The notes under the pieces are model-generated. The model was given only the letters and a program-made list of their open reading frames with translations. It made no database searches and had not been told where the DNA came from. Both the position numbers and the translations under genes were made by a program. Of a stretch of DNA of 20,000 bases, positions 1 through 20,000 are shown one piece after another (position 1 is the first letter of the stretch; each line of letters opens with the position of its first letter). Where the stretch lies: IMG/VR virus record IMGVR_UViG_3300046663_000194; one strand, written 5' to 3'. The DNA comes from an uncultured virus (IMG/VR IMGVR_UViG_3300046663_000194). Its lineage: Duplodnaviria > Heunggongvirae > Uroviricota > Caudoviricetes.

Positions 1-931
1 CGAAGATGCGCCCGTATCGCCTTGCTACCAAGAGAACGTCAGAGAATCCAGACTTGAAGAACAACAGCGAATTTGTCTGCGCACCCTCGACGTGCGGGCC
101 GTCACCACCAAGATGAAAACGCTTGAAGCCCATATCGCGCAATTCGCACGCCACTTTGAAATACATAAAATCATCTAACCCGTCGCCTCGGCTCTCATCG
201 TCACTACCAAGAAAATGAGCATAGGCCGTTTCACCTAAACCTATTGTTAGCAACGCACGATGCCAGCCGCCATCTGTCCAGACTTCCCAGAAGCGAGCAC
301 CAACCCCTTCTTTCTGATAGGCGTCCCAATATTCAAGCGAGTGCTTCCAGTAGGCGCTCGCCTCTAACCGCTCCATCGCTTTGTCATAAAGCACTTCAAG
401 CGACTTCGGCGTGCCCGCATGCAGGGTCGCTCGCGCTTCCTTCGCCGCCTTAATTCCGCGCCGCACGCGACGGCGCAAATGTTCGATGTCGAAATTAGTC
501 AGATCGACAACAACAACTTCCTTGGCTTCTAGATAGGTATTAACAGCGTGATTTAATAACTTGCCCTGCAAATCATCAAACAACGGATGCATGCAACAGA
601 ACTCCGACACGATATATTCACGTCGCGCCCAGGCCCATAGATTGTCTTGAAACGGTGCCGCCAATTCAGGGCTGGCCCCTATCGGCCCGCCGTACCCGTA
701 GAGACTTGTTAGCTCGAAATGATCTGCGCCGACCGGCATCATGAACATCGGCTGCATCACGAAGTCCGACCCTCGCGTGAACACTACGAGGATCGCATGA
801 CCCGGCCAGCGCGATTCATGGATGCGCGCATAGGCGGACGTGAAATGCACGTCCTGAAGCTCTATCGGAAGTCTATCGAAAAAACCGTCCCATTCGGCGC
901 GATCATCCGTAGCAGAGAGAATTATGAGCAT
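1..931 (-). CDS. FemAB/FemX-like GNAT-superfamily acyl/aminoacyl transferase (3' end beyond window)
   Basis: Hand translation from ATG at 931 is open to the window edge: MLIILSATDDRAEWDGFFDRLPIELQDVHFTSAY...ELTSLYGYGGP...IVSEFCCMHPLF...AYAHFLGS...GFKRFHLGGDG...NSLLFFKSGFS. The YGYGGP, IVSEF-x-x-x-HP, FHLGG and SL-x-x-FK-x-GF motifs are typical of FemAB-like GNAT proteins. Not in the ORF track. Confidence 0.8.
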   Translation of the reverse strand, partial: MLIILSATDDRAEWDGFFDRLPIELQDVHFTSAYARIHESRWPGHAILVVFTRGSDFVMQPMFMMPVGADHFELTSLYGYGGPIGASPELAAPFQDNLWAWARREYIVSEFCCMHPLFDDLQGKLLNHAVNTYLEAKEVVVVDLTNFDIEHLRRRVRRGIKAAKEARATLHAGTPKSLEVLYDKAMERLEASAYWKHSLEYWDAYQKEGVGARFWEVWTDGGWHRALLTIGLGETAYAHFLGSDDESRGDGLDDFMYFKVACELRDMGFKRFHLGGDGPHVEGAQTNSLLFFKSGFSDVLLVARRYGRIF

Positions 932-934
932 GAC

Positions 935-1513
935 TTAGTGCCGCGTAGATGGCGGTTTGAGCAGCAACGCTTCACCTGAGGTCGAGTTCACCTTTACTCG
1001 TGCGGCGGCCAAGTGCTGACGTTCTTCGTCCGTGAGCCGAGACATTATGTTGCCGGTTAGCGTTTGCGCCAGCCCTAACCCGGACAGATTCATCATGACG
1101 TAGGACGCTTCGGACGGCTTTCCTAAATCGAACGATACAACAACCTTGCCGCCTACCGGCATAACGCTTGCATTATCAGCAAGCTTGAATGCCTGAGTAT
1201 CTAATTCAGGCGCGCAGCCAACCCCCCACTCCATCGGGAAATGAAACAGCGAGCCGGATTTGTGGCCTATCTTCTCAGCGGCCTGCACAACCTCATAAAC
1301 AAGACCGAGCAACCACTTCGCTTTTTCTACAGGGAAGGTGATCGCGAACTTACGCGGCGGCGCGTCCTCTGTCCCGCCGCCAACCATGAACACCATCATG
1401 GCCGTAGTACCATCCGTCGATAAGCCCTGCGAAACAGATTCAAGCAAATGAACGTGGCTGCCGCCTTCGCCTGAAGCCAACTTCTCCATTACATCATCAG
1501 TGGTATCATTCAT
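935..1513 (-). CDS. Hypothetical protein (192 aa)
   Basis: Long ORF with SD GAGGAGG upstream of the ATG; its stop lies 3 nt before the GNAT start, suggesting co-transcription. Confidence 0.75.
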   Translation of the reverse strand: MNDTTDDVMEKLASGEGGSHVHLLESVSQGLSTDGTTAMMVFMVGGGTEDAPPRKFAITFPVEKAKWLLGLVYEVVQAAEKIGHKSGSLFHFPMEWGVGCAPELDTQAFKLADNASVMPVGGKVVVSFDLGKPSEASYVMMNLSGLGLAQTLTGNIMSRLTDEERQHLAAARVKVNSTSGEALLLKPPSTRH

Positions 1514-1571
1514 GGTTGCCTCCTCTGAGAGGCGTCACTGTATCACTCGAAATCGCTAGGGCAAGCCGCGT

Positions 1572-1600
1572 TTTACTTCATCGGTATAAAAATATATGAT
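1572..1600 (+). promoter_or_regulatory. Sigma70-type promoter TTTACT-N17-TATGAT
   Basis: -35 at 1572-1577, 17-nt spacer, -10 at 1595-1600, in the AT-rich divergent gap about 30 nt upstream of the ORF at 1632. Confidence 0.6.
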
Positions 1601-1631
1601 GGTTTAAGGTACAAACCAATAGGGGTCTGCA

Positions 1632-1904
1632 ATGTCAGCTTATGTTCCATGTCAACTGTCATTCCGCGCGCTCACAATCCTTGTCGAGCATATTGAAAAT
1701 AACTCGGATTGGCCCGTCATCGTCAACGACCAATCGCGCAATATCTGCACCACGGCTTTAATAAATCGCGGCTTTCTGCGCGTTAAAAACTCCCGCACTA
1801 CAACCATCACTCGCCAAGGCCATGAAACGTTCCTAAAGGCGGCTGCGCTATGGGCCGACTTCTACGAGCGGGCAGAACTCGCAGCGGCCGATTTAGCGGC
1901 GTAG
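1632..1904 (+). CDS. Small protein, possible winged-helix DNA-binding fold
   Basis: SD AGGGG; C-terminal ALINRGFLRV...TITRQGHETFL resembles the wing-helix pattern of wHTH proteins. Confidence 0.6.
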   Translation: MSAYVPCQLSFRALTILVEHIENNSDWPVIVNDQSRNICTTALINRGFLRVKNSRTTTITRQGHETFLKAAALWADFYERAELAAADLAA

Positions 1905-2009
1905 GGGAACGGCCGCGAATCTGCGGTTCAGGCCCCCGGCCTTAGAACCCCCGATTGAGGGGTGTCCTAACCCCCCGTCAGCGCATCATAATTTAGGCTA
2001 AAATTTTAC

Positions 2010-2037
2010 TTGCCCTGCCGCTGGCAGCGGTTATCCT
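2010..2037 (+). promoter_or_regulatory. Possible sigma70-type promoter TTGCCC-N16-TATCCT for the early leader/operon
   Basis: Preceded by an AT-rich tract (1989-2008); a predicted start near 2044 coincides with the beginning of the structured segment. Confidence 0.4.
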
Positions 2038-2044
2038 TCTTTCT

Positions 2045-2242
2045 GGGCCCCCGGTTCGGGGGGCCGGGGAGAGGCGGATCGAGAGCAGACGGCCCAAGGG
2101 CGACACTTCCGGGGTAAGCGGTTAAGGCCCACCCAATCCAGACGCGGGATTGCAAGTGAAGCCGAAGTCCACCCAAAGACGAAGGTAAAACCTTTGCACG
2201 TAGCGGCGACACAGGGCTGAAACAGTCCCGACCGACCTACCC
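2045..2242 (+). ncRNA. Candidate structured non-coding RNA / long 5' leader
   Basis: No credible + strand ORF. Stems: ggccccc/gggggcc (2046-2065), aatcc/ggatt (2135-2151), aaggt/acctt (2182-2194), and gggctg/cagtcc within gtag..cgg / ccg..ctac (2200-2240). Internal repeats ggcgacac x2 and ccacccaa x2. No known family recognised. Confidence 0.45.
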
Positions 2243-2261
2243 TAAAAACTTTTTACAATTT

Positions 2262-2300
2262 ATTGCGGCGGGGAGTTCTCGCCGCGTTAGGCAATTTGCC
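2262..2300 (+). repeat. Intergenic hairpin element A, copy 1 (divergent)
   Basis: attgc + stem gcggcgggg/tctcgccgc + ggcaatttgcc mini-hairpin, just upstream of the SD for the ORF at 2319. Confidence 0.5.
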
Positions 2301-2318
2301 AATCAATGGAGATTGAAA

Positions 2319-2531
2319 ATGTCGCAGGAATTGAAGTTTAACGGACGCGGACTAAAGACGACGGCGGGCGCTCGCGGGCGGCTGCATCTTATAGCGCACC
2401 TGCTAGATGAACGGTGCCGCGCTTTCGTAGCAGAGCAGAACGGAATGTTTTACCCGGTTGTGATGCTAAGTGAAGCCACGCAGCACTGCTTCGCAATCGC
2501 TAGCCTGGGCGTGACGGTCGTTCGAGTTTGA
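2319..2531 (+). CDS. Hypothetical phage protein (70 aa)
   Basis: SD GGAG 7 nt upstream of ATG 2319, preferred over TTG 2313. Confidence 0.7.
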   Translation: MSQELKFNGRGLKTTAGARGRLHLIAHLLDERCRAFVAEQNGMFYPVVMLSEATQHCFAIASLGVTVVRV

Positions 2532-2583
2532 TTGCAGTCTAGGTGCCGGGTTCGCTCCCGACACCTAAACGGCAATCACGCCG
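2529..2583 (+). repeat. Intergenic hairpin element A, copy 2
   Basis: tgattgcagtc-taggtgccggg-ttcgct-cccgacaccta-aa-cggcaatcacgccg; clearly alignable with 4370-4423. Confidence 0.75.
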
Positions 2584-2601
2584 ACAACGGGGCACGGCAT
2601 C

Positions 2602-3375
2602 ATGAGCAAGATCACCAAAAAACTCGCCGCCAAGGTTGACGCGGCAATTAAGAAGTACAACGAGAACGAGTTGATTACCACTCAGAAGCAGATCGACAAG
2701 ATTACCGCTGACGTTCGGCGGAATGGAATTCCCGACAGCCTCAACCGCTGGATCGGGATGACGCCCGCGCTACTCGTTGCCAATAAGGCGCAACGAACGC
2801 GCATCACTAACCAGCAAAAGAGGATGGACACTATGTCGAAAGTCGGAACGAAAGAAGCAGCGCTGCGCGAGCAACGCGGCTCCGTCACTACCCCGGCCAC
2901 TACAAACCTCACCGAGAAGGACAAGGTGGCTATCGTGGAAATTCAGGCACAAAAGGAAGCCAAGGTCGAAGCGAAGGCCAAGGCGAAGGCGGAGGAGAAA
3001 AAGGAGAACAAAAAAATCCGCGAAAAACAGAAGGCGGCGATCAAGGCGGGCGAGGTCGTTACCAAGCCCACAACGGTGACGGCAATCGCCAAGGTAACGC
3101 CAGAGCCGAAGACGGCGGCACCGAAGAAGACCAACGGCACCGCCAAGACAACCGAGCATAAGGGAGCGTTCACCGCCAAGGTGATCGATGATCTAATGCC
3201 GATGGTAAAGAAGGGAACCACGTTAGGCGCGCTGATTAGCGCCGCGCGTTGGGGTTCCTGCGGCAACCCGGTTCGCCGAGCAACGCGGTTTATTACGACC
3301 GTGGCGCAAGGTGACTTCGGCCTCAAGGTTAAGATCGAGGGCGACGGAGAAGAAGCGAAAGTGAAGGTTGCCTGA
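2602..3375 (+). CDS. Lys/Ala/Thr-rich protein with C-terminal DUF3489-like winged-helix domain
   Basis: Highly basic low-complexity middle (KAKAKAEEKKENKK, KTAAPKK). C-terminal KGTTLGALISAARW...RRATRFI...FGLKV resembles the GAT-x-x-E-I-x-x-A-x-x-W...R-x-F-I...GL pattern of DUF3489. An alternative start at 2833 is possible. Confidence 0.65.
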   Translation: MSKITKKLAAKVDAAIKKYNENELITTQKQIDKITADVRRNGIPDSLNRWIGMTPALLVANKAQRTRITNQQKRMDTMSKVGTKEAALREQRGSVTTPATTNLTEKDKVAIVEIQAQKEAKVEAKAKAKAEEKKENKKIREKQKAAIKAGEVVTKPTTVTAIAKVTPEPKTAAPKKTNGTAKTTEHKGAFTAKVIDDLMPMVKKGTTLGALISAARWGSCGNPVRRATRFITTVAQGDFGLKVKIEGDGEEAKVKVA

Positions 3376-3384
3376 TTACTTTTT

Positions 3385-3404
3385 GCCCCGCGCCAATGCG
3401 GGGC
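3385..3404 (+). repeat. Hairpin sharing the cccgcgccaatg core with element B
   Basis: gccccgcg-ccaa-tgcggggc; 3387-3398 is identical to 7188-7199. Confidence 0.55.
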
Positions 3405-3448
3405 GTTTGGAAATTTGAAACTGCAACACCAACCATGGAGACGGTACG

Positions 3449-4372
3449 ATGTTACAAGTTACCCGAAAGACAGACGCCGAGACGATACTTTCATCGAAGG
3501 CGATCATCGCGGCACCGACTATTAGCCATTGGACGGCCCGCAAGTTCGACCGCAAGATGACCAAAGACCTCCACGAGCAGAAGAAGATGTCTGCCGATGC
3601 AGGGCGATACAGGAAGTATCTAGTCGGTGAGAACGACCTAAACGAGATTGCCCAGATTGTCGGGCGGGCGCGGTCCTATCACCTGTCGGCAACGCTCGCG
3701 TGGCTGGATCAAGAGGGCCGCCGCTTGTTGCCATCGCAAAAGTACGTCGAATACTGCGAGCAAATGAACACGCTCAAGCAGGAACACGAAGCGGCGGTCA
3801 ACAGATTCGTTCCACGCTACCCGGCAATGATCGAGCAAGCTAAGGCGCGCCTCGTTGATGCATTCGATCCAGCCGACTATCCGAACCCGCAGTCGATCAG
3901 ATCGAAGTTCAAATTCGACCTGAAGTTTTACCCGGTCGAGACATCGGACTTTCGTTGCCAAATCTCATCTGACGACATCGAGACACTACGCGACCAAATG
4001 AAGGACGGCATGCGCGATGCGTTGGAGCAGACGCAACGCGAGGCCATGCAGCGGGCGGTCAAGGCGATGGAGCACATGGTCGAGCGGCTCCGCGCCTTCA
4101 GGCCCGCAGAAAAGAAGAAAGGCATGAAGGGGGGCCAGAAGGTCGAAGGCAAATTCCACGACACGCTCGTGGAGAACGTTCGCGACCTGATCCCGGTCCT
4201 CCGGTCGTTCAACTTCGCCAACGACAAGGCTTTCGATCAAATCTGTGACGACATGCAGAAAGACCTTTGCCGTTACGACGCCGACGAATTGCGGGACGAC
4301 CAAGACACCCGTAAGCAAGTAGCCGATTCCGCCGAGAAGATATTGGCGGACGTTTCACAGTTCATGGCCTGA
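3449..4372 (+). CDS. DUF3150-like phage protein
   Basis: Motifs ISHWTARKFD, AGRYRKYL, TLAWLDQEGRRLLP, FDPADYP, KFKF...P...DFR match the DUF3150-like family commonly found beside MoxR AAA and VWA genes; SD GGAG. Confidence 0.75.
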   Translation: MLQVTRKTDAETILSSKAIIAAPTISHWTARKFDRKMTKDLHEQKKMSADAGRYRKYLVGENDLNEIAQIVGRARSYHLSATLAWLDQEGRRLLPSQKYVEYCEQMNTLKQEHEAAVNRFVPRYPAMIEQAKARLVDAFDPADYPNPQSIRSKFKFDLKFYPVETSDFRCQISSDDIETLRDQMKDGMRDALEQTQREAMQRAVKAMEHMVERLRAFRPAEKKKGMKGGQKVEGKFHDTLVENVRDLIPVLRSFNFANDKAFDQICDDMQKDLCRYDADELRDDQDTRKQVADSAEKILADVSQFMA

Positions 4373-4423
4373 TCGCAGCTTGGGTGCCTCGTTCGCGGGG
4401 CACCCTATCGGCAATCCTGCCGA
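4370..4423 (+). repeat. Intergenic hairpin element A, copy 3
   Basis: tgatcgcagctt-gggtgcctcg-ttcg-cggggcaccc-ta-tcggcaatcctgccga; stem changes are compensatory relative to copy 2. Confidence 0.75.
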
Positions 4424-4439
4424 ACTAGGGGACTACAAA

Positions 4440-5501
4440 ATGTCACAAGACATCAACCTTGAAATCGAGAATCCAGTTACCTCGCGGGAACTGGTTGACC
4501 TAATTCAACTACATTGGAACGCTAAGCCGAAGCCGCAGCCCGTCATGATTTGGGGCGATAGCGGCATCGGCAAGTCGGACCTCGCACACCAACTCGCGGC
4601 GGCGACCAAGCGCAGGCCCGTCATGTTCATGCTCAACGTTCGCGAGCCTGTGGACATGCGCGGCGTCCCGATGGTCGATCCGAAGACCAAGACGACGCTG
4701 TGGTGCGCGCCGTCCGAACTGCCCAAGGCAGACGGCAGCGACGGCGACACGCTTCTGATCCTCGACGAAATCAATACCGGCGGACTTCAGATGCTGGCAG
4801 TGGCGATGCAGCTTGTTCTCGCGGGCGAGATTGGCGATTACAGACTGCCAAGCAACTGCCGCATCCTCGCGATGGGCAATCGAACGAAAGACAGCCGAGC
4901 GGTTGTCCAGATGCCGAAGCCACTCCGCAACCGCTTCGCGCATTACACCATGATAATCGACCACGACAGTTTGGTCGCGCATCTAAAGACGGTCGGTTGC
5001 CGCGACGAAATCGTAGCGTTCATCCGCTTCCGACCAGAGTGCGTTACCCGCCAGCCGAAGGGCGATGCAAACGCCTACGGCTCGCCTCGCTCCGTTCACC
5101 GTTGCGAGTCCTATGTAGACGCCAAGCCGCATCTGCGGTTGAAAGCGTTTACCGCACTCATCGGCAAGGATGACGGCACCGAGTTGGAAGCCTTCGTCGC
5201 CATGTATCAGAGCCTGACTTGCATCGCGGACGTACTACAGAACCCGACCACTGCAAGGCTTCCTTCGCAGCGTTCGGAAATGTACGCGGTCGCAACGGCG
5301 CTCGGCAGACTGGCAGACAAGAAAAACTTTGCAAACATCATCACGTATGCAAAGCGCCTCGGCCAGCTTCATCGGGATATGGAAGTCGTCACCGTTACCG
5401 ACGCAACCGACCGCGACGGCAAGCTCTGTGAGTGCGCCGCCTATACGCAATGGGCGCTCGCCAATCAGGACGTGACGTTGCGGCATTTCGAAATCGCTTA
5501 A
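4440..5501 (+). CDS. MoxR-related AAA+ ATPase
   Basis: Walker A GDSGIGKS, D-M-R-G-V-P motif, Walker B LILDE, sensor I MGN, arginine finger PLRNRF, SPRS motif. Start moved to ATG 4440 (SD AGGGG). Confidence 0.9.
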   Translation: MSQDINLEIENPVTSRELVDLIQLHWNAKPKPQPVMIWGDSGIGKSDLAHQLAAATKRRPVMFMLNVREPVDMRGVPMVDPKTKTTLWCAPSELPKADGSDGDTLLILDEINTGGLQMLAVAMQLVLAGEIGDYRLPSNCRILAMGNRTKDSRAVVQMPKPLRNRFAHYTMIIDHDSLVAHLKTVGCRDEIVAFIRFRPECVTRQPKGDANAYGSPRSVHRCESYVDAKPHLRLKAFTALIGKDDGTELEAFVAMYQSLTCIADVLQNPTTARLPSQRSEMYAVATALGRLADKKNFANIITYAKRLGQLHRDMEVVTVTDATDRDGKLCECAAYTQWALANQDVTLRHFEIA

Positions 5502-5526
5502 CTTAACTCAAACAATGGAGACATCG

Positions 5527-6885
5527 ATGAAGATGATGACCCGGCAGGAAATGGAGCGGGCGGCAGCGGCGATTGTCCGCAAGGCCCGCTTCGAAATCCT
5601 CGCCAAGCATAAGTTCTACGCGGTGCTGCTGTCGCAGACGACAGACGTTGCCCGGTGGGATATTCCCACGATGGCAACCGATAGCGTCACCCATTTCTAC
5701 AATCCGCAGTTTGTTCTCGATCAGAGTTTTAGAAAAATCGTAGGGACAAACATTCACGAAGCAGAACATGATGCTCGCCATCATTCGACACGGCGCAAGG
5801 GTCGCGACCCATTGCTGTGGAACTACTCATGTGACTACTCGATCAACCCCGACATCATTGATGAGGGCTACGAACTGCCGGATGGCATTCTTCTTCGCGA
5901 TGACCTGCGCGGTCTAGGCGCTGAGGAAATTCACCGCATTCTTCGCAGCGAACAAGACCAGAAGCGGCAAGAGGAGCAGAAGGATGAAGGCCAGGAAGAC
6001 AAGGACGGTGACGAGCAACAAGAAGGCAGTTCGCAAGGCGATGAGCAAGGCGACCAGTCCGAAGGCCAAGGCCAGAGCGAAGAAGGAACAGGCTCTGATG
6101 CAGAAGCTGATGCGGGAACTGGCGATGGCGCTACCGAGGCCGAGGGCGCAGGCGCTGGCGGTGATATTCCCTCATCGTGTGGAGCCGGTAGGTGCGGCGA
6201 AGTTCTCGACGCGCCTGGAGATGAGGCGGAGCAGGCGGACCTCGACGCGCGTTGGGAAGTGACAACGCGCCAAGCGGTCAGCATGGCGAAGAAGGCCGGG
6301 ACGCTTCCCGGTCATTGGGCGGCGGAAATCGAACGCCGCCACACGCCGACGCAAAACTGGAAAGAGGTTTTGCGCGAATACATCGACTCGTTTGCTGATC
6401 GAGTGCAAACGTGGAACCGAGTAAACCGCCGCTTTGTATCTTCGGGAATCACGCTCCCAAGCTATCAGCGCGACGGCGTGAACAAGGTTTGCTTCATCAT
6501 CGACGCTTCCGGCTCGATGGGCGGTCAGCACGTCAAGATCGCAAACGAGCTACAGGCGGCGCTCGATGATGGGTCGATCACCGATGCGGTCTTTATTTAC
6601 TGTGACACAGAGGTCTATCACACCGACCGTTTCACAGGCGGCGACCGCATAACACTGGCACCGATCCGCTTGGGCGGCACCGACATGAAGCCAGCCTTTG
6701 CACAGATCGAACAGGACGATGGCGATGCTTCGCTTATCATCTGCTTGACCGATCTTTACATCGGCGACCCAGGACCGGAGCCGCAGCAACAAGTGCTGTG
6801 GATGGCCTACGGCGATCCGCGATCAATTGAGCATGAAGGCTCCCTGCTTCCTTGGGGCCGAGTGCTGGACGTGGACACCGAATAG
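5527..6885 (+). CDS. DUF2201-type putative metallopeptidase + VWA domain protein
   Basis: TMATD, HExxH (HEAEH), WNYSCDYSIN, acidic Gly/Gln/Glu linker, then MIDAS motif DASGSM, GGTD, LTD. SD GGAG favours ATG 5527. Confidence 0.9.
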   Translation: MKMMTRQEMERAAAAIVRKARFEILAKHKFYAVLLSQTTDVARWDIPTMATDSVTHFYNPQFVLDQSFRKIVGTNIHEAEHDARHHSTRRKGRDPLLWNYSCDYSINPDIIDEGYELPDGILLRDDLRGLGAEEIHRILRSEQDQKRQEEQKDEGQEDKDGDEQQEGSSQGDEQGDQSEGQGQSEEGTGSDAEADAGTGDGATEAEGAGAGGDIPSSCGAGRCGEVLDAPGDEAEQADLDARWEVTTRQAVSMAKKAGTLPGHWAAEIERRHTPTQNWKEVLREYIDSFADRVQTWNRVNRRFVSSGITLPSYQRDGVNKVCFIIDASGSMGGQHVKIANELQAALDDGSITDAVFIYCDTEVYHTDRFTGGDRITLAPIRLGGTDMKPAFAQIEQDDGDASLIICLTDLYIGDPGPEPQQQVLWMAYGDPRSIEHEGSLLPWGRVLDVDTE

Positions 6886-6910
6886 GAGGGCGAAAGCCCT
6901 CCACTTTCTT
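6885..6910 (+). terminator. GC hairpin with GAAA loop and weak U-tract (weak terminator or processing hairpin)
   Basis: ggagggc-gaaa-gccctcc followed by actttctt, directly after the VWA gene stop. Confidence 0.55.
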
Positions 6911-6950
6911 AACCCGCGCCGATGACGCTAACCAACGGAGAATGACGATG
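6910..6950 (+). repeat. Start-associated element B, copy 1
   Basis: taacccgcgccgatgacgctaaccaacggagaatgacgATG. Confidence 0.8.
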
Positions 6951-7187
6951 CCACGCGAAACATTAGATACATTGATAAGCCGCGATCCATTCGCGCGCAC
7001 GGAATTACATCGGTTCAACTCGCGCCACCTTGGACAAGGACTGACCTGTGATTGGTGTGGCTCAAAGGGCCGACAGCTAAAATTCGATTGGCTGCTGTAC
7101 CGCTACACCACAGAAACGGATGGTGGTTCGATGGTTCATGATGGCGTATTCTGCTGCAAATCTTGTCACGATAGTTATCACAGCTAA
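6948..7187 (+). CDS. Small Cys-rich (zinc-finger-like) protein, 79 aa
   Basis: CDWC ... FCCKSCH; the likely start is ATG 6948 (or 6942) after SD GGAG, not 6852. Confidence 0.75.
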   Translation: MPRETLDTLISRDPFARTELHRFNSRHLGQGLTCDWCGSKGRQLKFDWLLYRYTTETDGGSMVHDGVFCCKSCHDSYHS

Positions 7188-7225
7188 CCCGCGCCAATGG
7201 CGCTAACTGATGGGGAATGACGATG
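7185..7225 (+). repeat. Start-associated element B, copy 2
   Basis: taacccgcgccaatggcgctaactgatggggaatgacgATG. Confidence 0.8.
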
Positions 7226-7390
7226 GTTCGCCAAGATGAAAACTTTCTTCAATGGTTGGCGACCGTGGAGAAAGAGATAACCGCCTCCAAACGACGCATC
7301 GTGTCATTGCGGTATTGGCGGGTTTCCTTCGATAAGGGCCGCACACCTTATGAGGCCGCACGGCATTATTTTCCAACAACGGAGAAGTGA
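7223..7390 (+). CDS. Small hypothetical protein, 55 aa (not in ORF track)
   Basis: MVRQDENFLQWLATVEKEITASKRRIVSLRYWRVSFDKGRTPYEAARHYFPTTEK; fills the gap between two element-B copies; SD GGGG. Confidence 0.75.
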   Translation: MVRQDENFLQWLATVEKEITASKRRIVSLRYWRVSFDKGRTPYEAARHYFPTTEK

Positions 7391-7392
7391 CG

Positions 7393-7431
7393 TAACCCGC
7401 GCTACTGGCGCTAACTGAGGAGACGACAATG
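7393..7431 (+). repeat. Start-associated element B, copy 3
   Basis: taacccgcgctactggcgctaactgaggagacgacaATG. Confidence 0.8.
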
Positions 7432-7800
7432 AAGTGCAGAGTTATAGAGCTTGTGGCCGATGTGACAAACCCGGCCGCAGATCGCCGATCTAGGGACTGG
7501 AACAAGACTCCACTGCTCAAGAAGGGGCAGCGGTTCACGGTGCACGAGGGTAAGGATTTTGAGTTTCTCTACTCTTGCGACCATAGATACTCACACGAAA
7601 TCGCGCATAGCGATTTGGGCAAGGCCATTCTTGCTAACTCTGTCACGGCAGAGGCGGCGACTGTGACCGAGCTTGCCCGCGTACACGATTGCGATTTTAG
7701 CGGCGACGAAATCTTACGGATACTCGTCAAGCTTGGTCGCGTCGATGATACGGACTTCGCCGCAGTTGGCGAGGCCCTTGCTGCCGACGAAAGCCTTTAA
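7429..7800 (+). CDS. Hypothetical phage protein (123 aa)
   Basis: Strong SD GAGGAG within element B. Confidence 0.8.
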   Translation: MKCRVIELVADVTNPAADRRSRDWNKTPLLKKGQRFTVHEGKDFEFLYSCDHRYSHEIAHSDLGKAILANSVTAEAATVTELARVHDCDFSGDEILRILVKLGRVDDTDFAAVGEALAADESL

Positions 7801-7817
7801 CCCAGGAGACGACAATG
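7798..7817 (+). repeat. Truncated element B (hairpin absent)
   Basis: taacccaggagacgacaATG; shares taaccc and aggagacgacaatgaa with copy 3. Confidence 0.65.
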
Positions 7818-7988
7818 AAATATCGTTTTTATCTGGAATGCCCACGCTGCAGTCATGAGGCCGAGTTCGTGACGGACAATTACTGGCAGAAGCCGCGCTT
7901 CCAGTGCGGCGACTGCCTGATGGACCGCGTTGAAATCGTGGAAATGAAAGTGGTGACATCGGAGCAGTTGCCCACTTTCTCACAATAG
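7815..7988 (+). CDS. Zinc-ribbon-like small protein, 57 aa (not in ORF track)
   Basis: MKYRFYLECPRCSHEAEFVTDNYWQKPRFQCGDCLMDRVEIVEMKVVTSEQLPTFSQ; two CxxC pairs; SD AGGAG. Confidence 0.8.
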   Translation: MKYRFYLECPRCSHEAEFVTDNYWQKPRFQCGDCLMDRVEIVEMKVVTSEQLPTFSQ

Positions 7989-7997
7989 GAGACTAAA

Positions 7998-8183
7998 ATG
8001 GAATACCACTATAGCGATCTGAACAGCCTTGCCGACTCCTTCGAGAACGAAGCGCGCAAGCTGCGCGCTTCAATGTCGGGGAAGCCGGGTAGCAAGAAAC
8101 TGAAAGACATCGAATTGCGCGAGCGGGCGGCGGCCTTTGAGTCGGTTGCCTACACCATTCGGCACACAAAGCTTGGAGGGTGA
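7998..8183 (+). CDS. Hypothetical protein (61 aa)
   Basis: SD AGGAG; helical charged sequence; tightly packed in the operon. Confidence 0.75.
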   Translation: MEYHYSDLNSLADSFENEARKLRASMSGKPGSKKLKDIELRERAAAFESVAYTIRHTKLGG

Positions 8184-8184
8184 T

Positions 8185-8442
8185 ATGTGGAAGCTCTTTT
8201 GTCTCGTAGTCGTCGCGCCGATGTCGTTCATCCTTACCGATGTGATGATGCCGTATCACCCGCCGCTCACTTTCGAGCAGCGGTGGGAGGCGGTGCCGCA
8301 GTCCAATGTCGGCGTTAAGAAGGGCGATAGGCTCGACCGCAAGGTTGCGCCAGCGCCTAAGCCACAGCAGCGGCAGCCGACAATGGTGCCGATGCGAATT
8401 CGCGTTGCTGGCGGGTGCATATCGTTCTGTGATTATCCATGA
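8185..8442 (+). CDS. Small exported or membrane-anchored protein with KGDRL motif (85 aa)
   Basis: ATG 8185 after SD GGAGG; hydrophobic N-terminus MWKLFCLVVVAPMSFIL; KKGDRLD motif and Pro-rich tail. Confidence 0.65.
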   Translation: MWKLFCLVVVAPMSFILTDVMMPYHPPLTFEQRWEAVPQSNVGVKKGDRLDRKVAPAPKPQQRQPTMVPMRIRVAGGCISFCDYP

Positions 8443-8454
8443 TGGAGGTGGAAA

Positions 8455-8634
8455 ATGGCAAATACCAAACAGGCGCATATCATTAACATGATGAACGCTC
8501 TTCAAGACTACGTTGACGAGCGTATTTTCCACCATATCGCCCGTTACGAGCATGGACACGACCCGGATTGCGATAGATTGCTGAAGACGGCAAGCGATCT
8601 GGAAACAACGATAGAGAAGCTAATGGAGTCGTGA
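8455..8634 (+). CDS. Hypothetical protein, 59 aa (not in ORF track)
   Basis: MANTKQAHIINMMNALQDYVDERIFHHIARYEHGHDPDCDRLLKTASDLETTIEKLMES; SD GGAGGT. Confidence 0.75.
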   Translation: MANTKQAHIINMMNALQDYVDERIFHHIARYEHGHDPDCDRLLKTASDLETTIEKLMES

Positions 8635-8668
8635 CTGCGGCCTGCTGCGCCAGTGCAAGAGGAGAGGA

Positions 8669-8701
8669 GGGCCGCCCCTCGCGGGGCGGCCCCCTTTTTT
8701 T
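8669..8701 (+). terminator. Intrinsic terminator ending the rightward operon
   Basis: 10-bp stem gggccgcccc-tcgc-ggggcggccc followed by cc and T7, between convergent operons. Confidence 0.9.
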
Positions 8702-8705
8702 GCTT

Positions 8706-9224
8706 TCACTCAGGCACCCAGCCGTTTGCAAAGGCCGCAGCAGAACCGCGCTCGATCATTCCGCCCGTATCCTGAAGGCGGTCCACTTCTTCGTCTTCCA
8801 TCCCTAGCCGCCGCATAATCTCCTCCGCTGGAATTTTCATTTCATGCGCCAGCGTGCGCACAATATCCGCCATCTTTAAGACGCCATGATTTCCGCGCGC
8901 CCGATTATGCCGGATGGTAGACATCATCTGGTGCGCCGCATCGCCGGGTCGCAATCGGACTACCGGGACCAGCCCCTTAGTTAAAGCCTTTACGTCCTTG
9001 TCGGCCGAAGCGAGCACCCATCTATGAAAGCCATCTACGAGCTCACCGTCCTGGCGGGCGACTAGCGGCTGAGTCCAGCCGTCCTCTAGCAGCGACACCT
9101 TGAGCAATTCTAGTTCGGGCGGCGCAACGTGATTAGGATTATAGTTGTTGGCGCGGAGCGTGTCGGGCTTGACCCACTCGACCGCGCTGATCGGTTGCTT
9201 CTTTAGGCCCGGAATATCCACCAT
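8706..9224 (-). CDS. IbrB/YbdM-like ParB/Sulfiredoxin-fold protein
   Basis: QPISAVEWV, LRANNYNPNHVAPPELELLKVSLLEDGWTQP, VDGFHRW, STIRHNRARG, RLGMEDEEVDRL: characteristic IbrB/YbdM motifs. Confidence 0.9.
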   Translation of the reverse strand: MVDIPGLKKQPISAVEWVKPDTLRANNYNPNHVAPPELELLKVSLLEDGWTQPLVARQDGELVDGFHRWVLASADKDVKALTKGLVPVVRLRPGDAAHQMMSTIRHNRARGNHGVLKMADIVRTLAHEMKIPAEEIMRRLGMEDEEVDRLQDTGGMIERGSAAAFANGWVPE

Positions 9225-9273
9225 AGCTGCACCATTATAACCGCGAGGAGAATCAAGACCGGCCAGGGTTCTC

Positions 9274-10524
9274 TCACGTAGCGAGTTCTTTACGGTAATG
9301 CTCCCACGCTTTTTTCATCTCTGCCTCTTGCCGGAATGGCCGAACTGGTTGCTTACGGCCTTTATAGTCGCCGCGCATTGCAATCATCAACAGGAACCGC
9401 CAGGAAACACCCGTATCCGGATGCGGCACCGTTGGCGCTATAGGGTCCGAGGTCTTACCGTAGTGATTACGAACCCAGTTCTGCACCCGGCTGGCAATCT
9501 GCGAGCGGTACGGCTGTGGATGCTTAGCGATCCAGTACCGGACCCAATTAGGCCACGTAAAATTACCCGGCTTGGATGGTAGAGCGCTGAAAGCATAAAG
9601 TTCAGTCGTAGAGTAGCGCGCCGCCGTTGCGCTACCGGGAACCCGGTTACTCATCTTGTCCCAGATGTCGGGAAAACACACCGAATACATCCACAGGTTT
9701 TGCATCGGTTCCTCGCCGTAAGGTGGCGCGCAACGCTGCGCGTTGCGGGAGACACCGGCCATTTCCATCGCATCATAGGCGCGGTTGTAATCGAGCTTGA
9801 ACTGCTTGGGGTAGGTCCAGACGTCAGCCGTTGACCAGTCGTAGATCGGATAGACCTTCCAGAGATTATCCGCCCAAGGCCGCACATAGGGTCGGGTGTC
9901 CCGATGCCGATGGAGGACAGCGCGAGTCCGCGCGAGGCTCTCATTGGCCCGTATACCCATAACCATCCCTACCCGGCCGTAGTCCAAGGCATCGAATATA
10001 AGAGGTACGCTTTCGGGCATCGTAGGGCGGGCCGCGGTAGCCCTTGGGAACCCCGGCACGGCCCCTGCCGTAATAGCCTCCGGGGGTAGGGGCCTAACCC
10101 ATTTGGCCTCTACCTCCGGCCCCCAGGGATACCAGAAGGGTTCCCGCCTGGAACAGCCGTTTCGATGCTGAATGGGTAGGCAATACCAGCGTACTTCTAC
10201 CCCCGGTAGCACAGTGCAGCGGCGCACGTAATGCTCTGTATCGTAGGGAATAGCCTCCTCGTCATAGAAAAACGCTATAACCCGCTGCCCCCGCGCGCGG
10301 GCTACCTCAAGGGTCAGGTGTAGACAAACCGTCGAATCCTTGCCCCCGCTAAATGAGACTGCGAGCGTATCGAATAGCTTGTAGCAATCGTTTAGCCGTT
10401 CAAGCGCTAGGTCGAGCACGCTACGGTCAACAAGCTTTTTCTTGGCGTAGACTCCTGTCGATAGCGACTTGCTCGACTTACTATCTTGGACCAGATCATC
10501 GCCGCTGTAGCCTTCGTCGCTCAC
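9274..10524 (-). CDS. IbrA/YbdN-like PAPS-reductase-family (PP-loop) protein with DUF3440-type C-terminus
   Basis: PP-loop SFSGGKDS, DEEA, WYCLP, GIRANES, YPIYDWSTADVW, YNRAYD, QRCAPPYG. The GTG start overlaps the cupin stop (GTGA). Confidence 0.9.
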   Translation of the reverse strand: MSDEGYSGDDLVQDSKSSKSLSTGVYAKKKLVDRSVLDLALERLNDCYKLFDTLAVSFSGGKDSTVCLHLTLEVARARGQRVIAFFYDEEAIPYDTEHYVRRCTVLPGVEVRWYCLPIQHRNGCSRREPFWYPWGPEVEAKWVRPLPPEAITAGAVPGFPRATAARPTMPESVPLIFDALDYGRVGMVMGIRANESLARTRAVLHRHRDTRPYVRPWADNLWKVYPIYDWSTADVWTYPKQFKLDYNRAYDAMEMAGVSRNAQRCAPPYGEEPMQNLWMYSVCFPDIWDKMSNRVPGSATAARYSTTELYAFSALPSKPGNFTWPNWVRYWIAKHPQPYRSQIASRVQNWVRNHYGKTSDPIAPTVPHPDTGVSWRFLLMIAMRGDYKGRKQPVRPFRQEAEMKKAWEHYRKELAT

Positions 10525-11246
10525 GTTATTTCCTGCGTCCTGATACGGTCTATGTTCTTGGCCGAGACGCCGCCAACGAGAGTGCGGTTTAGCATCGGGT
10601 GTTCTTCATGCGTCGGGCCGAAGTCGGAATCCGGATGAAAGACGGTAAGCTGCATCGCACTATCGGTTGTCTCGAAAGCGTGCACGGCGTCCGGGGCCAG
10701 GATGAACATACTACCCGCGTCTAGGCTCTCGGTGCCGTCCTCTGTATGGCACAGGCCATGACCAGTGTGGATCATGCCGATACGCACGCTAGGGTGCGTA
10801 TGTTTGGTCTGTGAAATACCGACCGGAAAGTGCAGGAAATTAAAGCATGGCTCGCCGCGTAGCGGCGGCGAGATTAACAGCGTGTCCGAACAGCCGTCGA
10901 TATATTTCAGCCGCCCTTTGTCTTCCAGAAACCGGCCGACAATATTAAGGCCGAAGTAGTCATTGCGAAATGCAATAAAGCCCTTGCTCCCCTCCGAGGC
11001 AAGGATCTTGGAGCGATTGTTCTGTGGGATTGAAAAGTAGGAGTGATCGAACAACACCCGATCAAAGCGACCGTCAACCATCACCCACGTTTGTCCTTCA
11101 TGCAGATAACCGAACAGCGTACCCTTGCCATGTATCTCCAAGGATTCCATGTCACTGTTTATGCCGTAGGCGCGGCACGGAAATTCCGCATCATCGAACG
11201 CGGCCATTAGGCCATGCCGCACTGGCTCGATAGTGGCTGGCTTCAT
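10521..11246 (-). CDS. Cupin-fold protein
   Basis: C-terminal cupin motif 1 GISQTKHTHPSVRIGMIHTG and motif 2 GSMFILAPDAVHAF; GRLKYIDGCSDTLL segment; ATGA overlap with the upstream ParB gene. Confidence 0.8.
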   Translation of the reverse strand: MKPATIEPVRHGLMAAFDDAEFPCRAYGINSDMESLEIHGKGTLFGYLHEGQTWVMVDGRFDRVLFDHSYFSIPQNNRSKILASEGSKGFIAFRNDYFGLNIVGRFLEDKGRLKYIDGCSDTLLISPPLRGEPCFNFLHFPVGISQTKHTHPSVRIGMIHTGHGLCHTEDGTESLDAGSMFILAPDAVHAFETTDSAMQLTVFHPDSDFGPTHEEHPMLNRTLVGGVSAKNIDRIRTQEIT

Positions 11247-11914
11247 GTTTTCCTCTTTGTATTTTTTGCCATTCCGATTAGCGCCTCCGCAGTCGTGCGC
11301 AGCTTTAGCTTGTCACGCTCCCCGGATAGCCATGTAACTACGATGTCTCGATCCTCCGGCATCATATCAAAGCGAAGCTGTACCCCGCGCGTCCCCGGCA
11401 TGACCGCGCTACTCTGCGTCACGCTTTCAGGCTCGATCATGTCGCCCATGAAACTGCTAAGCTTGAAGCCCTCTAGCTCCTGATCGCCGAACCCTAGAAG
11501 CGGCAGATCAAAGCCAGCTATCTCAAGGTCGCGCAATTCTGCGGTAAGCTTTGGAATGTCCCACTCAGCTAATCGACCCAGTTGGTTGTCCGCCACGCGG
11601 TAGGCGCTCTTTTCCTCCACCGTCCAGCCTACCGCTACTGCTACCGGGAAGGATGCAAGACCGAGACGTTGCGCCGCTAAGAGGCGGCCATGCCCATAGA
11701 TCAACACTCCATCCTCATCGACTAGCACCGGCGCAGTCACGCCGAACCGTCGCATACTTTCTGCTAGTTGCTTGACCTGTGCATCAGTATGGCGCAGCGG
11801 GTTGCGCTCGTAGGGCTTAATCTTCTCTATAGGCCAGCGCTCGATCTTATCGACCGGCCAATCCCTAAGCGGCCCCGAATCCTTGGTCTTGATCTTGGTC
11901 GCACTCTTCGCCAT
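11243..11914 (-). CDS. ParB/Srx N-terminal domain protein (phage type)
   Basis: IKPYERNPLRH, QVKQLAESMRRFG, PVLVDEDGVLIYGHGRLLAA, AYRVADNQL...W. Confidence 0.9.
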   Translation of the reverse strand: MAKSATKIKTKDSGPLRDWPVDKIERWPIEKIKPYERNPLRHTDAQVKQLAESMRRFGVTAPVLVDEDGVLIYGHGRLLAAQRLGLASFPVAVAVGWTVEEKSAYRVADNQLGRLAEWDIPKLTAELRDLEIAGFDLPLLGFGDQELEGFKLSSFMGDMIEPESVTQSSAVMPGTRGVQLRFDMMPEDRDIVVTWLSGERDKLKLRTTAEALIGMAKNTKRKT

Positions 11915-12089
11915 TGGGCCATCCGAGTCTGCTTACCCGAACGTAATCATAGCGCCTATATTCCCCCTGGCCTAGATACACGCGAATATTTGCATATCCC
12001 TGCTGCGGGAAACTTAAAATCTGCGCCGGGACATCGTCGCCGTCTGCCAGACTATAGATAACCGCATCACCGATTCCGGGTACACTCAT
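11865..12089 (-). CDS. Hypothetical phage protein (74 aa)
   Basis: SD AAGGGAG; PGIGDAVIY...PAQI...ANIRVY small beta-rich pattern seen in phage proteins. Confidence 0.65.
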   Translation of the reverse strand: MSVPGIGDAVIYSLADGDDVPAQILSFPQQGYANIRVYLGQGEYRRYDYVRVSRLGWPNGEECDQDQDQGFGAA

Positions 12090-12267
12090 CGAGGCTCTCC
12101 CTTAATAGCTTGCGTAAGTGAGCGCGCTCCCTGCGCTTTTGCATGGGCGTGCGATAGTGCGGGCAGATATGCCCGCTCATGGTCTTGGGGAATTGCTCAA
12201 GCTGTTTGAACACGTAGGCGAGCGATTCCGCCTGCTTACCATCGGTCATATTACGAACGTTGCTCAT
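12067..12267 (-). CDS. Small basic protein (66 aa), weak resemblance to ribosomal protein bS21
   Basis: SD GAGGT; HYRTPMQKRRER resembles the bS21 HYEKPSEKR motif. The ORF is probably real; the bS21 call is weak. Confidence 0.55.
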   Translation of the reverse strand: MSNVRNMTDGKQAESLAYVFKQLEQFPKTMSGHICPHYRTPMQKRRERAHLRKLLRESLDECTRNR

Positions 12268-12655
12268 TCAAATACCTCATACCGGCAGCGGTGATCCAAT
12301 GAACCTGCTGAGAAGCACCCTTGCTCCACTTGCGCCTTACAGGATGCCCGTTAGCGCCGTCCCTATACTCAAGAAACCCGAAGTCGTGCAGCGGCGCGAA
12401 ACGCGGGCCGATGCTATCGACATTCCCGATAGTAGGATCATCGCGGAGCAAATAATCCCACACCTCGCCTTTAGTCGATCCGCTTTCTCTGCGGCTTGGT
12501 AGCCCACAACACTTGAGAACCTTCAGTTGCAGGGCATCGCACTTGACCAGCCTCGCTGCATCGTGGCTTGTCTGCGGATCACTACTGCGCGCTAGCGCAC
12601 GCGCCGGATAGTTGAATAGCGTCTCGCCTAGCGAATCTTTCATCCCGCCCATCAC
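12251..12655 (-). CDS. Phage protein with AR-x-x-DP-x-TS-x-x-AA motif and probable winged helix
   Basis: ARSSDPQTSHDAA, SIGPRFAPLHDFGFLE, VHWITAAG; SD GGAGG; GTGA overlap with the upstream gene. Confidence 0.75.
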   Translation of the reverse strand: MMGGMKDSLGETLFNYPARALARSSDPQTSHDAARLVKCDALQLKVLKCCGLPSRRESGSTKGEVWDYLLRDDPTIGNVDSIGPRFAPLHDFGFLEYRDGANGHPVRRKWSKGASQQVHWITAAGMRYLNEQRS

Positions 12656-13284
12656 ACGCCCCCTCCATTGCTAGCTTTAGCTTCCTGCTCTCGCTTGCCG
12701 TAGTAAGCCCGTAGCTCGGCATCACTTGGTGACTTCCACCCGCCGACCTTTGCACCGTGGGTATTTAAGCGAACGAAGATATAGAGCGCCACCCAAATGC
12801 CCGGTCTGTTGTTTGCATCCTCCATGTAATCGCGCGTATCGGCCTCGTCAGTTTCCGACCACGCCCTAACAATCGCATACTGCGGCGCTTCAGCGTGGAC
12901 GAAGACGTTACACCGGCATCCTGGGTAACTGTCTCGCGCTGGTATCGCTAACTTTGCCTTGCGCGATTGATGTGCCGCCTTAGCGACACGATCGCGATGC
13001 AGCGTTTCTTCGTCAAACGCCTCGCTTATCTCTTGCAGAGTCGGCGGCCACTTATAGCGTAACTGTAAGCAGTTCCAGTTGCGAACGTCCGTTAGATGCT
13101 CCACGACCGCAATATCATACTTCTCGAATAGCACCGCGCATTGTAGCGCGAACCCGTCAGAGTCGGCGAACTGATCTATCCTGTATCCCGAGCAAAGAGC
13201 CTTGCCCGCTCTCGCTATTCTCACCTGCTTCGACAGCCCTTGATAGCTTGTCCCATGCCTCGAAGATTCCGACTTTCCGACCAT
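12652..13284 (-). CDS. Phage replication-module protein (possible helicase loader/inhibitor by position)
   Basis: GYRIDQFAD, VVEHLTD, KWPPTLQEI pattern; directly follows the YdaU-like gene; ATG 13284 has SD GGAGG. Function is inferred from position only. Confidence 0.6.
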   Translation of the reverse strand: MVGKSESSRHGTSYQGLSKQVRIARAGKALCSGYRIDQFADSDGFALQCAVLFEKYDIAVVEHLTDVRNWNCLQLRYKWPPTLQEISEAFDEETLHRDRVAKAAHQSRKAKLAIPARDSYPGCRCNVFVHAEAPQYAIVRAWSETDEADTRDYMEDANNRPGIWVALYIFVRLNTHGAKVGGWKSPSDAELRAYYGKREQEAKASNGGGV

Positions 13285-13951
13285 TATAGCCTCCGTTGCG
13301 TTGACCATTGCGGTAGGCGAACTGCGCCGCCCGATCTACCCACGTTCGCCACGTCGCGTGCAGATCGGCAATCATCGTACCCTTGCTCTGGTGATAATTC
13401 CGGCAGGCGCTTGCCATGCGCTCGACCTCGCCATGACCATGACCGGCCCGATGTGCATAGGCCCGGTCCTGTTCGTCTGGATACCAATCAGCAGGCATAG
13501 GATGGCGAGTTTTACGACGACGCCCTACTGTGACTCTTTCTGAATCTTCCTTACTTGGTAGACTCTTCTTAGAGTCAGAGTCTAAGAAAGAGTCTATATA
13601 GGTCGTGTTCAGGGGTTTTAATTCCGGCTCTATAGTTTTCAACGGGTTAGCACCGTCGCCGGTTAACTGGCCGAGATTCCGGCGCTTTTCTTTTTGAAGC
13701 CGTTTCTGGCTAACTTTCTCGTCCCGTTCGATCAGTAGCGCGCGAATGGTCGGTGCTATCTTACGCCAGCGATCCAACGTCATTCTGGTAGCGTGGGAAA
13801 GGTAGCGGTCGTCCCCCGCGAGCCATCCATCCGCTGATCGCCACATAGCAATTAGTAAAAGCAAATAGGCCCCGTTCTCTGTAGTCGTCAGGTGCCCGGT
13901 ATCGGCTAGGTAGGCATCGGTGTCGAGGCACAACTTGCTAAGTACGGCCAT
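13157..13951 (-). CDS. YdaU/DUF1376-family phage replication initiator-like protein
   Basis: N-terminal DAYLADTGHLTTTENGAYLLLLIAMW...LAGDDRYL...W...VSQKRL; C-terminal MPADWYP...ATWRTWV domain; SD GGAG. Confidence 0.85.
   Translation of the reverse strand: MAVLSKLCLDTDAYLADTGHLTTTENGAYLLLLIAMWRSADGWLAGDDRYLSHATRMTLDRWRKIAPTIRALLIERDEKVSQKRLQKEKRRNLGQLTGDGANPLKTIEPELKPLNTTYIDSFLDSDSKKSLPSKEDSERVTVGRRRKTRHPMPADWYPDEQDRAYAHRAGHGHGEVERMASACRNYHQSKGTMIADLHATWRTWVDRAAQFAYRNGQRNGGYNGRKVGIFEAWDKLSRAVEAGENSESGQGSLLGIQDRSVRRL
13532..13595. promoter_or_regulatory. Candidate replication origin inside the initiator gene (inverted repeat + six GANTC sites)
   Basis: Inverted repeat agactcttcttaga (13560-13573) / tctaagaaagagtct (13581-13595); GANTC at 13532, 13542, 13561, 13572, 13578 and 13590; lower GC than flanks. 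Confidence 0.45.
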
Positions 13952-13954
13952 AAG

Positions 13955-14530
13955 CTACTCCCATGAAATACGATTGATTATCGTCGAGCCTTCATGCTCG
14001 GCATCCCAAACAAACCATGCATAAGCGGTAGAGCTAGGAGCGCGCGGGCCGGTCCAGCCGTCGCGGTGCATCATCGGCAGCCGATTGCGAAAGACGTGAA
14101 CGCGAGATAGCGCGCCTTCTAAAATATCGCTGCGCCCGGTAGCTTCGAGGAACGCCAACCGCAGCAGCATCACTACCTTTGGGCAGAGCGTTAGCGCGTG
14201 GCGCACAAATTCGTTGGCAAGCTTAAACGGCGGGTTAGTAATAATTGCGCTGCAATGCGGTGGCGCTCGTGTCTCCATAAGAAAATCGACGCCGCCTTCG
14301 TCGGGGGTAAAACCGCCGTAAGTAACGAGGTCGGTTGACCAGACACCAAACCCGGCTTGCCGTAGAACGTAGGAGATTGCGCCGCGACCACACGCTGGTT
14401 CCCAAATATTTAGCGGGAACGTCTCGACCTGCAGCAAGGCGCGGGTAGCTTCGGGCGGCGTCTCGTACAGATCGTCCTTACGATCCGCTAAGACGTGATG
14501 ACCGGCTTGTACCGATTGTTTGTTTGACAC
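13955..14530 (-). CDS. Orphan DNA amino-methyltransferase (N6-adenine type)
   Basis: DDLYETPP, SAM motif I WEPACGRG, VDFL, catalytic IITNPPF, MLLRLAFLE, YAWFVWD. GTG 14530 (SD GGGG) is preferred over TTG 14587. Confidence 0.85.
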   Translation of the reverse strand: MSNKQSVQAGHHVLADRKDDLYETPPEATRALLQVETFPLNIWEPACGRGAISYVLRQAGFGVWSTDLVTYGGFTPDEGGVDFLMETRAPPHCSAIITNPPFKLANEFVRHALTLCPKVVMLLRLAFLEATGRSDILEGALSRVHVFRNRLPMMHRDGWTGPRAPSSTAYAWFVWDAEHEGSTIINRISWE

Positions 14531-14555
14531 TGCGCAGACCCCGAAAAGAATCGCG

Positions 14556-15002
14556 CTATAATAAGCCCGGTAATAGGGTGGACTCAAGTTCTGCTACTAT
14601 CACCTGCAATGTCGGTGTTTGTCCGTAAACTTTTCGGAAGCGTGAGGCGACGACTTGCGAATCATCGCGCCATACGACCCCCTTGATCGCGTCCGCAACC
14701 ATCTTCTCTATATTATCAAAATCAGGTTTGGTTACTGGATAGAGATAGCCGGTCAGTGCGTTGTTGCGTTTCTTAATCGGCCAGCTTTTCGGCACCGGGA
14801 ACGTCGCGGTTATCAACAACTCTACCGGGCCACCAAACAACCCTATGTGTCCCATCGCGTCCTTAGCTACCGCCCGTAGTTCTTTTTCGTAGGCGCGCGT
14901 CGGCGCTGGCGTATATCCCCAGGTTTTACCGCCGTGACTTACAATTTGTGCGCGAGCCTTGCCGCGCGGCTTTCCGTCCAAGCTGAAGGATACGGAGGTC
15001 AA
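14556..15002 (-). CDS. rusA: RusA-family Holliday junction resolvase
   Basis: GKPRGKAR, YTPAPTRAYE, TKPDFDNIEKMVADAIKGVVWRDDSQVV; the TTG start overlaps the upstream stop (TTGA). Confidence 0.9.
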   Translation of the reverse strand: MTSVSFSLDGKPRGKARAQIVSHGGKTWGYTPAPTRAYEKELRAVAKDAMGHIGLFGGPVELLITATFPVPKSWPIKKRNNALTGYLYPVTKPDFDNIEKMVADAIKGVVWRDDSQVVASRFRKVYGQTPTLQVIVAELESTLLPGLL

Positions 15003-15169
15003 TGCAGCGCCGCGCTATGCGTAGACTCGTCATCGAGCATGATATGAAAGAGCAGACTAGCGGCGACATCGCCGGGTTTCATACCCATGCGCGCCGCCAG
15101 CTTGAGCAGCCATTCGGCGGTGCGCTCATCGAGTTCTACGAGGTCAGTATTGGTGTCACGATTTTTCAT
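14999..15169 (-). CDS. Small protein, 56 aa, possible ribbon-helix-helix regulator (not in ORF track)
   Basis: MKNRDTNTDLVELDERTAEWLLKLAARMGMKPGDVAASLLFHIMLDDESTHSAALH; fills the gap between the Cro-like gene and rusA and overlaps the rusA start. Confidence 0.7.
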   Translation of the reverse strand: MKNRDTNTDLVELDERTAEWLLKLAARMGMKPGDVAASLLFHIMLDDESTHSAALH

Positions 15170-15195
15170 GACGGGCGGCCTTAAGTGATTCGCGG

Positions 15196-15423
15196 CTAAA
15201 TGTCAGTCGGCCAAGCCACGTTTTCCGGCCAATATTTGTGAAACGCCATCTCAAGTTCGTCATACTTGCGCAGCGTGATTGATACTTGTCCCTTTCTAAA
15301 CTTGGGCAGGAAGTCGCGATGTCCGTATAGCTTGGCGCTTGCTTGTCCTAGAGTAAGCCGCGTTGCCTTACAGTAAATTCTGGCAAGGTTTAGTAGGCGC
15401 TCGCGTGCTTCGGCTTCGATCAT
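15196..15423 (-). CDS. Cro-like HTH transcriptional regulator
   Basis: LLNLARIYCKATRLTLGQASAKLYG...FL..FRKG..SITLRKYD...F...WPENVAWP pattern of small phage HTH proteins; first gene of the leftward operon. Confidence 0.7.
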   Translation of the reverse strand: MIEAEARERLLNLARIYCKATRLTLGQASAKLYGHRDFLPKFRKGQVSITLRKYDELEMAFHKYWPENVAWPTDI

Positions 15424-15435
15424 GTGAATTTCTCT

Positions 15436-15480
15436 TTGCGTTCAGCATAAAAAAATACTATAAATTAGATTCGTCGTCAA
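15436..15480. promoter_or_regulatory. Overlapping divergent sigma70-type promoters
   Basis: + strand TTGCGT(15436-41)-N17-TATAAA(15459-64); - strand TTGACG(15480-75)-N17-TATTTT(15457-52), in a 76-bp AT-rich gap. Confidence 0.55.
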
Positions 15481-15499
15481 TCCTACTAGGGGCTGCAAA

Positions 15500-16441
15500 A
15501 TGAAACCTGTACGATGGGATGGCACGCTACCAATAAAACGGCCCGGTATTTATGCCGGGGTGCCGATGTCCGTCTATCACAGCCAGGATATTTGTCCGGG
15601 GCCGAGTATCAGTAGCGGTGGCCTCCGTAGGATGTTCAAGGAATCGCCCGCGCACTTTTTTGCTAAGTGGGATGGCAACCCGAACCGTAAGCCGGAAGAA
15701 ACGCCGCGCCACTTCATCTTAGGACAAGCCCTCCATCATTTGCTGCTAGGCGAGCCGGGGTTCGCCAAGTTCTTTGCTATCCAGCCCGCCGAGTATGAAA
15801 ACAAAAAGGGTGAGGTAAAGCCGTGGAGCAATAACGCTACTGATTGCAAAGAGTGGCACGAGGCGCGCAAGGCGGAAGGCCGCAAGGTTTTGTTAGCGAG
15901 CGAAGTCGAAGACATACGCGGCATGGCTGAGAGCCTTGGCAGGCACCCTATTATCAAAGCCGGTGCGCTAAACGGTCAGATAGAACGCTCGATCATCTGG
16001 CAAGATAAAGAGACGGGCATTTGGCTCAAGTCTCGACCCGATACCATCCCCGGTGATAGCGCCGACTTTGTTGATCTGAAGTCAATCTTCAGCGTGCAAT
16101 ATAATGACGTAGTAAAACGCATGGGGGATTCTTCCTACCAGATGCAGGCGGCGTTAGGGCGGCGCGCAGCGCGCGAAGTTCTCGGCTTACGCGCTATCAC
16201 ATGGTCGTTGGTGTTCGTAGAAAAATCCACGCCCTATTGCGTGCGGGTATTCACGCTAAAGGATAACGACCTTGATCGCGGCGAGAAGCAGATACAGGCG
16301 GCGATTCATGCCTTTGTGCGATGCCTAAAGTCTAAACACTGGCCGGGGCCGGGGGGGGAGAGCCGCGATGCAGAATATATTGAACTAAGTGAGCGTGAGC
16401 AGAAAGCCATAGATGACAAGCTTGCAATGATGGAGAGCTAA
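15500..16441 (+). CDS. RecE/exonuclease VIII-like PD-(D/E)XK nuclease (DUF3799 type)
   Basis: YH...SISSGGL...SPAHF, LGQALHHLLL, ERSIIW...LKSRPD...VDLKS, YQMQAA, FVEKSTPY; adjacent to RecT. Confidence 0.9.
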   Translation: MKPVRWDGTLPIKRPGIYAGVPMSVYHSQDICPGPSISSGGLRRMFKESPAHFFAKWDGNPNRKPEETPRHFILGQALHHLLLGEPGFAKFFAIQPAEYENKKGEVKPWSNNATDCKEWHEARKAEGRKVLLASEVEDIRGMAESLGRHPIIKAGALNGQIERSIIWQDKETGIWLKSRPDTIPGDSADFVDLKSIFSVQYNDVVKRMGDSSYQMQAALGRRAAREVLGLRAITWSLVFVEKSTPYCVRVFTLKDNDLDRGEKQIQAAIHAFVRCLKSKHWPGPGGESRDAEYIELSEREQKAIDDKLAMMES

Positions 16442-16443
16442 CT

Positions 16444-17532
16444 ATGAGCGACCTAGAATATATGCCGAGCAACCAACAACAGAAGCCGATGACCAAGCGA
16501 GACTTGGCAACCTTCGGCATGGAAGCGCTGGATAAGACCCGCGCGGGACAAGTAGCCGTAACGCGCGCCGCTGGCGGCGTTTCGTTTGCTAGCGCGCTTG
16601 AGGTAATGGAGTTCGCAAAGCTAATGGCCGTTGCCGACAAAGCGGTGCCGAGGCATTTACGAAACAATGCCGGTGCCTGTCTGCGTATCGTCTTCCAGGC
16701 AGTCGAGTGGCAGATGTCACCGTGGGCGGTCGCGGACAAAAGCTACGAAGTAAACGACCGCATCGCCTATGAGAGCCAACTAATTCATGCCGTGATCGAA
16801 GCCCGCGCGCCGCTGCGCGAGCGGTTGATATGCGAGTACGCTGGCGAGGGGGCCGAGCGCGAATGTCGAGTAGTCGGCAAATTCCTTGACGGTACGGAGC
16901 GCGATTACACGACGCCGCAAATAGGAAAGATACGGGTCAAGAATAGCCCGCTCTGGAAAGACGACCCGGACCAGCAGCTATTCTATGCGGGCAGTCGTAG
17001 TTGGGCGCGCAAGTGGTGTCCTGATGTTCTGATGGGACTCTATACCAAAGACGAACTAGCACGCGATCCTACCTTGGGCCGTGACGAGTCCGAACTGCCG
17101 GGGCCGGGGCTACATGCGCGGCTCGTTAGCGGCAACGTAGATCGAGAGGAAGGACATAGGGAGGGCTATGTTGAAACAGAACTTGGACCTGAAAAAGATA
17201 ACGCAAGTGTGGATGACGCAGAACCACGGGGTGATGATACTACTGCCCCGGCGACTAGCACTGTTCGCAAGGGCAAGCGTAGCAGAAAAACTAAGCCAGT
17301 CGAAGCTATCGCGCCGTCGCCCTCGCTCAAAGCCGAAGATATAAAGAACGCAAAGCAGTGGGCAATCTATTGCGCGGCATGGCTAAGGGAATCTATCAGC
17401 GCTGACGATATTCGCAAGCGATGGGATGCAGAGCGCAAGCTGCGTAACAACGCTGGCGTTACCGCCGACGAGCGAGTGCCGGTGCAGAACTACATGGTAG
17501 ATCGCTGCAAGGAATTGGGAGAACCCCAATGA
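16444..17532 (+). CDS. recT: RecT-family single-strand annealing protein
   Basis: AVPRHLRNNAGACL...QAVEWQMSPWAVADKSYEVN...AYESQL, SPLWKDDPDQQLFY...WARKWCPDVLMGLYTKDEL. Confidence 0.85.
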   Translation: MSDLEYMPSNQQQKPMTKRDLATFGMEALDKTRAGQVAVTRAAGGVSFASALEVMEFAKLMAVADKAVPRHLRNNAGACLRIVFQAVEWQMSPWAVADKSYEVNDRIAYESQLIHAVIEARAPLRERLICEYAGEGAERECRVVGKFLDGTERDYTTPQIGKIRVKNSPLWKDDPDQQLFYAGSRSWARKWCPDVLMGLYTKDELARDPTLGRDESELPGPGLHARLVSGNVDREEGHREGYVETELGPEKDNASVDDAEPRGDDTTAPATSTVRKGKRSRKTKPVEAIAPSPSLKAEDIKNAKQWAIYCAAWLRESISADDIRKRWDAERKLRNNAGVTADERVPVQNYMVDRCKELGEPQ

Positions 17533-18233
17533 AGAAGGACAGGGCAGAGGAAGCATACGCCGCCATGAAGACAATCGGGCGACCAGTGACCATGCCAGAG
17601 TTGGCGGACCATACCAAAATCCCGATTGGGTCAATCGGCGCAGCCCTCAGACGCTTTGTAAAGCATGGCGTCGCTGCCGAGGTCGGCGTCAAAAAGATGA
17701 CGAATGGACATCTGGCTAAAACGTTCAAGCTGAACGGCACCCTACTACTGTCAGGGCGCAGCGGCAGGCAACTTTCCATCACGCTAGATGATGTCCGCCA
17801 AAACCGGCATCTTAATCGAAGTCAATTAAGAGTGAAATTCAATGCTCGTAATTGGCGGACAGTCGATCTAGCCGTTTGTTTGGTCAGCTTGTTAGAGAAC
17901 CCGTACCTATCAAATGAACAGCGTTCTGTCGTTGCTGAATCAGAGCAACGATTCAAGATAGGCCAAGTTGAAAGGGCGAGGAAGCTGATAGACCCGATCC
18001 GGCGCAAGGCTTGGGGTAATAGCAAACAGTACGGTTCGCCCGAACATCTTGCAAATCGCCGACGTGTTGATCTTGAAAAGCCAATCGACGTTATATGCGT
18101 GGTGGCCGACAGGCTCTCCACCATAGAGGTTCCGCTGCTAGGGGAGGCCGACAGGGTTGCCTTCGCGCATCGGATTAACGACGCCTGTAAGCAGTTGATA
18201 CAACTGCGGCGGCGTATCAATAGAGGAGGATGA
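17529..18233 (+). CDS. Protein with N-terminal winged-helix HTH domain
   Basis: RPVTMPELADHTKIPIGSIGAALRRFVKHGV; ATGA overlap with recT. Confidence 0.65.
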   Translation: MKKDRAEEAYAAMKTIGRPVTMPELADHTKIPIGSIGAALRRFVKHGVAAEVGVKKMTNGHLAKTFKLNGTLLLSGRSGRQLSITLDDVRQNRHLNRSQLRVKFNARNWRTVDLAVCLVSLLENPYLSNEQRSVVAESEQRFKIGQVERARKLIDPIRRKAWGNSKQYGSPEHLANRRRVDLEKPIDVICVVADRLSTIEVPLLGEADRVAFAHRINDACKQLIQLRRRINRGG

Positions 18234-18234
18234 A

Positions 18235-19047
18235 ATGACGACGACTCACTTTCCAGACAAGCAGAAGATCACTTGGATTTCGGTCAAATACATCTCGGTG
18301 ATCTGGCCGAATGCACAGCGACCGTTCCGACCAGAAAAGGCCAAACGGATTGCTGACAATCTCGACCCCGACATGCTAGGGGAGATTCTTGTGACCAAGC
18401 CGAACGGCAAGGGAATCTATCACAACATCGATGGTCAGCACCGCGTTGCCGCCGTCCGCTTGTTGTGGGGACCAGATGAGCAGGTGCCGTGCGTGGTCAA
18501 GGACGCCGAAGCCGTTGACGAGAAGCGCGCCGCAAAACTATTCGACGGCATCAACAGCACGCAGTCGCGCACACCGCCGAACCAGCTTGAGACTTTCAGG
18601 GTACGGCTAACGGCTGAAGAAGCAGATGAGGTCGAGGTAGACAGGATCGTGCGCTTTTACGGCTTCCGCGTCGGCTACAGTGACAAGAGTGGTCGCAATA
18701 TCAGTGCCTGCGGCACGCTGTTGAGCATTTTGCGTCGGTATAACGCGGACATTCTGAAGGCTACGCTAGTCACTGTTAGGACGACTTGGGGCTTCGATCC
18801 AGCGGCGGTGAACGGCACTATGCTAGCAGGTTACGCAATGTTCTTGCGGGAGTTCGGACACCGTTGCGATCATAAGCGGCTAATCAGGGTCATGGAGAAG
18901 AAATATACTCCTGGCCGTCTGCTCGCCGCCATCAAGGCAATGAAGGAATCCAACTTCGCACCCAACGGACCCGCCGCCTTAGTAGACATCATCCTGATGA
19001 ACTATAATCAGCGTTTGGCCGCTGATGCGGTCTTGAAGCGCAAGTGA
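18235..19047 (+). CDS. ParB-like N-terminal / DGQHR-motif protein (DUF6551-like)
   Basis: AQRPF, IADNLDPDMLGEILV, NIDGQHRVAA, VPCVV, AAKLFDGIN; SD GAGGAGG. Confidence 0.8.
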   Translation: MTTTHFPDKQKITWISVKYISVIWPNAQRPFRPEKAKRIADNLDPDMLGEILVTKPNGKGIYHNIDGQHRVAAVRLLWGPDEQVPCVVKDAEAVDEKRAAKLFDGINSTQSRTPPNQLETFRVRLTAEEADEVEVDRIVRFYGFRVGYSDKSGRNISACGTLLSILRRYNADILKATLVTVRTTWGFDPAAVNGTMLAGYAMFLREFGHRCDHKRLIRVMEKKYTPGRLLAAIKAMKESNFAPNGPAALVDIILMNYNQRLAADAVLKRK

Positions 19048-19559
19048 AACTCCCTCGACCATACATACCGCTCCGCGTCCGAGTTGTGGTCGCGGAGCGG
19101 AAAGCTACGGCGGCAGGGGTTTATCCCCGCGCCAGTATTTCAACGTGGCCCTACGGGGCGCAGCTACGAGAACTACTTTATGTTCTATTTGGTGATGAAA
19201 AAGTTGAACTGCACCACCGGCCTGCACTCTGCAATCGGCAGCGATCAGCCACGGTGAAGGGAATCGTTTATGATCCGCCAGCAAACGATCCTGATTATCT
19301 AGTCTATCTGCCCGCCGATGAACACGACATCGAAACTCGCGTGCGCGGACAGCACGGACAGCACAGCGACCTAGCTCTAGCGCGGAAGCGCAAACGGGCT
19401 GAGAAAAAAGCAAACAAACAACGAATTAAGGCAGTCGGTTATTTTCTCGCATGGAAGCGACGGCAGCAGCAAAAAGCAAAGCGCTTGAAAACTCATTGGC
19501 CTAAACGTAAATTGCGCTCTGCAAACAGATGGCCGAAGAAAAAGCTAAGAGGAGATTGA
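19044..19559 (+). CDS. HNH-like nuclease-related phage protein with basic C-terminus
   Basis: ELHHRPAL...YDPPANDPDYLVYL...EHDIET resembles a divergent HNH motif; GTGA overlap. Confidence 0.55.
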   Translation: MKLPRPYIPLRVRVVVAERKATAAGVYPRASISTWPYGAQLRELLYVLFGDEKVELHHRPALCNRQRSATVKGIVYDPPANDPDYLVYLPADEHDIETRVRGQHGQHSDLALARKRKRAEKKANKQRIKAVGYFLAWKRRQQQKAKRLKTHWPKRKLRSANRWPKKKLRGD

Positions 19560-19563
19560 CGCG

Positions 19564-19845
19564 ATGCTTTACAAGCCGACCTGGAATAAGACTCCGAGTT
19601 GCGCCGGTTTAATTGCTTGGCTCGAAACGCAAGACCCGGAGCGCACCTATGATTGGCTCGCCATGAAAGGGTGTCTGATCTGCGCCTATTATGACGCTCT
19701 TGGGATCAATGATTTTAGCGACGTTAATCGACCCATGTACAAGGAGACATTTAGTTTGGCGGAACAATACTATGAGGTTTGCATGACAAAACCTTGGACT
19801 TTCGGCGCGGCGCTGGCTCGCGCTCGTTTGTTGAGGGGAGATTAA
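19564..19845 (+). CDS. Hypothetical phage protein (93 aa)
   Basis: SD GAGGAG; LIAWLETQDPERTYDW...CLICAY...PWTFGAALARAR. Confidence 0.75.
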   Translation: MLYKPTWNKTPSCAGLIAWLETQDPERTYDWLAMKGCLICAYYDALGINDFSDVNRPMYKETFSLAEQYYEVCMTKPWTFGAALARARLLRGD

Positions 19846-19847
19846 CG

Positions 19848-20000
19848 ATGCCCGATCTTTTTGAGCATCGCCAAGAGCGCCTAAAGGCGGCTGTCCGTGC
19901 GGCGTGTTGCGAGGCGTGCGACTGGCCTGACTGCGGCTGTGAGACAACCGCCAATATTGTCCGCAAGGCTATCGTAGCTTGGGACGATTTTGGCACCGAT
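19848..20000 (+). CDS. Cys-rich small protein, partial (runs off window)
   Basis: MPDLFEHRQERLKAAVRAACCEACDWPDCGCETTANIV...; SD GAGGGGAG; open to the window end. Confidence 0.65.
   Translation, partial: MPDLFEHRQERLKAAVRAACCEACDWPDCGCETTANIVRKAIVAWDDFGTD

Follow-up and report, generated by a model that had tools for sequence, protein, structure and literature searches.

A predicted structured leader RNA at the head of a putative early operon in an uncultured phage

In the 20,000-nucleotide stretch of phage DNA analysed here (the window), the 414 nt from 1905 to 2318 hold no open reading frame, as ORF calling confirmed, and no start codon with a good Shine-Dalgarno (SD) sequence lies inside this gap. 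The original prediction had placed in it a structured non-coding leader (2045-2242) whose 3' segment would alternate between mutually exclusive pairings, which raises the question of whether a functional RNA heads the genes downstream and, if so, what it would do there. The sequences on which that prediction drew were all recovered at their positions. Its description of the genome as tightly packed was roughly right; however, the crude ORF caller left seven gaps of more than 200 nt, some of which are missed genes.

The phage record from which the window comes is 68,898 bp long (55% G+C) and has terminal repeats; the window makes up its last 20 kb, and the 127-nt identity between its ends (G000:C1:1-127 and 68772-68898) indicates that the record is a circular assembly. 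The phage is present in DNA runs from soil and rhizosphere (24 runs listed, 15 flagged as possible sources); among the sequencing runs listed, no RNA run contains it. Homologues of its DUF3150 protein occur mostly in alphaproteobacterial prophages and uncultured phages, and the host is therefore probably a Hyphomicrobiales bacterium. Co-oriented genes run from the gap to ~8634 and form a 6.6-kb operon with an orphan 70-aa ORF, a Lys-rich 257-aa ORF, DUF3150 (Pfam score 24.3 bits, slightly below the 24.9 cut-off), a MoxR-like AAA ATPase, DUF2201/VWA and small unknown genes; gene content and position suggest that this is an early operon. ESM Atlas returned no usable family for the Lys-rich protein, which could not be aligned with the Lys-rich ORF in the same place of a related phage, L167. 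The features of the locus are collected in Table 1.

Table 1. Coordinates in the window of the leader, its surroundings and the operon behind it.
Feature	Position	Strand	Support
A/T-rich tract 5' of the -35 box, possibly UP-element-like	1990-2009	+	17/20 A/T
Candidate sigma-70-type promoter (-35 2010-2015, 16-nt spacer, -10 2032-2037)	2010-2037	+	
Perfect 13-bp palindrome filling the promoter spacer	2018-2030	.	Single copy in genome
5'-terminal GC hairpin	2046-2065	+	Pair P ~0.8
Branched 178-nt domain, predicted	2066-2243	+	MFE and centroid agree; most pairs P 0.83-1.0
Alternative hairpin, absent from dominant fold	2214-2229	+	
Unpaired A/U-rich linker directly 3' of domain	2244-2263	+	18/20 A/T
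GC hairpin without U tract	2264-2286	+	Pair P ~1.0
SD GGAG (2308-2311) in loop of 5-bp hairpin, and start codon of first gene	2303-2321	+	
First ORF, 70 aa, orphan	2319-2531	+	Search matched itself only; without Pfam or PHROG family
Lys/Ala-rich ORF, 257 aa, no family	2602-3375	+	Pfam, PHROG, ESM Atlas
DUF3150, MoxR-like AAA ATPase and DUF2201/VWA genes	3449-6885	+	Pfam
Terminator-like hairpin with imperfect U tract, inside operon	6885-6910	+	
Strong terminator-like hairpin, operon end	8669-8702	+	

Other features of the phage were recorded alongside the operon. A 26-nt intergenic element with a small hairpin, directly 5' of the ribosome-binding sites (RBS) of consecutive small genes, begins just past the internal terminator and is present in three copies (6910-6935, 7185-7210 and 7393-7418), with a partial copy at 3387-3398; an RBS block is common to 7412-7433 and 7798-7819. 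The element is known from the present phage and from one occurrence in one other contig, and is possibly a phage-specific promoter, a processing site or a cassette-exchange repeat. On the minus strand, ParB-like, PAPS-reductase/DUF3440, cupin and second ParB-like genes lie in a row at 8706-11914 (Pfam), a run that we take to resemble a DNA-modification cluster. In 15196-17532, DUF3799 (RecE-like) and RecT are oriented away from a small minus-strand gene, and the A/T-rich promoter region at ~15,430-15,490 is bidirectional. The window showed neither an integrase nor a CI-like gene, and the only tRNA of the record, a tRNA-Met at 31207-31283, lies ~20 kb from the leader.

The promoter originally proposed at 2010-2037 is plausible, yet it is of moderate strength and was not listed by a consensus scan. 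With a matrix built on 17 promoters, from related phages and from rRNA operons, it scored 4.7 bits (rank 297 of 137,656 positions), and its 16-nt spacing is the spacing in several relatives. Transcription from it would start near 2044-2045. The palindrome in the spacer was also listed as terminator-like by a scan, and possibly serves as an operator or as a weak terminator of the upstream ORF at 1632-1904.

Pairing probabilities bore out three of the four proposed stems, at 2046-2065 (~0.8), 2135-2151 (0.97) and 2182-2194 (0.99), and gave no support to the fourth, at 2200-2240. The mutually exclusive pairings proposed for 2231-2242 are complementary on paper, but forcing the local one costs 9.3 kcal/mol and the long-range one 8.1 kcal/mol (folds of -70.7 and -71.9 versus -80.0 kcal/mol for the best fold). 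Both are unfavourable because a stronger partner had been overlooked: the predicted partner of the 3' segment is 2066-2084 (P 0.83-1.0), and neither of the earlier candidates is taken. The domain so formed is predicted to comprise a closing helix (2066-2084/2226-2243), a helix at 2090-2095/2214-2219 and a four-way junction with arms at 2098-2130, 2134-2152 and 2156-2212, the tip of the last being ambiguous; the fold is a secondary-structure prediction without tertiary contacts or co-transcriptional folding. The hairpin at 2214-2229 could presumably carry a T-loop, and the local alternative pairing would presumably expose this T-loop-like hairpin; one T-loop-like capped hairpin is at chance level (36% of shuffles). 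No hairpin capped by GNRA or UUCG was found in the leader.

Measured against dinucleotide-shuffled controls, the folding energy is only modestly better than expected (z -1.6 to -2.2). For 2045-2242 the minimum free energy came to -78.1 kcal/mol (z -1.62), a value that 14 of 200 shuffles equalled or bettered; one more base reduced this to 4 of 150, and longer cuts of the leader gave z scores of -2.1 to -2.2. Folding was better on the sense than on the reverse strand (z -1.6 versus -0.6). There are 35 pairs at P>0.9 in the predicted fold, and among 154 same-size segments of the genome, 2 were as well defined and 4 as stable as the leader. The count of confident pairs and the ensemble diversity were each matched by 11% of 150 shuffles, and energy and pair count jointly, a post hoc combination, by none of 150. 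The 8-mers ggcgacac and ccacccaa do each occur twice, as originally pointed out; however, at least two repeated 8-mers arose in 19% of 2000 dinucleotide shuffles, which is chance level. Low U content (11%) was considered as a distinctive trait and rejected, as the next Lys-rich gene has 13%.

Directly 3' of the domain, the linker is one of three such A/T-rich places in 68.9 kb, another being the divergent promoter region near 15,450, and a unique 13-bp palindrome (2243-2255) lies within the linker region. The linker matches the RNase E substrate described in part of PMC3997798, single-stranded AU-rich RNA next to structure, and is for this reason a likely RNase E site. The SD sits 65 nt downstream of the domain within its own small hairpin, and terminator scans found no terminator within the leader. 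A boxA reading of 2248-2263, prompted by a post hoc pattern, was ruled out by an independent matrix, in which the look-alike scores -1.2 bits (rank 641 of 137,774) and the training sites 14-21 bits; it has three mismatches to GYTCTTTAANA, the consensus given in part of PMC5725501.

That the leader belongs to no recognisable family held up in a cmscan-type check, which found no match at Rfam gathering thresholds over the 20-kb window; at E<=10 over 1850-2400, the sole match was a 13-bit hairpin to Acido-1, outside the leader. ARAGORN found no tRNA or tmRNA in the leader. The proposal that homologues be collected and tested for covariation did not bear fruit: only 100% identical copies of the same phage were found, and consequently there is no covariation for the leader. 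Searches with blastn returned only chance pieces of 27-56 nt from annotated phages and plasmids and one 17-nt match from 50 phage records, and blastn with nhmmer found no leader homologue in 242 loci. Motif scans of IMG/VR gave 8 loci for a 16-mer (7 of them unrelated beyond the motif), 1 locus for a 19-mer (the same phage) and 120 loci for a gapped motif, of which only the phage itself was homologous (62 of 64 parts covered). A single-sequence structure model, of limited reach, gave a best E of 0.3 over 50 phage records and 97 loci, with hairpin-only matches. No variant letters turned up in eight DNA runs, so strain-level covariation is absent as well. By blastn and the structure model, the leader is single-copy in the genome. 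Literature searches returned no paper describing this leader or leaders of DUF3150 operons, and supplement files 3-6 of the phage-RNA catalogue in PMC10690425, a partial check with the main alignments outside it, held no match to the leader 16-mer, the family names or the sample number. By these measures (Rfam, the literature and that partial check), the leader sequence and its predicted fold are uncatalogued.

Relatives of the phage were sought via DUF3150, AAA, terminase and the repeated 26-nt element, and these searches found nothing closer than L167 and L374; the metagenome DUF3150 scan extended to 46 of 64 parts, and the contigs carrying two homologues at 61-64% escaped it. In L167 (DUF3150 67%), a promoter is followed by a 384-nt ORF-free leader at 1505-1888 with a z score of -1.4 (-3.0 with 30 shuffles, -0.9 for the first 260 nt). 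In L374 (AAA 57%), the ORF-free leader behind the promoter is 449 nt long (5014-5462), with a z score of -3.1; this leader opens with a C5/G5 hairpin similar to 2046-2065 and contains three GNRA-capped hairpins (P 0.03). A long, gene-free, folded leader behind a promoter is thus kept in position in the nearest relatives, but not in sequence. Four further leaders picked by eye had z scores of -1.8 to -5.4, and 32 unselected promoter-led gaps ranged from -5.7 to +1.3, among which the studied leader ranks 14th. None of six leaders compared with it had more 7- or 8-mers in common with it than shuffles had.

More distant relatives were surveyed for boxA. Across 139 non-redundant DUF3150 loci, some of them close kin, the upstream sense strand (538 kb) held 25 strict boxA sites, spread over 23 loci, and the three control strands held 4, 5 and 9. 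The boxA of these relatives matches that of the rrn leaders in three of four host genomes examined, the fourth contig being too short. Canonical boxA is absent from the studied leader and from those of L167 and L374. In a boxA-led group of 7 sequences (alignment A5), 23 of 35 pairs had changed on both sides, as in 0 of 500 shuffles and against 6-10 pairs in slid controls, for a structure derived from the same alignment; a second boxA-led group of 3 sequences (L034:4332, L053:5051 and L078:632) had compensatory changes in 15 of 43 pairs. Leaders of the A5 type are at L030:3210, L033:3267, L068:4413, L039:3596, L056:4857, L059:2481 and L094:811, and further boxA leaders alongside them at L095:4438, L061:5945, L108:5293 and L096:4806. 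Rfam searches over nineteen of the boxA-type loci returned tRNAs only, and the covariance model of group A5 scored the studied leader at 0.5 bits at best, with filters off. In these promoter-hairpin-boxA leaders the covarying RNA measures at least 135 nt and lies in ORF-poor gaps of up to 1.1 kb, 5' of DUF3150 operons in alphaproteobacterial prophages; the family is uncatalogued, and better supported than the leader studied here.

A hammerhead core consists of CUGANGA and GAAA around stem II. Such cores, with stem II intact, were seen 5' of DUF3150 at L026:6711, L092:6875, L065:7626, L218:187 and L235:1130. Those of L026 and L092 lie ~130 nt past boxA, their stem I differs in sequence and still pairs, and neither had a match at Rfam gathering thresholds.

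The proposal of a structured RNA heading the early transcript is reasonable, and relatives have such leaders at the same position. A real RNA is favoured because the nearest relatives have folded leaders and the distant ones covarying boxA leaders in the same place, and we lean towards the view that the fold has been selected at all. What we put forward tentatively, as the best of the readings considered, is a cis-acting structured early leader that guards against premature termination and is then cut off. Host polymerase would start near 2044, making the leader the 5' end of the early transcript, and the nascent RNA would fold into the terminal hairpin and the branched domain. The domain would act in cis, keeping host RNA polymerase from an early stop in the 6.6-kb operon. 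RNase E would cut the linker and free the domain, after which the mRNA would begin behind the protecting hairpin at 2264-2286. With no canonical boxA in the leader, the domain would need a mode without NusB/NusE, contacting the polymerase directly in the manner of the phage RNA put, or would work through a degenerate boxA in the linker. The argument for antitermination is positional, the slot being tied to antitermination signals in relatives, and it draws further on the length of the operon, the 270 untranslated bases at its start and the terminator-like hairpin at 6885; the leader also adjoins the candidate promoter and heads a long co-oriented operon. Weighing against this role are the missing boxA, the lack of likeness to put and the finding of no sense-strand terminator between the genes of the L374 operon; moreover, the genes behind the internal terminator could have their own promoters in the 26-nt element.

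It is also conceivable, although we think it somewhat unlikely, that the gap has no specific RNA function and is a GC-rich promoter-proximal spacer, with hairpins that are compositional or protect the mRNA 5' end and with palindromes (2018-2030 and 2243-2255) that are DNA operators. The weak z scores, the chance-level repeats, the lack of conservation even in the nearest phages and the uniqueness of both palindromes are as this account would have them, and 5' hairpins stabilise mRNA, as described in part of PMC3997798. Yet 270 untranslated bases would far exceed the need of a stabilising hairpin, the ends of the domain are predicted to pair across 160 nt at high probability, and a covarying RNA occupies the same genomic slot in relatives. 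A functional RNA need not act in cis, and a stand-alone small RNA, first made in infection, freed by a cut at 2244-2263 and acting as a trans decoy or sponge that captures a host protein of defence or RNA binding, would account for the paired 5' and 3' ends, the protecting 5' hairpin and the exceptional A/U linker at the end of the domain. A fast turnover of unrelated RNAs in the relatives' slot would fit an arms race, and the hammerhead cores in the same upstream region of relatives would cut those transcripts. No target or partner is evident, however, and neither ARAGORN nor Rfam recognised the leader; we regard this account as unlikely. CsrA/RsmA sponge RNAs carry several GGA motifs in loops, unlike the leader, in which each of the three GGA motifs is at least two-thirds paired in the predicted fold.

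Two other readings fare worse. In a conformational switch (riboswitch or attenuator), 2231-2242 would swap partners, possibly through a ligand or through translation of a 10-codon ORF (2156-2188), and the three paper partners of this segment, one alternative exposing the T-loop-like hairpin, speak for it, as does the ORF itself, which starts with GTG behind a weak SD and ends with three Arg codons. But the alternatives lie 8-9 kcal/mol above the main fold, and with no terminator in the leader and the SD 65 nt away in a hairpin of its own, no expression platform (a terminator or SD sequestration coupled to an aptamer) was found, so a switch would have no output. One fold dominating and nothing being coupled to it, the switch reading is unsupported, and we consider it very improbable. 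No riboswitch family matched the leader in Rfam at E<=10. A presumed likeness to the FMN riboswitch was discarded: the search pattern missed four FMN aptamers, and at most one hairpin is shared. The ribozyme that the original prediction had also suggested would be a self-cleaving RNA of uncatalogued fold that processes the early transcript, for which the hammerhead cores 5' of DUF3150 in L026, L092, L065, L218 and L235 offer a precedent; with no hammerhead core in 1991-2330 on either strand and no ribozyme family at E<=10, the suggestion found no support, and we deem such a ribozyme very improbable.

On a broader and rather doubtful view, alphaproteobacterial phages with DUF3150-AAA-VWA operons keep a fast-evolving "RNA slot" at the start of infection, in which the new 200-nt RNA would provide termination-proofing free of boxA and Nus or a decoy against host defence. 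The wider pattern, in which related phages fill one slot with structured RNAs that are unrelated to each other, with boxA and with hammerheads, suggests that a layer of early gene control in phages has been overlooked. Few phages are known to have factor-independent RNA antiterminators, and an alphaproteobacterial one, if true, would be a second structural solution as well as a tool for driving long operons. The studied leader alone, being one genome and a predicted fold, is a lead and not a result.

Among known systems, the put RNA of the E. coli phage HK022 is a factor-independent cis antiterminator of ~70 nt with two stem-loops, present in the genome as two similar copies behind divergent early promoters; it binds the beta' zinc-binding domain and needs no phage protein to suppress termination (as described in part of PMC9378689). 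The leader resembles put in being a predicted structured nascent RNA with no N-like partner evident and with terminators downstream; the early promoter in front of it is a candidate of moderate score. Unlike put, with its two adjacent stem-loops, it is ~200 nt long, is predicted to fold into a hairpin and a four-way-junction domain, and is single-copy. With rrn leaders and lambda nut (boxB-boxA, NusB-NusE; described in parts of PMC5725501 and PMC4807359) it shares a promoter, in its case a candidate, followed by a long structured untranslated leader; its A/U-rich segment ends like an alphaproteobacterial boxA, and relatives with the same operon have true boxA. The look-alike of the leader, however, fails the matrix and sits after the domain, whereas in relatives boxA precedes the conserved RNA, at ~40-70 nt from the start; hairpins are present in the leader, but a valid boxA that could anchor a boxB-like hairpin is absent. 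GOLLD and ROOL are likewise phage-encoded and multibranched, but they measure ~650 to over 800 nt, often lie near tRNA islands and are defined by covariation (as described in part of PMC12286853); the leader, at ~200 nt in a gap of 414 nt, falls below their length of over 600 nt and has no Rfam match. As a kind, structured RNAs that head the early operons of phages are already known from put and nut, and the present leader is a boxA-less singleton.
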